Source of the DNA: Nitrospirota bacterium
GTDB lineage: Bacteria; Nitrospirota; UBA9217
Length of the DNA: 64,000 bases
Assembly: GCA_963818475.1 (NCBI GenBank)
Contig: CAWFSF010000006.1
Coordinates: 512,001-576,000 of the forward strand
Reading direction: 5' to 3'
Made by a program: the position numbers and the translations under genes. The notes under the pieces are model-generated. The model had not been told where the DNA came from, made no database searches, and was given only the letters and a program-made list of their open reading frames with translations. Positions 1 through 64,000 of the stretch are shown piece after piece (within the stretch, counting starts at the first letter, position 1; each line of letters opens with the position of its first letter).

Positions 1-1
1 C

Positions 2-1018
2 ATGCTCGGGGTCTATGACCGATGGATCGCCACTTTGTCCCACTCCTTTCTGGTGACCGGAATTCTTTTCCTTTTTATTCTTGTTAGTGTTCAGGCCCTG
101 ATCGCTATCCCCTTCAGCCTGTACCAGCATTTTACGATCGAAAACAGGTATGGTTTTAATGCCATGACCTTCAGGCTCTGGCTAACTGATCTGCTCAAGA
201 CTTTTGTCATCTCATCGATCCTGGGTTGCATTGTCATTCTTGCAGCGCTCTCAATCGTGCAGGCCAGTCCGGAATGGTGGTGGCTCTGGGTCTGGCTCTT
301 TTTCCTCATATTCGGCTTTTTTATGATGTTCATCTCACCCTATGTTATTGAGCCGTTATTCTTTAAGGTAGAGCCGGTCAAAACGGAAGGACTGGAAGGG
401 AAGATCCGCCAGCTCATGGAACAGGCCGGGCTCAAGGTCAGCCGTGTTTTCCAGATGGATGCCTCCCGCCGGAGCCGCCACTCCAATGCCTACTTCACAG
501 GCATCGGTAAGGTCAAACGGATCGTATTGTTCGACACGCTGATCGAGCAGATGACCCATGACGAGATTCTGGCTGTTCTTGCACATGAAGTAGGCCATTG
601 GAAGAAGCGTCATGTTCTGAAGCGTCTTGTTTTGACCGAAGTGACGGCGTTTTGCGGTTTATATCTTGCCTACGTTCTTCTGCAGCGGGAAGAGCTGCCA
701 GGCTTGCTTGGCTATACCGGGATTTCCTTTTACGCGCGCTTCATGATCATCGGTTTTTTGGGATCGCTTGTCATGTTTCCCCTGACCCCGTTGTTCAGTG
801 CCCTGTCGAGACGTGATGAGCGGGAAGCTGATGATTTTGCCGCTGAGCTGACCGGACATCCGGAACAAATGGCCTCGGCACTTTTGAAACTCTCCCGAGA
901 AAATCTATCCAATCTGCACCCTCATCCGTGGTATGCGGCATTCTACTATTCCCATCCGCCGGTGGTGAACAGGATCAGGATGCTGAAAAGCCGGAAAAGC
1001 GGAAAGGTGGATAATTGA
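2..1018 (+). CDS. M48 family (Ste24-like) membrane zinc metallopeptidase, 5'-partial
   Basis: HEVGH zinc motif, SNAYFTG, YYSHPP C-terminal motif, several TM segments. Confidence 0.9.
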   Translation: MLGVYDRWIATLSHSFLVTGILFLFILVSVQALIAIPFSLYQHFTIENRYGFNAMTFRLWLTDLLKTFVISSILGCIVILAALSIVQASPEWWWLWVWLFFLIFGFFMMFISPYVIEPLFFKVEPVKTEGLEGKIRQLMEQAGLKVSRVFQMDASRRSRHSNAYFTGIGKVKRIVLFDTLIEQMTHDEILAVLAHEVGHWKKRHVLKRLVLTEVTAFCGLYLAYVLLQREELPGLLGYTGISFYARFMIIGFLGSLVMFPLTPLFSALSRRDEREADDFAAELTGHPEQMASALLKLSRENLSNLHPHPWYAAFYYSHPPVVNRIRMLKSRKSGKVDN

Positions 1019-1273
1019 GATGTCAGGCACGCGGCAGGCCGGAGATTCCCTTCTTTCTTACCTTCTCACCTCCCCGTGTTTGGGTTTTTCCCATTGACCA
1101 TCATCTCCTTCTTGTGTTATTTTTAGCCCGCTTGGCGACCCGGCCATGGCGAAATCGCTTAAAGCCGCTGTTCTGGACCTGCAGACGGCGGTGGCAAGAA
1201 GCAGGCGACCTGGAAGTTGCTCAGGAAACCGTGATGCAAAATCCGCAATTAGATATTCAGAAAAGGAGTTGTA

Positions 1274-2524
1274 ATGACCATTCAGGCGATCAAGGGCGTC
1301 AAGGACATTCTGCCGGAGGATATCCCCGCATGGCGGCATCTCGAAGCTACGGCAAGAAAGATCTTCGAAGATTTCGGATTTTCCGAGATTCGGGTACCGG
1401 TTTTTGAATACACGGAGCTTTTCGCCCGGAGCATCGGTGCGACGACCGATATCGTTGAAAAGGAGATGTATACCTTCGAGGACCGTGACGGAAGGAAGAT
1501 AACGCTTCGCCCTGAAGGTACGGCCGGCGTTGTACGGTCATTCGTCGAGCACAAAATGTACGCAGATGCCCAATTAACGAGGCTGTACTATCTGGGACCC
1601 ATGTTCCGGCACGAACGTCCGCAAAAGGGGCGGTATCGCCAATTCCATCAGATCGGCGTTGAGGCGCTTGGTATCGACCACCCGCACGTGGACATCGAGG
1701 TCCTGGCGATGCTGCACCGCCTCTATGACGCGCTCGGCATCGGAGGGCTGACCTTGCAGGTCAACTCGCTTGGTGACAACGCCTGCCGCGGCTCCTACCG
1801 GGACAAACTTAAAGAGTATCTCAAGGACAAGCTGCCGACGCTCTGCGGGGACTGCCAGCGGCGCTACGAGACCAATCCGCTCCGCGTGCTCGACTGCAAG
1901 GTGGATGCCGATAAATTCGGCGATTCGCCGATCATGCTCGATCATCTCTGTGATCCCTGTAAGGTGCATTTTGAGACCGTTGAAGCGGGATTGAAAAAGC
2001 TCGGCATACCCTTTGCGATCAATCCCCGTCTTGTCAGAGGACTGGATTATTACACCCGAACGACCTTCGAGCTCGTCATGGGACATATGGGCGCACAGAA
2101 TACCGTGGCAGCCGGAGGCCGCTATGACGGACTGGTGCATGAGATCGGCGGGCCTGCGACAGCCGGCATCGGCTTTGCCCTCGGTGTCGAGCGGACGATC
2201 TCGCTCATGGACACGGCCATACTGAAGCTGCCGCAGCCAACGCTGTATCTTGCCGCACTCGGCAAGGAGGCTGTTGCCCTGGCGCTGCCTGTCGTACATG
2301 CACTGAAATTGCAGGGGATCCGGGTCGAGACGGATTACCAGGGTGCGAGCCTCAAAAGCCAGATGAAGAAAGCTGATAAGTACGGTGCGGGTTATACGCT
2401 GATCATCGGTGAACAGGAAATAGCGACCGGTACCGCTATCCTTCGTAATATGCAGACCAAGGAGCAGACTTCCCTGGCGTTCTCTGGTATCATTGAGGAG
2501 CTGCAGGTAAAACTGCGGACTTAA
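1274..2524 (+). CDS. hisS: Histidine--tRNA ligase
   Basis: LRPEGTA, FRHERPQKGRYRQF, RGLDYY, AGGRYD motifs; SD AGGAG upstream. Confidence 0.97.
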   Translation: MTIQAIKGVKDILPEDIPAWRHLEATARKIFEDFGFSEIRVPVFEYTELFARSIGATTDIVEKEMYTFEDRDGRKITLRPEGTAGVVRSFVEHKMYADAQLTRLYYLGPMFRHERPQKGRYRQFHQIGVEALGIDHPHVDIEVLAMLHRLYDALGIGGLTLQVNSLGDNACRGSYRDKLKEYLKDKLPTLCGDCQRRYETNPLRVLDCKVDADKFGDSPIMLDHLCDPCKVHFETVEAGLKKLGIPFAINPRLVRGLDYYTRTTFELVMGHMGAQNTVAAGGRYDGLVHEIGGPATAGIGFALGVERTISLMDTAILKLPQPTLYLAALGKEAVALALPVVHALKLQGIRVETDYQGASLKSQMKKADKYGAGYTLIIGEQEIATGTAILRNMQTKEQTSLAFSGIIEELQVKLRT

Positions 2525-2642
2525 CCATTTTGAGTTGAGCTGATGTTCCCGCGATTTACCCGGAAAAGAAGCGCACATTAATCTTCTCGACGCGGGCCTT
2601 GTGCGGTATCGGGCCGTCTGTTCGATCATCAGAGGAGTTCTC

Positions 2643-3122
2643 TTGAAAGTAGGCGTCATCTCCGATACCCATATTCCGGCCATTGTGCCGTCCCTCCCTC
2701 CGGCTGTTTTTGAGATCTTTAAGAACGTCGACCTGATCCTTCATGCCGGCGATATTGTCGAACTTTCCGTCCTGGAGGAGCTCCGGGCCATAGCCCCTGT
2801 CGAAGCAGTGGCAGGGAATATGGACGATATGCGGGTACACCAGACCTTGCCGTTCAAAAAGGTGATGATGCTCGGCGCGTTCCGCGTCGGACTGATCCAT
2901 GGCAAGTGGAGGATCGACATTCAAAAGGAAATGATCCGCAAGGAGTTCGACAGCGTGGACCTGATCGTCTACGGGCATTCTCATACGCCGTTCTGGGGTC
3001 GGGTGGACGGCACGCTGTTCCTGAACCCCGGCAGCCCTACGGACAAACGCTACGCGCCCTATAACTCGGTCGCGATCCTGGACATTGGCGCCGAGCTTCA
3101 GGCAGAGATCGTGAAACTGTGA
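2643..3122 (+). CDS. YfcE/MJ0936-family metallophosphoesterase
   Basis: SDTH, HAGD, GNMD, GHSH, NPGS motifs; TTG start after GAGGAG. Confidence 0.9.
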   Translation: MKVGVISDTHIPAIVPSLPPAVFEIFKNVDLILHAGDIVELSVLEELRAIAPVEAVAGNMDDMRVHQTLPFKKVMMLGAFRVGLIHGKWRIDIQKEMIRKEFDSVDLIVYGHSHTPFWGRVDGTLFLNPGSPTDKRYAPYNSVAILDIGAELQAEIVKL

Positions 3123-3253
3123 TCGCTCTTCAGCATCTATGAGCGGTACGCAGCATAGTGCAGGCGTTATAATTTCACCAGACTATGCTGCTTATGTTCC
3201 GACGATTTGTTTTAGTTGCAATAGAAAATTATTTATGTTATTTTTTAAAAACT

Positions 3254-4685
3254 ATGGCGAACGATAAAATAAAATTTGGGACCTCCGGATGGCGCGGCGT
3301 GATCGCCGATGACTTTACCTTTGAACGGGTACGGATCGTGGTCCAGGCGATCGCAGACCACCTTACTGCCCAGGGCTTGAAGGACAAAGGCGTGGTGGTC
3401 GGGTATGATACGCGCTTCCTGTCCGAACGGTTCGCTGCCGAAGCAGTAAAGGTCTTTGCCGCGAACGGCATCCGCTCCTCTCTTTCGAACCGCGATGTGC
3501 CGACACCGGCAGTCGCCTTCGAGATCATTCGCAGAAAAGCAGCAGGGGGCATCAATTTCACTGCCAGCCATAATCCGCCGGAATACAACGGGCTCAAGTT
3601 CTCCCCGGCCTGGGGCGGACCGGCCCTGCCGGAGACTACCAAAGATATTGAAACACGGGCCAATGCGCTGCTTGATAAGACTTCGGTCAAGTGCCATGCC
3701 GCTGGCTGAAGCAAAACAAAAGGGCCTGGTTGAAGATGCCGACCTTCGCAAGATCTACCTCGATGATCTCAGGAAAAAAATCGATCTCGAATCCATTAAA
3801 AAAGCAAAACTGAAGGTTGCCGTCGACCTGCTGTACGGGACCGGCAGGGACTATCTGGACACGGTGTTGAAAGACGCAGGTTGCGCCGTAACGGTCATCC
3901 ACGGGCATCGGGATGCGCTGTTCGGCGGACGTTCTCCGGAACCATCGGAAGAGAACCTCTTCGAACTGTCGTCGGTCATGAAAAAAGGAAAATTTGACAT
4001 CGGTCTCGCCGTCGATGGGGACGCTGACCGCTTCGGTGTCATGGATACCGACGGGACCTATATCAATCCCAACCAGGTTCTCGCCCTGGTTCTGGATTAT
4101 CTTTGCCGAAGCCGCGGGTGGAAAGGCGGCGCAGCCCGGTCCATTGCGACATCGCACCTCGTCGATGCAGTGGCAAAAAAACACGGCATCGAGGTCTATG
4201 AGACCGGCGTGGGGTTCAAATACATCGGCGATTTGCTGGTCCAGGGCAAGATCATCTTCGGCGGAGAAGAGAGCGCCGGGATGACGATCAAGGACCATGT
4301 TCCCGAGAAGGACGGCATCATCGCCTGCATGCTCGTGGCGGAGATGGTGGCACAGGAGAAGCGTCCTGTCAAGGAACTGCTGAAGCGGCTGTACAAGGAA
4401 GTAGGGACGATCCTTAACGACCGGGTGAACATCCGGCTGACCGATGTGAACCAGAAACTGGTTGCAGAACGGCTGGCACAGCCGCTGACCGAGCTGGGCG
4501 GACTGCGGGTCAAGGGGAAGAAGACAACGGCCGATGGGACCAAGTATATGCTCGAGGACGACAGCTGGGTGCTTATGCGCGCTTCGGGCACCGAGCCGGT
4601 CGTGCGCATCTATGTTGAGGCCGAGTCAGAAACAAAGATCCAGAATCTCATTGATTCAGGGAAGAAATTTATCCTGGGACAGTAA
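3254..4685 (+). CDS. Phosphoglucomutase/phosphomannomutase family protein (one frameshift near 3693, probably sequencing error)
   Basis: FGTSGWRG and TASHNP in ORF 3185-3709; DGDADR, GEESAG, RASGTEP in ORF 3456-4685. Confidence 0.9.
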
Positions 4686-6065
<1,380 letters not shown>

Positions 6066-6082
6066 GAATAAGGAGCAAGTGA

Positions 6083-6120
6083 AAGCCGGAGGTCATAAAG
6101 ATCTCCGGCTTTTTTTTCTT
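6083..6120 (+). terminator. Intrinsic terminator after eno
   Basis: AGCCGGAG...CTCCGGCT hairpin followed by a T run. Confidence 0.85.
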
Positions 6121-6230
6121 GATGTGGAGTCGCAGTCTTCTCCCTACATTTTCTATAGTTTGCGATTCCGATAAATGTACGTTTCATGCTATATTTTCGC
6201 TATCTTTCAATTGGAGTAAATACTGCACCC

Positions 6231-6617
6231 ATGGACCGCTCTTCATTTGAAAAACTCGTAGAAAATGCACTCACCCGTCTTCCGCGCAGGTTCAAACAGA
6301 AGATCAAGAATATCTCGATCGAGGTCGAAGACAGTCCCTCACCAGAGGTTCTGCATGAGATGGGGATCGAACGGGGAACGCTCTTCGGTTTGTACCAGGG
6401 GGTGCCCTTACCTGCGAGGGAGTGGAACTACGGCAATGTGCTGCCGGATCGCATCGTTGTTTACCAGCATCCCATTGAGCAGGCTGCGCAGTCGCCCGAA
6501 GAGATCGAGGAAATCGTTCTCGAAACGGTAATACATGAGATCGGACATTATTTCGGGTTTGATGATGATGAGTTGTATCGAATAGAGAAAGAAAAAAGAA
6601 AGAAGGATGCTGGGTAG
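6231..6617 (+). CDS. Zincin-like metallopeptidase (DUF1025/Zincin_1)
   Basis: LFGLYQGVPL, PDRIVVY, HEIGHYFG motifs. Confidence 0.85.
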   Translation: MDRSSFEKLVENALTRLPRRFKQKIKNISIEVEDSPSPEVLHEMGIERGTLFGLYQGVPLPAREWNYGNVLPDRIVVYQHPIEQAAQSPEEIEEIVLETVIHEIGHYFGFDDDELYRIEKEKRKKDAG

Positions 6618-6647
6618 TATCTGCAGCAGCAGCTGCTGTACTCCTGG

Positions 6648-7127
6648 TTATTTGTAGATCTTCAGAATCTTCTCAATGATCCCCGTTGTCGACGCGCCCT
6701 CAACGAACGGAACATTCACGACCCGCCCGCCCCGCGCCTCCACGACATCACGCCCGATGATCTTCTCGATCGGCCAGTCACCGCCTTTGACCAGCACATC
6801 GGGCTGCAACGCCGCAATGACCTTGTAGGGGTCTGGTTCCTCGAAGACCGTTACGAAGCTGACCGATTCGAGCGCTGCCAGCGTTTCCGCCCGGTCTTGC
6901 TGTGAATTGATCGGCCGCTTTTCCCCTTTGATCGAACGGACCGATGCATCGCTGTTTACGGCAACAACGAGAATGTCGCCGAGCGAACGAGCCGTGGCGA
7001 GGTATCGGGTGTGGCCCGGGTGAATGAGGTCAAAGCAACCGTTCGTGAAAACGACTGTTTGGCCTGTTGCCCTGAGCAGAGAAAGGAGCGGTGTCAGTTC
7101 AGCAATTGTTTTGATTTTAGCGAGCAT
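6648..7127 (-). CDS. rfaE2: D-glycero-beta-D-manno-heptose 1-phosphate adenylyltransferase
   Basis: FTNGCFDLIHPGH, NSDASVR, KGGDW, STTGII motifs; C-terminal half of ORF 6648-7511. Confidence 0.92.
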   Translation of the reverse strand: MLAKIKTIAELTPLLSLLRATGQTVVFTNGCFDLIHPGHTRYLATARSLGDILVVAVNSDASVRSIKGEKRPINSQQDRAETLAALESVSFVTVFEEPDPYKVIAALQPDVLVKGGDWPIEKIIGRDVVEARGGRVVNVPFVEGASTTGIIEKILKIYK

Positions 7128-7224
7128 GCAGAAATATACTATAACATCGAAGGGAAAGCAAGCTGAGACAACGCCGAACCGCATGAGGTTCGAATTTGTT
7201 CTCTTGAGGCTAACCCGGTGGGGG

Positions 7225-8301
7225 CTATTCGTCCTGGCAGGTGGTGAATATAGTATCGAACTCTGGTGCGATCCTGATGAAAGCAGCGAGCACCTGAGGG
7301 TCGAAATGCTCCGGCATCGTACGCTGATCGCCTTTGGTGATGATGTCATAGGACTTTTGATGGTCAAAGGCTGGTTTATAGGGCCGTGCACTGCGCAGGG
7401 CGTCATATTGGTCGACCAGCATGACGATCCGTCCCTCAATGGGGATCTTTTCTCCCGCAAGGCCGAGCGGGTAGCCCTTTCCATCCCACCGCTCGTGGTG
7501 ATGCTGCGCAATGGATGCTGCCATTTGGATCGTGGGATAGTCGGAGCCGTCCAGGATCTTCTCCCCCATGGACGTGTGGGTCTTCATGATATCGAACTCT
7601 TCGCGCGTAAGCGGACCGGGTTTGAGCAGAATATGGTCCGGGATGCCGATCTTTCCGATGTCATGCATGGAGCTGGCAAAGGTCACGGTATCAATGAAGT
7701 CCGGCGACAGGCCGAGGGTTTCGGCTATTTTATGCGTATAGAGGCTGATCCGGGAAATGTGCGCTCCCGTGTCGGTATCGCGGTATTCGGCCACGGTCGT
7801 GAGGCGGGTCGTAATTTCTTTGGCGATGTTCTGGACCTGTTCAAGCGCGTTGGCCAGCTCCTGCGTTCTTTTTCGAACGGTATCCTCCAGCATTTCCTTG
7901 TAGTTCTTCTCCATCTGAACCAGCCGGGTGTATTTGACGGCCTTTTCAACGGCATACAAGAGGTATTCCGGGTTGTAGGGTTTCGTGATGAAATCAAAAG
8001 CGCCGCGTTTCAGCGCATCAACGGCAACATCAAGCTCCGCAAAGGCGGTCATCAGGATCACCGGGACCAGGCCGTTGCTGGTGTGAATGCGATGAAGCAG
8101 TTCGATGCCGGTGATCTCGGGCATCTTGATGTCGGTCAGGATGACGTCGAATTGCGTTTTTTTAAGCCTGTCCAGCGCTTCAAATCCACTGCGGCATGTT
8201 GCGACCTGATAGCCATATTCCTGCAGCAACGAGGCTATTGATTCGAGCACGTAGGGATCGTCGTCAACAACCAGGAGGGATTCTTTGTCTTTCTGGTTCA
8301 T
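7225..8301 (-). CDS. Response regulator with HD-GYP c-di-GMP phosphodiesterase domain
   Basis: N-terminal REC (VVDDD, DIKMP, KP), [16 protein letters not shown]. Confidence 0.93.
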
Positions 8302-8663
8302 GTTTTTGCTTTCTCCACCCGTCTTGCGGGAGGACGCTGCATCCAGCCTGTTTGTCCCCGCTCGCCGTAGTCAGATATCTGCTGCTCCGGTCATCATTGC
8401 GTCTGGTCGTGACCGCACCGAGGCTCATGCGTCATGGACAGTCTCTGCTATTTACACGGAATGCTATCTTGTCGATGAGCAGGATGCAAGCAAAATTTAT
8501 AGTATAACATTTCCGCAGGAAACTGACGAAATAAAATTATTTTCATGCAGATATTCAGGCGGACTACTGATGGATGCAAATCTTCGCTCTGTTCGGGCGA
8601 ATCTATCTGAGGATGACGAATTGCCTGAGTTGTCATGCAGCAGTTTGGTCGATTGCGGCCAGC

Positions 8664-10385
8664 CTATCTGATATATGCCTCGGTCACATAACGCCGCATC
8701 ATACGGTGACTGTTGAAATAGTAGGCGTTCTTGCTGATGGCGTTCTTCATCATACGGCTCCAGCCGCTCTTGTTCGGGTTATAGTATTTCGGAATGATCA
8801 GGTTCTCAAGCTTGTCATAGAGGTCAGCCACGTCCTCGGCATCTGAAGCGCCGGGCTCCGATGTTTCGGTAGGCTTGGCGCCGATAGACCAGCCGGTAAA
8901 TCCCTCGATATGACCCTCGATCCACCAGCCGTCGAGTACGCTGAAATTGACCACACCGTTGTGCGCGGCCTTCATCCCGCTGGTGCCGGATGCCTCAAGC
9001 GGACGGAGCGGGGTGTTGAGCCAGATATCGACGCCCGAGACGAGCTTGAGGGCAATGTCCATGTTGTAGCCCGGAAGGAAGGCGATGGAGATCTTTCCTT
9101 TGAGCTTGTCGCGATACCCGTAGATCCCCTGAATAAGGCGCTTCCCGTTATCATCGTGCGGGTGAGCTTTGCCGGCGTAGATGATCTGGATCCTGCCCTT
9201 TTCATTGATCTTCAGCAGCCGCTCGATGTCGGAGAAGAGCAGGTGCGGTCGTTTATAGGCCGTGGCACGCCGCGCGAAACCCAGGGTAAGGACATTGAGG
9301 TCCATCTCCACGCCGGTCGTGTTGCTTACATACGTCAGCAGCTTCCGTTTCGCCTCGCGGTGCGCTTCCCACAGTTCGAGTTCCGGAATGTTGCCCGAGC
9401 GAACGAACAGCTCCGGTTCATTCGCCCAACCGGGAATGTATATATCGAACAGCCTGGCCATGTCCGCGCAGGTCCAGGTGAAGGTATGTACGCCGTTCGT
9501 GATGGCATGGATGTGGTAGCCGGGGAACATGTGCTGCGACACTTCCCCGTGTTTTTTCGCCACGCCGTTGATATATTTGCTGAGATTGAGCGCCAGCATC
9601 GTCATGTTCAGGTTGTCCTTGCCCGCCAGGTCCTTGAGCACGTCGAAGGGAATGATCTCGCCGAGCACTTTGCTGACGAGCGGGTAGGGGAACTTGTCAT
9701 GCCCGGCCTCAACCGGCGTATGGGTCGTGAATACGCAGAGGTCCCGCACCCGGCCGACGTCCCAGACCGAACGCTCGTCCCACACGGTCTCGATGTCACG
9801 CTTGAACCGGAGGAGCAGTTCCAGCGCCAGAAAGCTCGCATGCCCCTCGTTCATATGATATTTTTTGATGTGAAAATCGAGCGCATGGAGCATACGCACA
9901 CCGCCCATGCCCAGCACGACTTCCTGCTTGATGCGGTAGGTGCTGTCGCCGCCATAGAGATAATCGGTGATGCACCGGTCTTCCGGCGTGTTTTCCGGGA
10001 GGTCGGTATCCAGGAACAGCATGGGCACCCGTCCGCCGGTGGGACTGATGACCTGATAGAACCAGGCCTGGATACGGACATCGCGCCCCTCGATTTGCAC
10101 TTTGACCGTTTCTTTCAGGAGCGTCATGTGCGTGGCCGGGTCCCAGACCACGGGCTTTTCATGCTGCCATCCGAAACCGTCAAGTTCCTGGGTAAAGTAG
10201 CCCTTCCTCGTGATGAGCGTTACGGCCACCATCGGCAGGTTGAGGTCGGCTGCTGATTTTATCGTGTCGCCGGCCAGAATGCCGAGGCCTCCGCTGTAGG
10301 TCGGGATATCGTTCTTCACGCCGATCTCCATGGAGAAATAGGCGATCATCGGTTCTGCGGTAAATTCATGCAGGGTAGCGTTCAT
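8664..10385 (-). CDS. glgP: Alpha-glucan phosphorylase
   Basis: YSGGLGILAGD, NEGH, ARRATAYKR, EASGTSGMK PLP motif. Confidence 0.93.
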   Translation of the reverse strand: MNATLHEFTAEPMIAYFSMEIGVKNDIPTYSGGLGILAGDTIKSAADLNLPMVAVTLITRKGYFTQELDGFGWQHEKPVVWDPATHMTLLKETVKVQIEGRDVRIQAWFYQVISPTGGRVPMLFLDTDLPENTPEDRCITDYLYGGDSTYRIKQEVVLGMGGVRMLHALDFHIKKYHMNEGHASFLALELLLRFKRDIETVWDERSVWDVGRVRDLCVFTTHTPVEAGHDKFPYPLVSKVLGEIIPFDVLKDLAGKDNLNMTMLALNLSKYINGVAKKHGEVSQHMFPGYHIHAITNGVHTFTWTCADMARLFDIYIPGWANEPELFVRSGNIPELELWEAHREAKRKLLTYVSNTTGVEMDLNVLTLGFARRATAYKRPHLLFSDIERLLKINEKGRIQIIYAGKAHPHDDNGKRLIQGIYGYRDKLKGKISIAFLPGYNMDIALKLVSGVDIWLNTPLRPLEASGTSGMKAAHNGVVNFSVLDGWWIEGHIEGFTGWSIGAKPTETSEPGASDAEDVADLYDKLENLIIPKYYNPNKSGWSRMMKNAISKNAYYFNSHRMMRRYVTEAYIR

Positions 10386-10583
10386 AATGCTCCTTCATAG
10401 GGGGGAACCATTTGAACAATTCCCATAGTAAAGATAACAGAAACAGCAGTACATTTCAACAGGCGAGAGGAGGAGTTATCAGGTCTTGATGGCGGGAAAA
10501 GAATTTGTGACAGCGGGAATAGGACAACACCATTTTATGCATAGAAGTTTCCCCGATCCCGACAATCCGGAATCAAAAAAGCG

Positions 10584-10679
10584 TTTCTCGCAATGACGCC
10601 TAGCTTGCAAAGCAAGGCCAAATCTGCTGGTCTAAATTCTAGATTTAAAGGTTTCCTTTTTTTGCGGTTTTGCGAGAAA
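10584..10679. repeat. Degenerate inverted repeat (CTCGCAA...TTGCGAG type), REP-like
   Basis: TTTCTCGCAA...TTGCAAAG and TTTGCGGTTTTGCGAGAAA. Confidence 0.5.
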
Positions 10680-10714
10680 ATTATTCGATTGTTTGTTTTG
10701 AATTCGAACACCTA

Positions 10715-11287
10715 CTATTTTTTATCGCTATTATAGGCGTAAGCGCTTAGTCTGGCCTTCGCCAGTTCGATCAAACCGAAAACCTTCAAATCGATGAGCG
10801 TTCCTGCCTTCTGCATAGTCTTCAAGTAGTCCTGAACGTCCCGGAGCGGCACGTCGATTACCTCGATGATCTCATTGTCATCGCCGCCGTTCTTGCCCAC
10901 AGGGGTAAGCTCGGTGCAGAGATAGGCCCTGAGCAACTCTGTCGAGGCGCCGGTTGAAATGGGGCCTTCCGTAAGAAAATCAATGCTGCCTGCTTCCCAG
11001 CCTGTTTCTTCTATCAGCTCCCGTTTTGCGGCTGCCTCCATGGACTCGCCGGGATCTACGAGCCCGGCCGGAAGTTCGATGACTGCACGGCCGAGCGGGG
11101 GCCTGAACTGCTTTTCCAGCAGGATCGATCCGGCTGGCGTGATCGCTACCATGACGACGATGCCGTTGATGCCTACGCGCTCAAGCGCCTCCCAGGTGCG
11201 CACTTTGCCGTGAGCGTCACGGTAGGTGATCTCCACGGCGCTCATGAAACTGCCTTTCCACATCACTTTTTTGCTGAGAATTTCCAT
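10715..11287 (-). CDS. NUDIX hydrolase (ADP-ribose pyrophosphatase-like)
   Basis: QFRPP, ELPAGLVDPGESMEAAAKRELIEETG Nudix box. Confidence 0.92.
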   Translation of the reverse strand: MEILSKKVMWKGSFMSAVEITYRDAHGKVRTWEALERVGINGIVVMVAITPAGSILLEKQFRPPLGRAVIELPAGLVDPGESMEAAAKRELIEETGWEAGSIDFLTEGPISTGASTELLRAYLCTELTPVGKNGGDDNEIIEVIDVPLRDVQDYLKTMQKAGTLIDLKVFGLIELAKARLSAYAYNSDKK

Positions 11288-11295
11288 ACGCTTTT

Positions 11296-11418
11296 AAATT
11301 TCAAAAATCAAATCACAAATCTCAAATAACATCCAATATTCAAATCACAAAGACCGAAACGTTTGAAATTTAGAATTTTATTTTGGAGCTTATTTGTTAT
11401 TTGGTGTTTGGAAATTGG
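11296..11418. repeat. AT-rich heptamer tandem repeats in inverted arrangement
   Basis: AAATTTCAAAAATCAAATCACAAATCTCAAAT ... TTTGTTATTTGGTGTTTGGAAATTGG. Confidence 0.65.
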
Positions 11419-11429
11419 CGCTTGATCTC

Positions 11430-12041
11430 TCACAGCCACTTCTTCAGGTCCAGGGTGAGCGCAGCCGGGATGATGGTGTCCACCTCGCGGATGCGTTTGC
11501 GGCCGGCTTTGACGAACATGGCTTTCTGGAGCTTCTTTTCCTCGTCGTAATGATCGAAGATCGGGTAATCGGACTCGGGGATGTCCTTCTTGAAATACCC
11601 GCAGCCTTCGAGCCGTACAGCGCGGCGGGGACCACGGATGGTGGGGCCGAAAATGCGGCAGATGTGCGGCCTGATATCGTAGACCATGCAGATGCCGTTC
11701 TCGAGCGCCGGGCAGGACATCTTGGCTGACCGGCGGGAAATGGCATCGATGGACGGCAGTGTTTTAAGCAGCGGGTCCTTGCGGGAAAAGGCTTTTTTCT
11801 TTTCCAGGATGTCCAGCTGTTCATTCGCCCGGGCGATCACGCGTTTGCGGACCTCGGCCGGGACTTTCTTCAGCGCCGACCGCAGATGGATTGCATCGAG
11901 CAGCGTGATGTCGAAGAACCCGACGGTACAGCATTCATTACACCCGCGCTTGCACTTGACGCCGTTCTTTTTGGTTGCCGCGCCGAAGGTACGGCTGGAC
12001 TTCTCAAGGAACGTTGCATACTTTTTTATGATACGGTTCAT
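11430..12041 (-). CDS. YkgJ family cysteine-cluster (CxxCxxCC) protein
   Basis: CKRGCNECC and CPALENGICMVYDIRPHICR. Confidence 0.85.
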   Translation of the reverse strand: MNRIIKKYATFLEKSSRTFGAATKKNGVKCKRGCNECCTVGFFDITLLDAIHLRSALKKVPAEVRKRVIARANEQLDILEKKKAFSRKDPLLKTLPSIDAISRRSAKMSCPALENGICMVYDIRPHICRIFGPTIRGPRRAVRLEGCGYFKKDIPESDYPIFDHYDEEKKLQKAMFVKAGRKRIREVDTIIPAALTLDLKKWL

Positions 12042-12194
12042 TTACCAGTTACCTTTCATGAAGATGGTAGTGGATTATACGGTTCGATAGGGTGTTTGTC
12101 AATAAGCAACGGGGGAAGGGAAGCGCTGGAGAAAAGGAACTGTTTCAGGAGGAAGCGCGGAAGGCCGCTCCCTCCTGAATGAGGTCTCAAGTAT

Positions 12195-13844
12195 CTACGG
12201 CATCATCAGGTTCAGGTCAATGCCGGCTGCATCATCGGTGCTCAGGTCGACAAATCGGGGAACCGCTATCCCCCTGGTCGCGGGGTTCGCAGACGACCAG
12301 CCAACAACCTCCATTCCGTAGCATGCTCGGGGAAACGGAAGTTGTAATGTCCCGCCGGGGAGGTTCTCCATGGTGTAGGTCCCGCCCGATACAATCTGGG
12401 CATTCACGTTCATCGCATTCACGATCATGCCGCCGTGGACCGCGAAAAGGATGCCGCGGTCAAACCCTGTTCCCGGGGCAAAGGTCTCCGGCACCATGAT
12501 CGAACCCGAAACGCTGCGAGCAGTGAGCGGCGCCATCACGTTCAGCACGCCGAGCGAAAGAGTGCCTGTTGAGGAGGAAACCAGCGCGGAGCTGAGGTCG
12601 AGATTATAGAGAGGGGCTCCTGCAACCGCCTTGTATCCGCCGGTACCTTCAACAGGGATGACCGTGGAAAGGGTGATGACCGAAGCGTCATAGGTACCGA
12701 CCTGGAGCGGGTCCGATGACAGCGGAAATCCGAGGATCTGCCCGGTGAGCGGATTAAAATGCCTGAACCTGATGTCGTACGGGACTTCGCCAATGCCCTG
12801 CAGTGTCTGCATGAAATTCACCCATGCGCCGGTCGGTGATGTTATGGTCGCATCCAGCATATGGTCCGGAAAGGTCGCCGGAGTCATGGTGATCTCCGGG
12901 ACAACGGTAGGCTGCGACTGCGGCGTCGTGCCTTTTACGACCGGAACGCCTTTCACGATGACGGTCTCGTAGTTGATCCCGCGCATCACGAGGTCATAGG
13001 TTCCGGGAGCGAGCGGGAACAGGATGAATTTCCCGGTCTGGTCAGCCATCGCGGTGACGCGACGCACGACATGGACCAGGCCGTTCGGAGCTATCTGTTC
13101 CGCCTTGAACACGAATTGTGCCGAGTGGTTGTTTCCGGCTGCCGTTGCGTCGATATGGCCGATGATCGCGCCCGCGTTGTCGAGATCGAAATGAGTCAAT
13201 CGAGGCTTTAGAATATACTCTGTATTACCGTTCCGGTCGATCTTGACCACGTCATGGCCTGCGTCGAAATCAATAGCGAGTTTCAGTTTTGCGTTCTTTT
13301 TGACGCTGAACTCGCCGGTCAGGCTTATGCCGCGGCCCGCATCAGGCACGCGCAGGGGGTAGACCGTCGCATCGTCAGTGACGTCCACCTGATTGTTGTA
13401 GGTAAGATTTTCGGTTGATGACGAGTCGGTCAGGTTGTCTTCGGTCCTTACGAGGAAGATCCGGATCTGGGTATAGTCACCCTCGGGAAGCTCGATATCG
13501 TCCCAGACCGGTACGCTGATCGCGCCGTTACCGAGTTCGAGAAGATCGAGAGTAATGGGGGAGGACAGGGGGAACTTGACCCATCCGGTCTGTTCGGACT
13601 CTGCTGTGCTGCTCGTATGGAACCAGAGGTCCCGAACAGTTATCCAAACATGGTCAAGCCCATAGGCAGGCGCATCCGTGAGGCTCACCGACACGATGCC
13701 TTTGCTTTGGCTTCCCGCGACCGTGCTATTGCTATTACCCGCGCTGCATCCCTGGATGATAACGAACAAGACCGCGACGATCCACAGACAATACCTGTCG
13801 ATACATAATAATCCTCCTTTTTGTATTTTATTTATTGGCATCAT
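12195..13844 (-). CDS. DUF4382-domain exported lipoprotein (true start probably 13806 with an indel)
   Basis: Lipobox-like IQGC, LTDAPA, YTQIRIFL, IDFDA, YILKP; strong SD plus out-of-frame ATG at 13806. Confidence 0.75.
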   Translation of the reverse strand: MMPINKIQKGGLLCIDRYCLWIVAVLFVIIQGCSAGNSNSTVAGSQSKGIVSVSLTDAPAYGLDHVWITVRDLWFHTSSTAESEQTGWVKFPLSSPITLDLLELGNGAISVPVWDDIELPEGDYTQIRIFLVRTEDNLTDSSSTENLTYNNQVDVTDDATVYPLRVPDAGRGISLTGEFSVKKNAKLKLAIDFDAGHDVVKIDRNGNTEYILKPRLTHFDLDNAGAIIGHIDATAAGNNHSAQFVFKAEQIAPNGLVHVVRRVTAMADQTGKFILFPLAPGTYDLVMRGINYETVIVKGVPVVKGTTPQSQPTVVPEITMTPATFPDHMLDATITSPTGAWVNFMQTLQGIGEVPYDIRFRHFNPLTGQILGFPLSSDPLQVGTYDASVITLSTVIPVEGTGGYKAVAGAPLYNLDLSSALVSSSTGTLSLGVLNVMAPLTARSVSGSIMVPETFAPGTGFDRGILFAVHGGMIVNAMNVNAQIVSGGTYTMENLPGGTLQLPFPRACYGMEVVGWSSANPATRGIAVPRFVDLSTDDAAGIDLNLMMP

Positions 13845-13850
13845 GCATGA

Positions 13851-13877
13851 TTAGACCATGGAACGTCGAAAAGGTTT
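13851..13877 (-). promoter_or_regulatory. Putative ECF sigma promoter upstream of the DUF4382 gene
   Basis: AACCTTTTC-N11-GTCTAA, same motif and spacing as 15914-15940. Confidence 0.65.
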
Positions 13878-13901
13878 AATCAGATCTATTCTTAAAAGAA
13901 A

Positions 13902-13934
13902 TAAAAAAACCTGAGCTGTGTTCTGCTCAGGCTT
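13902..13934 (-). terminator. Intrinsic terminator after the Spy/CpxP-like gene
   Basis: CCTGAGC...GCTCAGG followed by a T run on the minus strand. Confidence 0.75.
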
Positions 13935-13968
13935 GGGAGTGAGGATCAGGGAAGGTAACGTTGTTGCT

Positions 13969-14619
13969 TTATTGTCGGGGCGGGCGGGACTGCATGTCCC
14001 TCTCGGGATATTCGTTCATCGGGCCGCCCCTCCTGCCGGGACCTCCTGGCCCCATGCCGTCTCTGCCCTGGCCCTTGCCGCGTGCGCCGGAGATCATATC
14101 GCGCATCTCGCGCTGGAAGTCCTGCTGGAAGAGCAGGAATCGGGCCTGCTGTTCGATCGTAAGGATGTCTTTCAGCCCTTTCATCTCCTGGTCCTTCAAT
14201 CCCTGCATCTCATGGTGGTTCTTCTCGAGCTTTTCGAGCAGGGGCTTGATCTTTGCTCCATCCGGTTTTGCGGTTTTCAGCAGGGACCGCAGGTCTCTCA
14301 TGGCCTCCATCTGATCTCGCATGGTATCACGACGCTTCTGGTCAAGCGAGCTTAAGAGCGACGAGAGCTTTGCGCTCGAATTGGTGTCGAGCTTCAGTTC
14401 TTCGGTGAGACGCCAGATCCGTACTGCTTCTATCTTCTTCCTGACCTCTTCACGCCGTTCTTCAGAGGGAGGTCCACCCTGCCCCGGCTCAGGGGAGAAT
14501 GCACCTGCTTCCCGCTGTGGCTCATCGGCCATTGGTCCGGACATCTGCCGTTGGGCAAAGGCGGGCATGCCGGTCATGGTCAGCACGATCGTCAGTATCA
14601 GTATTTGCGGTATCTTCAT
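13969..14619 (-). CDS. Spy/CpxP/ZraP-like periplasmic helical protein
   Basis: Signal peptide (AFA), helical body, ILTIEQQARF (LTxEQ-like) motif. Confidence 0.75.
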   Translation of the reverse strand: MKIPQILILTIVLTMTGMPAFAQRQMSGPMADEPQREAGAFSPEPGQGGPPSEERREEVRKKIEAVRIWRLTEELKLDTNSSAKLSSLLSSLDQKRRDTMRDQMEAMRDLRSLLKTAKPDGAKIKPLLEKLEKNHHEMQGLKDQEMKGLKDILTIEQQARFLLFQQDFQREMRDMISGARGKGQGRDGMGPGGPGRRGGPMNEYPERDMQSRPPRQ

Positions 14620-14665
14620 ACAATGCCTCCTGCTGCATCAGTAGTTAGTCGTCTCACGTGAGCGG

Positions 14666-15334
14666 TCATCCGAGACGCTTTTCGTTCGAGGTTTTTTTTC
14701 GGAGCTTTTCCCGTGCATCCTGCTCCTTCTTTTTAAGCATTTCGTAGACCCGGTCAAGCTCATGAGTGGTGAGCTCGGAAAGTTCCTCAGAGAGGTCCCG
14801 TGAGGTGTGCTCCTGCGTGTTATTCGTGATCGCTTCCTCTATGGGGGCGAACTCGTTCTGCGCCCACTGCGTAGCAGCATCGAACTCCTCGGAGGAGAGC
14901 TCAGCAAGGTTCACCGGCTCCGCAGCACTGTCTTCTATTGCCGTTCCGGTTGCGGGCTGGGTCATGCGGGCAACGTCCACCGGAATGGAGCGGACCATGA
15001 ACCACGAGATCGCGGTAATGACGATGACCGCAGCCGTTGCCCATGCAAAGCGCGGCATGGACATCCAGCCCAGGAAGTCAGAGAGCGCAAACCGCTTTTT
15101 TTCCTGTTGCTTGCCGACCTGAATTTCCCGGTAGATCCGTTCAGGCATTCCTGTCCAGAAGGCCTCGTCCGGAACCGGCACGGGATCATCGGCTATTATG
15201 CTCAGCAGTGTCAATTCCGCCCGGCAGTCCTCGCAGGAGGCGAGGTGCTGCTCGACGCGGGTGCGGGTGGCCGGATCGAGCGTTCTCTCTAGATACGCCG
15301 GGAGGAGCTCTTGCATGTTGGTATCGTTGCACAT
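14666..15334 (-). CDS. Zinc-finger (zf-HC2/ZAS) anti-sigma factor
   Basis: HLASCEDC motif, one TM helix, directly downstream of an ECF sigma factor. Confidence 0.88.
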   Translation of the reverse strand: MCNDTNMQELLPAYLERTLDPATRTRVEQHLASCEDCRAELTLLSIIADDPVPVPDEAFWTGMPERIYREIQVGKQQEKKRFALSDFLGWMSMPRFAWATAAVIVITAISWFMVRSIPVDVARMTQPATGTAIEDSAAEPVNLAELSSEEFDAATQWAQNEFAPIEEAITNNTQEHTSRDLSEELSELTTHELDRVYEMLKKKEQDAREKLRKKTSNEKRLG

Positions 15335-15351
15335 GGCAGTGGGTGCCCTGA

Positions 15352-15894
15352 CTACGGGCTAGTTTCCTTTTCCTTCAGCAGTGTCTTCATTTTCTGCACA
15401 GCATGATGATAATTTGCCTTTGCAGTGCCGAGAGAGCACTGCATGACGTTCGCGATCTCCTCGAATTTCAAACCGTTCTGCACCCTGAGCATGAGGGTCA
15501 TTCGCTGCTTTTCCGGCAGCGAGTCGACCGCCTGCAGGAGCAGGTGATGGTGTTCCTTGCGGATCAGGACATCGAGCGTCCTGGGGTCTTTCCTGATCAC
15601 GACATCATCGAACGAAACGTACTGGACCTTCGCGCGGTCACGATAGGTGTTCTTTGCCAGGTTGATCGCGATCTGGTAGAGCCAGGTTTTGAAGCTCGAC
15701 CGTCCTTCGAATCCGGATAAGCCGGTGAATGCCTTGACAAAGGTCTTTTGCAGGATATCAGCGGCATCCTCGTGATTGCTCACCATCCGGTAGACCAGGG
15801 CGTAAAGGGGTTTCTGGTGTTTTTGCACCAGCGCATTGAACGCCTCCCGGTCGCCTGCGGCATATCTGTCGATCAGTTCGTTATCCTGGTCCAT
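15352..15894 (-). CDS. ECF RNA polymerase sigma factor
   Basis: DAADILQKTF, SFKTWLYQIAIN, EEIANVMQCSLGTAK. Confidence 0.93.
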   Translation of the reverse strand: MDQDNELIDRYAAGDREAFNALVQKHQKPLYALVYRMVSNHEDAADILQKTFVKAFTGLSGFEGRSSFKTWLYQIAINLAKNTYRDRAKVQYVSFDDVVIRKDPRTLDVLIRKEHHHLLLQAVDSLPEKQRMTLMLRVQNGLKFEEIANVMQCSLGTAKANYHHAVQKMKTLLKEKETSP

Positions 15895-15913
15895 AAGAAG
15901 GCCATTCATCTTT

Positions 15914-15940
15914 TGAGACACCGACAAGGGGAAAAGGTTA
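15914..15940 (-). promoter_or_regulatory. Putative autoregulatory ECF promoter
   Basis: AACCTTTTC-N11-GTCTCA immediately upstream of the sigma gene. Confidence 0.65.
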
Positions 15941-15992
15941 AATGCAGCAGCGATTGGATGGGGCACCGGACAGAACGGCGAGCCAGAGGAGG

Positions 15993-18218
15993 TTAGTGCT
16001 TTGGCTGGGGTACTGCGGTAGCCGCGGCATCCCGGATGTCGCTATAGAGGCAGACCTTGTTCCTGCCCGTGTTTTTAGCATGGTAGAGCGCCTGGTCGGT
16101 CTGTGCAATGAGCACTTCCTTTTTCCCACACCCCTGATAGTAGGATGCCACGCCGATGCTCACCGTTTTTTTCAGCGTGATCGCTCCGGCAGTGATCACC
16201 GTGCTTTCTACCGTCTTCCGGATGCGTTCAGCCATTATCTTTGCGCCTGCCGTGTCCGCGCCCACCATGCCGATGGCAAACTCTTCTCCTCCATAACGCG
16301 CGACAAAATCGATGCTGCGCGCCATCTGGCGAATGACGCCGGCCACGGCCTTGAGCGCTACGTCCCCGACCGGGTGGCCGTGCTCGTCGTTCACCTTTTT
16401 GAAGTGATCGATATCGAAGAGAAGCAGCGAAAAGTTTTGATATTCGGCGCGATCGAGCCGTTTGAACTCCTCATCCATTTTTTCCATGAATGTCCGGTGA
16501 TTCAGTAGTCCGGTCAGGCCGTCGTGATGGGCCATGTTCTTGATCTGCCGGTGCAGGATGGCGTTGTCCATCACGACCGCGACCTGGTTCATCAGCGTAT
16601 CGAGGAAACTGCGCTGCGGTTCCGAGAATGCGTCAGGCCTGGATCGATCCCGAGAAAAAAGGCGCCAATGAACTTTTTACCGGCCACGAGGGGCCAGCAT
16701 GAAAGAGTATGGATCTGCTGCTGGAGTCTATTCCTTCCGCCGAACAGGTTTATTTCCCCGCTGCGCTCACCTAGGTCGGGAAAGTGATATGACAGTGTTC
16801 GACCGTTTTTCCACTCTTTCAACATTTGGCTCAGGATTCCACTCTGCGCCACAGGAAAGGGCTTCTCCGCCGTCTGGTCTTCCTCGGTTTTCCCTAAAAA
16901 TGTCTTGAATGACGATAGGAGATGTTCTAGAAACTTCGCCCGATCGTCGCTCTGTATTGCTGTGCCGCTGAGATGCAGGACAATTGCTTCTCCGGATTTC
17001 TCATCATAGCGAAGGAAAACACACAGCTCGTTAGGCACCGCGGTGCTGAGAAGGGTTGTCAGTCTGTCCAGGATTGCATCGAGATCAAGGCTGCTGCTCA
17101 GGACACCGCTCATCTCGTGGAGAGATTCGAAATGCGACGCCCGTACATTCAGCTCCTGGGCGATCTGTATTCTCTCGATGATCTGGATGAAAAAAGGAGT
17201 GAAGCGTTCAAGAATATGTTGAGTCTCGGCGGAAAATGCACCAGGTTCCAGGCTGTCCACTGCCAGAACGCCCAGGACGTTTGCGCTGCTATCAATGATG
17301 GGAAAGGCAAAAAAGGAGCGTATCGGCTCCTCCCCTTGATAATAACCAAGCGTTGTCGTCGGAAGGGACATATCATCGATGTACTTGGGTTCTCTATTCT
17401 TTGCACAGGAGCCGATGATCCACTGTTCCTGCGCAAGATCAAAATCCGGTGTTGCGCCGATTTTGGCGATCGAGAGGCTATCGCTGCGTATCGCCCGGAG
17501 GGCCAGGACGTCTTTCCCCGACCGATGTTCCCGAAGAAAGAGCGCATAGGTATGGGCGGGGACCAGTTCGTAGATGAATTCGAGAAGCCCATTGAAGGTG
17601 ACCTCGCGCCTTAACGCTGCATCCACGTTCGCCGCCTGACGGCCGGTCTGCGTAAGTGTAGAAAGCTTTGTCTTATCGGACAGAGGGTCGACTGCGCTGG
17701 CATGTGCCAGCAGCTGCTCATGGGCCTCCCGGACCTGTTGTTCTTTTGCCCGGACGCGGTTCATGATATGCGCCGTCACGAGCGAGACGCCGGCAAGGGA
17801 CAGGGCATATCCGGCGTATACTTCCCACCGGAACGCCTGGACCTGTTTCGGCGCGATAAGGTTCGCGGTCTCGATGCCAAGGATGAGGCCGACGGCCGCG
17901 TAGGTCTTGTCCAGCGGGTACCGGGAAAAGGCTGCGATGAGCACGGTGAACAGGAAGTAGGCGGGCCAGAGCGACGAGTGGATGCCGCCGGTAACCTGCA
18001 CGACAAAATTGAGCAGGATGATGCCGAGGGTTATATAGGGGAAGGCTTTGAGCTGGTCAGGGGAAATGAATGAGGCATAGAAGATGGAGAAGGCGAGCAG
18101 AACGTATCCCGCAAGCCAGAACATCATGAGTGAGGCCGAAGGGGTCCTGGCTGAGGAACAATCCAAGGCTGGAAGAAATACTGTACAGGACCAGGCCGAG
18201 GAAGATGAACTTTTTCAA
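15993..18218 (-). CDS. Membrane GAF-GAF-GGDEF diguanylate cyclase (broken by indels near 16640 and 18130-18160)
   Basis: TM region and GAF domains in ORF 16592-18166; DGLTGLLN, DIDHFKKVND, RYGGEEF in ORF 15993-16592. Confidence 0.85.
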
Positions 18219-18494
18219 ACCTTTTTTCTCCTGCTCGAGTTCCTCTTCCACGTACTTGCGATAGAGGACATCCCATTCGCGGCTTCCCTCGGGCACCCTG
18301 CGGGACAGGGACTGGATCGTGCGCCGTGCCGCCGCGTCCGCCTCGTCTTCGTATTGGAGCTCGGCGGTAATGGTCCGCTTGATCTCCCGGAGCAGGCGCT
18401 CCTCGGGCTGGAGCGGTTCCACGATGCCTTCTTTCAGGATAGTATCAAGGATCGTGTGTGACAGATGGGAGATGCGGTCTTCACTGAGTTTCAT
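18215..18494 (-). CDS. DUF507 family protein (stop lost through an indel near 18236)
   Basis: MKLSEDRISHLSH...VPEGSREWDVLYRKY; removing one base gives EEELSRRKKV-stop. Confidence 0.75.
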
Positions 18495-18563
18495 GATTGA
18501 TTACCTGCCTGCTGTTCTTAGAATGTGGCCATGCATGCATTGGCTGGCACGCATCTGGCCTGA

Positions 18564-18845
18564 TCAGAGGACCATTCCCCGGTCTTTTGCCAGTTTTTTC
18601 TTGGTCAGATCGAACACCTTGCGGTAGTCCATATTGCCCCTGGCGATCTCGTCCTCGTGTGCCGCCAGGATCTTCTCGACGTCCTTGTTGAGCTTGTCCT
18701 CGGCAAGCATGTCAGCGGTGATGACCTCGGCGATCTTCGCGGCAACCGCGCCGCGCGATTTTGGCGCATTCACCATGCCTTTGGTCTCAAGGCTTATGGC
18801 TACTTCGTCAGCGAGCAGTTTGATCATTTCCTTCGAGAGCCGCAT
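18564..18845 (-). CDS. DUF507 family protein
   Basis: MRLSKE...EDKLNKDV...MDYRKVFDLTKKKLAKDRG. Confidence 0.8.
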   Translation of the reverse strand: MRLSKEMIKLLADEVAISLETKGMVNAPKSRGAVAAKIAEVITADMLAEDKLNKDVEKILAAHEDEIARGNMDYRKVFDLTKKKLAKDRGMVL

Positions 18846-18945
18846 GGTTTTCCTTCGTGCCGCAGGTTGATTCGCTTCGAAACTTTTGATTGCCGCACAA
18901 CTGACGCCTATTATACCAAAAAACCGTCAAGCGGCGAAAAAAAGT

Positions 18946-19890
18946 TCATTCGGGCTTTTTCTGTTCAGTGACCCGGACCTTGCGGAAGTCCGCCCAGATA
19001 TCCACGACGCCGAGCGCGGTGACGCAGACAACGACCGGGAGGGCCAGAATGATGGCGTGCAGCATGCCCCGGACCGCGGTGTGGATGCCGGCTTTTCTGA
19101 AGTAATGCTCCACGACGGCGATCCCCTGTGCCGTGTAGAGGACGCCGAAGAGGATTGCTGCGTTCCAGCTGATGATATGTGCAGCCTCTTGCGGGATCAC
19201 GGCGCAGGCCAGGGTTGCTATGAGGCCCCAGACCCAGACGTCCGGTGCATGCCATTGGGCGAGCGTCGGCTGATCAGGAGCCGGACCCTGTTTGCGGGCG
19301 ATCACGGTCCGGGCCAAGCCGTAACAGCAGGCGGCCTGCACCACGGAGGTCGCGACAACGATGCCCGGCAGAAGACGTACGAGATAGTAAATGAATCTGT
19401 CCGAGATGCCGGTGATCGTGGCTGTCATTTCGGTCAGTCCCAGGGTCGTGTACATTTTTGCCGCTTCGGCGAGGCTGTTCCGCAGGTATTCTTCGACTGC
19501 TGCGACAGGGCTTTTGCCCAGGTGCGCGAAGTAGGCGGCCAGTGCGATGCCGATCGCTGCGATCGGCAGGAGACCGCCGATCAGTGCCGCTCCTTCGGGC
19601 CTGGACCTTCGCAGCATGGCCTCGGCAATTCCGATCGCCATCAGACCGAAGGTGAGGAAAAGCAGGACAGCGCCCTGCCAGCCCGCAATGACGGAAACGA
19701 GCATGCAGGCGAGGCCGATCGAAGCGAGGCCCTCCCGTCTGCCGTTCCGTATGTAGGCGATAATGGGCGGGACCGGTGAGAACACGGCGGCCAGCAGGCC
19801 GAGCACCGGTATGATCAAACCTGCCAGATAGAGGCCTGCGGCCTGCATGGCGCTGACGACGATGGCTCGATAGTTCAATGACGTCTCCAA
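18946..19890 (-). CDS. YybS/DUF2232 membrane protein
   Basis: Multi-TM, QGIAVV and LGVVDIWADFRK motifs, downstream of rpsR. Confidence 0.85.
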   Translation of the reverse strand: METSLNYRAIVVSAMQAAGLYLAGLIIPVLGLLAAVFSPVPPIIAYIRNGRREGLASIGLACMLVSVIAGWQGAVLLFLTFGLMAIGIAEAMLRRSRPEGAALIGGLLPIAAIGIALAAYFAHLGKSPVAAVEEYLRNSLAEAAKMYTTLGLTEMTATITGISDRFIYYLVRLLPGIVVATSVVQAACCYGLARTVIARKQGPAPDQPTLAQWHAPDVWVWGLIATLACAVIPQEAAHIISWNAAILFGVLYTAQGIAVVEHYFRKAGIHTAVRGMLHAIILALPVVVCVTALGVVDIWADFRKVRVTEQKKPE

Positions 19891-19940
19891 AAAAAAGGGA
19901 AACTCATGGTCACCGTATCAGTAACCGCCTGAGTTCCCCT
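19888..19940 (-). terminator. Possible terminator after rpsR
   Basis: GGGAACTCA...TGAGTTTCCC followed by T8 on the minus strand. Confidence 0.6.
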
Positions 19941-19973
19941 GTTGCATTCAGACTGCCCGTGCTGTTCCCCGGC

Positions 19974-20315
19974 TTACTTCTCGCCCGAGAACGGCAGGAT
20001 CGCGATGTTCCTGCCCCGCTGGATGGCGACCGTGACGTCCCGCTGGTGGCGGGCGCAGTTGCCGGAGATGCGGCGGGGAAGGATCTTGCCCCGCTCGGTG
20101 ATGAAGAACCGGAGGGTCTTGATGTCCTTGTAATCGATGAACGGCGCTTTGTCCACGCAGAACCGGCATACTTTCCGCCGGACCGTGAAACGCCTTTTTT
20201 TAGGATCTCCGCCGCCTCGGGAATCGCGGCTGTCGCGCGAACCGCCGGGGCGGTCGCCTGAAGGCCTCGGACCGGACGGTCTTGAGCCGGCCGGCCTTGG
20301 GGTAAACTCTGCCAT
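19974..20315 (-). CDS. rpsR: 30S ribosomal protein S18 with a low-complexity N-terminal extension
   Basis: [24 protein letters not shown]. Confidence 0.96.
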
Positions 20316-20364
20316 AGTAAACTCCTCGTTAAATAGTTAGTGGGTGTACCGGTACCATACTGCC

Positions 20365-20775
20365 TTAAAAGGGGATATCTCCCTCGTCAACCGGGGATTC
20401 CGGGGCCTGTTCGGCCTGGCTATGCCCGCTGCCGCCGGACGATTGGCGTTTCGGCATGAACGTCACCGACTGCGCCGCGACCTCGACCTTGCTCCGCTTC
20501 TGGCCGGTGTCCTTGTCGTCCCATCGGCGTTGCTGCAGCCTGCCTTCGATCAGCGCCGCATCTCCCTTGTTGAGATACTGGCCGCAGTTTTCGGCCTGCT
20601 TGCCGAAGACGACGATGTCGATGTAGCTGACCTCTTCCTTGGTCTCGTCGCCCTGCTTGTACTTGCGGTTGACCGCGATGGCAAAGTTCGCCACAGCGCT
20701 GCCGTTCGGTGTGTAGCGTACCTCGGGATCGCGTGTGAGATTTCCCATCAATATCACTTTGTTAAAGCTCGTCAT
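20365..20775 (-). CDS. ssb: Single-stranded DNA-binding protein
   Basis: NKVILMGNLTRDPE, C-terminal DIPF. Confidence 0.97.
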   Translation of the reverse strand: MTSFNKVILMGNLTRDPEVRYTPNGSAVANFAIAVNRKYKQGDETKEEVSYIDIVVFGKQAENCGQYLNKGDAALIEGRLQQRRWDDKDTGQKRSKVEVAAQSVTFMPKRQSSGGSGHSQAEQAPESPVDEGDIPF

Positions 20776-20841
20776 GGTACGGCCTCGATGGTCGCCGGTC
20801 TCCGCTTATGCAAGCGGGCTCCGGCTGTTAAGTGCTTCCGC

Positions 20842-21219
20842 TTAGGCAGTTGCGTCGGATGCGGCTGCTGCTGCCTTGGCAAGGTCTTTTTTCTTCGGCT
20901 TGGGCGGCTGCTTGAGCCGCAGCTCTTTTTCGAGCTTGATGGTCATGAATTTGATCACGGAGTCCGTGAGCTTGTAGGTGCGCTCAAGCTCATGGATCAA
21001 GGGCGCCGGAGCCTTGAACTGGAAGAACGCGTAGTGGCCGCGCTTCTGTTTCTTGATCTCGTAGGCCAGCTTCTTTTTGCCCCAGTCCTCGAACTTGACC
21101 ATTTCTCCGCCCTGGTTCGTAATAACGTCCTGCATCTTCTTGATGACGTTGGCGGTTTCTTCGTCCGTGATATTGGGGTTGATGATGAAGATTGATTCGT
21201 AGATATGCATTGCTGACAT
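20842..21219 (-). CDS. rpsF: 30S ribosomal protein S6
   Basis: YESIFIINP, WGKKKLAYEIKK; rpsF-ssb-rpsR order. Confidence 0.96.
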   Translation of the reverse strand: MSAMHIYESIFIINPNITDEETANVIKKMQDVITNQGGEMVKFEDWGKKKLAYEIKKQKRGHYAFFQFKAPAPLIHELERTYKLTDSVIKFMTIKLEKELRLKQPPKPKKKDLAKAAAAASDATA

Positions 21220-21475
21220 TGCTGATACCTCCCTATGGGTTATAGCCCCCTGTGTCTGGTGCATACAGGGAGCAAGGAGTAATCCCGGTACAACGCCTCG
21301 GGAATCGACCTTACTCATTTGTGAAGCAGAACAATATCATAGGACAAGCTTTAAATCAAGCATTTTCGTGACTATTCAACACCTCTGAACCCGGGAGGGT
21401 TGTAAACCGGAGAAAGGCCCTTTTGGCCGCAGATTTCGCAGAGACCCCGAATTGAAAAATAATCCAGGTCTAGTC

Positions 21476-21547
21476 AACCGCGAATGAAACGCGAATACAC
21501 GCTAATATTTCTTCTGAATTCGCGTCCATTCGCGTCTATTAGCGGTT
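21476..21547. repeat. Inverted 10-11-mer repeats (CGCGAAT units), REP-like
   Basis: AACCGCGAATGAAACGCGAATACACGCTAAT ... ATTCGCGTCCATTCGCGTCTATTAGCGGTT. Confidence 0.7.
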
Positions 21548-21595
21548 ATTTCCGCGGATAATGTTTTGACCTGAAAGTCAGGAGTTTCTCGATTT

Positions 21596-22791
21596 CTAGA
21601 ACCAGAGCCGGAGCAGGCCGACAACGAACACCAACAGGATAGGCAGGTACATGAGCCGGTAGGTGCCGGCAAGGTCCGCCTTGAAGTACCGGACGGTCAG
21701 GACAAGGCAGAGGTGCGTGGGCGAGAGCATGACGCCGGCAAAACCGCTGGCAAAGGCAAAGGTCACCATGGCCGGGTCCGGGTGGCCCCCCAGCATGGCG
21801 GTGATGATCGGGAAGGTGGCGCCTACGAACGCGACCGTGAGGCCGGTCAGGAGCCCGACAATGAACGGCAGGGCGAAGAGCACCACGACGGGCGGCAGGC
21901 CGCTTTCGCGGAAGAAGAGGGGCAACGCCTCGATGGCGCCCGAGGCGTCGAGCATTCCTTTGAAGACCATGATCCCCGCGACCATCAGGATAACGTTGAG
22001 CGAGATGCTCTCCTTGAACATGGTGCCGATCTCACCAGGCCTGTAGCGATAGTAGAGCAGCATGGCGTCACGATCAGTGCCATGGCGATGGCGAGCGGAA
22101 GTTTGAAGCCGATGACCAGGATAAGCGAGGCCGTGATCGGCAGGAGCGTCAGGAAAAGGGCGGAAAGCTCCTTCCGGTCCCGTTTGCCTGCCACCGACGT
22201 ACTGGAGAGACCCCGAAAGCCGAGCAGCGCGCCGACGCCGATGACCGCGAGGGGAAGGGGCAGCTGCGAGAGCAGCAGGTCGTTCAGCGGCAGCCTGGTC
22301 ACGGCGGCCGCGAGCACGATCCCGGGGTAGAGGGGAGAGCAGTATTCCCAGATATGGCGGAACCAGTAGTTGATATAGGCCTTGTGCTCGGGTGTCATCG
22401 TCGTATCCGCGGCAGCTTCCTGCACCATGGGGGCCGAGAAGGCGGCCCCGCCTGCCGACGGCAGCAGCCCGATCACGCCGGGCAGCACGGCCATGGCGAT
22501 GCGCCGGTCGCGGGCAACGTTCACGACAGCCTCCATCATGCGCTTGAGCACGCCCCGTTTCCTGATGATGTTCTCGAGCGCCATGATCAGCACCAGGCCG
22601 GTCACGAGGTTGATGGTCACCGGGTCGGAGGCAGCGGCAAGGAAAACACCGGCCTGTCTGACAAGGCCTATCCTATACAGCGCCCCGAGGAAGGCGGCAG
22701 CCAGCAGCATCACCAGCCCCAGGTTCCAGCGCCGGCGAAGCAGCAGCACAATGAGCGCGAAAGCCGCTCCGATCTTGAGCAGGTCAGTCAT
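21596..22791 (-). CDS. DUF401 family membrane protein (frameshift near 22067)
   Basis: GLLPSAGGAAFSAP and NYWFRHIWE in the first ORF; LSPTHLCL in the second. Confidence 0.82.
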
Positions 22792-23591
22792 CTGATATAA
22801 GCTCCGTTCAAATAGAACAGGACGGCTGCCCGGATCGTGTATCGGTCCATGCGCCAGTCATCGGGCAGGGACTGGAAGGGCGCCGCCGTCCGGATGGCAC
22901 GCAGCGCTTCGTCGTCAAGGATCTTGTAGCCCGATGATTTCAGCACCTCGAGCCGGCCCAGGGACCCGTCCTTCATGATGTCGAACAGAATATAGAGCGT
23001 TCCCTGATATCCTGACAGTGCCGCGAGTTCGGGATAGGCGAGCACGCTCTCGACCTTGACCTTGAGCCAGCGGTTGTAGGAGATGAACTTGAACTCATCC
23101 GTATCGAGCGTCACGGAATTATCGCCCGGTTTGCGCTCCGGCATGCCTTTGCGCGCAAGGTCGTCGATATCAGCCTGGGAAAGAAAAGGGAGCGGTCCTG
23201 GTTCATCGCCCTTTGGCGTTGTCCTGCCCGATCCCGAGCCTTTTTCTCCTCCGCCGGGTGTGCCCGGTTTGCCGTTGGGCGGGAGCGTTTTTGGAACTGC
23301 TATGTCTGGAGCATTTCCGAATTGCCTGGGTGCCGGAATTGCGTGCGGTTTGGGCAGCGGTTCAGGAATCGGAATGACTGGTTTTTGCGGGGCAGGCAGA
23401 GGCGGGACCGGCTGCGCCACAGGCGGAAGCTGTTTGAGCTGATCTCTCGGAACGTTCACGATCTCTACCGGTGTTGTCACCGGAAGCGGCGTGAGCGCAG
23501 GCTTGATGAGATAGACCGCGGCAGCGAGCGCCAGGATATGGCATGCCAGGGAGATGATGAGGAACGTGGTGAACTGCCGACGAGGGGACAT
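22788..23591 (-). CDS. TonB family energy transducer
   Basis: N-terminal TM with SxxxH, proline-rich linker, YPELA, KSSGYKILD C-terminal domain. Confidence 0.85.
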   Translation of the reverse strand: MSPRRQFTTFLIISLACHILALAAAVYLIKPALTPLPVTTPVEIVNVPRDQLKQLPPVAQPVPPLPAPQKPVIPIPEPLPKPHAIPAPRQFGNAPDIAVPKTLPPNGKPGTPGGGEKGSGSGRTTPKGDEPGPLPFLSQADIDDLARKGMPERKPGDNSVTLDTDEFKFISYNRWLKVKVESVLAYPELAALSGYQGTLYILFDIMKDGSLGRLEVLKSSGYKILDDEALRAIRTAAPFQSLPDDWRMDRYTIRAAVLFYLNGAYIR

Positions 23592-23630
23592 AAGATACCG
23601 GGGAGCGTTATACCCGAGAAAAAATCCTTA

Positions 23631-23714
23631 TCCGCAGATTTTGCAGATTGACGCGGATTTAAATAAATGTGATCCAGGTTTGTTTTGATCTATGAAATCG
23701 GCGCAATCTGCGGA
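23631..23714. repeat. Inverted 9-mer repeats (CGCAGATT type), REP-like
   Basis: TCCGCAGATTTTGCAGATTGACGCGGATTT ... GAAATCGGCGCAATCTGCGGA. Confidence 0.65.
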
Positions 23715-23734
23715 CAATATGTTGATCTGAGCAG

Positions 23735-24778
23735 TTACAAGAGTTTTTGCATCCTGTCCGAGACTTCACGCAGCAGCTTCAGGATCGCTTCGGCCTTGTC
23801 CGGCGTGAGGCTGCCCATGCCGCAGGATGGAGTGATCAGGCTCTGGCGCAGGATCACCTCGCGCGCAATGCCGGCTGCTTCGAGCCGTTTCATGCCCGCG
23901 TCGAGCTTTGCCAGGAGCAGGTCAGCTGTCTCGTTCCCGGTGAAGGCTCCCGTAGGCACCACGCCCCAGGCGAGTGCTCCGCCGCGCGCCAGAAATTTTT
24001 TAATGTCGTCGGGGTAGAGCATGACCTTCTCCATGTACCCGAAGGCGTCGAAGTTCACGATATCAACGTTTGTGTTGAAGATCATGGGCCAGTCCGCATT
24101 GCCGCAGCAGTGAATGCCTGCAAGTCCTCCGAGCTCGTGGATCGTGTCGATGATCTCGTTCAGCTTCTCCGCCACGACCTCGGACGAGACGGCGGAGAAT
24201 GCCGAACCCAGGGATTCCATGGCAGGTTCGTCTATGAAGATGATGACGGGCTTCCCGAACTGCTTGAGCTCCTGGATCTGCCATGCTGCTTTCATGGCGA
24301 GGCCTTTGACCACGGCATCAAAGAGCATCTCGTTATGCACGATGTCCTTGCCCGTCTCGTCCTTGAAGGAGATGCCGGCTGTGAGCGGACCGGTGATGTG
24401 GCCTTTGACGAAGCGCATCTTCGAGGGTAGGCCCTGCTTCAATACTTTTATAAAGGCCGGGAATGCGGCTGCATACTCTTCCGAGATCTTAAAGAAGCCG
24501 TAGTTCTTCTCTATAAATTGCTCGAAGAACTTCTCGAATTCCGGCGTCAGGTCTTTGGACGTATCGAAATAGAACCGTTGCTTAACCGCATCGAGCCTGA
24601 TCCCGGGCAGGGACTCACTGTACTGGCTGTCCATGTGCTCGCGGAAGTCGCGCTGCGGCAGCTGGGGCCAGATCGGGGCTTCCGGAAGATACTGGAGCGA
24701 CAGGGCCGCTGCCTTGTCCGGGTCCGTGATGGGCAGGCTGCCGATGCCGGTGGCGATGCAGTTGAAGCTATGCGTCAT
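23735..24778 (-). CDS. Core (single-domain) methionine synthase, MetE C-terminal-like
   Basis: TGIGSLP, WPQLP, KGHITGP, IDEP, HCC, TPSCG. Confidence 0.78.
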   Translation of the reverse strand: MTHSFNCIATGIGSLPITDPDKAAALSLQYLPEAPIWPQLPQRDFREHMDSQYSESLPGIRLDAVKQRFYFDTSKDLTPEFEKFFEQFIEKNYGFFKISEEYAAAFPAFIKVLKQGLPSKMRFVKGHITGPLTAGISFKDETGKDIVHNEMLFDAVVKGLAMKAAWQIQELKQFGKPVIIFIDEPAMESLGSAFSAVSSEVVAEKLNEIIDTIHELGGLAGIHCCGNADWPMIFNTNVDIVNFDAFGYMEKVMLYPDDIKKFLARGGALAWGVVPTGAFTGNETADLLLAKLDAGMKRLEAAGIAREVILRQSLITPSCGMGSLTPDKAEAILKLLREVSDRMQKLL

Positions 24779-24988
24779 GATGAAAGTCCTTTTCCCTTCG
24801 AGGTCGATGACGGATTATATATTCTCGTGAGAAAAAAAACAATCAAATTTGCGAGCACGCGTATCCTGAGACCAGCGATGTCATGGTGTTCGGCAGGGAA
24901 GGGTGTCTCCCCATGATTCTCCCGTGGTCGTCGCTCATGGATAACTTTCATCTTTACACCACGTGATAAAAAATGTACTATGCCGCCC

Positions 24989-25354
24989 ATGAAAATGAAA
25001 TACGGCGCCAAAGCGATCAAACAGGCCAGGCTCGAACTGTGGCCCAATCCCAATCCTGACAGGGACTATGTGATCGATATCTCCTTCCCTGAATTCACCT
25101 GCCTCTGCCCGCGGTCAGGGTACCCAGACTTCGCGACGATCAAGGTCACGTATACGCCGGACAAAAAAGTGGTGGAGCTCAAAGCCTTGAAGCTCTATCT
25201 GAACAGCTTCCGGGACCAGAGCATCTCCCACGAGGCGGTGACGAACCTGATCTTCGACACGCTCGTCAAGAACCTGAAGCCGCGTACGCTTGAGGTCGTG
25301 GGCGATTTCAATCCCCGGGGCAATGTGAAGACCGTCATCCGGGTTGCCCTGTAA
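24989..25354 (+). CDS. queF: NADPH-dependent preQ0 reductase, type I
   Basis: [28 protein letters not shown]. Confidence 0.93.
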
Positions 25355-25522
25355 CGGCTGATCGGACTGCGAACCTTCTCCCGCTCTTTCCCGTGCGACG
25401 TCGTATCGCGCTTTCCCCCAGATGTCCTGTACGCTATCTAACCCTGTGAAACATCTTGACTCTTTAGCAACACCATGTTATTTATTGGGCGTTCCCGTAT
25501 GCCATTGACACGGAGGTCGTTC

Positions 25523-26581
25523 ATGAGGTTCCTGATCAAGGTCGCACTTCCTGCTCTGCTTTTTGCATGCGTCATGCCGCACTGGTCAAACGCTGCTTCT
25601 GCCCCTGAAACTTTTGCCCCCCTCGTAAAAAAAGAGATGCCTTCGGTCGTGAACATTTCCACCAAACAGGTGGTCAAGGTGCGGCAGCAGTCGCCCTTCG
25701 GCGATCCGCAGATGGACGAATTCTTTTTTCGCTTCTTCGGCAACATGCCGCAGCGCGAGCAGGTGCGCCAGAGCCTCGGCTCGGGATTCATTATCAGCGC
25801 CGACGGCTACATTCTTACCAACAATCATGTTGTGGACATGGCGAACGATATCAAGGTCGCTTTTTCGGACGGGAAGGTGCTGGAGGCAAAACTTATCGGC
25901 AGGTCCCAGGAGATCGACCTCGCTCTGATCAAGGTCGAGGCGCAGGACCTTCCGGCTGTCAAGCTCGGCGATTCCAGCGTGCTCGAAGTAGGGGACTGGG
26001 TCCTGGCGATCGGGAATCCCTTCGGCCTGTCGCATACGGTGACAGCGGGGATCGTCTCGGCCAAGGGCCGTGTGATCGGCATCGGCCCCTATGACGATCT
26101 GATCCAGACGGACGCAGCCATTAATCCGGGAAACAGCGGCGGCCCGTTGTTCAACATGCAGGGTGAGGTGGTCGGGATCAATACGGTAATCATCGCCAGC
26201 GGCCAGAACCTGGGATTTGCAATCCCGATCACTATGGTGAAGGAGGTGCTGCCTTCGATCAGGGAAAAGGGCAGGCCCGATATGGGCTGGCTCGGCGTTT
26301 CGGCGCAGGCCGTGACCCCCGATCTGGCTGCCGCCCTTGGCCTTGCCGAACCAATGGGCGCGATCATCAATGGCATTACGAAAGGCGGTCCTGCTGATAA
26401 GGCCGGCCTTCAGCGCGGTGATGTGATCGTGTCGCTGGACGGAAAAAAGATCCTCGAGCCCGGCGAGCTTCCCCGGATGGTGGCCTTCGGGCATATAGGC
26501 AAGACCGTTACGCTCAGCGTGGTCCGCAAAGGCAAGCCCCGGGAGATCAAGGCCGTCGTGGAGCTGAGGCCGGAGAAGTAA
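25523..26581 (+). CDS. HtrA/DegQ family serine protease with one PDZ domain
   Basis: LGSGFII, TNNHVV, QTDAAINPGNSGGPL. Confidence 0.95.
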   Translation: MRFLIKVALPALLFACVMPHWSNAASAPETFAPLVKKEMPSVVNISTKQVVKVRQQSPFGDPQMDEFFFRFFGNMPQREQVRQSLGSGFIISADGYILTNNHVVDMANDIKVAFSDGKVLEAKLIGRSQEIDLALIKVEAQDLPAVKLGDSSVLEVGDWVLAIGNPFGLSHTVTAGIVSAKGRVIGIGPYDDLIQTDAAINPGNSGGPLFNMQGEVVGINTVIIASGQNLGFAIPITMVKEVLPSIREKGRPDMGWLGVSAQAVTPDLAAALGLAEPMGAIINGITKGGPADKAGLQRGDVIVSLDGKKILEPGELPRMVAFGHIGKTVTLSVVRKGKPREIKAVVELRPEK

Positions 26582-26614
26582 TTGTAGTTCGGAGTTTGGA
26601 GTTCGTAGTTCGGA
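26582..26614. repeat. Heptamer tandem repeat
   Basis: GTAGTTC GGAGTTT GGAGTTC GTAGTTC GGAG. Confidence 0.6.
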
Positions 26615-26650
26615 GCGCGGCATGCTCCACGCTCGAAAAAGGGGGAACCC

Positions 26651-26980
26651 ATGTTTGGTCTCGGATTGCCGGAAATCATAGTCATCTTTGTCATTGCCCT
26701 CGTCGTCTTTGGGCCAAAGAAACTGCCTGACCTGGGCAAGTCCATCGGCCGCGCCATGGCGGAGTTCAAAAAAGCTTCGGAGGACTTCCAGGAATCGGTC
26801 CGGTCCGAAATGAAGGACGTGGAAAAGTCCGTTGACGTGAAGGAAGAGGTCAAACAGCTCGAACAGCTCGGCAAGGCTGACATCATATACGGGGCGACCG
26901 ACAGCGACGAGAAGGGTATTGCCCCGTCGGGAGAAGGGCAGCACAAGGAGAAGGACGAGCATGCCGAAGACAACAGCTGA
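26651..26980 (+). CDS. tatA: Twin-arginine translocase TatA/TatB subunit
   Basis: MFGLGLPE...FGPKKLPDLGKSIG. Confidence 0.88.
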   Translation: MFGLGLPEIIVIFVIALVVFGPKKLPDLGKSIGRAMAEFKKASEDFQESVRSEMKDVEKSVDVKEEVKQLEQLGKADIIYGATDSDEKGIAPSGEGQHKEKDEHAEDNS

Positions 26981-27773
26981 AGAAGAACTGCAGATGCCGT
27001 TCTGGAGCCATCTCGCCGAGCTTCGTAAACGACTGGTCATTTCGGCCATCGCGGTCGCCATCGGATTTGCGGCCTGCTTTAGTTTTTCCGAGGACCTGCT
27101 GGGGGTCCTCATGATTCCGTTGAACATGACGATGAGTTTCCAGTCATCGTTTCCCTTCCTGTTGTTCACGCCGAACGCGGTCAGGCAGGAGCTCTTTTTC
27201 ACCACGCTGACCGAACCCTTCATGGCTCACCTGAAGATCGCTTTTGTGGCCGGCCTGATCCTGGCCGTGCCGGTCATCCTGCTCCAGATCTGGAAGTTCA
27301 TTTCCCCGGGGCTCATGCCGCGGGAGCGCCGGTATACGGGTTACTTTGTATCGTTCTCCACGCTGTTCTTTGCAGCGGGCGTTCTGTTCTGCTTTTTTCT
27401 GCTGCTGCCCTTTACCGTGCCGTTCCTGATCGGGTACAAGACGGAACACCTGCAGCCGATCATCAGGATCGGCGAGTATATCGACTTCACCCTGAAGTTC
27501 CTGCTGGGGGCGGGGGCAGTGTTCGAACTGCCGCTCATCATCATTCTGCTCAGCCGCATGGGCATCCTGCAGCCTGCATCCCTCGCGAAGTTCCGTAAAT
27601 ACGCGTTCCTGATCTCATTTCTCCTGGGCGCCATCATCACGCCGACGCCTGATGCGTTCAACATGACGCTCATGTCCTTGCCGATCTATTTTCTGTACGA
27701 GATCGGTATTCTGGGGGCGCGCATCTTCGGCAGGAAACGCAGCTCAGCTTCCACGGACCTGACGGAGATATAG
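26961..27773 (+). CDS. tatC: Twin-arginine translocase TatC
   Basis: HLAELRKRL, FISPGL, FELP, TPTPD. Confidence 0.95.
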   Translation: MPKTTAEEELQMPFWSHLAELRKRLVISAIAVAIGFAACFSFSEDLLGVLMIPLNMTMSFQSSFPFLLFTPNAVRQELFFTTLTEPFMAHLKIAFVAGLILAVPVILLQIWKFISPGLMPRERRYTGYFVSFSTLFFAAGVLFCFFLLLPFTVPFLIGYKTEHLQPIIRIGEYIDFTLKFLLGAGAVFELPLIIILLSRMGILQPASLAKFRKYAFLISFLLGAIITPTPDAFNMTLMSLPIYFLYEIGILGARIFGRKRSSASTDLTEI

Positions 27774-27775
27774 CA

Positions 27776-27800
27776 ATTGCGGATTGCGGAATGCGGATTG
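27776..27800. repeat. Heptamer tandem repeat, same family as 4693-4768
   Basis: ATTGCGG ATTGCGG AATGCGG ATTG. Confidence 0.6.
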
Positions 27801-27808
27801 GAAAAGCA

Positions 27809-28312
27809 ATGCGAATCGTTTCATTCGTTGCCGCCGGTTCGAACAGCGGCAAAACCACGCTTATCGAAAAGATCATCCCGCTCCTAAAGGCCCGCGGTCT
27901 GCGCGTCGCCGTGGTAAAGCATGCCCATGCCGGTTTCGAGATTGACCAGCCGGGCAAGGACTCCTGGCGATTTCGAGAGGCAGGCGCCGATGCAGTTCTG
28001 ATCATCGGGCCTAATGGATCGGCACTCACGAGGAAACTGACGGCAGAGCCGCTTGCCGACCTCGAACTTCTTGCCCGGGATGTCGATATCGTTATCCAGG
28101 AGGGATTCAAGAAGACTGCGCAGAACAAGATCGAGGTTTTTCGCACGGGTATTTCGGGTGAACGGCCTCTTTGCATGTCGGACCCGTCGTTCCTTGCCCT
28201 CGTGAGCGACGCCCCCTTTGATACACCCATCCCCCGCTTCGATATCAACGACGCCAGCGGCATAGCCGAGTACCTTATCGCTAATTTCGGCCCGTCGCGA
28301 GCTGCATCGTAA
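27809..28312 (+). CDS. mobB: Molybdopterin-guanine dinucleotide biosynthesis protein B
   Basis: SNSGKTT P-loop, VKH, GKDSWRF, EGFK. Confidence 0.9.
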   Translation: MRIVSFVAAGSNSGKTTLIEKIIPLLKARGLRVAVVKHAHAGFEIDQPGKDSWRFREAGADAVLIIGPNGSALTRKLTAEPLADLELLARDVDIVIQEGFKKTAQNKIEVFRTGISGERPLCMSDPSFLALVSDAPFDTPIPRFDINDASGIAEYLIANFGPSRAAS

Positions 28313-28506
28313 CCGAAGCATCTCTCGTTCAGTCTTTAAAAGGAATACCTGCTAACCTTGATTGCTAAAAGATGTTTACTTGGGGTTTAAGCGGGAAAAT
28401 GATGTTTTTCATTGACTTGTAGTTCGGTTTGTCTTATAAACAGAACATATATTTCCATCGAAAAAAACAGGATAGCTTTCAGCGTTCAAATACGAAAGGA
28501 GTAAGC

Positions 28507-29790
28507 ATGGCGGGTGCGAGATCGAAAAAATTGTTCGAAGAGGCGAAAAAGATCATTCCCGGCGGTGTGAACAGCCCGGTGCGGGCATTCCGCTCCGTAG
28601 GCGGAGAACCGCTTTTTATCAAGAAGGCGAAGGGATCAAAGATCTACGATGCTGACAACAAGGAATATATAGACTATGTCCTTTCCTGGGGTCCTATGAT
28701 CCTGGGCCATGCCAATCCACGCGTTTCAACAGCGCTCAAAAAGGCGGTGGCGAACGGCACGAGCTTTGGCGCGCCCACGGAACTGGAGATCACGCTCGCC
28801 AAGATGGTGAAAAAAGCGTTCCCGTCGATGGATATGATGCGCATGGTCAGCTCGGGCACGGAGGCGACCATGAGCGCCATTCGTGCGGCCCGCGGGTTCA
28901 CCAACCGGGACAAGATCCTGAAGTTCGACGGCTGTTACCACGGACATGCCGACAGCCTCCTGGTGAAGGCCGGCAGCGGTGTGGCGACCTTCGGCCTGCC
29001 CGACAGCCCCGGTGTTCCCGCAGACCTTGCCAAACTGACCCTCACGGTAGCTTACAACGACCTTACCGCAGTAAAGGAGATGGCCAGACGCCAGGGTGAG
29101 CAGATCGCCTGTATCATTGTTGAACCGGTCGCCGGCAATATGGGCTGCGTTCCGCCCGATCCGGGTTTCCTCACCGGGCTTCGGGAGGTCTGCGACCAGT
29201 ACGGCATCCTCTTGATCATCGACGAGGTCATGACCGGCTTTCGCGTGTCTTACGGCGGCGCCCAGAAGATCTATAACATCAAGCCCGATCTGACCTGTCT
29301 CGGCAAGGTGATCGGCGGCGGGCTTCCGGTGGGCGCCTACGGCGGTAAGGCCGAGATCATGCAAAAGATCTCGCCTCTCGGCCCGATCTACCAGGCCGGT
29401 ACGCTGTCGGGCAATCCGCTGGCAATGACCGCCGGCATCGAGACCTTGAAGGCGCTTGCCAAACCCGGCGTGTACAAAACGCTCGAAAAGCTGACCGCCG
29501 AGCTCGAACTGGGCCTCCGGGAAGTGACGGCCGAGGCGGGCGTCCCTGCAACCTTCAACCGGGTGGGCTCCATGTTCACCACCTTTTTCACGAACACGAC
29601 CGTGCGGGACTTCGCAAGCGCCAAAACATCGGACACCGACCTTTTCGGGCGCTATTTCCGGTCAATGATCAAGAACGGGGTGAACCTCGCGCCGTCGCAG
29701 TTCGAGGCCGCCTTCATGTCGCTTGCCCACACCCGGGCCGATATCGCGAAGACCGTAGAGGCTGCACGGAAGAGTCTGAAGACATTGTAG
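28507..29790 (+). CDS. hemL: Glutamate-1-semialdehyde 2,1-aminomutase
   Basis: [42 protein letters not shown]. Confidence 0.97.
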
Positions 29791-29875
29791 ACGATGCGGG
29801 GACGCGTGAATGCGCGAGCATGTTCTTCCACATTTCCGCATATACACCTATTCGCATGTACCATATATCACAACT

Positions 29876-30133
29876 ATGGAAGAAAAAGACCGGAAGCTGA
29901 TCCGCATGCTCGGCGTGCTGAGCACCGTGGGCATCACCATGGTGGCGGCCACGGTCATCGGCCTGTTCATCGGACTGAAACTGGATAAGTTCTTCGGCAC
30001 GTCGCCGTGGCTGACGGCGCTCTTCCTGCTCTTCGGCCTTATCGCCGGATTCAGGAACCTGTTCCTGTACGCCAAGCGAAGCCAGCAGGCCATGGACGAC
30101 GACAACAATAAAGATCCAAAAGGAACGCCATGA
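29876..30133 (+). CDS. AtpZ/AtpI-family (ATP synthase gene 1) protein
   Basis: Two TM helices, GLKLDKFFGTSPW motif. Confidence 0.85.
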   Translation: MEEKDRKLIRMLGVLSTVGITMVAATVIGLFIGLKLDKFFGTSPWLTALFLLFGLIAGFRNLFLYAKRSQQAMDDDNNKDPKGTP

Positions 30134-30570
30134 CCGAAGAAGCGAGCGCGTCGAAACAGGCAGTGGGCGATATTGTTCAGAGAGTTGTGAAGAAGACGCT
30201 TATGCTCACTGTCGTTGCCATTGCCGGTGTTTTCATCTTCAACGTCCTTGTTGCCGCGGACCGGCAGTGGTGGCTGCTCCCGGCCAGCATCCTTTTCGGG
30301 GCGGCCCTGGGGCTGGTCAACTTCCAGTGGCTGGCTGTCGCGGTCGAGCGGATCTACCTCAGAAAAGGCGCAACGCCGGGAGTGTCCAATATCGCCGCGG
30401 CGATCATCAACATCCTGAAGCTGGCTGCCATCTTCGTTGTTCTGTTCATCGTCATAAAATGGCAGCTTCTGAATGTTTTCGGACTGGTGGGAGGTCTTTC
30501 GCTCTGTTTCCTTGCCATTCTCTGGCAGGGATTGACGCTTATGAAGAACGTGTCCGCACATGATCAGTAA
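30130..30570 (+). CDS. atpI: ATP synthase subunit I-like membrane protein
   Basis: Four TM helices, GAALGLVNF motif, overlaps the AtpZ-like gene. Confidence 0.65.
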   Translation: MTEEASASKQAVGDIVQRVVKKTLMLTVVAIAGVFIFNVLVAADRQWWLLPASILFGAALGLVNFQWLAVAVERIYLRKGATPGVSNIAAAIINILKLAAIFVVLFIVIKWQLLNVFGLVGGLSLCFLAILWQGLTLMKNVSAHDQ

Positions 30571-30627
30571 CCGGTAGGCAACGCGCCAGGGTGGGTTGGG
30601 ACATCACTGCTGAAAGGCAGAAGGAGA

Positions 30628-31110
30628 GTGCGTATGAAGAATCATGTTCTGAGGCCGCTGTTCGTGGTTATTGGTATCGTTGCGCTGATATTGCTCGCGA
30701 GATTGGTGCTGGTCCCGAAGGATTTCGGCATCGGCCAGCGGGGATACATGTACGGCTGGCATCGAAACAGCAACGAAGAAGAGTGGAAAAACACGATCAT
30801 CAAGGTAAAGTACCAGGGCAAGGAGTACTGCAAGGACTGCCACCCCGATAAATACGACAGTATCAATAAAACCCCTCACAAGATCATACAATGCGAGAAC
30901 TGCCATGGTCCGGCTGTTGATCATCCCTCTGACCCGCCAAAGCTCGCCATCGATAAAAGCAGGGCACAGTGCCTGCGGTGCCATTACCCCTTGCCCTATC
31001 CCACGAGCGGAAGATCTCAGATCCGGGGCATCGATCCTGACAAACACAATCCCGATGTGGAGTGTTCGAACTGCCACAACCCGCACAATCCGATGGGAGG
31101 TCTGAAATGA
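30628..31110 (+). CDS. Membrane-anchored tetraheme cytochrome c
   Basis: CKDCH, CENCH, CLRCH, CSNCH. Confidence 0.9.
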   Translation: MRMKNHVLRPLFVVIGIVALILLARLVLVPKDFGIGQRGYMYGWHRNSNEEEWKNTIIKVKYQGKEYCKDCHPDKYDSINKTPHKIIQCENCHGPAVDHPSDPPKLAIDKSRAQCLRCHYPLPYPTSGRSQIRGIDPDKHNPDVECSNCHNPHNPMGGLK

Positions 31111-31896
31111 TATCGCGAAGGAATTTCCTGAAAACAACCGCCGCTGGGATCGCGGGCATCACGCTGCCCCTCGCGGCTTTCGAGATCATCGACCCCAAAA
31201 AGCTCATGGCCGAAGAGGCGAAGGACCCGGCAAAGGTCCGCTGGGTATTCCTGGTGGACACCTATAAGTGCGTGGGCTGCGGCCTCTGCGTCAAGGCCTG
31301 CAAGCAGGAAAACGAGATACCCTACGACGCGAACGTGACGAGGACCTGGGTCGAGCGCTATGTGATGACGAAGGACGGCAAGATCTACGCCGACACACCC
31401 AAGGGTGCGCGGGACGGTTTTACGAACTCGAAAATCGACCTTGGCCAGGGCAAGTTCAAGGACATCAAAAATGAAGACATCGATAAGGCATTCTTCGTGC
31501 CCAAGCTTTGCAACCAGTGCGACAACCCTCCCTGCGTGCAGGTGTGCCCCGTGGGCGCAACCTACCAGACCAAGGACGGCGTGGTGCTGGTGGACAGGAC
31601 GTGGTGTATCGGCTGCGGCTACTGTATCATGGGCTGTCCCTACGGTGTTCGGTTCTTCCACCCGGTATATCACACAGCCGAGAAGTGCAACTTCTGCTAT
31701 CACCGGATCACGAAGGGAATGAAGACCGCCTGCGTGGACGCATGCCCCTTCGGTGCGCGCCTGATCGGCAATATCAAGGACCCCAATGACCCGGTCACGA
31801 AGATCATCATGACTGAGCGGGTCGGGGTGCTGAAGGAAGAATACGGCACCAAACCCCAGGTCTTTTACGTCGGCCTCGAGCAGGGAGGTAAAATAA
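31107..31896 (+). CDS. Tat-exported 4Fe-4S dicluster protein (NrfC/DsrO-like); stop displaced by an indel near 31877
   Basis: SRRNFLK Tat motif; CVGCGLC, CNQC..PCVQVCP, CIGCGYC, KCNFC. Confidence 0.9.
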
Positions 31897-31898
31897 CC

Positions 31899-33156
31899 AT
31901 GGTACATGGAGAACTCTGGACTATAAAAGAATTATTCGTCTATCCGAACGAGTATCATTTACTGGAGCGTTCAGATCGTCATGTATCCCTTCATGACGGG
32001 GCTCGTGGCAGGGGCCTTCGTTCTGTCATCGCTCTACCATGTTTTCGGCATCAAACAGCTGAAGGACATGGCGCGCTTTGCGCTGGTATTCTCCTTCGCC
32101 CTGCTGTTTGTGGCGCCCATGCCCATCATGCTCCACCTCCAGTTCCCGTTCCGCGGCATGGAGATCTTCATGACACCGCACTTCACCTCGGCCATTGCCG
32201 CTTTTGGCGTGGTGTTCTTCGCCTACGGAGCGATCGTGGCGTCGGAGCTCTGGTTCCTTTACCGGAAGCATTTTGTCGAGGTGTCGCTTAAGCTTAGGGA
32301 AAAGCAGGACAAAACCCTGACTGAGTGGCTTCAGTATTTGATCTTCTGCTCACTGACCCTGGGTGTGTATGATGTCAGCGAAGAAGCGCTTCACCGGGAC
32401 GAAAAGGCCATCAAGATCCTGGCCGGCATCGGTATCCCGGTGGCCTGCTTCCTTCACGGCTATGCCGGGTTCATCTTCGGATCTGTCAAGGCAAATGCGC
32501 TCTGGATGACGCCGCTCATGCCGGTCATCTTCATCATGTCAGCGGTCGTATCGGGCATTGCGCTCTGCATGCTCACCTACATCGTCACCATGGAGTTCAA
32601 GAAGTTTCTCGCCTCGCGCAGGAATGAGGCACGCGGCGCTTTCCGGTCAAAAGAGGAGATCATCGGCGTTGAGGTCAACGTCATCCGGATGACCGCCAAA
32701 TACCTCGTTTTTTTCCTGGTCGCCGCCATCAGCCTTGAACTTCTTGATCTGATCTTCCGCACCTATACGGCGGTCAAGTCCTGGGACGTGCTGCGCAGTG
32801 TTATTTATGAACGGGATTTCTACGATATCTTCATCATGCAGTACGGCATCGGGAACCTCGTGCCGCTCATCCTGTTCCTGATCCCGGGCCTGACGATCAG
32901 AAGGGCCGTTCTCGCCGTTCTCCTCGTGCTCTTCGGCGTGTTCATGATGCGATGGAACGTGGTGATCGGCGGCCAGGCGTTCTCGCTCTCCTTTGCCGGC
33001 TATATGCACTACCACCTGCCGATCATCCCGCATGACTGGGAGACGTTCAAGGAAGGGTTGTTCGGTGCGCTCGGCATCTTCATCATGCCCTTCATCTTGT
33101 TCTGGGTGATCGCCAAAATATTCCCTGTTTTCCCCGAAAGGGAACAGTCGTCGTAA
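31899..33156 (+). CDS. NrfD/PsrC-family quinol-interacting membrane subunit (indel near 31955)
   Basis: YPFMTGLVAGAF, multi-TM, RWNVVIGGQ; SD GGAGGT before ATG 31899. Confidence 0.88.
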
Positions 33157-33174
33157 CGATGGACTCTACCGTAG

Positions 33175-33202
33175 CGGCGGGGCGCAATGCCCCGCCGTTT
33201 TA
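33175..33202 (+). terminator. Intrinsic terminator
   Basis: CGGCGGGGC...GCCCCGCCG followed by T residues. Confidence 0.75.
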
Positions 33203-33367
33203 TATTATTGTGTCACACAATATCTTGCCGAACTAAACCGCTTTCCGCTGTGTAATTCCATGAAAAAATCATCACTGATAAAGATATTGACATCATTTTC
33301 GAGCTATGTTATAAAAGCTCGCTTAGTGGTATAATTATCTAGGTGAAATGGATGGGGGATATATCAC

Positions 33368-34391
33368 GTGGGATGGGTCAAAGACAAAATTGTCGGGAAT
33401 TTTAACATGGTTAAGGAACGGCTGAAAGAGCCGCTCTCCTTAAAGGCAAAGTTATTGATCATCAGCCTAGCTGTTGATCATCGTTGGCGGCGGCGGGTTC
33501 ATCGCTTTCAAGTTTTACGATTTTACCCAGAACAATCCGAAGTTCTGCGTTGGCTGTCATTTGATGCAGCCGGCATACGACAGCTGGGCACAGAGCGAAC
33601 ATAAGCAGCTTAACTGTCATGACTGTCATCACCTGACCATCATAGAGCAGAACCAGCTGCTGATCAGCTTTGTGCTGAAGCGCCCGACTACAGTGCCCGA
33701 GCGCCACAAAGATCATGTCATCGTAAGTCAGAAATACTGCAATCAGTGCCATACGGCAGGTGGAAAGGGCGGCCAGATCAATAAATCGCTCTTCCATGCC
33801 AAGCATGTGTATATGGAGCAGATCGAGTGCACCCAGTGCCACGGCGAGGTGAAGGCCGATAAGTCCGGGCTCCACCATTTCCTGCCCACGGAAAAGTTCT
33901 GCCAGAAATGCCATCCGGGCAAAGCGGTGCATGGTGAAGGCATGGGCGGACTTGCCTGTCTTAACTGCCATACCGACCGGACCAAGGACCTCAGGCCGGG
34001 ACGGAAAAAGTGCCTCTACTGCCACAGTAATAACGAGAATATCCGCAAGGAACTGAAAGAAGACGCTACCATGGATGTTCGTTTCTTCGCACCCGATGCA
34101 GCGACCATCAAAAAAGCAAAGAAGATCTCGTTTGATGAAAAGGCACCTATGCAGTTCTACTGCTATGAATGCCACAAGCCTCATACGGCGGGCAAGGTGA
34201 AGCCGAGTAACGAGGACTGCCTGCGGTGCCATATGGGCGTGTCCAAGATCGGCAAACACAAGGTCCATCTCAATATGGACATGCAGTGCAAGGATTGCCA
34301 CAAGCCGCATATCTGGAAAGTGACCGAGGCTTCGGCCAAGAAGGACTGCGTCCAGTGCCATGAGTACCGGAGCCCGAAAACGTTTCTCTAG
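33368..34391 (+). CDS. Membrane-anchored 11-heme cytochrome c with NapC/NirT-like N-terminus (indel near 33469)
   Basis: 11 CxxCH motifs in ORF 33474-34391; TM anchor split across two frames. Confidence 0.85.
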
Positions 34392-34492
34392 GATCATCCC
34401 GGTGTCTTGACGGGCGGCAGCATGAATGGATTCCCAACTCGCGCCCGTGCAGTGTATAAATCATTCTATCGATGAAAGGAGGTGAAACTATA

Positions 34493-34813
34493 ATGAAAAA
34501 GCTTCTCGTAATCGCAATCGTCATGATCGTGACCTTCGTTCTTTCCGTTTCGGCATTCGCAGTTCCGGCGGGCAAGACCGTAGAGTTCGACGGCAAGGGC
34601 GGCGGCAAGGTGGTGTTTGACGGCAAGGCTCACGCCGACAAGGGCCTCAAGTGCGCTGATTGTCATCCGGGCAACTTCAAGATGAAGAAGGGCGATGCAG
34701 TGATCACCATGAAGGACATGGAGGCCGGCAAGAACTGTGGCGCATGCCACAACGGCACCAAGGCTTTCAGCGTGAAGGATGCAGCCAACTGTGCAAAGTG
34801 CCACAAGAAGTAA
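34493..34813 (+). CDS. Triheme cytochrome c7-like periplasmic protein
   Basis: Signal peptide, VFDGKAH, CADCH, CGACH, CAKCH. Confidence 0.9.
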   Translation: MKKLLVIAIVMIVTFVLSVSAFAVPAGKTVEFDGKGGGKVVFDGKAHADKGLKCADCHPGNFKMKKGDAVITMKDMEAGKNCGACHNGTKAFSVKDAANCAKCHKK

Positions 34814-34836
34814 GTTGAATGTCTTTATCAGGCAAC

Positions 34837-34872
34837 AAAAAACCCTCACGAGCATATCGTGAGGGTTTTTTT
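34837..34872. terminator. Bidirectional intrinsic terminator
   Basis: A6-CCCTCACGA...TCGTGAGGG-T7. Confidence 0.85.
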
Positions 34873-34877
34873 ATGTG

Positions 34878-34976
34878 TGGCGGGAGAGCATGAGAATCGA
34901 ACTCACCTTTCCTGGCTCACGCCAGGAAACAGCGGATTTGAAGTCCGGGACGGGCACCAGCTCCGTAACCTCTCCC
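34878..34976 (-). tRNA. selC: tRNA-Sec (UCA)
   Basis: Anticodon loop CTTCAAA, long variable arm TTTCCTGGC/GCCAGGAAA, TTCGA T loop, GCCA end. Confidence 0.92.
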
Positions 34977-35384
34977 ATGAGCAAAAAAAGTATACTTGAG
35001 ACATTGCCGGATGGCAAGCAAATTCAACAACACTGTAAGAGCATCGGTTCGTCATCGTGAAGCGTCTGTTCCTGCTTATTCCTCGTCAAAAGATGGACAC
35101 GAAACTCTCCGGGTTCTCTTCTGATAATGGCAGAAAAAAAGAGCTTATCCGACACTCTGCATTGTGGCCTGTCAATTTGGATTTTTTCAGGCTGAACGCA
35201 CGGTTATTGACAAATTAGACGATTTCTTGTATCGTGGCCTTGCATTGATCAACAAAATCTTTCTTGACTGCGGTACGCGGCGGACGCTTGGGAACGATCA
35301 CTCGGACGATGGTACGCTCCGGGTGAATTATCCATGATCCCGTCCACACTACGCATCTTGTTATAGTAACAGCGGAGACGAAGC

Positions 35385-36080
35385 GTGATACCGCTCAGGG
35401 ACATAAATCCAACAGAGCGCTTTGCAATTGTAACGCTGCTGCTGGTCATCGCGAACAGTGCGGTGTTTTTTTATGAATTGACGCTAGGCCGGACCGGTGG
35501 AGAACTGTTCTTGTCCTCCTACGCCCTGATCCCCGCGAGGCTCTTCTCTCCCGCGGTGCTCAACGACGGGTCGTTGCCGGCTGCCGCAACGATCATCACT
35601 TCAATGTTTCTGCACGGCGGAATCCCTCATATTGCCGGCAATATGCTCTACCTCTGGATATTTGGCAATAATATTGAGGACGCCATGGGCCGCTTGCGGT
35701 TCATTCTATTTTACCTGGTCTGCGGCACGGTGGCTGCGATGACCCATGCTTTCGCGAACACATCTTCGATCATTCCGATGATCGGAGCAAGTGGCGCTGT
35801 CTCCGGCGTGCTCGGTGCCTATGCGATCCTTTACCCGAGAGCCCGGGTCGTGACGCTGGTGTTCTTCGGTTTCTACATTCGGACCATGGAAATACCGGCA
35901 CTGTTTGTGCTGGGCTCCTGGTTCGTGATACAGTTTTTGAGCGCTCTGTCTGCATCTTCAGGTGGTGGGATTGCCTGGTATGCCCATGTCGGCGGATTTG
36001 TGACGGGGATGATCCTGATCGGTCTATTTAAGCGAAGCGAAGTTCCCTATGGCGGTGGAAGGAGATCTCACTCCCTATGA
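35385..36080 (+). CDS. Rhomboid family intramembrane serine protease
   Basis: TSMFLHGG, GNMLYLW, GASGA, AHVGG. Confidence 0.93.
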   Translation: MIPLRDINPTERFAIVTLLLVIANSAVFFYELTLGRTGGELFLSSYALIPARLFSPAVLNDGSLPAAATIITSMFLHGGIPHIAGNMLYLWIFGNNIEDAMGRLRFILFYLVCGTVAAMTHAFANTSSIIPMIGASGAVSGVLGAYAILYPRARVVTLVFFGFYIRTMEIPALFVLGSWFVIQFLSALSASSGGGIAWYAHVGGFVTGMILIGLFKRSEVPYGGGRRSHSL

Positions 36081-37147
36081 TTGTTCCGTGCGAATGTGGT
36101 GCGAAGCTCAGGGTCGATGATGCTAAGGTCAAGGATAAAAGCGTAAAAGTGCGGTGTCCCCGGTGCGGCAATGTCCTGTTGGTGCATAAACAACCGGCAG
36201 AGCGCGTTAGCGGCCAGCCCGCCAAAACTGCTGCTCTCCGACCGTCGGGCGCTCCCCTGGTGCTTGTCGCACATGATAGTGAGGTTGTCAGAACCATGAT
36301 CACGGGAGTGCTTCAGGATGCGGATTTTACCGTGGACACGGCCTGCAACGGCCATGAAGCGCTTAAAAAGGCGATCAATTCAAGACCGCAGGCGATGGTT
36401 CTCGATGTAGGGTTGTCCGGCATCTACGGCTTTGAATTGTGTGAACGGCTTAAGGGTGATGTGCGGACGTCTGCAATGAAAATCGTGCTCTTGTCGTCGG
36501 TCTATGATATGCGGCGGTATAAACGGACACCGGTAAGTCTCTATGGAGCCGATGACTATATAGAAAAACACCATATTCCTGATTTTTTACCCATTAAGAT
36601 CCGCAAACTTATCCAACCGGGAGAAAACTGCGAGCCAAAGACGGCAAGTGTTTCCTGCGACGCCCCCCCGAAAAAAGAAGCCCCGTCCCGAGAGTTCGAT
36701 CTCTCGTTATTCAAACCGGCAAGTTTAATGAATGCGGAGTCGGAATCGGCGGCTGTCGGTGCTGCGGTTTCAGCGCCAGGGTCCGTTACCGTTCGCGCTG
36801 ACACGCCTGATAGTTCTGCCATATCACCGGAGTCGCTTAGCCTTGAAGCGTCCATCTTTCAAAAAGAAGAGTGCGATATCCCGACCGTGGATGCAGCGGA
36901 CCCTGAAGCAACGGAAAAGGCCAGGCGTTTTGCAAGGATCATCGTGTCGGATATTGCGTTGTATAACCAGGATGCCGTTGTAGATGGTTTGCAAAACGGC
37001 ACCTTTTATGATTTGCTCAGGAACGATGTGACTGAGGGCAGGGAACTCTATGAAAAAAGGGTTCCAGCCGCGGTCAGGGCAAAAAAGGATTACTACCAGG
37101 AAGCATTTGATAATTTTATTAAGACACAAAAGAAGATTGTTCGTTGA
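36077..37147 (+). CDS. Response regulator with N-terminal zinc-ribbon domain
   Basis: CECG...CPRC, atypical REC domain, C-terminal ARRFARIIVSDIALYN. Confidence 0.8.
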   Translation: MIVPCECGAKLRVDDAKVKDKSVKVRCPRCGNVLLVHKQPAERVSGQPAKTAALRPSGAPLVLVAHDSEVVRTMITGVLQDADFTVDTACNGHEALKKAINSRPQAMVLDVGLSGIYGFELCERLKGDVRTSAMKIVLLSSVYDMRRYKRTPVSLYGADDYIEKHHIPDFLPIKIRKLIQPGENCEPKTASVSCDAPPKKEAPSREFDLSLFKPASLMNAESESAAVGAAVSAPGSVTVRADTPDSSAISPESLSLEASIFQKEECDIPTVDAADPEATEKARRFARIIVSDIALYNQDAVVDGLQNGTFYDLLRNDVTEGRELYEKRVPAAVRAKKDYYQEAFDNFIKTQKKIVR

Positions 37148-37172
37148 CAACTGAATTGACTTAGTATAGTAT
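37144..37172 (+). promoter_or_regulatory. Sigma70 promoter of tRNA-Pro
   Basis: TTGACA-N17-TAGTAT. Confidence 0.65.
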
Positions 37173-37181
37173 ACGGGCTTG

Positions 37182-37259
<78 letters not shown>

Positions 37260-37728
37260 TTTTTTCCCATATAGTATCTTGCAGCAGAGACGATATTTAC
37301 GCTGAACATCGGGAGCCGATTCGCGATGCCCTTGTGCGGGCCTGTTCTCAATGCGTGACCACCGTGCTATTCAGAAGCGTGACCGGAGTCATTCAACAAT
37401 GCTTCCACAGGTCTTATTTCGATGTTCGGGTCGCGGGTTTCGCCCGGTTATTGCCTCCCCCCTGGTGTACAGCAGCCAACCATAATCATTTTTTACTGAT
37501 GACCGGATTTCAGGAGCAGGTTCATATCATGCTTGCTCAGACCTCGGTCAGACCGATGCTGCAGGATAGTAGGCAAAACATATCCTGCATGCCAATCAGG
37601 GTTGGCTTTGTTGCAAACCAGGTTTATTACCGGACAGGCGCTTCCGGTGTTGCCGCAGGTGGCGGACTTTCTGATGATATAAAAGGGGCATTGCTACATC
37701 CCTTTTTTTGCCACCCCAAGAGGTATTC

Positions 37729-38682
37729 ATGAGTGAGAGGGAAAAGTCGGTCGATGACATGATGGGTGAGGAACCCTATAGCGAGGAAATTGAAGAAAAA
37801 AATGAGGTAGAGAAAAAAAACAGCAGTGAGGCTGAAGAGAGCGCTTCGGGACGAGGCCTCGATGCCATCAAGTTTTACCTCAAGGAAATACGCAAGACGC
37901 CGCTCCTTAACTTCGATCAAGAACAAGAACTGGCAAAACGTATCGCCCAGGGAGATCAGAGTGCCCGCGCCAAGATGATCGAGGCCAATCTGCGTCTCGT
38001 TGTTGCCATCGGCAAGAAGTACATCAACCGGGGCCTTCAGTTCTCCGATATCATTGAAGAAGGGAATCTGGGGCTCATTCGGGCAGTTGAGAAATTTCAA
38101 TACGAACGCGGTTTCAAATTCAGCACCTATGCCTCATGGTGGATCAAGCAGTCCATCGAGCGGGCCATCGTGAACCAGACGAGGACCATCCGCCTTCCGG
38201 TCCACATTGCCGAGATCGTTAACTCGTATATGCGCGCCACGCGACAGTTGACGCAGTCCCTGGGGCGTGATCCGCAGATCGAAGAGATCGCGAAAAAAAT
38301 GGGAAAAACCGTCGAGAAGGTGCGAAGCATCTCGCAGGTGGTGCGGGAGACCTACTCCCTGGACATGCTGATCGGCGATCAGGAGGAAGATACCCTCAAG
38401 GACATCCTGCAGGACACCAACGCTCTCTCTCCCGCCAGTCTTTCAGATGATAAACGCAGACGAGAGCATATCGACGAATGGCTTACCAAACTTACCGTAT
38501 CCGAACGGAAGGTCGTCGAGATGCGCTTCGGTCTCGTGGACGGGGAGCCACAGACCCTGGACAGCATCGGGAAGGAATTTCACATCACCCGGGAGCGGGT
38601 CCGTCAGATCGAGACCCAGGCGCTCAAAAAATTGCGAGACATCACGAGGCGGAAAAAGATCGATTTTGAGGAGATGGTGTAA
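37729..38682 (+). CDS. Group 2 sigma70 factor (RpoS-like)
   Basis: [32 protein letters not shown]; lacks the long RpoD region 1.1. Confidence 0.9.
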
Positions 38683-38775
38683 TAAATTCTGAATACGGAA
38701 TTGAGAATGCAGAATTATAATAAGACAAAACTACGGATTTTTTACTCCGCATTCGCTATTTCTCATTACAATACC

Positions 38776-38852
38776 GCCCCTGTAGCTCAGGTGGATAGAG
38801 CAACGGTTTCCTAAACCGTGTGCCGGAAGTTCGAATCTTCCCAGGGGCACCA
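38776..38852 (+). tRNA. tRNA-Arg (CCT); integration site
   Basis: Cloverleaf, anticodon arm ACGGT-TTCCTAA-ACCGT, CCA end. Confidence 0.96.
38808..38852 (+). repeat. attL core (45 bp)
   Basis: TTCCTAAACCGTGTGCCGGAAGTTCGAATCTTCCCAGGGGCACCA, identical to 52631-52675. Confidence 0.97.
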
Positions 38853-38860
38853 ATTTTAAG

Positions 38861-40072
38861 TTATTTCAATGACTTGGATTTAGGAAAAGACAGCAGAACT
38901 TCTCTACCTGGGCCTGTACCTGTGCCTTTGGCAAGGTTTGCAGTCTCTTCTTTATGCTTCTGTTCCAGCTTTTCCCTTAGCTTCCGGTGATACTGCGTCA
39001 CCTTATCCGCAGCCTCTTTTAAATCTTCCTCGCTCGTGATGTTGTACCGGTCGAAGACTGACCGCGTTTTGTGACCGCTTACCCGCATCGCGGTTGTTTC
39101 GGGGACCCCGCTACGTATAAGGTTCCTGACCCCGGTCCTGCGAAGATCATGAAAGAGCTTTTCGCTTAACCCTGCCTGCTTGCACGCTGTTGTCCAGGCC
39201 TTACGGCCGTCCTGCTTGATCTTGTGACCGTCGCGGAAAAAAACATATTGGCAGTCCGGAAATTGCTGCTCATGTAGCGCATACTGATTTGAAATCGCCT
39301 CATAGAGCTCACCCGTGAGGTAAATGATACGCGACTCATCGGTCTTCGTGTTGTCCGCGTCAAGGGTGATCTTGCCTTCCTCGAGGCTTACGTTTTGCCA
39401 GGTAATGGACATGAGTTCACCCCGACGAACGCCTGTGTGATACGCTGTTATCAAAACGGGCTTCAGGTATTCCGGCAGCCTCTCGAGGAGCTTCACATAG
39501 TCGCTGTACTCGAAGAAGCCCTGCCGGGCATTGTTCTCCTTTAGCATGGCGATATGAGGGGGATTGATGACCGTCGGCGGGCTTTGACGGGCGCCCAAGT
39601 TGAACATGCGCCTCAACGCGCTGAGCTCCCGATTTATTGTTCCATTTTCGGCGTCTTCTTTTTGCCGCTTCCGGATGTAGCTGGATATCTGTCCGGACTG
39701 GATATCCGCAACTCTTCTCCCGCCGAAATGCTTTCTCAGGTTGTCTATCAGCGACTTGAGCCGCGATACGGATTTTCTCCCGTTCATCTCGTAGTCATCG
39801 ATCATGTATTGCGCGATGTCGTCAAAGGTGGTTTTCTTGACTGCCAAGCCGGGGAAGGTATTTGTCGCTACCTGTCCTTCCCGGAGTGCCAGGACTTTCC
39901 GCGCATGATCGTAAGACGTTGACTCCGTGCTTTCACGGTACGGTTTCCCGTCCCTGTAATACTTTATCCAGTACGTTTTACCTTCTCGGGTGACGGTCTT
40001 GCCGTTCGCGGCCTTAATGGGCTTACCGTCCGCGTCCTTGCATGCATGTTTACGCTTGAAGATGCTTCCCAT
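38861..40072 (-). CDS. Tyrosine integrase
   Basis: [18 protein letters not shown]...RY catalytic residues; next to attL. Confidence 0.96.
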
Positions 40073-40073
40073 T

Positions 40074-40310
40074 CTATTTGCTCACCTCCTTACCCCTTGG
40101 CGGCCGGCCCCGGAGAGGCTTCTCAGTCCTCTTTTTCGTGCATGCAAGGGCAAGATGCAGAAAAGAGGGGATCTCTCTTTCTCCGTTTTCCCATCGGCTG
40201 ATGGTGACAACAGAGACTCCCAGGACTTTGGCAATCATACTTTGGCTATAGTTGTTTTTCTTTCGCCAAGTCTTGAGATCTTCGGGACTCATGGGGTAAG
40301 TATAATTCAA
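40074..40310 (-). CDS. XRE-family HTH protein
   Basis: [23 protein letters not shown]. Confidence 0.88.
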
Positions 40311-40336
40311 GCATTAACCAAATGTCAATAGATATT

Positions 40337-40597
40337 TTAGAAATGATTTACGGTCTTACGGCTCTCGATCCAACTGTCCATATCGCCTCGGTCTAGATGG
40401 ATACGCCGGCCGTCTTTGATGAAGGGAATCTTCCCGGCCCATAACATTTCACGGACAGCACAGACGGTCCGTCCCAGGTAGTGCGCTGCTTCCGGGATGC
40501 TAAAAAGCCGCTTCGGCAAGAAATCGTCAGTCGCTGCGTTCGTTTTCGTTACATTATCTTTCATCGTATTATTTGAGTTATCGAGTGAACCTTGCAT
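40337..40597 (-). CDS. Excisionase-like HTH protein
   Basis: LFSIPEAAHYLG...GKIPFIKDGRRIHLDRGDMDSWI. Confidence 0.88.
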   Translation of the reverse strand: MQGSLDNSNNTMKDNVTKTNAATDDFLPKRLFSIPEAAHYLGRTVCAVREMLWAGKIPFIKDGRRIHLDRGDMDSWIESRKTVNHF

Positions 40598-40604
40598 AAT
40601 TCGG

Positions 40605-42188
40605 CTACGCCGTTGATATCGTCAGCTGCACGTTCCGGTCGCCTGCCCGGTTAATCGCCGGGATGACCTCGTTCTCCATGAGGCTGTCCCAGTATTCCTT
40701 GGTTCCGAGTCCGTTCTGAACATTGATCGTGATCTGCTGTCCGCCTGCGGCCTTGCTGTCCGCTCCGGCGATCGGGGGCAGGCCCGTTCCCGGGGACACG
40801 GGGTAGGTGCCCACGCCTCCGCCAGCGGAGATGCTGCCGCCCCCGCCGCCTCCTCCGTCCATGCTTTGGGACCGGATGGCCTTGACCTGGGCCATGCCCA
40901 TGGCGATAGCCGCTGCGGCCGCCAGGGCGCCGAGCACGGGGCCGACGTAGGGGATGCTGGCCATGGAATCGAAGGCCTTGATGGCGGCAGAATAGGTGCT
41001 GATCAACGCTTGGGCCGTGGCCGTCGCCTTGTAGATGCTGAAATACTTCCGGGCATGCGCCCCGCCCTGCTCGGACATCATCTTGGCGGCGGTGACGAAG
41101 TTTGTGGCTGCGGCATTGGCGGCCGCGATCCGCATCAGCTTGGTCTTTTCTTCCTGCTGCGCCATCATGGCCTGGCGTGCCATGTCGCGGTTGGCGTACT
41201 CCTGGCTGATGGCGTCCTGCGCGGCCTTGGCATCTCCCCAGGTGGCGGTCTCCTGCTGCAGCCGGGCCATCTTAGCCTCTGCCTGCAGGTCGAACTGGGC
41301 CAGCTCCAGGTTGTCCATCTCCACCTGGCTGGCGCCCTTGGCGGCGATCATGGTTCTGAAGGAGTTTACATATTCGGCGTCTCCTGCGAGGCGGCCGGCG
41401 GCGGTTAACTTAGAAGGGTTATAGTTTTCATAGGTAATCTTATTACTTAATCCCGCACGGTATGTTTGGTCGGCGGCTATCTGCTGCTTCATAATTGCTA
41501 TTGATGCAATGGATTCCCTGTTTTGTTCGCGGATCTGACTGGTACGTTCCTGCTCCATGGCAGCAGTGATGCCATATTCGGCGTCGTACCCTTTCAGTGC
41601 CTCCGTGCTGTACTTTACAACATGAGTTTTGGTTTTAAGTGCATCCTCTAAATCATTGAGCGCTTTCTTCTCGTCCCGGAGTTGTTTATCCATCTCCAAC
41701 TTCAGTAGCTCGCGCTTTGCGAGGAGAAGATTGTATGTGGCTTTCTTAGATTCCTCGGACGCCCCGGAATGGGCATAGAGTTCCTGAACCGCACCACGAA
41801 GCGTTGTTACATTTCGTTGCGTCTGTTCTACATCATGCTTCTTGGCCGCGGCTAAGTGGTTATAAGCCATGACCGACGCGCCAATGATAATCGAGACCGC
41901 TCCAAAGGCAACGGCAAAGCGGCCTGCGCCGGCGACGACGTCTTCAACAACATTGCCGAGCATGCGTGCGGCCTGGCCGGTGATGCCAATTTTCCCCCCG
42001 GCAGTTTCGGCGACCTCGCCCAAGCCCCAAAAGGCAAGTCTTCCAGCAGTACCCGCCTTTTCCGTACGCTTGCCGGTATCCTCGGCCTTATCTCCCATAT
42101 CGCCGATATCGGCCTTGGCCTTACGGAGGGTATCCTCTGCCAGGTTCAACGCCCGGATGACTACCTTAATGTCGCGTTCACTTCCCAT
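40605..42188 (-). CDS. Phage tail tape measure-like protein (527 aa)
   Basis: DIKVVIRA N-terminus, Ala/Gly-rich helical body, ASIPYVGPVLGALAAAAA and ITINVQ C-terminal motifs; follows a chaperone pair. Confidence 0.8.
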   Translation of the reverse strand: MGSERDIKVVIRALNLAEDTLRKAKADIGDMGDKAEDTGKRTEKAGTAGRLAFWGLGEVAETAGGKIGITGQAARMLGNVVEDVVAGAGRFAVAFGAVSIIIGASVMAYNHLAAAKKHDVEQTQRNVTTLRGAVQELYAHSGASEESKKATYNLLLAKRELLKLEMDKQLRDEKKALNDLEDALKTKTHVVKYSTEALKGYDAEYGITAAMEQERTSQIREQNRESIASIAIMKQQIAADQTYRAGLSNKITYENYNPSKLTAAGRLAGDAEYVNSFRTMIAAKGASQVEMDNLELAQFDLQAEAKMARLQQETATWGDAKAAQDAISQEYANRDMARQAMMAQQEEKTKLMRIAAANAAATNFVTAAKMMSEQGGAHARKYFSIYKATATAQALISTYSAAIKAFDSMASIPYVGPVLGALAAAAAIAMGMAQVKAIRSQSMDGGGGGGGSISAGGGVGTYPVSPGTGLPPIAGADSKAAGGQQITINVQNGLGTKEYWDSLMENEVIPAINRAGDRNVQLTISTA

Positions 42189-42615
42189 TCGGCACCTTTG
42201 GCATGTTCTTTTTCCGCCACTCTGCTATCTCTCGCTTGTATAACTCGAAGGCTTCAACGAACCAGCAGGGCTGGTCTATCCACGCGCCGGGAAAGGGCAG
42301 TATCCCGGTCTCTTCCACCAGAAAGCAGAACCGCATGAGCTCCGCCGTCTCCTGCGTGATCCAGTTGACAGGGCATTCATAGAGGCGGATATCTCCCAGG
42401 ATGAAGACCTTGTCGAACCCCTTCATTTCCTCTGCGATTTCTTTTCTTTGCTCCTCGGACATACCCCTGAACACAAAGGCTGTTTCGTCCATCTCTCGCA
42501 GGTTGCCACAGTTACGCTTTTCCTGTTGCCGGTCGGAACAATCGTTACAGTCGAATGGGGGCTTCTGGTCTCCGCTGTTCTTCAGCTGGTAGCGGATGCC
42601 CCCGCAGAGTTTTTC
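42178..42615 (-). CDS. Tail assembly chaperone, T (frameshift-extension) part
   Basis: Frame stays open from the A-run at 42610-42614 into ORF 42178-42492; ECPV and LPFPGAWIDQP motifs; overlaps the TMP start. Confidence 0.65.
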   Translation of the reverse strand, partial: EKLCGGIRYQLKNSGDQKPPFDCNDCSDRQQEKRNCGNLREMDETAFVFRGMSEEQRKEIAEEMKGFDKVFILGDIRLYECPVNWITQETAELMRFCFLVEETGILPFPGAWIDQPCWFVEAFELYKREIAEWRKKNMPKVPNGK

Positions 42616-42997
42616 TCTGGCCCTCGGTAAGCCTGGAGCTGCTTTCCATTGCCATGATGATCTCGGTGATCAGATCGTTGTCCGCGGCGTCATAGAGCTC
42701 CGCAGCGGTGGTGATGGACTTGCCGTCGACCGAGTAGTTTTCGACGCCGACGACGTTCTCGACGAACTGTTGGCGCTGGACCTCGCGCGCGACCCGGGTC
42801 TTGAGTTCGACGCGTTTGTTCACGTCCTTTATCCCCCGAATGTCCTCGCCTACCTTGCGTTCAATAATGTTCGCATAGTGCTGAACACGGGCGAAGCTTA
42901 CAAACTTTGTCTTGATGACACAGGGGTTGTCTGATCCCCGCTCGGATTCGGGGGTGTACTCGATGATAGTATCCTGTGAAAAAGAACTTATGGCCAT
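42545..42997 (-). CDS. Tail assembly chaperone, G part
   Basis: Strong SD; VVGVENY motif; LTEGQRK at an A-run; upstream of the TMP. Confidence 0.65.
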   Translation of the reverse strand: MAISSFSQDTIIEYTPESERGSDNPCVIKTKFVSFARVQHYANIIERKVGEDIRGIKDVNKRVELKTRVAREVQRQQFVENVVGVENYSVDGKSITTAAELYDAADNDLITEIIMAMESSSRLTEGQRKTLRGHPLPAEEQRRPEAPIRL

Positions 42998-43158
42998 GGT
43001 GAATCCTCCTGTCTTGTTGAGTGCAATTTGACCTGTGCTTCTGAGACTGCCGAGGTCGAGTTCTTAAAATCGACGACCGCAAAAACGGGGGACCCCGCCT
43101 GCTTTTTTTTCAGTGTATCGATGGCCAGTTCATTTGCGCTGATGACGGCTGTTACCAT
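42988..43158 (-). CDS. Small hypothetical protein (56 aa), not in the ORF track
   Basis: GAGGAGGT SD, MVTAVISANELAIDTLKKKQAGSPVFAVVDFKNS...WP-stop, fills the operon gap. Confidence 0.55.
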   Translation of the reverse strand: MVTAVISANELAIDTLKKKQAGSPVFAVVDFKNSTSAVSEAQVKLHSTRQEDSPWP

Positions 43159-43217
43159 TAGACCTCCTCATAGTGGTTCATTCACCCAGTTGCCGAATCC
43201 CGTCCTGGGTATGACCT

Positions 43218-43745
43218 TTATTTGTTCTTGTTAATTTCCTTTGATATTTCATCTTCGATGACACGCTGAATCTGCGCGCCCTGGTTAAAATGGTTGAGCG
43301 CATCACGCAACGCGTCACGCGGGCCGAACTTGGCGGAGCTGCCGAGGCCGAGGAAGATGGCCCGGGCGTAGGATGCGGAGTTGAAGACCACGACCTCGTC
43401 GGGACCGGCATCGAAGCTGCCGGCGTCTCCGGATTTCGATTCTCCAGGATTGAGCCAGGCGAGACTCGATCGTAGATGACCCGTTACTCTCGGGACAGGA
43501 TATCCACCGGGCCGAGCCGTCAATAAATCAGATTGACCGCGCAATCTCGATTTTTTATGCTTGTCCGTATCCCGCAGACGCACCTGGGACTGAGCGCCGC
43601 CGGTTAACCATCGAAAGGCTTCTGCGTATATCCCGCCGCCGATGCGCGTGAGCCCCCTCCGAACCGCCCCTGGCAGTGCTTCGGATAGATGGTCTAAGTT
43701 AAAGATGACGTTTTTGTTTTCAACGGTGACTTTAACATCAATCAC
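43218..43745 (-). CDS. HK97-gp10-like tail completion/neck protein
   Basis: TGHLRSSL, VVVFNSASYA, GPRDALRDA match the TGxLxxS / YA / PRxFL pattern. Confidence 0.65.
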   Translation of the reverse strand: MIDVKVTVENKNVIFNLDHLSEALPGAVRRGLTRIGGGIYAEAFRWLTGGAQSQVRLRDTDKHKKSRLRGQSDLLTARPGGYPVPRVTGHLRSSLAWLNPGESKSGDAGSFDAGPDEVVVFNSASYARAIFLGLGSSAKFGPRDALRDALNHFNQGAQIQRVIEDEISKEINKNK

Positions 43746-44593
43746 TTGCGATCCCCCTGATCCCCCACAATACCGGTGCCGCTGGACTGCTGGCGGTCCT
43801 GGATGCTGCCGGCGGTCGCTTGCTCGGAATCACGCATGGCTTCAATCGAGAAGGGCGAGCCCTTCATGAAATCAACAAGAACAGGTTTTTCCCTCGGCAT
43901 GGGAGGCTGAAAAACAACTTCCCCGTCCCCGCCGGTGATGACTTCCGATCCGTGGGCCTCTTCCGTGGCGACGCCATGGTCGTAGCCGGTGCCGCTGGCG
44001 GTCGCTTGCTCGGAATCAGCCGGTTCAAGCAGGCCTTCGATCTCTTTTACGGCCTGCGATATTTCAGCCTTCGACGGCCCGCCGAACTCCAGCGTCCGTA
44101 AAAAGATATCCCAATCAAACGTACTTCCCACAGAATTTCCGTTCGCCGCGGAAAGATAAATATATGCCCGCCTGATGAGCGGCAGGTGTCTCCGAAGCGC
44201 GTCACGCTCCTCTTCGTACGCCGCCCGGTAGACGGCTGCACGGGCGGCCTCAACGGGATGGGCTCTGCTCGGATCATACAGCGATTCTAACTTTGTTATC
44301 TCCTTTCCGATCGCCGAAATCATCAATTCAGTTGTAGCCAAGGCCTGAGCAGCTGTCGTTCTCTGCGCATTTATCTGATCGAGCTCCTGAGGAGACACTT
44401 CGCCAAGGACAATTTTCACGCCTATTTCATCGGCTTTAGCTTCGACTGCAGAAAGAGCATTCCTTAGCAGGGGCACATTTTCCTGTAGCTCCGCCTGTTT
44501 GTCATGATACTTGACGACTTTTGCTGTCCTTGCTTTATCAGCTTCAAAAACTTTTTGAAACACTGTGATTGCACCCTGCCTCAACTTAGTCAT
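43742..44593 (-). CDS. Hypothetical coiled-coil protein
   Basis: 283-aa ORF, SD AGGAGG, helical N-terminal half, DSEQATA repeated twice. Confidence 0.7.
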   Translation of the reverse strand: MTKLRQGAITVFQKVFEADKARTAKVVKYHDKQAELQENVPLLRNALSAVEAKADEIGVKIVLGEVSPQELDQINAQRTTAAQALATTELMISAIGKEITKLESLYDPSRAHPVEAARAAVYRAAYEEERDALRRHLPLIRRAYIYLSAANGNSVGSTFDWDIFLRTLEFGGPSKAEISQAVKEIEGLLEPADSEQATASGTGYDHGVATEEAHGSEVITGGDGEVVFQPPMPREKPVLVDFMKGSPFSIEAMRDSEQATAGSIQDRQQSSGTGIVGDQGDRK

Positions 44594-44608
44594 ATTATTC
44601 CTCCTTCG

Positions 44609-44749
44609 TTATTTCTTCGGCGCCAGCAGGCTCGGCCTCTTATCGACTTCCTTTTTCTTTTCCCTCGGCGCCAGCAGGCTCGGCCTCTTATCGACTTCCT
44701 TTTTCTTTTCCCTCGGCGCCAGCAGGCTCGGCCTCTTATTTGTGCTCAT
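44609..44749 (-). CDS. Basic repeat peptide (46 aa), not in the ORF track
   Basis: AGGAGG SD; MSTN-(KRPSLLAPREKKKEVD)x2-KRPSLLAPKK. Confidence 0.6.
   Translation of the reverse strand: MSTNKRPSLLAPREKKKEVDKRPSLLAPREKKKEVDKRPSLLAPKK
44617..44739. repeat. Perfect 48-bp tandem repeat, about 2.6 copies
   Basis: Units start at 44617, 44665 and 44713. Confidence 0.95.
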
Positions 44750-44809
44750 AACGGGTTTCCCCTCCTTTTTATTGCTACCTGTATTTTACTGAGTGCCTAT
44801 CTCCTGTCG

Positions 44810-45097
44810 TCAAACTGCCTCATGGTTGAGTGTATCTTTCATTGCTCGACGCAATGTCATGACGCGGTCCTTCAACTCCTTCAAGCAGTGATTAAAATCG
44901 CCAATAGGAATCGGCACGTTTGCTCGATATGCCGCCATGGAAGCACGCACCTCCTGTGTATCAAAAAACATTATCCGGAACCGACCGCTATCGTTCGGGA
45001 TGATCCCGTATCGGCAATTTCGATTAATTGCAATGACAGCTGCCGCCTCAGAAAGGTCTTCGGTTTCCACGATTTTTGCTGCTGCTTCTTTTTTCAT
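44810..45097 (-). CDS. DUF5659-like phage/satellite protein
   Basis: ETEDLSEAAAV...F...LKELKDRV pattern recalled for DUF5659. Confidence 0.55.
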   Translation of the reverse strand: MKKEAAAKIVETEDLSEAAAVIAINRNCRYGIIPNDSGRFRIMFFDTQEVRASMAAYRANVPIPIGDFNHCLKELKDRVMTLRRAMKDTLNHEAV

Positions 45098-45115
45098 TTT
45101 CTACTACCCCCAAAA

Positions 45116-45426
45116 GTAACGGGCTCCGCCAGGACCAGGCAACCGGACATGGGATGTACGGAAGTTTCCCGACTTCCGTAACCAGGAGGTACCAGCTTCC
45201 TGGTCCTGGCGAAGCCCGCTATTCATTGAATCACGTCGAGACCGGAGCGGAACTTGAGAAGTCGGGAGGGAAAAGCTCCCGCTTGAAGGAGAAGAACCGC
45301 CCCGGTCTCGACGTGATTCAATGCAGCACATGCGTTTCAAAAAACAAAAAACCGGAGTCCGTAACAGTTCCGCTTGCGCGGTTGCCATGGGGGCTCCGGT
45401 TCCAAAACCTACGCAGAAGACTGCGT
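45116..45426 (-). ncRNA. Candidate structured leader/ncRNA with three large hairpins
   Basis: Stems 45120-45139/45199-45218, 45224-45245/45302-45323 (22 bp perfect) and 45350-45360/45391-45401. Confidence 0.6.
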
Positions 45427-45534
45427 CAGGCAATATTAAATATGATGTTGTTTTGTCGTTTCGCATAATTCGCTCGGTAAACTAATCTGCCGAAAAATTA
45501 GCACACGACTTGGGAATTGTATATCGGAAGTTGA

Positions 45535-45557
45535 GGTATCAGTTTGAAACTGATACC
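45535..45557. promoter_or_regulatory. Perfect 11-bp inverted repeat, candidate operator
   Basis: GGTATCAGTTT-G-AAACTGATACC. Confidence 0.5.
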
Positions 45558-45594
45558 AAGGCATGGCAGGGGAACAGGTGATGAAGCAGAAAGA

Positions 45595-46653
45595 TCAGCT
45601 TTTTCGTTCACGCTCTAATAGTTTTCTGATTGACTCGATCTGCTCGGGTTTATTGCCTGATAATAAAAAATCGGTCAGTAATTCCTGCTCGATAAATTTC
45701 CGCGGATCCCCTAGAAGAATGTGTAGAGTATCTTTCTTTATGAGCGGTATGAGGCGATGATCTATCGGATGGATTTTCTTTTCCCAATTCGGCGTATTTA
45801 TCGTTATGGTTTCTTTGGGGAAGGCTTCTCTGTAGTTACGATGCATGCTCCAAGCAATCGGCAGGAGAAAATGTACAAGGCCGGAGATATATAGTGTTTC
45901 AGGAATTTCACTTTGCTTGACAGCTGCACGGTTTTTATAAACAGAATCAACGAATCGGGCTGCGTCTTTCTTTTCTTTTAATGTTCCATGAAACATTTGA
46001 ATATATCTTTTTTCAAAGTGCTTTCTTAATAATATTATGCCAGGTTTTCGCGACTGAAAAAACGTCTGCATACTTCGAAGAGCTTTTGTGACTATGAGGT
46101 CCATCCTGTCGGAATGACGTTTTAAAAAAGCTGGTGATGCACGTTTGCCGAGGTAATCAAGATCGTCTTGTAAAGATAGTGCTTCAAAATCAGAAAAGCT
46201 CGCACCGTCAATATATTTCCCATTATTGATTTCCTCCTGGACGCGGTCCAGAACTTGTTTAAAACTTAACTGTTCATCATACTTTGTTTTTCCATCGACT
46301 ATGAATATAAAGAACTTATCTTCGTTTCGATGTTTGGTTCTTTTTTCCCTAAACCCATATCGCTTAAATTCAAAACAGTGACTTTTCCCGGTCAATGGGT
46401 ATGCTATAAAAACGCCACCGTGGGGAAAATGTTTTTTATCGGAACTGTCTTTGAAAAAGGGATATCTTATATTAAAGCTCTTGTCAAAAAGATCCCTTGT
46501 ACTTCTGCTTTCTTCTTCTAGCTGGGCTATCCAGTCGTATCCAAGGCAATCAGGCGGGATTTCATTGCGGGCACGCTCGGCGAGTATAAGATCCTCTTCA
46601 AGGGTATCTGGATTGCGTCCATATCGATCCTCTACAGCCTTATCCTCTCTCAT
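45595..46653 (-). CDS. Hypothetical AT-rich cargo protein (352 aa)
   Basis: Long ORF with visibly lower GC; no motif recognised. Confidence 0.75.
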   Translation of the reverse strand: MREDKAVEDRYGRNPDTLEEDLILAERARNEIPPDCLGYDWIAQLEEESRSTRDLFDKSFNIRYPFFKDSSDKKHFPHGGVFIAYPLTGKSHCFEFKRYGFREKRTKHRNEDKFFIFIVDGKTKYDEQLSFKQVLDRVQEEINNGKYIDGASFSDFEALSLQDDLDYLGKRASPAFLKRHSDRMDLIVTKALRSMQTFFQSRKPGIILLRKHFEKRYIQMFHGTLKEKKDAARFVDSVYKNRAAVKQSEIPETLYISGLVHFLLPIAWSMHRNYREAFPKETITINTPNWEKKIHPIDHRLIPLIKKDTLHILLGDPRKFIEQELLTDFLLSGNKPEQIESIRKLLERERKS

Positions 46654-46774
46654 CTCATCCGCCCTCCGGGTGCGGCCTCCGAAAGATGGAACAGGGGGAA
46701 GCCGATCGGAGTATCGGTTTTCGCCCGGGGTTCGACGCCCGGGCTATCCCCCTAGTGCAACGCTTAACACCTTT

Positions 46775-47014
46775 TCATCTGGACGTTTTGCTGCGTCTTG
46801 ATCCGGATCCCGGGGCCGGGATCGGCCAGCCTTCTTCCTTGAATACTGCGAGCACGGCGGCAAGTGCCTTTTTGCCGTCTTCAAGGGCTTCTTCCTCGGT
46901 TTCGCCGTCGCCTATACACACGTCGAAATCAGGATAACTGATCAGGAAGCCGCCGCCTTCTTCCTGGGTAAGCGGACGGATCTCGTAAGGATATTCGGGG
47001 ATATCTATCGGCAT
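46775..47014 (-). CDS. HicB-family antitoxin (short form)
   Basis: EEGGGFLISYPDFDVCIGDGETEEEAL...GWPIPAP. Confidence 0.85.
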   Translation of the reverse strand: MPIDIPEYPYEIRPLTQEEGGGFLISYPDFDVCIGDGETEEEALEDGKKALAAVLAVFKEEGWPIPAPGSGSRRSKTSR

Positions 47015-47274
47015 TATCGATACACGTCCTTCCTATGGCCGATCTTCTCGACATAGACGGTCTCATCCCGGTCATCGATCCGGTATATGACCCGGTATGG
47101 CCGGACGTACATCTTCCACAGGCCTTTGTATTTACCCTTGAGCGGCTCACCGCTCTTGCGCGGGGCGCCGGCGAGCGTGGTCATGACGGCGTCCAGGATG
47201 CGTTTTCGCTGAACGGCGTCGATGCGCTTCAGGTCCTTTTCAATTCGCTCATGGTAGACGATGTTATACGCCAA
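47014..47274 (-). CDS. RelE/ParE-family toxin
   Basis: KDLKRID, GEPLKGKYKGLW, YRVIYRID, IGHRKDVYR. Confidence 0.9.
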   Translation of the reverse strand: MAYNIVYHERIEKDLKRIDAVQRKRILDAVMTTLAGAPRKSGEPLKGKYKGLWKMYVRPYRVIYRIDDRDETVYVEKIGHRKDVYR

Positions 47275-47473
47275 GACGCTTCCTCATATCCTTGTCCGTG
47301 ACATACTTCGCGTTGGGGTTTCGGCTGCGCTCGAGGGCTTCCTCGTAATCCGCGATCTCCTCGAGGTGCAGTTCCAGTGCCTCGCGCGCGAAGTAGCTTT
47401 TTGACCGCCGGTACTTCTTTGCCAGCTCCGCCAGTCGCTTGTCCAGTTTTTCGTCTATTCTCACGCCCAACAT
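47264..47473 (-). CDS. Ribbon-helix-helix antitoxin (RelB-like)
   Basis: MLGVRIDEKLDKRLAELAK...RSKSYFAREAL; overlaps the toxin start. Confidence 0.88.
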   Translation of the reverse strand: MLGVRIDEKLDKRLAELAKKYRRSKSYFAREALELHLEEIADYEEALERSRNPNAKYVTDKDMRKRLGV

Positions 47474-47521
47474 GTAAAACCTCCATTTCGCGGTCCCGCG
47501 TCGATCGTTGAGACCGTCTTT

Positions 47522-47559
47522 TGTTTAGTCATGTTAAGCTATGTTTAACATATTGTCAA
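47522..47559 (-). promoter_or_regulatory. Sigma70 promoter of the TA operon with overlapping operator repeats
   Basis: TTGACA-N17-TAACAT on the minus strand; repeated T(A)AACA(T) units. Confidence 0.7.
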
Positions 47560-47646
47560 GCCGTTTTAAGATGGTCGTGAGCGTGACAGGCGTTACGCAG
47601 CGTGACCACCTGTAACGCGGTTCATTCGGCTTCATCCTGTGACGCT

Positions 47647-48297
47647 TCACCGGCCAAAGATAGCCGGTGTCCTATGTAGGCGTATATCATGATAATGCAC
47701 GTTATCAAAAGTTAAGTCCGCCCGAAAGCTCATATCTAAAGGTTCCGCATCGTCCGATCGTTTGAACACGATAGCGACTTGGAATGGACTGCCCGTGACT
47801 TTCAGCAATCGTGACATTTTCCCAATTTCTATAGCATCGGGCTGAATACCAAGATGGAAGAACTTTGGATGAGACGAATAAACGGGCTCGCCGGCGTCAA
47901 TACGACAATGATCTCGGATATGAGGTGCATTCGCCCATCTCGATGAATCCATAACAACATGGCCGCGCGTAATGACGAGTGCTTTCCCGTCCCCCAGATG
48001 ACATCTTAATATCCCTAAAAAACGTAAATTATTACCTGACCAGAAATGCCGGACCATGTTTTTTTCATCCAGCCCAACGGCAGATCCAGTGCACATGATT
48101 TCATTGGAATCATCACAAGAAAAAATTTCAAACCTGTGTTTAGGCCCTATCTCGTTCACGCTGCCGATACGCCAGCCGTGAAATTCCTTTATCTGTGTAA
48201 CCGATTCTAGGAGATTCAGCTCAGGTAGTAACTCGATATCTCCAATTTTTATAAGATAAGGATCAATAAAATCGTCCATGTCTTTCCCCCGTACCAA
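47647..48297 (-). CDS. Hypothetical cargo protein (216 aa)
   Basis: Long ORF, lower GC, no motif recognised. Confidence 0.7.
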   Translation of the reverse strand: MVRGKDMDDFIDPYLIKIGDIELLPELNLLESVTQIKEFHGWRIGSVNEIGPKHRFEIFSCDDSNEIMCTGSAVGLDEKNMVRHFWSGNNLRFLGILRCHLGDGKALVITRGHVVMDSSRWANAPHIRDHCRIDAGEPVYSSHPKFFHLGIQPDAIEIGKMSRLLKVTGSPFQVAIVFKRSDDAEPLDMSFRADLTFDNVHYHDIRLHRTPAIFGR

Positions 48298-48354
48298 TTC
48301 TGATGTCGAAAACTTGGCTACGTGACGCGCGTGACTTGACCGTGACGTAGTTAT

Positions 48355-48807
48355 TCATCCCTGCTCTATGATATTATTGATTTGGGTTACGCTCAACTTA
48401 AAGCGGAGTGCGATTTCTTTATGATTGGTCCCGTTGTAAATAGCACAGATCTTCAAGTTTCTTTCCATGCGATAGAGCGTTTCAATATCCGGGAACCAGA
48501 TCCGGCGGCCTCCGAGCTCGCAGACGATCTTGTGCATGATCGCGCGGCCGGAAGCCTGGCCTAACTCCTGGCAAGTGGTCATCCAGAGTCTCCTGAAGCA
48601 TGCGCTGCAGCCGTGCAGCGGATCGTTGCTGAGCGAGGCATGCTGATTGAGCCCCGGGTTGTTTGTTGGAACGCGGATACGCTGCCCTCCGGCATGGGAC
48701 ACAAGGTGCTCGATAATCTTTTTGCCGGCGGCTTCGCCATAATCTTTGACAAAACCCTGAAACAGCCGCGTGACAATCACGCGGTTTTGCCGGCGAGTAT
48801 CATTCAT
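48355..48807 (-). CDS. Mor/C-family transcription activator
   Basis: ELGGRRIWFP, ERNLKI...YNGTNHKEIALRFKLSVTQINNII. Confidence 0.8.
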   Translation of the reverse strand: MNDTRRQNRVIVTRLFQGFVKDYGEAAGKKIIEHLVSHAGGQRIRVPTNNPGLNQHASLSNDPLHGCSACFRRLWMTTCQELGQASGRAIMHKIVCELGGRRIWFPDIETLYRMERNLKICAIYNGTNHKEIALRFKLSVTQINNIIEQG

Positions 48808-49771
48808 CAGCCACGCATTTTCGTGACATCGACATTTTATTAAAATCCACCCAGTAATCAGAAAGCGATTCATTTTTCTGGATGCTTGTATCGCGTTGAG
48901 TGAAGTATCGAGCAACGGAGTCGAGACGAACAAATCCCATCCGCTTCATGATCTCCTGCACGTCGAAACCGTGGATACACTGCAGGTCCAGGACATGCCT
49001 TGCCCTGAGCATGTGAGTCGAGGCCATAGGTTTCTGCATCCCGGCACGGCCGGCTAGGTTGATCACGAGATTGTAACAGGCTTTTGCAGTCAGGCGCTGG
49101 TTGCCCCTGGGCTGTCCGTTTTTCTTGTAGCTCACCAGGAGCGGGTCGCCTTTCTTGGCGCCCTGGACCAGGCGAGCGCTCAGAAGCGATCGTACGATCG
49201 TACTTGGTTCCTCCCACAGGGCTACTGTACGGTTACCGCCCGTATTGTTTTTGACGATATTCAGGCTGACGCAGCGCCCATCGTCCGCTATTTGCCCCGT
49301 GTTGAGATCCGTTATCTCTGCAACCCGTAGGCCGGCGAAGACGCCCATGACCAGAAAGACGACGTCGCGGAGGCCCTTCTCCGTTGAGCTGTCGATCGCG
49401 CTGAACAGCTGCAGGACCTCGGCCCGCGTGAAGCTGTACAAGGGGTCGTTGCCGGAGTCCGGGCGGTCGATACCCGCGGTTGGGTCGAGCGCGATGATCC
49501 TGGAATGGATCAGGTACCTGAAAAAGGCCTGAAGCGCGCAAAGTTTAAAGTTGCGCCGCTGATTGCCATTTCCAAGGGCCTTGCAGGCCTGCAGGTAGAG
49601 TCTTACGTCTCGCTCCGTTGTTTCCAATACAGGGCCGTCCTGCGAAGCCTGGGCACGCCAATTGGAGAACTGGCGGATGCAGGTCAGATACCGTTTGCAG
49701 GACGATGGTTTCAATCCCCGAAATTCCATCAGCCATCGTTCGAAGAGATTCAAATCAAGATTTATATTCAT
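48800..49771 (-). CDS. XerC/D-like tyrosine recombinase
   Basis: N-terminal SAM-like domain, AGLRVAEI, THMLR, MGF...ARY. Confidence 0.88.
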   Translation of the reverse strand: MNINLDLNLFERWLMEFRGLKPSSCKRYLTCIRQFSNWRAQASQDGPVLETTERDVRLYLQACKALGNGNQRRNFKLCALQAFFRYLIHSRIIALDPTAGIDRPDSGNDPLYSFTRAEVLQLFSAIDSSTEKGLRDVVFLVMGVFAGLRVAEITDLNTGQIADDGRCVSLNIVKNNTGGNRTVALWEEPSTIVRSLLSARLVQGAKKGDPLLVSYKKNGQPRGNQRLTAKACYNLVINLAGRAGMQKPMASTHMLRARHVLDLQCIHGFDVQEIMKRMGFVRLDSVARYFTQRDTSIQKNESLSDYWVDFNKMSMSRKCVADE

Positions 49772-50257
49772 GCGCTCCCCCGTGCCCCCACTTTTTCACG
49801 ATTCACAATTCAAAATCTATCAAACGAAGATCACTTTCAGCCAATAACAAAAAGGCTTTTAGACTACACCCCAATTTATAAGCAGCAATGAGGGTCGTAA
49901 TCGCGACTGAGACTGATATTTTCCAAGGGGGGTAGGCTACCCCATGTGCTGATCACTGTCTGGATTTAATTTGTACTTCACCTTTCAATAGGTTCATCAC
50001 GTTTCTACCATTGATTCTATTAATGTTTATCACTGTATTGCTTACGGCAATGGCGCTTATTGTAGAAAAGTGCCATTGAGTTCGGCTGTAATCCGGCTGT
50101 ATTACCCGTCACGAAACGACCCATACGCCACAGACCGACCACACAGACAAAACGGAGAATAGACTTTAACCAACAACCACGGACTTAGAATCAACATATC
50201 AACCTCAAAACTACTTAGAATAAAATCACCCTGTAGAATCCTTTTTTCATTCGATGA

Positions 50258-51055
50258 TCAGGCAGTCGTGGCCTTGCCCTCGAAGCTGGCAATCTCAAGA
50301 ACTGTGTACCGAGTGACGAACTCTTTACGCAGCTGGTCTCTATCTTGTCCATAAAGCTCCCTGATCCGGTCTGAACCACCCAGGTCAAAGAATATCTTTT
50401 GAGACAGAGCGTCTCTGACAATTAACTTCTGACCAGGCGGCACATTCAAATCCTCCTCGAATTGCTTCCATGCATTATCAGCTTTTTCGTAGGAAATAAG
50501 CTTCCGTGGCGAATGATTCACCTCCCTCCCTTTAGAAGGTAAAGGCTGGGGTAAAGGCTGGGGCAAAGGCTGGGGCAAAGGCTGGGGAGTATTAGAATTA
50601 GTATTATGATCGGATACAGGTGGTATACTACCTGTATCCTTATTATCTGGTTGTTCTTTTGGGGTTTTCTTGCGTTTCTCGGTTTTCCAACGTTTTGCGA
50701 TGTTCTCCCGCGCCACCTTAGACCGCACGTCAGAATAGAAAACCCATCCCTGGTGTTTGCTCCAATTGTGAATCAAAGTTCGCCCTTTTTTGTCCTTATT
50801 GAGGAAGTTCATACCAGGTGTATACAGGTCGTTTACAAAGGCCATACAATCTGAATCACGGCCTGTGGCAATTTTCCATTCAGTCTCATCGAAGTCGGTC
50901 AGGTTTCCTTTCCGTGCATGCTCTGCCGCATACGCCCAGAGACGGAGAATGGAAAAGGCGCCATCGGTCCCGTACTTTGCAATGATCCTTCTCGTTTTAA
51001 TGTGGTCGAAAAACGACAACTTCACGCGGATATCATCTGGCATAGAGAAAACCAC
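50258..51055 (-). CDS. Phage replication initiator/replisome organiser-like protein
   Basis: FFDHIKTRRI...LRLWAYA N-terminus, PQPL linker repeats, DUF6475-like C-terminus (LGG...KEF...Y). Confidence 0.7.
   Translation of the reverse strand: MVFSMPDDIRVKLSFFDHIKTRRIIAKYGTDGAFSILRLWAYAAEHARKGNLTDFDETEWKIATGRDSDCMAFVNDLYTPGMNFLNKDKKGRTLIHNWSKHQGWVFYSDVRSKVARENIAKRWKTEKRKKTPKEQPDNKDTGSIPPVSDHNTNSNTPQPLPQPLPQPLPQPLPSKGREVNHSPRKLISYEKADNAWKQFEEDLNVPPGQKLIVRDALSQKIFFDLGGSDRIRELYGQDRDQLRKEFVTRYTVLEIASFEGKATTA
50538..50587. repeat. 12-bp tandem repeat x4 encoding PQPL
   Basis: GG(T/C)AAAGGCTGG x4. Confidence 0.9.
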
Positions 51056-51067
51056 TCCTTAAAGAGT

Positions 51068-51116
51068 ACTGCTCCAGGTGGTTGCCCTTCGTGGCATGGT
51101 CACCACCTGGAGCAGT
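51068..51116. other. 15-bp inverted-repeat hairpin between the recombinase and rep genes
   Basis: ACTGCTCCAGGTGGT...ACCACCTGGAGCAGT. Confidence 0.7.
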
Positions 51117-51124
51117 CAAATTAC

Positions 51125-51751
51125 TCATAGGGCTTTCAACAACCCCTCGGCTCGAGCCGCTCCGATCGTGAGCACATGTACTGCTTGCTCCATCTCCTGG
51201 TCCGTGGCCTCCGTATAGATCCCCGTTGAGGCCAGTGAGGAGTGACCGAGAAGCTTCTGGATCGTGGTGATAGGTACGCCCCGCTCCTGCATCCTTTTGG
51301 CGAAGGTGTGCCGTAGTGAGTGCGTTGATTTATTCGCGACAATCTTTCCCTTACGCGTGGTTGTGATGCCGGCCTTGATCATCCATTTCTCGACCAGGTG
51401 CTGGAGCGATCGTTTCTCTATCCGCCCACCCAGGCGAGAAACGAACAGCGGGGCCAAATCCTCGATGCTCTCTTGCAGAGTATTCATCTTGTATGCAATC
51501 CACTTATGCAAGATGTCCTGGATCCGGATGTTTAGATTGATGTCCCTTCCTCGGCCGTTCTTCATGTCTTCCTGTCGCACATGGAGCTGTTTCTTATTAC
51601 GAACATCGGACACAAGGACGGCAACCAGCTCGCTGGCCCGCAGCCCCGTATTCAGGAGCAGCTCGATAATCACATGGTCACGTTCGGCACCCTTTGTTTC
51701 CCGGACTGTTTTTAGGAGCTGCTTTTCCTCAGATGGAGTAAGATATTTCAT
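51125..51751 (-). CDS. Short tyrosine recombinase (catalytic domain only)
   Basis: TGLRASEL, HSLRH, LLGH, TGIY. Confidence 0.92.
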   Translation of the reverse strand: MKYLTPSEEKQLLKTVRETKGAERDHVIIELLLNTGLRASELVAVLVSDVRNKKQLHVRQEDMKNGRGRDINLNIRIQDILHKWIAYKMNTLQESIEDLAPLFVSRLGGRIEKRSLQHLVEKWMIKAGITTTRKGKIVANKSTHSLRHTFAKRMQERGVPITTIQKLLGHSSLASTGIYTEATDQEMEQAVHVLTIGAARAEGLLKAL

Positions 51752-51839
51752 GACTATTTCTCCTTACGCGGAGGGCCATACACTTTGCCCTCGATGTCGA
51801 TCCGGATACTGACCAAGAAATCCTGTTTGGCCTGCTGCT

Positions 51840-52166
51840 CTATGCGCCAGTTCTTAGCTTTTGATTATGCTTCCACTTTTCATCGATGATTGTTTTGACC
51901 ATCTTCTGGAGATCATCGAATCTTTCTTCAAAAAGATACATCGTTGATCCGACGTGTTCTCTATAGAACGATTCATCGTACAGGTCCGCCTCGAGGGCCG
52001 CATGAACAACGCGGATGAGCGAACGAATTTCAGTTAACCGAAGCGGAATTTCGTTCAGCAAGTCAGGGTCTGTGTGGTCTTTTCTTACCCCGCGGAGCAG
52101 CACCTCAACTGCATTTTCATTCTTCTTCTGATTTCCAACCCGTTTTACCATCTGACGTGCATTCAT
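51840..52166 (-). CDS. Hypothetical protein
   Basis: 108-aa ORF with SD AGGAG, co-oriented with the element. Confidence 0.6.
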   Translation of the reverse strand: MNARQMVKRVGNQKKNENAVEVLLRGVRKDHTDPDLLNEIPLRLTEIRSLIRVVHAALEADLYDESFYREHVGSTMYLFEERFDDLQKMVKTIIDEKWKHNQKLRTGA

Positions 52167-52240
52167 GTGTGTTCTCCTCTCTCTCTGGCCGTTCCGGCCA
52201 TCTCCTTAAGGTTGGCCCCCGGTCTCCCGGGGGCCCGGTA

Positions 52241-52474
52241 TCATGCAGCCTGTTCCTTACTTTGTCGCCAAATCAAATGGCCCGCGTCGACGCCGGCGAA
52301 GAAAGCGTCCGCTGCAGCGGTCCCGACGCGGTATGGTAGAACAATCTTCTTGCTCTCCAGCCGAAATGCGAGCGCCGCGCGTACCCCGCCCCAATACTCG
52401 GCGCTTCTCGGTGTTCGTGGAACGTTGAAATTTTTATTGAACAGCTCTTCGACGGTCATGGCAAATCCCTCCAT
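52241..52474 (-). CDS. Hypothetical phage-type protein
   Basis: 77-aa ORF, co-oriented with the element. Confidence 0.55.
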   Translation of the reverse strand: MEGFAMTVEELFNKNFNVPRTPRSAEYWGGVRAALAFRLESKKIVLPYRVGTAAADAFFAGVDAGHLIWRQSKEQAA

Positions 52475-52630
52475 TCTTACCTGTACCCTTAACTGTGCCT
52501 GCGAGGCTTAATCTCTGTCTGATTCGTGCTGACTCCATCTGACATAGAGAATACCAATACCCTTTAGAAAACAGCTTTTACCGCGTAATATCAGCGGCTT
52601 TGAATATGTGTAAAAAGTACCTTTAAAGTA

Positions 52631-52675
52631 TTCCTAAACCGTGTGCCGGAAGTTCGAATCTTCCCAGGGGCACCA
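52631..52675 (+). repeat. attR core (45 bp)
   Basis: Identical to the tRNA-Arg 3' half at 38808-38852. Confidence 0.97.
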
Positions 52676-52690
52676 TAAATCAAGTATTTA

Positions 52691-52720
52691 GGCCGGTCGT
52701 TTTGACCGGTCTTTTTTATT
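52691..52720 (+). terminator. Terminator, probably the original tRNA-Arg terminator
   Basis: GGCCGGTC-GTTTT-GACCGGTC followed by T6. Confidence 0.75.
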
Positions 52721-52826
52721 GCCCAGGGTTCGTATCCTATTGACAACTTTAGTGAGAATTACAAAAATTTCGTTGTTTTCAGCTATAATCATGTTATAAT
52801 ATATATACAACTAAAGGAGGACAGTT

Positions 52827-55622
52827 ATGGTGTGCTCCAAGCGTATTGGTTTTTGTGTTGCTCATAAAAGTTCTTTTCCCCTCCTGGTTGTTTTCATAGC
52901 CACTATTGTTCTCCTCATCTCTTCCCTGTCGTACGGCATGGCTCTTTCCTTTGGCGGAGGGACTACTGCTGCCACGACGCTAGCTGCCGCAACTTACCTC
53001 ACATCATTACCAACAAACATCGGTGAGCCCGCACGAATCGCAATTGACAGCATGGGTTTTCTTTATGTATCGGTCCCTGAGGGTGGAAAAATCCTCAAAT
53101 TCTCACCTGATGGAAGTCAGATCGATAGCATCGGGGGATTTCAGGAGCCGTTTTCTCTTGCCGTCGACAGTACCCTGAACAGGGTATACGTTGGAGATGC
53201 CAAGGATGGCCGCGTCGGGGTCGTCAACGCTGAAGGAGCGCTCCTGTTCAATCTGGGCAAGGGCAGGGGGGAGTTCGGCATACCCGGGGATATAGCGGTT
53301 GCGTCTGACGGCTCCGTGTATGTGACCGACAGCCCCAACGACGTGGTCAAAGTATATAATCCAGACGGGAGTTTCAGGATTTCTTTCGGCGGCACCGGTA
53401 TCTATGCCGGCCAGATGGTCTTCCCGACAGGCATTGCAGTTGACGATTCCAATCAGGAAATCTATGTTGTTGATCATTCCAATGCTCGCGTAGAAGTTTT
53501 CGATTTTTCAGGAAGTTTTAAAAGGAGCTTTTCTCGTTTCGGCGGCGGCTCAGGGAATCTGACGCGGCCACAAGGCATTTGGGTCTCGAAAGGACGTGTA
53601 TACGTTGCCGATTCCTTTCAGGGCAGCGTGGCGGTTTTTAACGCGAACGGGACCTTTATTGCGAATATCGGGCAGTTCGGAAGCGATGACGGAAAACTTC
53701 GGATTCCCAAGGATGTGGCCATATGCGGCACGAAGCTCTTTGTTACCAATGCCGGGAACCGGCGCATCGAGGTCTTCACTATTTCTGATACGCTGGGATT
53801 GAATGCTGAACCATCAGGCATCGCATTCACCCAGGGGGCCATCGTAGCACCTGCTTCTCAGGTCATCCAATTGACGCCGCAGGTCTCCGGCGCAATTGTC
53901 CCCTGGACAGCGACCGTATCAGCGCCCTTTACGCTTCTGCTCAGCCAGACCGCAGGAACCACCCCTTCATCGATAACGGTGACGGCAACCGCGGGCAATC
54001 TTGCCCCTGGAACCTATTTTGGAGGCATCATTGTTCGTGCCAATGACACTGATTATCCGGTCAGCGTGAGCATGACCGTTGTACCGCAGCTTTCTGTTTT
54101 TCCGGCCAGTTTGTCCATGCTCTATCAGGTTGGCGGCGACCTCACCGCAAAATCGCTGGCTGTTTCCAGCTCCGGCACACTGTCATGGACAGCGGCGACG
54201 AATGTTCCCTGGCTTGCTCTGTCTCCGGCGTCAGGCTCTACACCGGGCAGCATTGCGGTTGCCGTGAACCAGAGTGTTAAAAACCTTTCGGAAGGATTAT
54301 TTCCCGCTGCTGTCACCGTAAGCTCCTCCGGCGGCGTGGGAAGCACTTCGGTCATTCCCGTAACGCTGAAGGTGGCGAGGGCGGGAACCATCATGGTGAA
54401 TACGAACCTCGACTCGGCGTCCGTAACCATCACCGGTCCGGAAACATATACTGGCTCGGGAAAGATGTGGCGGACCGATGAGGCCAGGCCCGGGACCTAT
54501 TCCATTCAGTATGGTCAGGTGAAGGGCTTCAGAAAGCCTCCGTCAGGCACTTTCGTGATAAAGACGGGCCAGACGGTGGTTCTCGACGGCCGGTATCGGC
54601 CTCTCGTGGCGGCGAACGTCATTGTTGCTGCAAAAGGACCTGATCCAGGGAACGACGCGCTGGTACAATTGCTTGATCTCACAGGCATTCCCATCGCTCA
54701 GTTCAGGGCTTTTGATGCCACCCATGGGGCGCAGGTGGCAATGGGAGATATTGATGGTGACGGTTCCGGCGAGATCGTTGCTGCTCCGGGCCCCGGTCCG
54801 AAAAATGAGGCCCGCATCAGTGTCTTTCGTCCCGACGGAACCTCCCTTGCTTCGACGGCACCCATGGCGGGCACGAAATACGGCGCGCATGTGGCGGTGG
54901 GCGACATTGACGGCCGTGGCAAAAGCGCGATAGCCATGAGCATGATCGATAAACACAGCGGCATCGATACGATCGTACTCTACTTGCTGGACGATGACCG
55001 GACATTAGTTGAGAAATCACGAATAGTCGTCGGTACTGATCCCCAAAGCGATCGCGGCAATGCCGGCAAAAGAATCATTGGCAACGACAATCCGCAGGCA
55101 GAACACTATCCCGCATCAATTGCTTTTGGAGACGTTAATCGCGACGGCAGTCTCGAGCTTATTGTGGTGACATCCGGGAGGATCGAGGTCTATGGCTTTG
55201 ACAATGCACTTGCCGCCTCGCTGCTCGCCGCGGGAACGCTCCCGTTCGAGGTCGCGAAATCTGCTTACAAAACCCAGTTGACCGTCACGTCGGGCGATCT
55301 TGACGGGGACGATACCGATGAAATAATCGTCGGTTATGAAATGGGCCAGGATTCGTTCATCCGGGCTTTCAAGGGCGACCTCACGGCTTCAGGGTTCCTG
55401 CTCAAGGCATTTGAAAAAGGGAAGTCAACGCCAACCCTGTCCGCCCAGGACTGGGACGGCGATGGCCTCGCCGAGATACTTGCGGGACAGGGGGCCAATC
55501 CCGACAATGATGGTGTATTGCGGATCTATGTGCCCCACCAAGGCGACCTCCTCCGAGAGGTCACGGCTTTTGGCGGTTCTCGATACGGTGTGGTTGCATC
55601 CTTCGGCACCGTCAAAAAATAA
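52827..55622 (+). CDS. Secreted NHL beta-propeller + BACON-like + FG-GAP repeat protein
   Basis: Signal-like N-terminus, PxGIAV...YVxD repeats, WTAATNVPWL, GDIDGDG/GDVNRDG/GDLDGD repeats. Confidence 0.85.
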   Translation: MVCSKRIGFCVAHKSSFPLLVVFIATIVLLISSLSYGMALSFGGGTTAATTLAAATYLTSLPTNIGEPARIAIDSMGFLYVSVPEGGKILKFSPDGSQIDSIGGFQEPFSLAVDSTLNRVYVGDAKDGRVGVVNAEGALLFNLGKGRGEFGIPGDIAVASDGSVYVTDSPNDVVKVYNPDGSFRISFGGTGIYAGQMVFPTGIAVDDSNQEIYVVDHSNARVEVFDFSGSFKRSFSRFGGGSGNLTRPQGIWVSKGRVYVADSFQGSVAVFNANGTFIANIGQFGSDDGKLRIPKDVAICGTKLFVTNAGNRRIEVFTISDTLGLNAEPSGIAFTQGAIVAPASQVIQLTPQVSGAIVPWTATVSAPFTLLLSQTAGTTPSSITVTATAGNLAPGTYFGGIIVRANDTDYPVSVSMTVVPQLSVFPASLSMLYQVGGDLTAKSLAVSSSGTLSWTAATNVPWLALSPASGSTPGSIAVAVNQSVKNLSEGLFPAAVTVSSSGGVGSTSVIPVTLKVARAGTIMVNTNLDSASVTITGPETYTGSGKMWRTDEARPGTYSIQYGQVKGFRKPPSGTFVIKTGQTVVLDGRYRPLVAANVIVAAKGPDPGNDALVQLLDLTGIPIAQFRAFDATHGAQVAMGDIDGDGSGEIVAAPGPGPKNEARISVFRPDGTSLASTAPMAGTKYGAHVAVGDIDGRGKSAIAMSMIDKHSGIDTIVLYLLDDDRTLVEKSRIVVGTDPQSDRGNAGKRIIGNDNPQAEHYPASIAFGDVNRDGSLELIVVTSGRIEVYGFDNALAASLLAAGTLPFEVAKSAYKTQLTVTSGDLDGDDTDEIIVGYEMGQDSFIRAFKGDLTASGFLLKAFEKGKSTPTLSAQDWDGDGLAEILAGQGANPDNDGVLRIYVPHQGDLLREVTAFGGSRYGVVASFGTVKK

Positions 55623-55636
55623 GAGGGGAACGTATC

Positions 55637-56718
55637 ATGATTGCCAAGCGGATAGTAAGCGGAATGGTCGGACTCGGCTTCCTTCTCATCGGGGGGACGG
55701 CATGGGCTATTGACCCGCCGCACAGCGGTCCGAAAAATCCTCAGACCTGCATGGCCTGCCATGTGGCCCACTCTGCGGCAGGGGTATCACTCACTACGGT
55801 AAATGGAAACGCAAACCTCTGCATCAGCTGCCATACCAGCGGCGGCACTGCATCCAACAAGCCCTTTTCAAGCACGATGCAGGCAGTACCGGGAGTGTCC
55901 GGCAGTTCGCACCGATGGGACGGCGCCATGCCTGCTGTATCAAGCCCAAGCAACACCTACGGACTGCGGCCTGCATCAAGCGTTACGACCACGGTCATTC
56001 GAAATAAGCTCACGAATAAGTTCAGCGGGGTAGCTGTATGCTCCGTGTGCCATAACCCCCATAGCTCGGCAAGTGCCGCGTGGGACGTCTTCTCGGGCTC
56101 CTTATACCGGCCTCAAGGGCGGAGATTCAGGTGCGGCAAGCGCTTCCGGCACCACCGACGACGATCATCGACTCCACCAAATCGACCTTCTGGACCGTGA
56201 ACGCGTGGCAAAATTATTTCGTGAGGATCGTTTCATCGGGAGCGGCGAACAATATTGGACAGGTAAGGATCATTTCCAGCAATACAACCACACGGCTCAC
56301 CGTTGCTTCAGCCTATCCCGCGGCTGTCCAGTCGGGCGACAAATATGAGATCGTCGGCAGACATTTTCAGATCACGGCCGATGACGTCAACCAGATGTGC
56401 GAAGACTGCCACTACTACCGGGTCCAGAACCACTCGCGCGTCGAGGGTGGGGATGCGGCCTATCCTGCCGATGGGATCAACGTCTTCAGCCATCCCGTGG
56501 GACAGGCGCTGAACGGCAACGGAAAGAGCTATGACCGGTCGGCGCCCCTTGACGTGAACGGCGTTGCCCAGAGCGGCGCCCGGTTTGCCTCCGGAGGGGA
56601 ATCACCCGACAACGTTGCAAATAATCTCGTTTTGGACAGCGGTAATGCAGTACGCTGCCTCACCTGTCATAGAGTACACTACACTGACTCAAATGGTCTG
56701 TCGAACGGGTTGCCGTGA
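55637..56718 (+). CDS. Pentaheme cytochrome c (two indels near 56102 and 56156)
   Basis: Signal peptide; CMACH, CISCH, CSVCH, CEDCH, CLTCH across three frames. Confidence 0.8.
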
Positions 56719-56731
56719 TGAGGAGAAGAGC

Positions 56732-59028
56732 ATGAATCGGCGGAATACTTATTTGAAGAAGTGCGCGTTCGCTATGATCCTTCAATTGGCGGTTTTTGCG
56801 CTTGCTGCGCAAGTCCTTGCCGCTGATGGAAAACCTCCGACCGTAAGCATCCTGAACCCGAAACCCGGTACGGCCTTGGCGCCGACAATCGTCAGCCTTC
56901 GTCCCTCGTCCAACGATTTCAAGGTCCAGATCCAGGTGTGGGACGACGTTGCCATCACCGCCAACACCATCCAGGCAGGATACTATACGGGCGCAACGCC
57001 CGACTCCGGGACGTTTACGTTTGTGACCGCAACGCTCAATACGAATTACAACTGCGGCGCTAACTGCGTCGTGTACGAGGCGATCCTGAGCGGCCTTACG
57101 CCGGGCGTTGATTACTTCCTCTATGCGCGGGCGTCATCAACGGACGGGACTGGTGAGTCACGCCAGAACCGTACGGGAAACGATGCGCGGTATACCGCTA
57201 TACGGGTCGTTGCCGCGAAAGCGGGAACCGGAATGCTTCTGGCACGGGATTCATCGAGCCAGCTCTGTCTCGATTGTCATAACCTCCCATCCCATTCCAG
57301 CCAGGCGCTGGGAGTGAAGTATCAGAATTGGCAGACGGTCTGTCTCGATTGCCACACGCCGCACAGCACGAGAAATCTCTATCTCGTGAAAGAATCCGTC
57401 ATAACGCCCAATAGCGGGGCTAAAAACGTCACGCTCTACAAGACCACAGGCGACGCCGTGAACAGTTATGTCACCTCAACGGCAAGCGCCTCCACGAAAG
57501 GCATTTGCCAGGTCTGTCACACACAGACTAAAAACCAGTCCACGCTGGCCACACGATGGACCAACACCGGCAACGCCGACGCGACCCACTACCAGACAAC
57601 GAGCACCAAGCGATGCACGGAATGCCACAGCCACACCAGCGGGTTTCGCGCCTTCAGGCGCATGTAAAAGCTGCCACAATGTTGCGCGGGGAAGCAGGAG
57701 GCAGATCGTAGAGTTAACGTCCGGGCGATGGGACAGGAGATTTTGTGAAATCATCGAGGCACGTCAGCAACGGAACAACAAACGAGATCGTGACGGATTT
57801 CGACTGCATCGTCTGTCACGCCGAGGGCGACACGGGTTCGAGCGGCACGAACATCAAGGCCATTGGAAGTCTGCATCCATCATCCAGTTCACCGGTCAAA
57901 CTGAGGAACGTGGACAATGTGGCGGCTCCCGGCTCGGCCGGGACTCTTGGCAGTAACTACTGGGCCTGGCCGGGGACCTCCTCCGCAACGGACACGGACC
58001 GGAGCAATATGGACAGGTTCTGCCTGAACTGCCATGATTACGATGGTGCCAGCGGAATCAATGTTAAGTCCTCTGATGACGGTCTGAACCTCGACGCAAC
58101 GCGGAAGACCACTCCGTTCAACAGTAAGGACACCTTGACGAACAACAGAGATAAACTTACGAGGACCAGGATCACGGACGTTAAAAGCCAGTTTTATGCC
58201 GGCACCGGCGGATCGGGCACGGGGTACAACGGAAATCCTTCTCAGCATGGCCTTGTCGCTCTGGGCACGGGCTACGATACCGGGCCGAGATATTCAACTC
58301 AGAATTCGACCTGGGCCACCGCATGGAACGGGACCCATACGCTCAGATCAGGAACGGCGATCAACAATGCGACGAACGGCAGAGAAAAAGCCACGCTTCA
58401 CTGCTCAGATTGTCACCTTATTGAGACAAATGCACACGGTGCAACCAATGCGTGGCATCTGCTTTTGTCGGGAACTGCGAGCAACTGGACCAGTGACAGC
58501 GTCATGGGCGGTCAGGCGAGCAGCGTTACGGCCGCGGTCGTATGCTACAAGTGCCATCTCCAGACAGTTTACGACACGAATGGAGCAAAAAGCGGAGCCA
58601 AACAGGCTGTAGGATCCAGAATCAATCACCTCGATATCGATTCGAACGTGCATGTTACGTATGGAAGCGCCGCGACCAATCCCGCAGGCGCAGGCGCTCA
58701 ACTTGGACCCTTCTGCCTCTTGTGCCATGCAGGCGACGGTTTCGGACGCATCCACGGCAGGGGGTCGGCGACAGACGGCGACAATACGCAATATAACCCC
58801 GCTGGAGATTCAGCAAACGGCACGTACACAAAGTATCGTTTCCTGCCCGGCGCGTGGATGACGTGGAAGCCAGGAACAGTCGGTGATAATACTGATTTTA
58901 CAGCAGTCAGATCGGGGACCTGTTACTTCCAGGCTGCGGGCCAGACGATGTCGAGTTGCAGTCATCATGCTGCGGGCGATAATGCGGCCGGACAGACCAC
59001 GAATTACGGACGCAACGTTACTTACTGA
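56732..59028 (+). CDS. Large extracellular multiheme cytochrome c with Ig-like N-terminus (indels near 57646 and 57724)
   Basis: 10 CxxCH motifs over ORFs 56564-57667, 57468-57956 and 57745-59028, plus terminal CYF...SSCSHH. Confidence 0.8.
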
Positions 59029-59052
59029 TGACAGCGTTGCTGCAGTTCTGAA

Positions 59053-59087
59053 AAGGGAAGGGGCGTACAAACTCCTTCCCTTCTTTG
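59053..59087 (+). terminator. Possible terminator
   Basis: AAGGGAAGGGG...CTCCTTCCCTT followed by T-rich sequence. Confidence 0.55.
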
Positions 59088-59119
59088 TTACTCATCAAGA
59101 TGCTTTCAACAAACTTCCC

Positions 59120-59677
59120 ATGAAAAAAAACGATATAGTATTGATCTTCTTCCTGAGTATGATTGCTGCTGTTGCGCTATCGACAGGGCAAAATCGGCAA
59201 ACTGGACTTGATGGACATTTGTTCTGGATGCTCCGGAACATGGAAAAACGTGATATCGAATCGATCAAGACCGCCGTCCATTATTATAACCAATACAGCT
59301 CGATGTTTTACAATACAGGCGGTGAGGTCATGGGACTGAACGAGATTCCGGCCGCGCCTCTGCTTAAACGGAGGTTGTTCAAGGATATCAGCATGCTGAA
59401 ACGCGACGGCCTGATCATGGTGTTCGACAGGGATGCGGAAGAGATAGTGAAAGTATATTTTCCATTACGGGGAGACGCTGTTGCCGAGACAAAGGAAACC
59501 TGGTTTATCACGCTGCAGGAATATGGGACCAGAAAGCCTGTGTATTCAATCAAGGCAGTGCCCTTGAAGGTCCGGTATCATCTGAAGAAGGAACCGCGAG
59601 GCTGGATCGTATACGAGACTGATGTCTATCCCGGATTAGAGGACATTCCTGTCCTGAATAGGCGGCAGGCCTTATGA
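59120..59677 (+). CDS. Hypothetical membrane-anchored protein of the cytochrome cluster
   Basis: MKK plus hydrophobic stretch; overlaps the next gene. Confidence 0.65.
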   Translation: MKKNDIVLIFFLSMIAAVALSTGQNRQTGLDGHLFWMLRNMEKRDIESIKTAVHYYNQYSSMFYNTGGEVMGLNEIPAAPLLKRRLFKDISMLKRDGLIMVFDRDAEEIVKVYFPLRGDAVAETKETWFITLQEYGTRKPVYSIKAVPLKVRYHLKKEPRGWIVYETDVYPGLEDIPVLNRRQAL

Positions 59678-60702
59678 TCTGGATCTCGAATAACCTGACA
59701 GGCAGGACTGCTCGAAAAGGATTCTTTGTCGCCATATCGGGCACCGCTATTCTTTATCTGATTATCGAACGGATGGGCCTGTTCCGGATGGGACCGGCGT
59801 CTTTTCGCGAGGTCCTTCACTCTGTTCCGATGAGGGGGCTCAGCATCTTCTGCGCAGTATACGCTCTGGTCGCGATCGTACCAACGGTCCGGAAACAGTC
59901 CTCGCGTCGGGCTCGGGCCGGATCTATTCTTTTTTTCATATCCATCCTTGTATTCGTTGCGGCCTTGTGGACAAGCGTGTATACGCGGTTCGAGGGCAAA
60001 GCGATACGGATGGAAAACACCGTCTTCAACGCCTTTAAACAGGATTATGTCCCGCCTACGCTATTCATTGCAAAACATGCGAAGCTGCCCGAGGTTGGCG
60101 TTCATATAACTAAGATCAGGCCCGCACCAGCCGCTGATATGCAAAGCATGACGGCGATCCATGCGGATATCAAGTATGCGGGAAGAACGACTTCGGGGAT
60201 TTTGCCGGGAACGCTCAGCGCGTCATGGCCCTTGGTTTCGGACTGGACCATGGTGAGCATCACAGACTTCGGCTACGCGGCGAAATATACGCTGTTCGAT
60301 CTCCGGCAGCAGGAACTTGAGTCGAATACACTGTTCATGAACCTCTTTCCCGCTGGAGCGGAAGATTATTTTGAGACGATGTTCCTGGGGTATGTTTTTT
60401 ATCTCAGGCTGTATCCGGACAGCATTAAACACGACGGGATCTACGGCACTCGGTCATTGGAGCCGAAGGACCCTCTCTATACCATGAGGATTGTGAGGCA
60501 CAAGGATATTGTCTACAACGGCCCCCTGAAGTCCGGGAAAAAGCTCCAGTTCGACAATGTGGTCATTTCCCTTGGCGAGCCGAAGATGTGGGTCGAAATG
60601 AGCTTTGTCCGGGACTTGGGCGTTCCTCTTGCTCTCGTGGGCTGCCTGCTGATGACAGGGGCGATAGCGATCTTTCTTATCGACGGCCATGCGAGACGAT
60701 AG
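59674..60702 (+). CDS. ResB-like cytochrome c biogenesis membrane protein
   Basis: Three N-terminal TMs, soluble domain, VRDLGVPLALVG C-terminal TM. Confidence 0.6.
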   Translation: MIWISNNLTGRTARKGFFVAISGTAILYLIIERMGLFRMGPASFREVLHSVPMRGLSIFCAVYALVAIVPTVRKQSSRRARAGSILFFISILVFVAALWTSVYTRFEGKAIRMENTVFNAFKQDYVPPTLFIAKHAKLPEVGVHITKIRPAPAADMQSMTAIHADIKYAGRTTSGILPGTLSASWPLVSDWTMVSITDFGYAAKYTLFDLRQQELESNTLFMNLFPAGAEDYFETMFLGYVFYLRLYPDSIKHDGIYGTRSLEPKDPLYTMRIVRHKDIVYNGPLKSGKKLQFDNVVISLGEPKMWVEMSFVRDLGVPLALVGCLLMTGAIAIFLIDGHARR

Positions 60703-60780
60703 AACGAGATACTTCGTTTTTATTCTTGACAAACCCTCTGAAATTTCATACAATTCGCTCTCGTTTGGAAATCTGCGTAT

Positions 60781-60855
60781 AGGCTCGTAGCTCAGGGGGA
60801 GAGCGCTACCTTGACACGGTAGAGGTCGGCGGTTCGAAACCGCCCGGGCCTACCA
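60781..60855 (+). tRNA. tRNA-Val (GAC)
   Basis: Cloverleaf, anticodon arm CTACC-TTGACAC-GGTAG, CCA end. Confidence 0.96.
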
Positions 60856-60906
60856 TTTTTTCGCAACATTGTGGTAGGACTATCATACAAACCGTGATTA
60901 CTTTCT

Positions 60907-62829
60907 ATGAATGAAATACACCTCAGGCTGCCTGACGGTTCGGAAAAAAAGTATGCCGCTGGCATCACCGGTCAGGAAGTTGCCGAGAAAATCGGCTCTC
61001 GCCTTGCAAAGGACGCGCTGGTTATCAAGATCAATGGCCAGTTGCAGGATCTAAAAACCCCCGTAGAACAGAATTCCTCGGTAGAGATCGTAACCTTTGA
61101 CGCCCAAGAGGGACAGTCCGTATACTGGCACAGCACAGCACACCTGTTGGCGCATGCGGTGAAGCAGCTGTATCCCCAAATAAAGCTTGCGATCGGTCCC
61201 GCGATCGAAGAGGGCTTTTACTACGACTTCGATTTCGAGCGGCCCTTTACGCCCGAGGACCTCTCAAAGATAGAAAAAAAGATGGCGGACCTGGCCAAAG
61301 CGGCAGCGCCGGTCGTCAGAAAAACACTTTCCAAGGCGGAAGCCCTGGCGTTCTTTCAAAACAGATCGGAAGACTACAAGGTAGAGCTTATCAACGAGCT
61401 CCCCGACGGCGACGTGATCTCGATCTACGAACAGGGCGATTTCGCCGACCTTTGCCGGGGGCCGCATGTTCCCTCAACGTCGAAGATCAAGGCCGTGAAG
61501 CTCCTCTCGGTGGCAGGCGCCTACTGGCGCGGCAGCGAGAAGAACAAGATGCTTCAGCGGATCTACGGCATCTCGTTCACGACCAAGGATGCGCTGGATG
61601 CCTATCTGACGAGGCTTGAGGAGATCAAGCGGCGCGACCACCGCAAGCTCGGCAAGGACCTGGACCTCTTCTCCGTGTCCGATGAGGTGGGCGGCGGGCT
61701 GGTCCTGTGGCATCCCCGGGGTGCGCTGATCAGGAAGACCATCGAGGATTTCTGGCGCGATGAACACCAGCGGAACGGCTACGATTTTGTCTATTCTCCC
61801 CATGTGGGCCGCGCCAATCTGTGGGAGACGTCGGGCCATCTCGGATTTTACCGGGAGAACATGTATTCCTCCATGGACGTGGAAGGGCAGGAGTATTATG
61901 TAAAACCGATGAACTGCCCGTTCCACATCATGATCTACAAGAACAAGCTCCGGTCGTACCGCGAGCTGCCGCTGCGCTACGCTGAGCTCGGCACCGTCTA
62001 CCGGTTCGAGCGCTCGGGCGTGTTGCACGGTCTGCTGCGCGTGCGTGGCTTTACGCAGGATGACGCCCATATCTTCGTGGCGCCGGAGGATATGGAAACA
62101 GAGGTTATCCGGGTCATCGGTTTTGTCGTAAAGATGCTCAGGACCTTCGGATTCGAGGATTTCAAGGCCTATATCGCGACCCGGCCGGAAAAGTCTGTCG
62201 GTGATAACGCAGTGTGGGATCAGGCAACGCAAGCACTTAAGGTTGCCGCTGAAAAGGTTAATCTCGGATACGAAATCGATGAAGGCGGCGGAGCATTCTA
62301 CGGCCCCAAGATCGATATCAAGATCAAGGATGCGCTGGGCAGGCTTTGGCAGTGCTCCACGGTCCAATTCGACTTCAACATGTCGGAGCGATTCGACATG
62401 AGCTTTACTGGCGTTGATAATCAGGCGCATCGACCCTATATGATCCATCGGGCGCTTTTAGGATCTATTGAACGCTTCTTCGGCATGCTGATCGAGCACT
62501 ATGCCGGGGCGTTCCCAGCCTGGCTGGCGCCGGTGCAGGCGAAAGTGATGTCCATCACGGACAAGCAGTTCGAGTATGCGAAGAGCGTGCGGGACCAGCT
62601 CCTTGCCGCGGGGATCCGGGCGGAGCTTGACTCCCGCTCGGAAAAGATCGGGTTCAAGATCCGGGAAGCGGCCATGGAAAAAGTCCCTTATATTCTTGTG
62701 GTCGGAGAAAAAGAAGTGGAGCAGAACGCTGTTGCGGTGCGCGAGCGCGGAGGCAAGGACCTCGGCGCCATGCCGCTTAATGAACTCATTTCGATCCTGC
62801 AGGAAAAGATCAGGAATAAAAGCAACTAA
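60907..62829 (+). CDS. thrS: Threonine--tRNA ligase
   Basis: TGS domain, HSTAH, DLCRGPH, KPMNCP, RVRGFTQDDAH, AFYGPK. Confidence 0.98.
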   Translation: MNEIHLRLPDGSEKKYAAGITGQEVAEKIGSRLAKDALVIKINGQLQDLKTPVEQNSSVEIVTFDAQEGQSVYWHSTAHLLAHAVKQLYPQIKLAIGPAIEEGFYYDFDFERPFTPEDLSKIEKKMADLAKAAAPVVRKTLSKAEALAFFQNRSEDYKVELINELPDGDVISIYEQGDFADLCRGPHVPSTSKIKAVKLLSVAGAYWRGSEKNKMLQRIYGISFTTKDALDAYLTRLEEIKRRDHRKLGKDLDLFSVSDEVGGGLVLWHPRGALIRKTIEDFWRDEHQRNGYDFVYSPHVGRANLWETSGHLGFYRENMYSSMDVEGQEYYVKPMNCPFHIMIYKNKLRSYRELPLRYAELGTVYRFERSGVLHGLLRVRGFTQDDAHIFVAPEDMETEVIRVIGFVVKMLRTFGFEDFKAYIATRPEKSVGDNAVWDQATQALKVAAEKVNLGYEIDEGGGAFYGPKIDIKIKDALGRLWQCSTVQFDFNMSERFDMSFTGVDNQAHRPYMIHRALLGSIERFFGMLIEHYAGAFPAWLAPVQAKVMSITDKQFEYAKSVRDQLLAAGIRAELDSRSEKIGFKIREAAMEKVPYILVVGEKEVEQNAVAVRERGGKDLGAMPLNELISILQEKIRNKSN

Positions 62830-62852
62830 ACAATCCGAGGGGGTGATTACGT

Positions 62853-63371
62853 ATCAGTAAAATTACAACAAGAATCAACTACATGATCAGAGTGAAGGAT
62901 GTTCGCGTTATTTCTTCCGAAGGCGAGCAGCTTGGGGTCATGCTCGTGCGGGATGCCATCAAGCAGGCCGAAGACCTGGGGCTGGATCTGGTCGAGGTTG
63001 CGCCGACGGCAAATCCTCCGGTCTGCCGCATCATGGATTTCGGAAAATATAAGTACGAAATGGCCAAAAAAGCGGCCGAATCCAGGAAGCACCAGACCGT
63101 CATCATCGTAAAGGAGATCAAGCTCCGGCCGAGGACGGACGATCATGATGTAGAGTTTAAGACCAATAATATCAAACGCTTCCTCGCAGAAGGCAATAAG
63201 GTCAAGGTGACCATCATGTTCCGCGGCCGGGAAATGGCCCACACCTCCTACGGCAGGGCGGTCTTGGACCGCATCCTGAAGGAGCTTGAGTCCGAGGCGA
63301 TTGTAGAACAGAACATTCGCATGGAAGGCAAGAACATGACACTGCTGCTCGGTCCCAAGACCAAGGTGTAA
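62853..63371 (+). CDS. infC: Translation initiation factor IF-3 (probable ATC start)
   Basis: DLVEVAP, PPVCRIMDFGK, FRGRE; SD GAGGGGGTGA precedes an in-frame ATC. Confidence 0.95.
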   Translation: MSKITTRINYMIRVKDVRVISSEGEQLGVMLVRDAIKQAEDLGLDLVEVAPTANPPVCRIMDFGKYKYEMAKKAAESRKHQTVIIVKEIKLRPRTDDHDVEFKTNNIKRFLAEGNKVKVTIMFRGREMAHTSYGRAVLDRILKELESEAIVEQNIRMEGKNMTLLLGPKTKV

Positions 63372-63490
63372 GAACGCGGGTGAGCTCGAATCATTCATAG
63401 GACATAGGAACAGAGAAGCATATCCTTCTCTGTCAATTATTCAAGAGACCCTGGTGGCAGATACCACGCAGATGTCGGAAAGGAAAGATC

Positions 63491-63697
63491 ATGGCTAAGC
63501 AGAAACTGAAGACCAACCGCAGCGCAGCCAAGCGGATGAAGGTGACCGCCTCGGGAAAAGTGAAGAGAGGCCAGGCCGGAAAGCGGCACCTCCTCACCTC
63601 GAAAGGCCCGTCGCGCAAGGGCAGCCTGAAAAAAAGCGTTCTTGTCGCCCCGGAGAATATGAAGAACGTAAGGCGGATGATGCCCTACGGGTTTTAA
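63491..63697 (+). CDS. rpmI: 50S ribosomal protein L35
   Basis: KLKTNRSAAKR...GKRHLL; infC-rpmI-rplT order. Confidence 0.95.
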   Translation: MAKQKLKTNRSAAKRMKVTASGKVKRGQAGKRHLLTSKGPSRKGSLKKSVLVAPENMKNVRRMMPYGF

Positions 63698-63805
63698 GGG
63701 CAGGCAGCTGTCTGCACCATACAATTCAGATTAGGGATGCAGGATGTCCTGTCTGAAAAAACATGAATCACGCATTCTGTGCAATGATTCAAGGAGGGAG
63801 AAAAT

Positions 63806-64000
63806 ATGCCGAGAGCAAAAGGCGGCCCCAAAACGCGGGCCAGAAGAAAACGGGTGCTCAACCTGGCAGAGGGATTCTGGGGAGCAAAGTCCAAGCTGTA
63901 CCGCTCCGCAACCGAAGCCGTTGATCGTGCACTTAAGTACGCCTACAGAGACCGGAAAGCCCGGAAAAGGGATTTCCGCAGGCTCTGGATTGCGCGCATC
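63806..64000 (+). CDS. rplT: 50S ribosomal protein L20, 3'-partial
   Basis: MPRAKGG...[21 protein letters not shown]. Confidence 0.95.

Follow-up and report, generated by a model that had tools for sequence, protein, structure and literature searches.

A tRNA-integrated island of an apparently Nitrospirota lineage with tail-core genes as its only virion genes: a candidate phage satellite

We have analysed a stretch of 64,000 nucleotides (the window) from a Nitrospirota bacterium (GCA_963818475.1, CAWFSF010000006.1:512001-576000) that contains a discrete insertion at a tRNA-Arg gene, equipped with its own integrase, a Xis-like HTH protein, a replication initiator-like protein (Rep) and a Mor-family activator. 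The only virion genes of this island code for components that are found within the tail tube, namely a tape measure protein (TMP), a G/T tail assembly chaperone (TAC) and a tail completion protein (TCP). We believe, with a probability of roughly 0.55, that we are dealing with an integrative phage satellite that depends on a helper, or with one that was disabled very recently. It is a member of a small group of islands which, among the searched genomes, occurs in a single family only, within a lineage that appears to belong to Nitrospirota.

The island is bordered by a perfect direct repeat of 45 nt (38808-38852 and 52631-52675, with a spacing of 13,823 nt), and both the repeat search and the tRNA prediction agree with an initial annotation of this DNA that had described a 13.8-kb element with perfect 45-bp att repeats. 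Every plausible gene is on the minus strand. The island is missing from all five genomes of the same genus, and in three the att core is present as a single copy at tRNA-Arg(CCT). A discrete integrated element of ca. 5-20 kb with its own integrase and att sites is what is expected of a phage satellite. The features are listed below, with relatives found in one of four sister islands (G010, described later).

38776..38852, plus strand: tRNA-Arg(CCT), predicted by ARAGORN; its last 45 nt (38808-38852) are the attL core
38861..40072, minus strand: tyrosine integrase, 403 aa (PF00589, 3e-22; phrog_1, 6.6e-57)
40074..40310, minus strand: HTH_3 regulator, 78 aa (PF01381, 2.8e-12)
40337..40597, minus strand: 86-aa HTH_17 protein (AlpA/Xis-like) that may be an excisionase or a regulator (PF12728, 2.1e-9; phrog_66, 1.6e-6)
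40605..42188, minus strand: TMP, 527 aa (phrog_9483, 7.5e-17, and three other TMP PHROGs)
42178..42669, minus strand: T part of the TAC, stop-to-stop ORF overlapping the end of G
42545..42997, minus strand: TAC G, 150 aa as assembled (87 homolog representatives, fold, synteny)
42988..43158, minus strand: 56-aa ORF, no family match
43218..43745, minus strand: TCP of the HK97 gp10 / lambda gpZ / 80alpha gp51 type, 175 aa (AF2 model, phage synteny)
43742..44593, minus strand: coiled-coil protein, 283 aa (23% identity, E 1e-9, to a 198-aa protein of G010)
44609..44749, minus strand: 46-aa peptide of three tandem repeats, each with SLLAP(R/K), encoded by a 48-nt tandem repeat behind a strong Shine-Dalgarno
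44810..45097, minus strand: 95-aa ORF in the position of the DUF5659 gene of G010, no Pfam match
45595..46653, minus strand: 352-aa protein (33-38% identity to G010)
46775..47274, minus strand: type II toxin-antitoxin-like pair, ParE/RelE of 86 aa (47014-47274) and HicB-like protein of 79 aa (46775-47014) (PF05016, 2.5e-13; phrog_497, 4e-13)
47647..48297, minus strand: 216-aa accessory ORF, no match in Pfam, PHROGs, NCBIfam or PADLOC
48355..48933, minus strand: Mor-family transcription activator (PF08765, 2.8e-16; 52% identity to G010)
48800..49771, minus strand: second tyrosine recombinase, 323 aa (PF00589, 8.8e-15)
50258..51055, minus strand: replication initiator-like protein, 265 aa (phrog_9474, 7.1e-9; 39% identity to G010)
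51125..51751, minus strand: third tyrosine recombinase, of 208 aa and limited to the catalytic domain (PF00589, 3.7e-35; 45% identity to G010)
51840..52474, minus strand: two small ORFs (108 aa, 77 aa) towards attR, no family match
52631..52675, plus strand: attR core, formed by the other copy of the 45-nt repeat (repeat search)

The integrase, replication initiator and Mor protein proposed initially are confirmed by Pfam and PHROG matches (Rep at the PHROG level only). The single integrase first reported is one of three tyrosine recombinases (of 403, 323 and 208 aa), and the ParE/RelE and HicB-like pair had been left out of the gene list. The 403-aa integrase and the HTH_3 regulator share 48% and 65-68% identity, respectively, with their counterparts in another sister island, G011. 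The 323-aa recombinase has 39-43% identity with two copies in G010, and its homologs sit before Mor in viral loci, while the Mor homologs of related phages are found upstream of the structural genes. The 108-aa ORF is 42% identical to a 190-aa protein of G010. As for the 352-aa protein, no homolog beyond this island type was found among 5.8 billion proteins, nor was there an Atlas match.

Rep, the two additional tyrosine recombinases and the ParE/HicB-like pair are functions typical of plasmid maintenance, and the N-domain of Rep is found again on other, unrelated small contigs. The island might accordingly be an integrative plasmid-like or mobilisable element, its TMP-like gene and the neighbouring ones serving other ends such as blocking the tail assembly of infecting phages. 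Genes of satellites and islands that disturb the assembly of tails are documented; one is Rta in PLE11, in the available text of PMC12987554, and the Tai systems (PMC11364771) reportedly act in this way. However, we consider this very unlikely, as Pfam, PHROGs and NCBIfam revealed no conjugation or mobilisation gene on the island and PADLOC no defence family among 15 of its proteins, and a cognate TAC and a TCP beside the TMP are more in keeping with the assembly of a functional tail core than with interference alone.

The case for a satellite begins with the 527-aa protein. That it is a TMP, as was first proposed, follows from four TMP PHROGs and from phage synteny: it lies directly downstream of TAC G/T, and its homologs in phage loci are also positioned after G/T. 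The PHROG matches are mostly within the C-terminal half. There was no Pfam match, and PF10145 itself was negative, although PF10145-bearing proteins match the island protein in part. The protein is a mosaic in which the N-terminal two thirds are akin to the TMPs of other islands, and residues 296-522 have 43% identity over 233 aa with the TMP downstream of G/T in a viral contig (L121). In a pairwise comparison, the best full-length matches of island TMPs were other island TMPs.

The G/T chaperone of the initial annotation also stands, on fold and synteny. The AF2 model of G (pLDDT 91.9) found a 'Tail assembly chaperone' as its best match in BFVD (E 1.5e-5, TM 0.64), and in VIA it matched YqbN (Z 5.4), the HK97 TAC (Z 4.6) and PLE ORF19 (Z 3.8). 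In viral loci the T homolog comes next after G in 11 of 14 cases and is in the -1 frame in all ten examined, with an A AAA AAC heptamer present in 6 of the 10 relatives' loci examined. The window T has an ATG ORF of 104 aa (42178-42492) in a frame that is open upstream as far as 42669. It departs from the expected -1 programmed frameshift of G/GT, since as assembled T is in the +1 frame relative to G and the slippery A-run (42610-42614) has five A versus six in the relatives, and it is the -1 frame that yields the normal G end of the homologs. G is therefore out of register at the slippery run, so that either its normal end or a G-T product would need an unusual shift. The shorter run stems either from a mutation or from an error in the assembly. 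It would fit a cryptic prophage remnant, that is, a decayed mosaic temperate phage that has retained modules for integration, regulation and replication along with a few inert tail genes, and for which no particles are formed or borrowed, an explanation that we take to be somewhat unlikely for reasons given with the sister islands.

The third tail-core gene, the gp10-like neck protein of the initial annotation, stayed below the profile threshold: the 175-aa protein scored 15.6 bits against PF04883 (cutoff 21.4, E 0.032) in a permissive Pfam search, and a precomputed PF04883 match existed for one of its 37 homologs. The AF2 model matched 9mu2_P with Z 9.8 (rmsd 3.7, 107/109 residues; the runner-up had Z 5.4). 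We infer this chain to be the TCP gp51 of 80alpha, since the modelled residue range agrees with that of 7-115 for gp51 in the available text of PMC11661146. In viral loci the homologs are downstream of the major capsid protein (MCP) and upstream of the TMP. Both the fold, as modelled, and the position, in the head-tail joining region of phage genomes, are those of a TCP.

All other virion genes appear to be missing. We found no family of capsid, portal, terminase, tube, baseplate, tail-tip or lysis proteins (26 ORFs in Pfam and PHROGs, 15 in NCBIfam, 10 in permissive Pfam), and tblastn of the island detected no remnants of tube, Dit, tip or fibre genes. The lack of head, packaging, tube and lysis genes claimed at the outset thus withstood all these searches, within which the island has no major capsid, portal, large terminase or tail tube gene, as expected of a satellite. 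Five ORFs, from 95 to 352 aa long, could not be placed in any family, and it is barely conceivable that the island is a complete, very small virus in which the 352-, 283- and 216-aa ORFs supply capsid and packaging. Against this, no search gave an HK97-fold, portal or terminase signal, the tube and tip genes are absent (tblastn), and a tailed-phage gene set cannot fit in 13.8 kb. A satellite needs a helper, and the initial annotation had pointed to the same genome as a place to look for a helper prophage. It was not found there with four Pfam families (PF05065, PF03354, PF04860 and PF10145, all negative in this 91% complete genome), and all five island-bearing genomes were negative for phrog_2 (TerL) and phrog_29 (MCP).

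Islands with homologous TMPs (452-527 aa), of 10-15 kb and integrated in five different tRNAs, were found in 5 of the 64 genomes of the family, and strong TMP matches were limited to those five among 401 genomes of the phylum. Recurrence, suggested initially as a check, therefore speaks for a family of small elements and not for one-off debris. The four sister islands are:

G010: 15.2 kb, tRNA-Gly(GCC), 63-nt att
G021: 11.3 kb, tRNA-SeC
G047: 10.2 kb, tRNA-Gly(CCC)
G011: tRNA-Leu, interrupted by an IS and by the contig end

In all four, capsid genes are absent and the TMP gene sits beside the end that bears the integrase. Homologs of the TCP and of G/T were found in none of them. G011, G021 and G047 share a TerS-like gene, an HMM of which was negative in the window and in G010; phrog_57 was likewise negative in the window. 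G010 is colinear with the window island from end to end at 26-52% protein identity, and it alone among the islands retains a protein of the prohead-protease-position family.

The relatives of the structural genes tell a more mixed story. The initial annotation would have yielded to closest relatives that were full prophages of 35-60 kb colinear with a scarred island. The nearest relative of the whole element is instead the small island G010, and tblastn found no remnants of tube or tip genes, but the nearest relatives of the TCP and of G/T do lie in full phage modules, belonging to two different phage groups, many of the contigs concerned being of 35-50 kb. The TCP loci (contigs of 40-50 kb) have the order recombinase, Mor, TerL, portal, phrog_16951, MCP, TCP and TMP, and the G/T/TMP homologs are within complete siphophage modules; the 150- and 104-aa proteins have no matches in the TCP loci, nor the TCP in the G/T loci. 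Since these are ordinary full phage modules, the tail cassette could be a recent capture or a leftover. A remnant would be consistent with the complete siphophage modules around the G/T/TMP homologs, with the gene order of the TCP locus kept minus its large genes, and with a 46-aa repeat peptide that occupies the place of a 312-aa protein in prohead-protease position in G010 and could be the residue of that gene. Damage is also visible in the in-frame stop of the G010 homolog of the 352-aa gene and in the IS of G011, and the searches of the island-bearing genomes detected no helper. However, a remnant is hard to reconcile with perfect att repeats and intact, closely packed ORFs, with the tblastn result for tube, Dit and fibre genes, with a full-length TMP retained in the four sister islands (10-15 kb), each at a tRNA of its own, or with structural genes that come from two phage groups and not from one deleted parent. 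Colinearity with G010 at just 26-52% identity is hard to obtain via independent decay, and a small ancestor is more economical.

If the island is indeed a satellite, its helper would be a Mor-bearing phage lineage with homologous genes, the infection by which may lead to Mor-type late activation of the island operon. A late activator with a potential for cross-talk with the helper would resemble P4 delta and P2 Ogr. The G/T chaperone holds the TMP while the tube polymerises, and the island TMP, along with the TAC and TCP that go with it, could displace those of the helper in tails built of helper tube, terminator and tip proteins. By the rule of 1.5 Å per residue, such chimeric tails would measure ca. 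80 nm. The heads, made by the helper, would package the island DNA.

By homology or by structure, the 175-, 150/104- and 527-aa genes correspond to phage TCP, TAC G/GT and TMP, with parallels in lambda (gpG/gpGT-gpH and gpZ), HK97 (gp10) and 80alpha (gp51-gp56). In phages the tail-core genes have those for terminator, tube, distal tail and fibres around them, whereas in the island their only neighbours are the coiled-coil gene and the excision module. PICIs, SaPIs and P4-like satellites resemble the island in size (10-15 kb), att-site integrase, AlpA/Xis-like HTH, replication initiator and dependence on a helper virion, and the TerS-like gene of three sister islands is shared with SaPIs, but they remodel capsids or packaging and not tails. 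Unlike them, the window lacks homologs of TerS, CpmAB, Sid and primase; it has neither the small terminase nor the capsid-size redirection of SaPI-type PICIs, nor, for lack of any capsid or portal family, the capsid, portal, protease and connector set of cf-PICIs. The EPIPs of Mycolicibacterium aichiense (bioRxiv 2025) are described in the accessible part of PMC12822802 as having a TMP and neck proteins, without tail tube and holin, and as altering tail length by TEM. Their integrase is of the serine type, and TerS, scaffold and MCP are present as well, while in the island the integrase is a tyrosine recombinase (PF00589) and neither TerS nor a capsid gene is recognisable, the TMP being the sole common feature.

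The closest precedent is that of the PLEs of Vibrio cholerae (helper ICP1), which substitute their own TMP for that of the helper, the chimeric tails having been documented by TEM, western blot and mass spectrometry, and in which deletion of tmp lowered transduction by ca. 99.9% (PMC12987554, 2026, in the text available). The same text notes tmp genes in other putative satellites too. As described there, PLE11, PLE1 and PLE4 are, like the island, small and integrated, with their own TMP and TAC and without tail tube or sheath. The sole link to them is a weak one, the match of the window TAC model to the PLE TAC structure 5ir0 (Z 3.8). The island has another host phylum, a tyrosine integrase at a tRNA, Mor, Rep and two extra recombinases, and a TCP where PLEs have a baseplate hub. 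The gene calls and the recurrence behind the 'distinct satellite type' of the initial annotation hold, but its novelty was overstated, in that satellites with TMP and TAC had been published in the parts of these two reports available (PLEs, PMC12987554; EPIPs, PMC12822802). If our reading is true, the substitution of the tail core by a satellite, so far shown only in Vibrio PLEs, extends to an uncultured, apparently Nitrospirota lineage, and with a different gene set (TCP, TAC and TMP, without baseplate hub, capsid gene or TerS); were the island a remnant, the finding would be an ordinary one. [quoted passage not shown] The five-member island family and two candidate helper lineages can now be searched for in metagenomes.

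The head end may also be involved. The helper-type protein in prohead-protease position (phrog_16951) ends in an NPLxPK motif, found three times in the 46-aa peptide of the window and three times in the 312-aa protein of G010. Among 46 distinct phage C-termini, 23 have it within the last 20 residues and only two have more than one copy. We assume that NPLxPK is a capsid-targeting signal. The island family might then hijack virion assembly at both ends with few parts, through a complete tail-lumen set and a multimerised mimic of the C-terminal motif of the helper protein, although we find this quite doubtful. With a TMP, its chaperone and a TCP that clamps the TMP N-termini to the DNA end, only satellite-type tails would be capped and joined productively, and the mimic would compete for the capsid interior, so that helper heads could be diverted or resized. 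In SaPIs, CpmB competes with the 80alpha scaffold. The 283-aa coiled-coil protein might act on the head in the manner of a scaffold or decoration protein; its ESM features give a faint lead, of low recognition, toward P4 Psu. The neighbouring 95-aa ORF had been called DUF5659-like, a membership that found no support (Pfam negative; hhalign to the DUF5659 protein of G010 with E 0.046 and a probability of 1%), DUF5659 being matched by the syntenic G010 gene alone. In the G047 island, an 85-aa ORF matches it with E 2e-4.

The last 45 nt of a tRNA-Arg(CCT) are perfectly repeated at 52631-52675, with 13.8 kb in between that is coded almost throughout on the minus strand. The components recognized in this island are listed below.

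Features of the island, with the source of each assignment
38776-38852, plus strand: tRNA-Arg(CCT) (ARAGORN)
adjoining the tRNA-Arg: tyrosine integrase, 403 aa (Pfam and PHROGs)
HTH_3 protein, 78 aa (Pfam and PHROGs)
HTH_17/Xis-like protein, 86 aa (Pfam and PHROGs)
tape measure protein (TMP), 527 aa (four tape-measure PHROGs, best 7.5e-17; without a Pfam match)
ParE/RelE and HicB-like pair (Pfam and PHROGs)
Mor activator (Pfam and PHROGs)
second tyrosine recombinase, 323 aa (Pfam and PHROGs)
third tyrosine recombinase, 208 aa, catalytic domain only (Pfam and PHROGs)
replication initiator, Rep (PHROG-level match)

The tRNA, the att repeats and the Pfam and PHROG assignments bear out the element and the gene content described in the initial annotation. 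The integrase it had listed is present, but its inventory of recombinases and accessory genes was incomplete, as there are really three recombinases plus a toxin-antitoxin pair. In the Pfam and PHROG searches no island protein resembled those of capsids, portals, terminases, tubes, baseplates or lysis. We believe, with a probability of ca. 55%, that the island is a helper-dependent satellite that would supply the tail-lumen set and leave every other virion part to the helper. That a complete virus is hidden here seems to us very improbable. We also give little credit to a plasmid-like element making defensive use of tail genes; PADLOC gave 0 matches among 15 island proteins. Scans for promoters and terminators both came out near chance, with 17 matches where 11.2 +/- 3.2 were expected and 19 where 17.4 were expected, respectively.

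Of 14 viral loci that encode a relative of the 150-aa ORF, a homolog of the 104-aa ORF lies downstream in 11 and a TMP resembling that of the window or of G010 (a genome of the same family with a sister island) in eight. The gene order in the loci L124, L126 and L127 is TerL, portal, MCP, a 362-aa tail protein, G, T, TMP, phrog_11633 and tail fibre. This synteny identifies the 150-aa ORF as tail assembly chaperone (TAC) G, the 104-aa ORF as T and the 527-aa ORF as the TMP. The 150-aa ORF has 87 homolog representatives and gave a model with pLDDT 91.9, for which the top BFVD match was a “Tail assembly chaperone” (E 1.5e-5, TM 0.64); among the best 50 BFVD matches, 12 were named tail-assembly or tape-measure chaperones. 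An exhaustive PDB search placed YqbN (Z 5.4), the HK97 TAC (Z 4.6) and ORF19 of PLEs, the Vibrio cholerae satellites of phage ICP1 (Z 3.8), all in the top 12 of 48,161 chains, Z values that are low taken alone. Pfam found no family in 67 TAC homologs. Tail length amounts to ~1.5 A per TMP residue, so that 527 aa would give a tail of ~80 nm. In some related siphophage loci (L124:8769-9635, L125:8648-9499 and L126:8777-9694) the TMP position is taken by very short proteins of 283-305 aa, homologs of the window TMP's C-terminal portion.

The 175-aa ORF scored below threshold against the Pfam family HK97-gp10_like (15.6 bits, threshold 21.4), a family carried by only one of its 37 homologs (39-70% identity). 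Its AlphaFold2 model, built on 32 of these homologs, had a pLDDT of 78. Foldseek against the PDB gave no match at E <= 0.001 for this model or for that of the 150-aa ORF, the informative structure searches for the two being VIA-wide and BFVD only. With the exhaustive aligner the top chain for the 175-aa model was 9mu2_P (Z 9.8, rmsd 3.7, alignment over 107 of 109 residues), well ahead of a second match at Z 5.4. We assign this chain to 80alpha gp51 from its matching residue range (7-115). In the 80alpha study, gp51 is the tail completion protein (TCP), reported for residues 7-115, and is equated with lambda gpZ, SPP1 gp16.1 and HK97 gp10 (PMC11661146). A scan of viral contigs with the 175-aa protein alone retrieved no relatives. 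Loci with homologs of this TCP numbered 27 in metagenomes and 55 in viral sequences, many of them on contigs of 40-50 kb.

These TCP loci have a recurrent order: a recombinase like the 323-aa one, Mor, ca. 5.5 kb with TerL and portal, a phrog_16951 protein, decoration/scaffold and MCP, TCP and, further downstream, TMP. This order indicates that the island backbone mirrors one phage lineage without its large genes. The TCP loci had no matches to the 150- or 104-aa proteins and the G/T loci none to the TCP; G/T and the TMP C-terminus derive from a second, siphophage lineage. The C-terminal 230 residues of the window TMP are 43% identical to the viral TMP of L121 (a viral contig), nearer than to the island TMPs, which makes the window TMP a mosaic. 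Over their full length the island TMPs are best matched by each other, those of G010, G011 and G021 at 33-37% identity among themselves and at 26-29% to the window. Across 401 sampled genomes of the phylum, strong full-length matches were restricted to the five with islands, and single-protein scans of genome contigs and viral contigs with the TMP found no relatives.

Searching 40 relatives at the DNA level returned short matches only, one of which pointed to G010. Its island is colinear with that of the window, with protein identities of 26-52% over these genes. The TMP profile matched eight of 64 family genomes, five of them with islands (the window and the four below). The matches in G078 and G062 belonged to ordinary prophage structural modules (TMPs of 567 and 565 aa) and that in G046 was a fragment at a contig end. 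Recurrence as small tRNA-integrated, TMP-bearing elements, a check set beforehand in the initial annotation, was thus found in five islands among 64 family genomes.

Sister islands in genomes of the same family
G010, 15.2 kb at tRNA-Gly(GCC), 63-nt repeats: 108-aa homolog, small recombinase, Rep, recombinase(s), Mor, 352-aa homolog with in-frame stop, DUF5659 protein, 312-aa protein, coiled-coil protein, TMP of 527 aa as in the window, three unknown ORFs, HTH_17, Phd-like, integrase
G011, at tRNA-Leu: integrase, HTH, Xis-like, TerS-like, TMP, IS, contig end
G021, 11.3 kb at tRNA-SeC
G047, 10.2 kb at tRNA-Gly(CCC)

The G010 homolog of the 352-aa protein (L010:10958-12256) is split by a single in-frame stop codon, which may mean a pseudogene, a pair of genes or recoding. 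The tRNA-SeC used in G021 (L029:17129-17227) is an unusual att site, and the window has an unoccupied tRNA-SeC at 34878-34976. Also in the G021 island, a 173-aa ORF (L029:14613-15134) matches an ATP-dependent DNA ligase PHROG (7e-11). The island is absent from all five same-genus genomes, and in three of the five the att core is single-copy at the tRNA-Arg. No clean empty attB was found in those examined; in G003, of the same genus, unrelated genes fill 2.4 kb between the tRNA and the conserved right flank. This stretch (L144:1755-4123) holds a HigB/HigA-like pair and kdpD/kdpE- and kup-like fragments, judged by eye from translations.

The main rival, that the island is a cryptic prophage remnant, finds its first argument in the G gene. 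In all 10 viral loci examined T lies in the -1 frame relative to G, and in six of the 10 the end of G reads GQxKN, encoded at the heptamer A AAA AAC with a stop codon after it. The window has CAG AGA AAA ACT, with five A (42610-42614) against six in the relatives. Because the run is one base short, G gains 21 residues at its end that resemble no homolog, the -1 frame reads KNSAGASATS and stop, in agreement with the usual end of the homologs, and T sits in the +1 frame. Either the base is truly deleted or the assembly has a homopolymer error, and since the genome has only seven contigs such an error from long reads is conceivable. Besides this frameshift, a remnant would account for the damaged genes in relatives, the packaging function missing from the window's island and the failure to find a helper. 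A helper prophage in the same genome, suggested as a search in the initial annotation, did not emerge from the capsid, terminase, portal and tail families: Phage_capsid, TerL_ATPase, Phage_portal and PhageMin_Tail had no match in this 91% complete genome, nor had phrog_2 (TerL) and phrog_29 (MCP) in any of the five island-bearing genomes. In tblastn with structural proteins from the G078 and G062 prophages, the window's genome had a single weak match, to a 154-aa ORF elsewhere on the window's contig. If there is a helper, it would be an external phage, as ICP1 is to PLEs. Two small contigs of this genome, C4 (20.6 kb) and C7 (17.8 kb), covered by the negative whole-genome capsid, portal and terminase searches, may represent plasmids or another type of mobile DNA. 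Clear deletion scars, considered in the initial annotation as a sign of decay, did not appear, as tblastn of the phages' 362-aa tail protein, Dit-like and neighboring proteins turned up no trace of their genes in the island (best E 0.06). We consider the remnant rather unlikely, and prefer the satellite because of the intact borders, the selective gene content, the recurrence at five tRNAs, the colinearity at low identity and the precedent of PLEs (PMC12987554).

PLEs have genes for TMP, TAC and a baseplate hub and form chimeric tails, and in the same study the legend of Extended Data Fig. 10 adds that PLE-like elements and cf-PICIs, the capsid-making satellites, also carry putative tmp genes (PMC12987554). 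EPIPs, the satellites of Mycolicibacterium aichiense, carry a TMP (PMC12822802). TMP and TAC are common to the island and PLEs, but the island has a TCP where PLEs have a baseplate hub. A distinct satellite type is too strong a proposal, as the principle is already known from PLEs and EPIPs. The island family is an unrelated variant with another set of parts, TCP next to TAC and TMP, and occurs in a host lineage without cultured phage-host systems. None of the papers found on Nitrospirota prophages and satellites describes such islands in its title or the opening of its abstract.

A 46-aa ORF (44609-44749) with a strong Shine-Dalgarno encodes three repeats, copies of an NPLxPK-like motif, and ends in SLLAPKK. 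It sits where G010 has the 312-aa protein (L010:9196-10134), which ends in NPLAPKK, with three motif copies and the LAPKK end common to both. This protein is phrog_16951, has homologs in 57 loci (up to 68% identity) and, from its position, would occupy the usual place of the prohead protease. Phage homologs usually have a single copy of the motif, at the C-terminus: it falls within the last 20 residues in 23 of 46 distinct phage-homolog C-termini, with more than one copy in only two of the 46, counts that are biased as the pattern was defined after viewing the sequences. It may work as a decoy, imitating a capsid-targeting tail in multivalent form, or may be no more than a remnant after gene deletion.

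For the 352-aa protein, no homolog appeared in a set of 5.8 billion proteins and no Atlas neighbor at >= 0.8; a single-protein scan gave one marginal match of 32 residues. A profile of the 283-aa protein paired with a 198-aa protein of G010 retrieved only coiled-coil noise from PDB sequences, and an ESM Atlas lead to the 283-aa protein as a Psu relative was set aside for low recognition (1545). Loci retrieved by a Rep alignment search share the Rep N-domain with the island and nothing else. Two of them, L012 (10.3 kb) and L013 (7.1 kb), binned to archaeal MAGs, have an N-domain 62% identical to that of the island, are otherwise unlike it and may be mis-binned small mobile elements. Within the island Rep gene, a 12-nt tandem repeat of 3.9 copies (50541-50587) encodes a PQPL repeat linker, and the G010 Rep has an SP repeat at the equivalent position.

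Follow-up and report, generated by a model that had tools for sequence, protein, structure and literature searches.

The leader that precedes the structural operon of the island described here is a real, previously undescribed and conserved structured RNA of a rare family of tRNA-integrated, phage-like islands, and it is of a known general kind. It lies in the window, that is, the whole 64,000-nt stretch of contig CAWFSF010000006.1 that was analyzed, at the junction between the part of the island that holds the 352-aa gene, which would be its regulatory part, and the structural operon. As minus-strand RNA, the leader runs from a small hairpin to hairpin C with its U-run, then to hairpin B, hairpin A, a Shine-Dalgarno-like run and the first ORF (Table 1). 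Comparison of the window with two related islands makes it likely that the conserved entity is the structure of the minus-strand RNA.

Anatomy of the leader and its island

Hairpins A, B, and C and the small hairpin, which had been placed here by a first-pass annotation, were all present with coordinates within a few bases of its own, and the perfect 22-bp stem that it gave for hairpin B was confirmed in the sequence as the initial part of the arms. A and B are the only inverted repeats in the 64-kb window with arms of at least 30 nt. In the minus-strand fold, hairpin A forms a 23-bp outer helix and inner helices, with TACGGAAGT/ACTTCCGTA as its inner hairpin, and it carries CCUCC in an internal loop at 45185-45189. 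The outer helix of hairpin B is 27 bp long on this strand, and its pyrimidine-rich interior leaves CUCCU unpaired at 45287-45291. Hairpin C has a three-tier stem consisting of an outer tier of 7-10 bp, a middle tier of 5 bp, and an apical tier of 4 bp closed by a GCAA loop; the U tract 3' of it on the minus strand, which had been reported as giving it a terminator-like form, was found as described. The GGGGG run starts 6 nt past the foot of hairpin A. Farther upstream, the perfect palindrome at 45535-45557 stands approximately 135 nt before hairpin C on the minus strand and has no U-run after it; from its sequence, it may be a protein-binding site or operator. An imperfect palindrome lies at a similar distance in the related island of genome G033 (locus L012, approximately 5790-5813).

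Table 1. Positions, in the window, of the leader elements and of other features of the island
Feature	Position	Strand	Remarks
Hairpin A	45117-45221	-	Arms 45117-45146 / 45192-45221, 30 nt, 83% complementary
Hairpin B	45224-45323	-	Arms 45224-45255 / 45292-45323, 32 nt, 91% complementary
Hairpin C	45350-45401	-	Arms 45350-45360 / 45391-45401
U-run UUUUUUGUUUUUUG (minus-strand sequence)	45336-45349	-	Immediately 3' of hairpin C
Small hairpin ACGCAG/CUGCGU, 6 bp	45405-45426	-	Immediately 5' of hairpin C on the minus strand
GGGGG Shine-Dalgarno-like run	45107-45111	-	9 nt before the ATG at 45097; read from the sequence
Perfect palindrome 11-1-11, GGTATCAGTTT-g-AAACTGATACC	45535-45557	.	Between the 352-aa gene and the leader
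Island, 13.8 kb	38808-52675	.	45-nt direct repeats at both ends
Integrase	38861-40072		Next to the tRNA
First ORF after the leader, 95 aa	44810-45097	-	Orphan
352-aa gene	45595-46653	-	Directly upstream of the leader
int-alpA RNA motif RF02996	46676-46754	-	43.2 bits, gathering score 35.8, E 1.3e-5
HicB-like	46775-47014		
ParE	47014-47274		
RHH	47264-47473		
Mor-family protein (activator)	48355-48933		
Further tyrosine recombinases	48800-49771; 51125-51751		

The direct repeats that bound the island lie at 38808-38852, which is the 3' end of tRNA-Arg-CCT, and at 52631-52675. Most island genes belong to no known family, and those near the leader are all on the minus strand. The 352-aa protein had no Pfam, PHROG, NCBIfam, PADLOC, PDB-sequence, or PDB-fold match at E ≤ 0.001 and gave no hint of a regulator. 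Its AlphaFold model has a mean pLDDT of 68, with a well-predicted helical C-terminal half, and its family is very small, as a search of 1.84 billion cluster representatives at E ≤ 0.001 gave 9 members. The 352-aa gene starts 23 nt after the end of the int-alpA match; at the gathering score, neither of the related loci (L012 and L013) gave such a match.

On the other side of the leader, the 95-aa gene had been called DUF5659-like by the first-pass annotation, but no DUF5659 match was found for it. It is followed by genes for proteins of 283, 175, 150, and 104 aa, for which no family match was detected, and then by a gene for a 527-aa protein with a tape-measure-like PHROG match (E 7.5e-17). The earlier label of a morphogenesis operon can therefore draw on this one match, but the other downstream proteins match nothing, and the label is weakly supported. 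Between the 95-aa and 283-aa genes, at 44612-44755, there are three tandem 48-nt units (100%, 96%, and 67%), which on the minus strand encode repeated KRPSLLAPREKKKEVD within a 46-aa ORF. We considered these repeats as the remnant of a gene like that for a 312-aa protein of the related genome G002, the repeated basic C-terminus of which looks alike by eye; this idea was abandoned because tblastn found no similarity. Elsewhere, the window contains a tRNA-Sec gene (34878-34976, minus strand) and multihaem cytochrome genes (55637-57667).

Fold stability and strand preference

The 341-nt stretch 45100-45440 folded on the minus strand with −185.3 kcal/mol (z −14.0), which was not equaled by any of 100 shuffles, and on the plus strand with −165.1 kcal/mol (z −9.8). 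All four long hairpins of the three loci compared (A and B in the window and one each in G002 and G033) were more stable on the coding strand than on the opposite strand because of G-U pairs. The energies were −71.3 versus −59.0 kcal/mol for hairpin A (5 G-U pairs), −65.5 versus −63.3 for hairpin B (1 G-U pair), −63.1 versus −51.3 for the G002 hairpin (4 G-U pairs), and −46.7 versus −30.0 for the G033 hairpin (10 G-U pairs). Whole leaders behaved in the same way, with coding and opposite-strand values of −167.8 and −153.4 for the window and of −94.2 and −76.2, and −92.1 and −72.6, for the relatives. The first-pass annotation had stated that A and B favor the minus strand and C the plus strand. 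This is correct at the window locus, where the plus strand gives C a slight advantage in stability (−27.9 versus −24.8), whereas hairpin C in both G002 and G033 favors the coding strand.

All four long hairpins contain CCUCC, and in all four CUCCU is unpaired in an internal loop. Each hairpin on its own yielded CCUCC in 444-558 of 2000 shuffles (22-28%), and the joint probability is approximately 0.004, a rough product of these shuffle frequencies for C-rich sequences in which CCUCC is not rare.

Leaders of related islands

Genomes G002 (locus L013) and G033 (locus L012), from other genera of the family, each have a syntenic island; both islands were reached through the 283-aa and 352-aa proteins, and the comparison took in these two loci and the window. 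Both islands adjoin a tRNA and an integrase, and the gene order of recombinase, 352-aa gene, leader, and structural genes is common to the three loci. The 352-aa gene occupies the same position in G033 (38% identity) and is split in G002 into ORFs of 246 and 158 aa. From the 352-aa homologue to the first structural gene, the sequence folds significantly on the coding strand in G002 (z −6.0) and in G033 (z −5.7). In each, a three-tier hairpin with a U-run is followed by a single hairpin of approximately 100 nt, a Shine-Dalgarno sequence, and an ATG, and the window departs from this layout only by having two long hairpins instead of one. The first ORF after the leader differs between the loci, those of G002 and G033 having no detectable relation to the 95-aa ORF, and the leader is kept.

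The three-tier hairpin followed by a U6-(G/A)-U-run was found in three of three loci, with a stem of 17-23 pairs, and according to the helix lists the outer-stem pairs of hairpin C differ between loci by two-sided changes (A-U/G-C and G-C/A-U). Spacing is similar as well: in all three loci the U-run lies within about 15 nt of the long hairpin, and the foot of the hairpin lies 19-30 nt from the start codon. The outer helices measure 23 bp in hairpin A, 27 bp in hairpin B, 9 + 16 bp in G002, and 6 + 20 bp in G033.

The sequence of hairpin A shows clear homology to that of the only long hairpin in G002, with a local alignment z of 8.0. In their alignment, 24 base pairs are common to both hairpins and all remain paired: 14 are identical, 4 differ at one position of the pair, and 6 differ at both positions. 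This outcome was equaled by only 4 of 500 shuffles, and 0-1 compensatory pairs survived when the partner was displaced by 1-3 columns. This covariation comes from one sequence pair, and is thus suggestive rather than statistical proof. Hairpin B appears weakly similar in sequence to the single long hairpin of G033 (local alignment z 3.7), and MAFFT did not give a structure-consistent alignment of the two. The MAFFT alignments of hairpin C and of B with the G033 hairpin were out of structural register, and these helices are therefore described from single folds. No similarity was found when A and B were compared with each other. In genome G020, a partial 352-aa homologue has no structured stretch beside it (z −1.3). 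An A-type covariance model (R1), run on 64 genomes, matched the window and G002 only; the next match, in G050, lay inside a 349-aa coding gene.

Database and genome searches

The claim of the first-pass annotation that the RNA is undescribed agrees with the cmscan results. With 4227 Rfam families, including c4- and CI-type ones, on both strands of 44000-46500 at E ≤ 10, nothing matched in the hairpins, and the sole match in that range was a chance one to snoU105B at 44491-44568. A scan of the whole window at the Rfam gathering thresholds likewise gave nothing in the hairpin region. The leader is single-copy in its own 4.66-Mb genome, and it had no BLAST match in 63 other genomes of the family and no match, as DNA, in phage and plasmid records.

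Protein-based searches added little. A word-indexed search with the 95-aa and 352-aa proteins returned only the proteins themselves, and a scan of genome contigs with the 95-aa protein returned nothing. The contig scan with alignment A2 gave the G002 contig again and nothing else, whereas viral-contig scans with alignments A1 and A3 and a metagenome-contig scan with A3 gave no match. The degenerate pattern G-L-x-H-F-L-L-x-I-A-W picked out 13 metagenome stretches, none of them related according to tblastn, and no viral stretches. Among 401 sampled genomes of the phylum, A1 revealed no further island and A3 gave one weak extra match. A passage of PMC13612085 has no bearing on this leader RNA.

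Ninety-eight hairpins of −55 kcal/mol or lower in the own genome (G000) include several multi-copy families of long palindromes with 21, 9, 8, 4, and 3 copies, which are dispersed, MITE-type in appearance, and unrelated to A and B. An apparent array of 16 long hairpins in that genome (G000:C6, approximately 1,998,700-2,002,900; L046, 2874-6862) turned out to be a CRISPR array with 68 repeats of 29 nt and a period of approximately 61 nt. Its 67 spacers had no match in the window, L012, or L013 (best 16 of approximately 32 nt).

Complementarities between the hairpins

The three cross-complementarities described by the first-pass annotation are exact and measure 10 nt between A and B, 9 nt between B and C, and 8 nt between A and C. 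When each domain was shuffled independently 2000 times with dinucleotides preserved, these lengths were reached or exceeded in 17 (A-B), 38 (B-C), and 212 (A-C) of the 2000 shuffles, and all three pairings were at least 8 nt long at once in 1 of 2000. The combination is therefore unusual and unlikely by chance, whereas the 8-mer by itself is at chance level.

In the minus-strand RNA, however, the mean probability of being unpaired is 0.14-0.51 for the six complementary segments, and the apical loop of A alone offers five free bases. As the segments are mostly base-paired within hairpins of −65 to −72 kcal/mol, they are not free or kissing loops. Moreover, because each relative has one long hairpin, an A-B pairing cannot be a feature of the family. 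In G002, hairpin C and the long hairpin are complementary over 8 nt, a length reached by 35 of 1000 shuffles, and the 3' half of C is involved there, as against the 5' half in the window. In G033, the complementarity spans 5 nt, and 996 of 1000 shuffles had one as long. Thus, the conservation looked for by the first-pass annotation is seen in the compensatory changes of hairpin A relative to G002 but not in the cross-pairings, which are not conserved in the homologues. Its proposal of a switch or an assembly through mutual pairing of hairpin interiors is not supported on the same points, namely, the mostly paired segments, the one long hairpin per relative, and the nonconserved complements. 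Hairpins A, B, and C of the window have short direct repeats (D3 and D5) in common, and direct repeats shared between hairpins give rise to complementarities automatically. The cross-complementarities of the window are probably by-products of modules shared among the hairpins and not a working switch.

Proposed role of the leader and alternative explanations

In all three loci, hairpin C combines a G+C-rich stem with a U-tract directly after it on the transcribed strand, as expected of an intrinsic terminator. Hairpin C with its U-run is thus a putative intrinsic terminator, which would work on the minus strand only. A simple terminator scan missed it because the loop limit of that scan is 8 nt. 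A simple promoter scan of 45100-45600 found no promoter, and the short spacing between C and the long hairpins would leave no room for one, so that transcripts entering the operon are predicted to initiate upstream of C and to pass through it. This need for read-through would make C a gate for late or structural expression, and antitermination control at C, independent of the cross-pairings, is possible. The host encodes an RNase III (domain score of 142 bits, above the cut-off), and the long hairpins offer what this enzyme cuts, near-continuous dsRNA of approximately 20 bp or more. Their helices of 21-27 bp would be dsRNA of the size cleaved by RNase III, and the long hairpins probably set the 5' end, the stability, and the translation of the first gene. 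The exposed CCUCC loop perhaps pairs with the nearby Shine-Dalgarno sequence or ribosome-binding site.

We give somewhat less than an even chance to the full statement that this is a cis-acting minus-strand 5' leader in which an intrinsic terminator and RNase III-type hairpins control entry into the operon. The specific mechanism of a terminator gate combined with RNase III cleavage, which is predicted from sequence features, is more tentative, and we would put it at roughly one chance in three.

Alternative readings differ in what they make of the complementarities and of the hairpins themselves. An antisense immunity switch of the P4 CI or P1 c4 type would use a short RNA with its 3' end at C, or C as part of the leader, to pair with the interiors of B and A and so stop or allow expression of the operon. 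The layout, in which an RNA would end at a terminator and have its targets farther along the same leader, does resemble that of c4 and CI, and the exact C-B, C-A, and A-B complementarities, jointly so rare in shuffles, would be explained. The energy of the C-B duplex was matched by 6 of 300 shuffles only, and the 8-nt complement in G002 points the same way. Such a switch is nevertheless distinctly unlikely: no c4- or CI-like family matched at the permissive E-value, the pairing segments are mostly buried inside very stable hairpins, the G033 complement is of a length that nearly every shuffle attains, the half of C that pairs is not conserved in position, and the targets lie away from the ribosome-binding site. 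Even less probable, in our estimate, is that the interiors of terminator C and of the long hairpins exchange partners, during transcription or after RNase III cleavage, and thereby gate the structural operon while the CCUCC loops titrate ribosome-binding sites. The complementarities would then be functional, the relatives with one hairpin would be simpler versions, and the whole would be an RNA-only gate of a satellite-like island.

If the long hairpins were instead palindromic insertion units (MITE-, ERIC-, or Correia-like), merely co-transcribed and without a dedicated function, their modular pattern would follow, with B and A in the window, the A-type only in G002, and the B-type only in G033, and the host genome does harbor multi-copy families of long palindromes (21, 9, and 8 copies). 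We consider this unlikely because A and B are single-copy in that genome, are absent by BLAST from the 63 family genomes and from phages and plasmids, and are found by model R1 in the window and G002 only. They also keep a fixed position beside the same terminator and operon start in three islands; six pairs are compensatory, and the strand bias from G-U pairs is consistent. That bias would equally arise in folded single-stranded DNA, which tolerates G-T wobble and would favor the same strand, and this counts against reading the hairpins as RNA. Three adjacent strand-specific hairpins and three tyrosine recombinases in the island could accordingly be taken for a priming or origin signal (a G4-type three-hairpin ssi) or a recombinase substrate. 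The conserved U-run and the fixed short distance to the Shine-Dalgarno sequence and ATG, however, fit RNA and not DNA. The recombinases score at most 52 bits against integron-integrase cut-offs of 265 and 435, and a test for integron attC sites, which have cores RYYYAAC / GTTRRRY, found no integron integrase, no cassette array, and no fit of the hairpin feet to these cores. No word of 9 or more nucleotides is shared with the att sites, and the shared 8-mers are no more than chance would give (348 of 500 random windows). A DNA signal is thus very improbable. A candidate guide-like complementarity of the region to the att sites was rejected, being at chance level. Finally, the hairpins could be incidental to a real gene, the 120-aa ORF at 45104-45466 on the minus strand, which starts with ATG and stays open for 120 codons. 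Neither a family or PHROG match nor a homologue was found for it, the homologous stretch has no coding-strand ORF of at least 60 aa in G002 or at least 70 aa in G033, and base pairing is preserved by the nucleotide differences that separate the window from G002. This ORF, coding selection on which would have spoken against an RNA according to the first-pass annotation, is almost certainly not a gene.

Should the proposed leader control be true, the leader would be a new conserved structured motif among the few RNA elements through which phages and phage-like islands gate late or structural expression. Its source is an uncultivated lineage, and hardly any gene of these islands has a known function; the motif would be a handle for finding and orienting such islands, in which it marks the regulatory junction. 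It could also serve as a compact test case in which a terminator, a dsRNA hairpin, and an anti-Shine-Dalgarno loop would couple termination, processing, and translation.

Comparison with known systems

A test against phi29-type packaging RNA (pRNA), a multimer joined by complementary free loops, gave no Rfam match, and the complementary segments lie largely inside helices. ERIC and Correia elements are imperfect intergenic palindromes of approximately 100-130 nt that are multi-copy, dispersed, and co-transcribed and can affect mRNA stability. The long hairpins are like them in being imperfect intergenic palindromes of approximately 100 nt that fold as RNA hairpins, but A and B occur as single copies and keep to one syntenic position. 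Control by c4 and CI relies on the exposed loops of a small RNA, which have complementarity, retained in relatives, to repeated targets within the leader. The P1/P7 c4 and P4 CI systems share with the island a leader RNA in the operon of a mobile element, with short complementarities further along the leader; in the island, by contrast, the leader has no Rfam match, the complementarities lie in stems and are not kept in G033, and the ribosome-binding site is not covered.

RNase III hairpins stand before ribosome-binding sites in phage leaders, as in the lambda N leader and at the intergenic R sites of T7. The island leaders may be analogous, with a long near-perfect helix of approximately two turns or more just upstream of the ribosome-binding site and an RNase III in the host. 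They differ in that their hairpins are longer (approximately 100 nt, with inner helices), have no sequence in common with the lambda and T7 sites and no Rfam model, and are cleaved by prediction. In lambda late control, the Q gene is followed by the PR' promoter, a short 6S transcript that ends at tR', and then the late genes. The antiterminator encoded just before the terminator works at a site near the promoter and thereby lets RNA polymerase pass tR'. The island would parallel this Q-PR'-tR' arrangement, with a regulatory gene, a short structured stretch with a terminator, and then a structural operon, late expression of which would need read-through. Unlike in lambda, no Q-like protein or qut-like site was identified in the island, and lambda is without a pair of hairpins of approximately 100 nt between tR' and the first late gene. 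In kind, the leader is no surprise: phage biology offers many long leader hairpins and many terminators.
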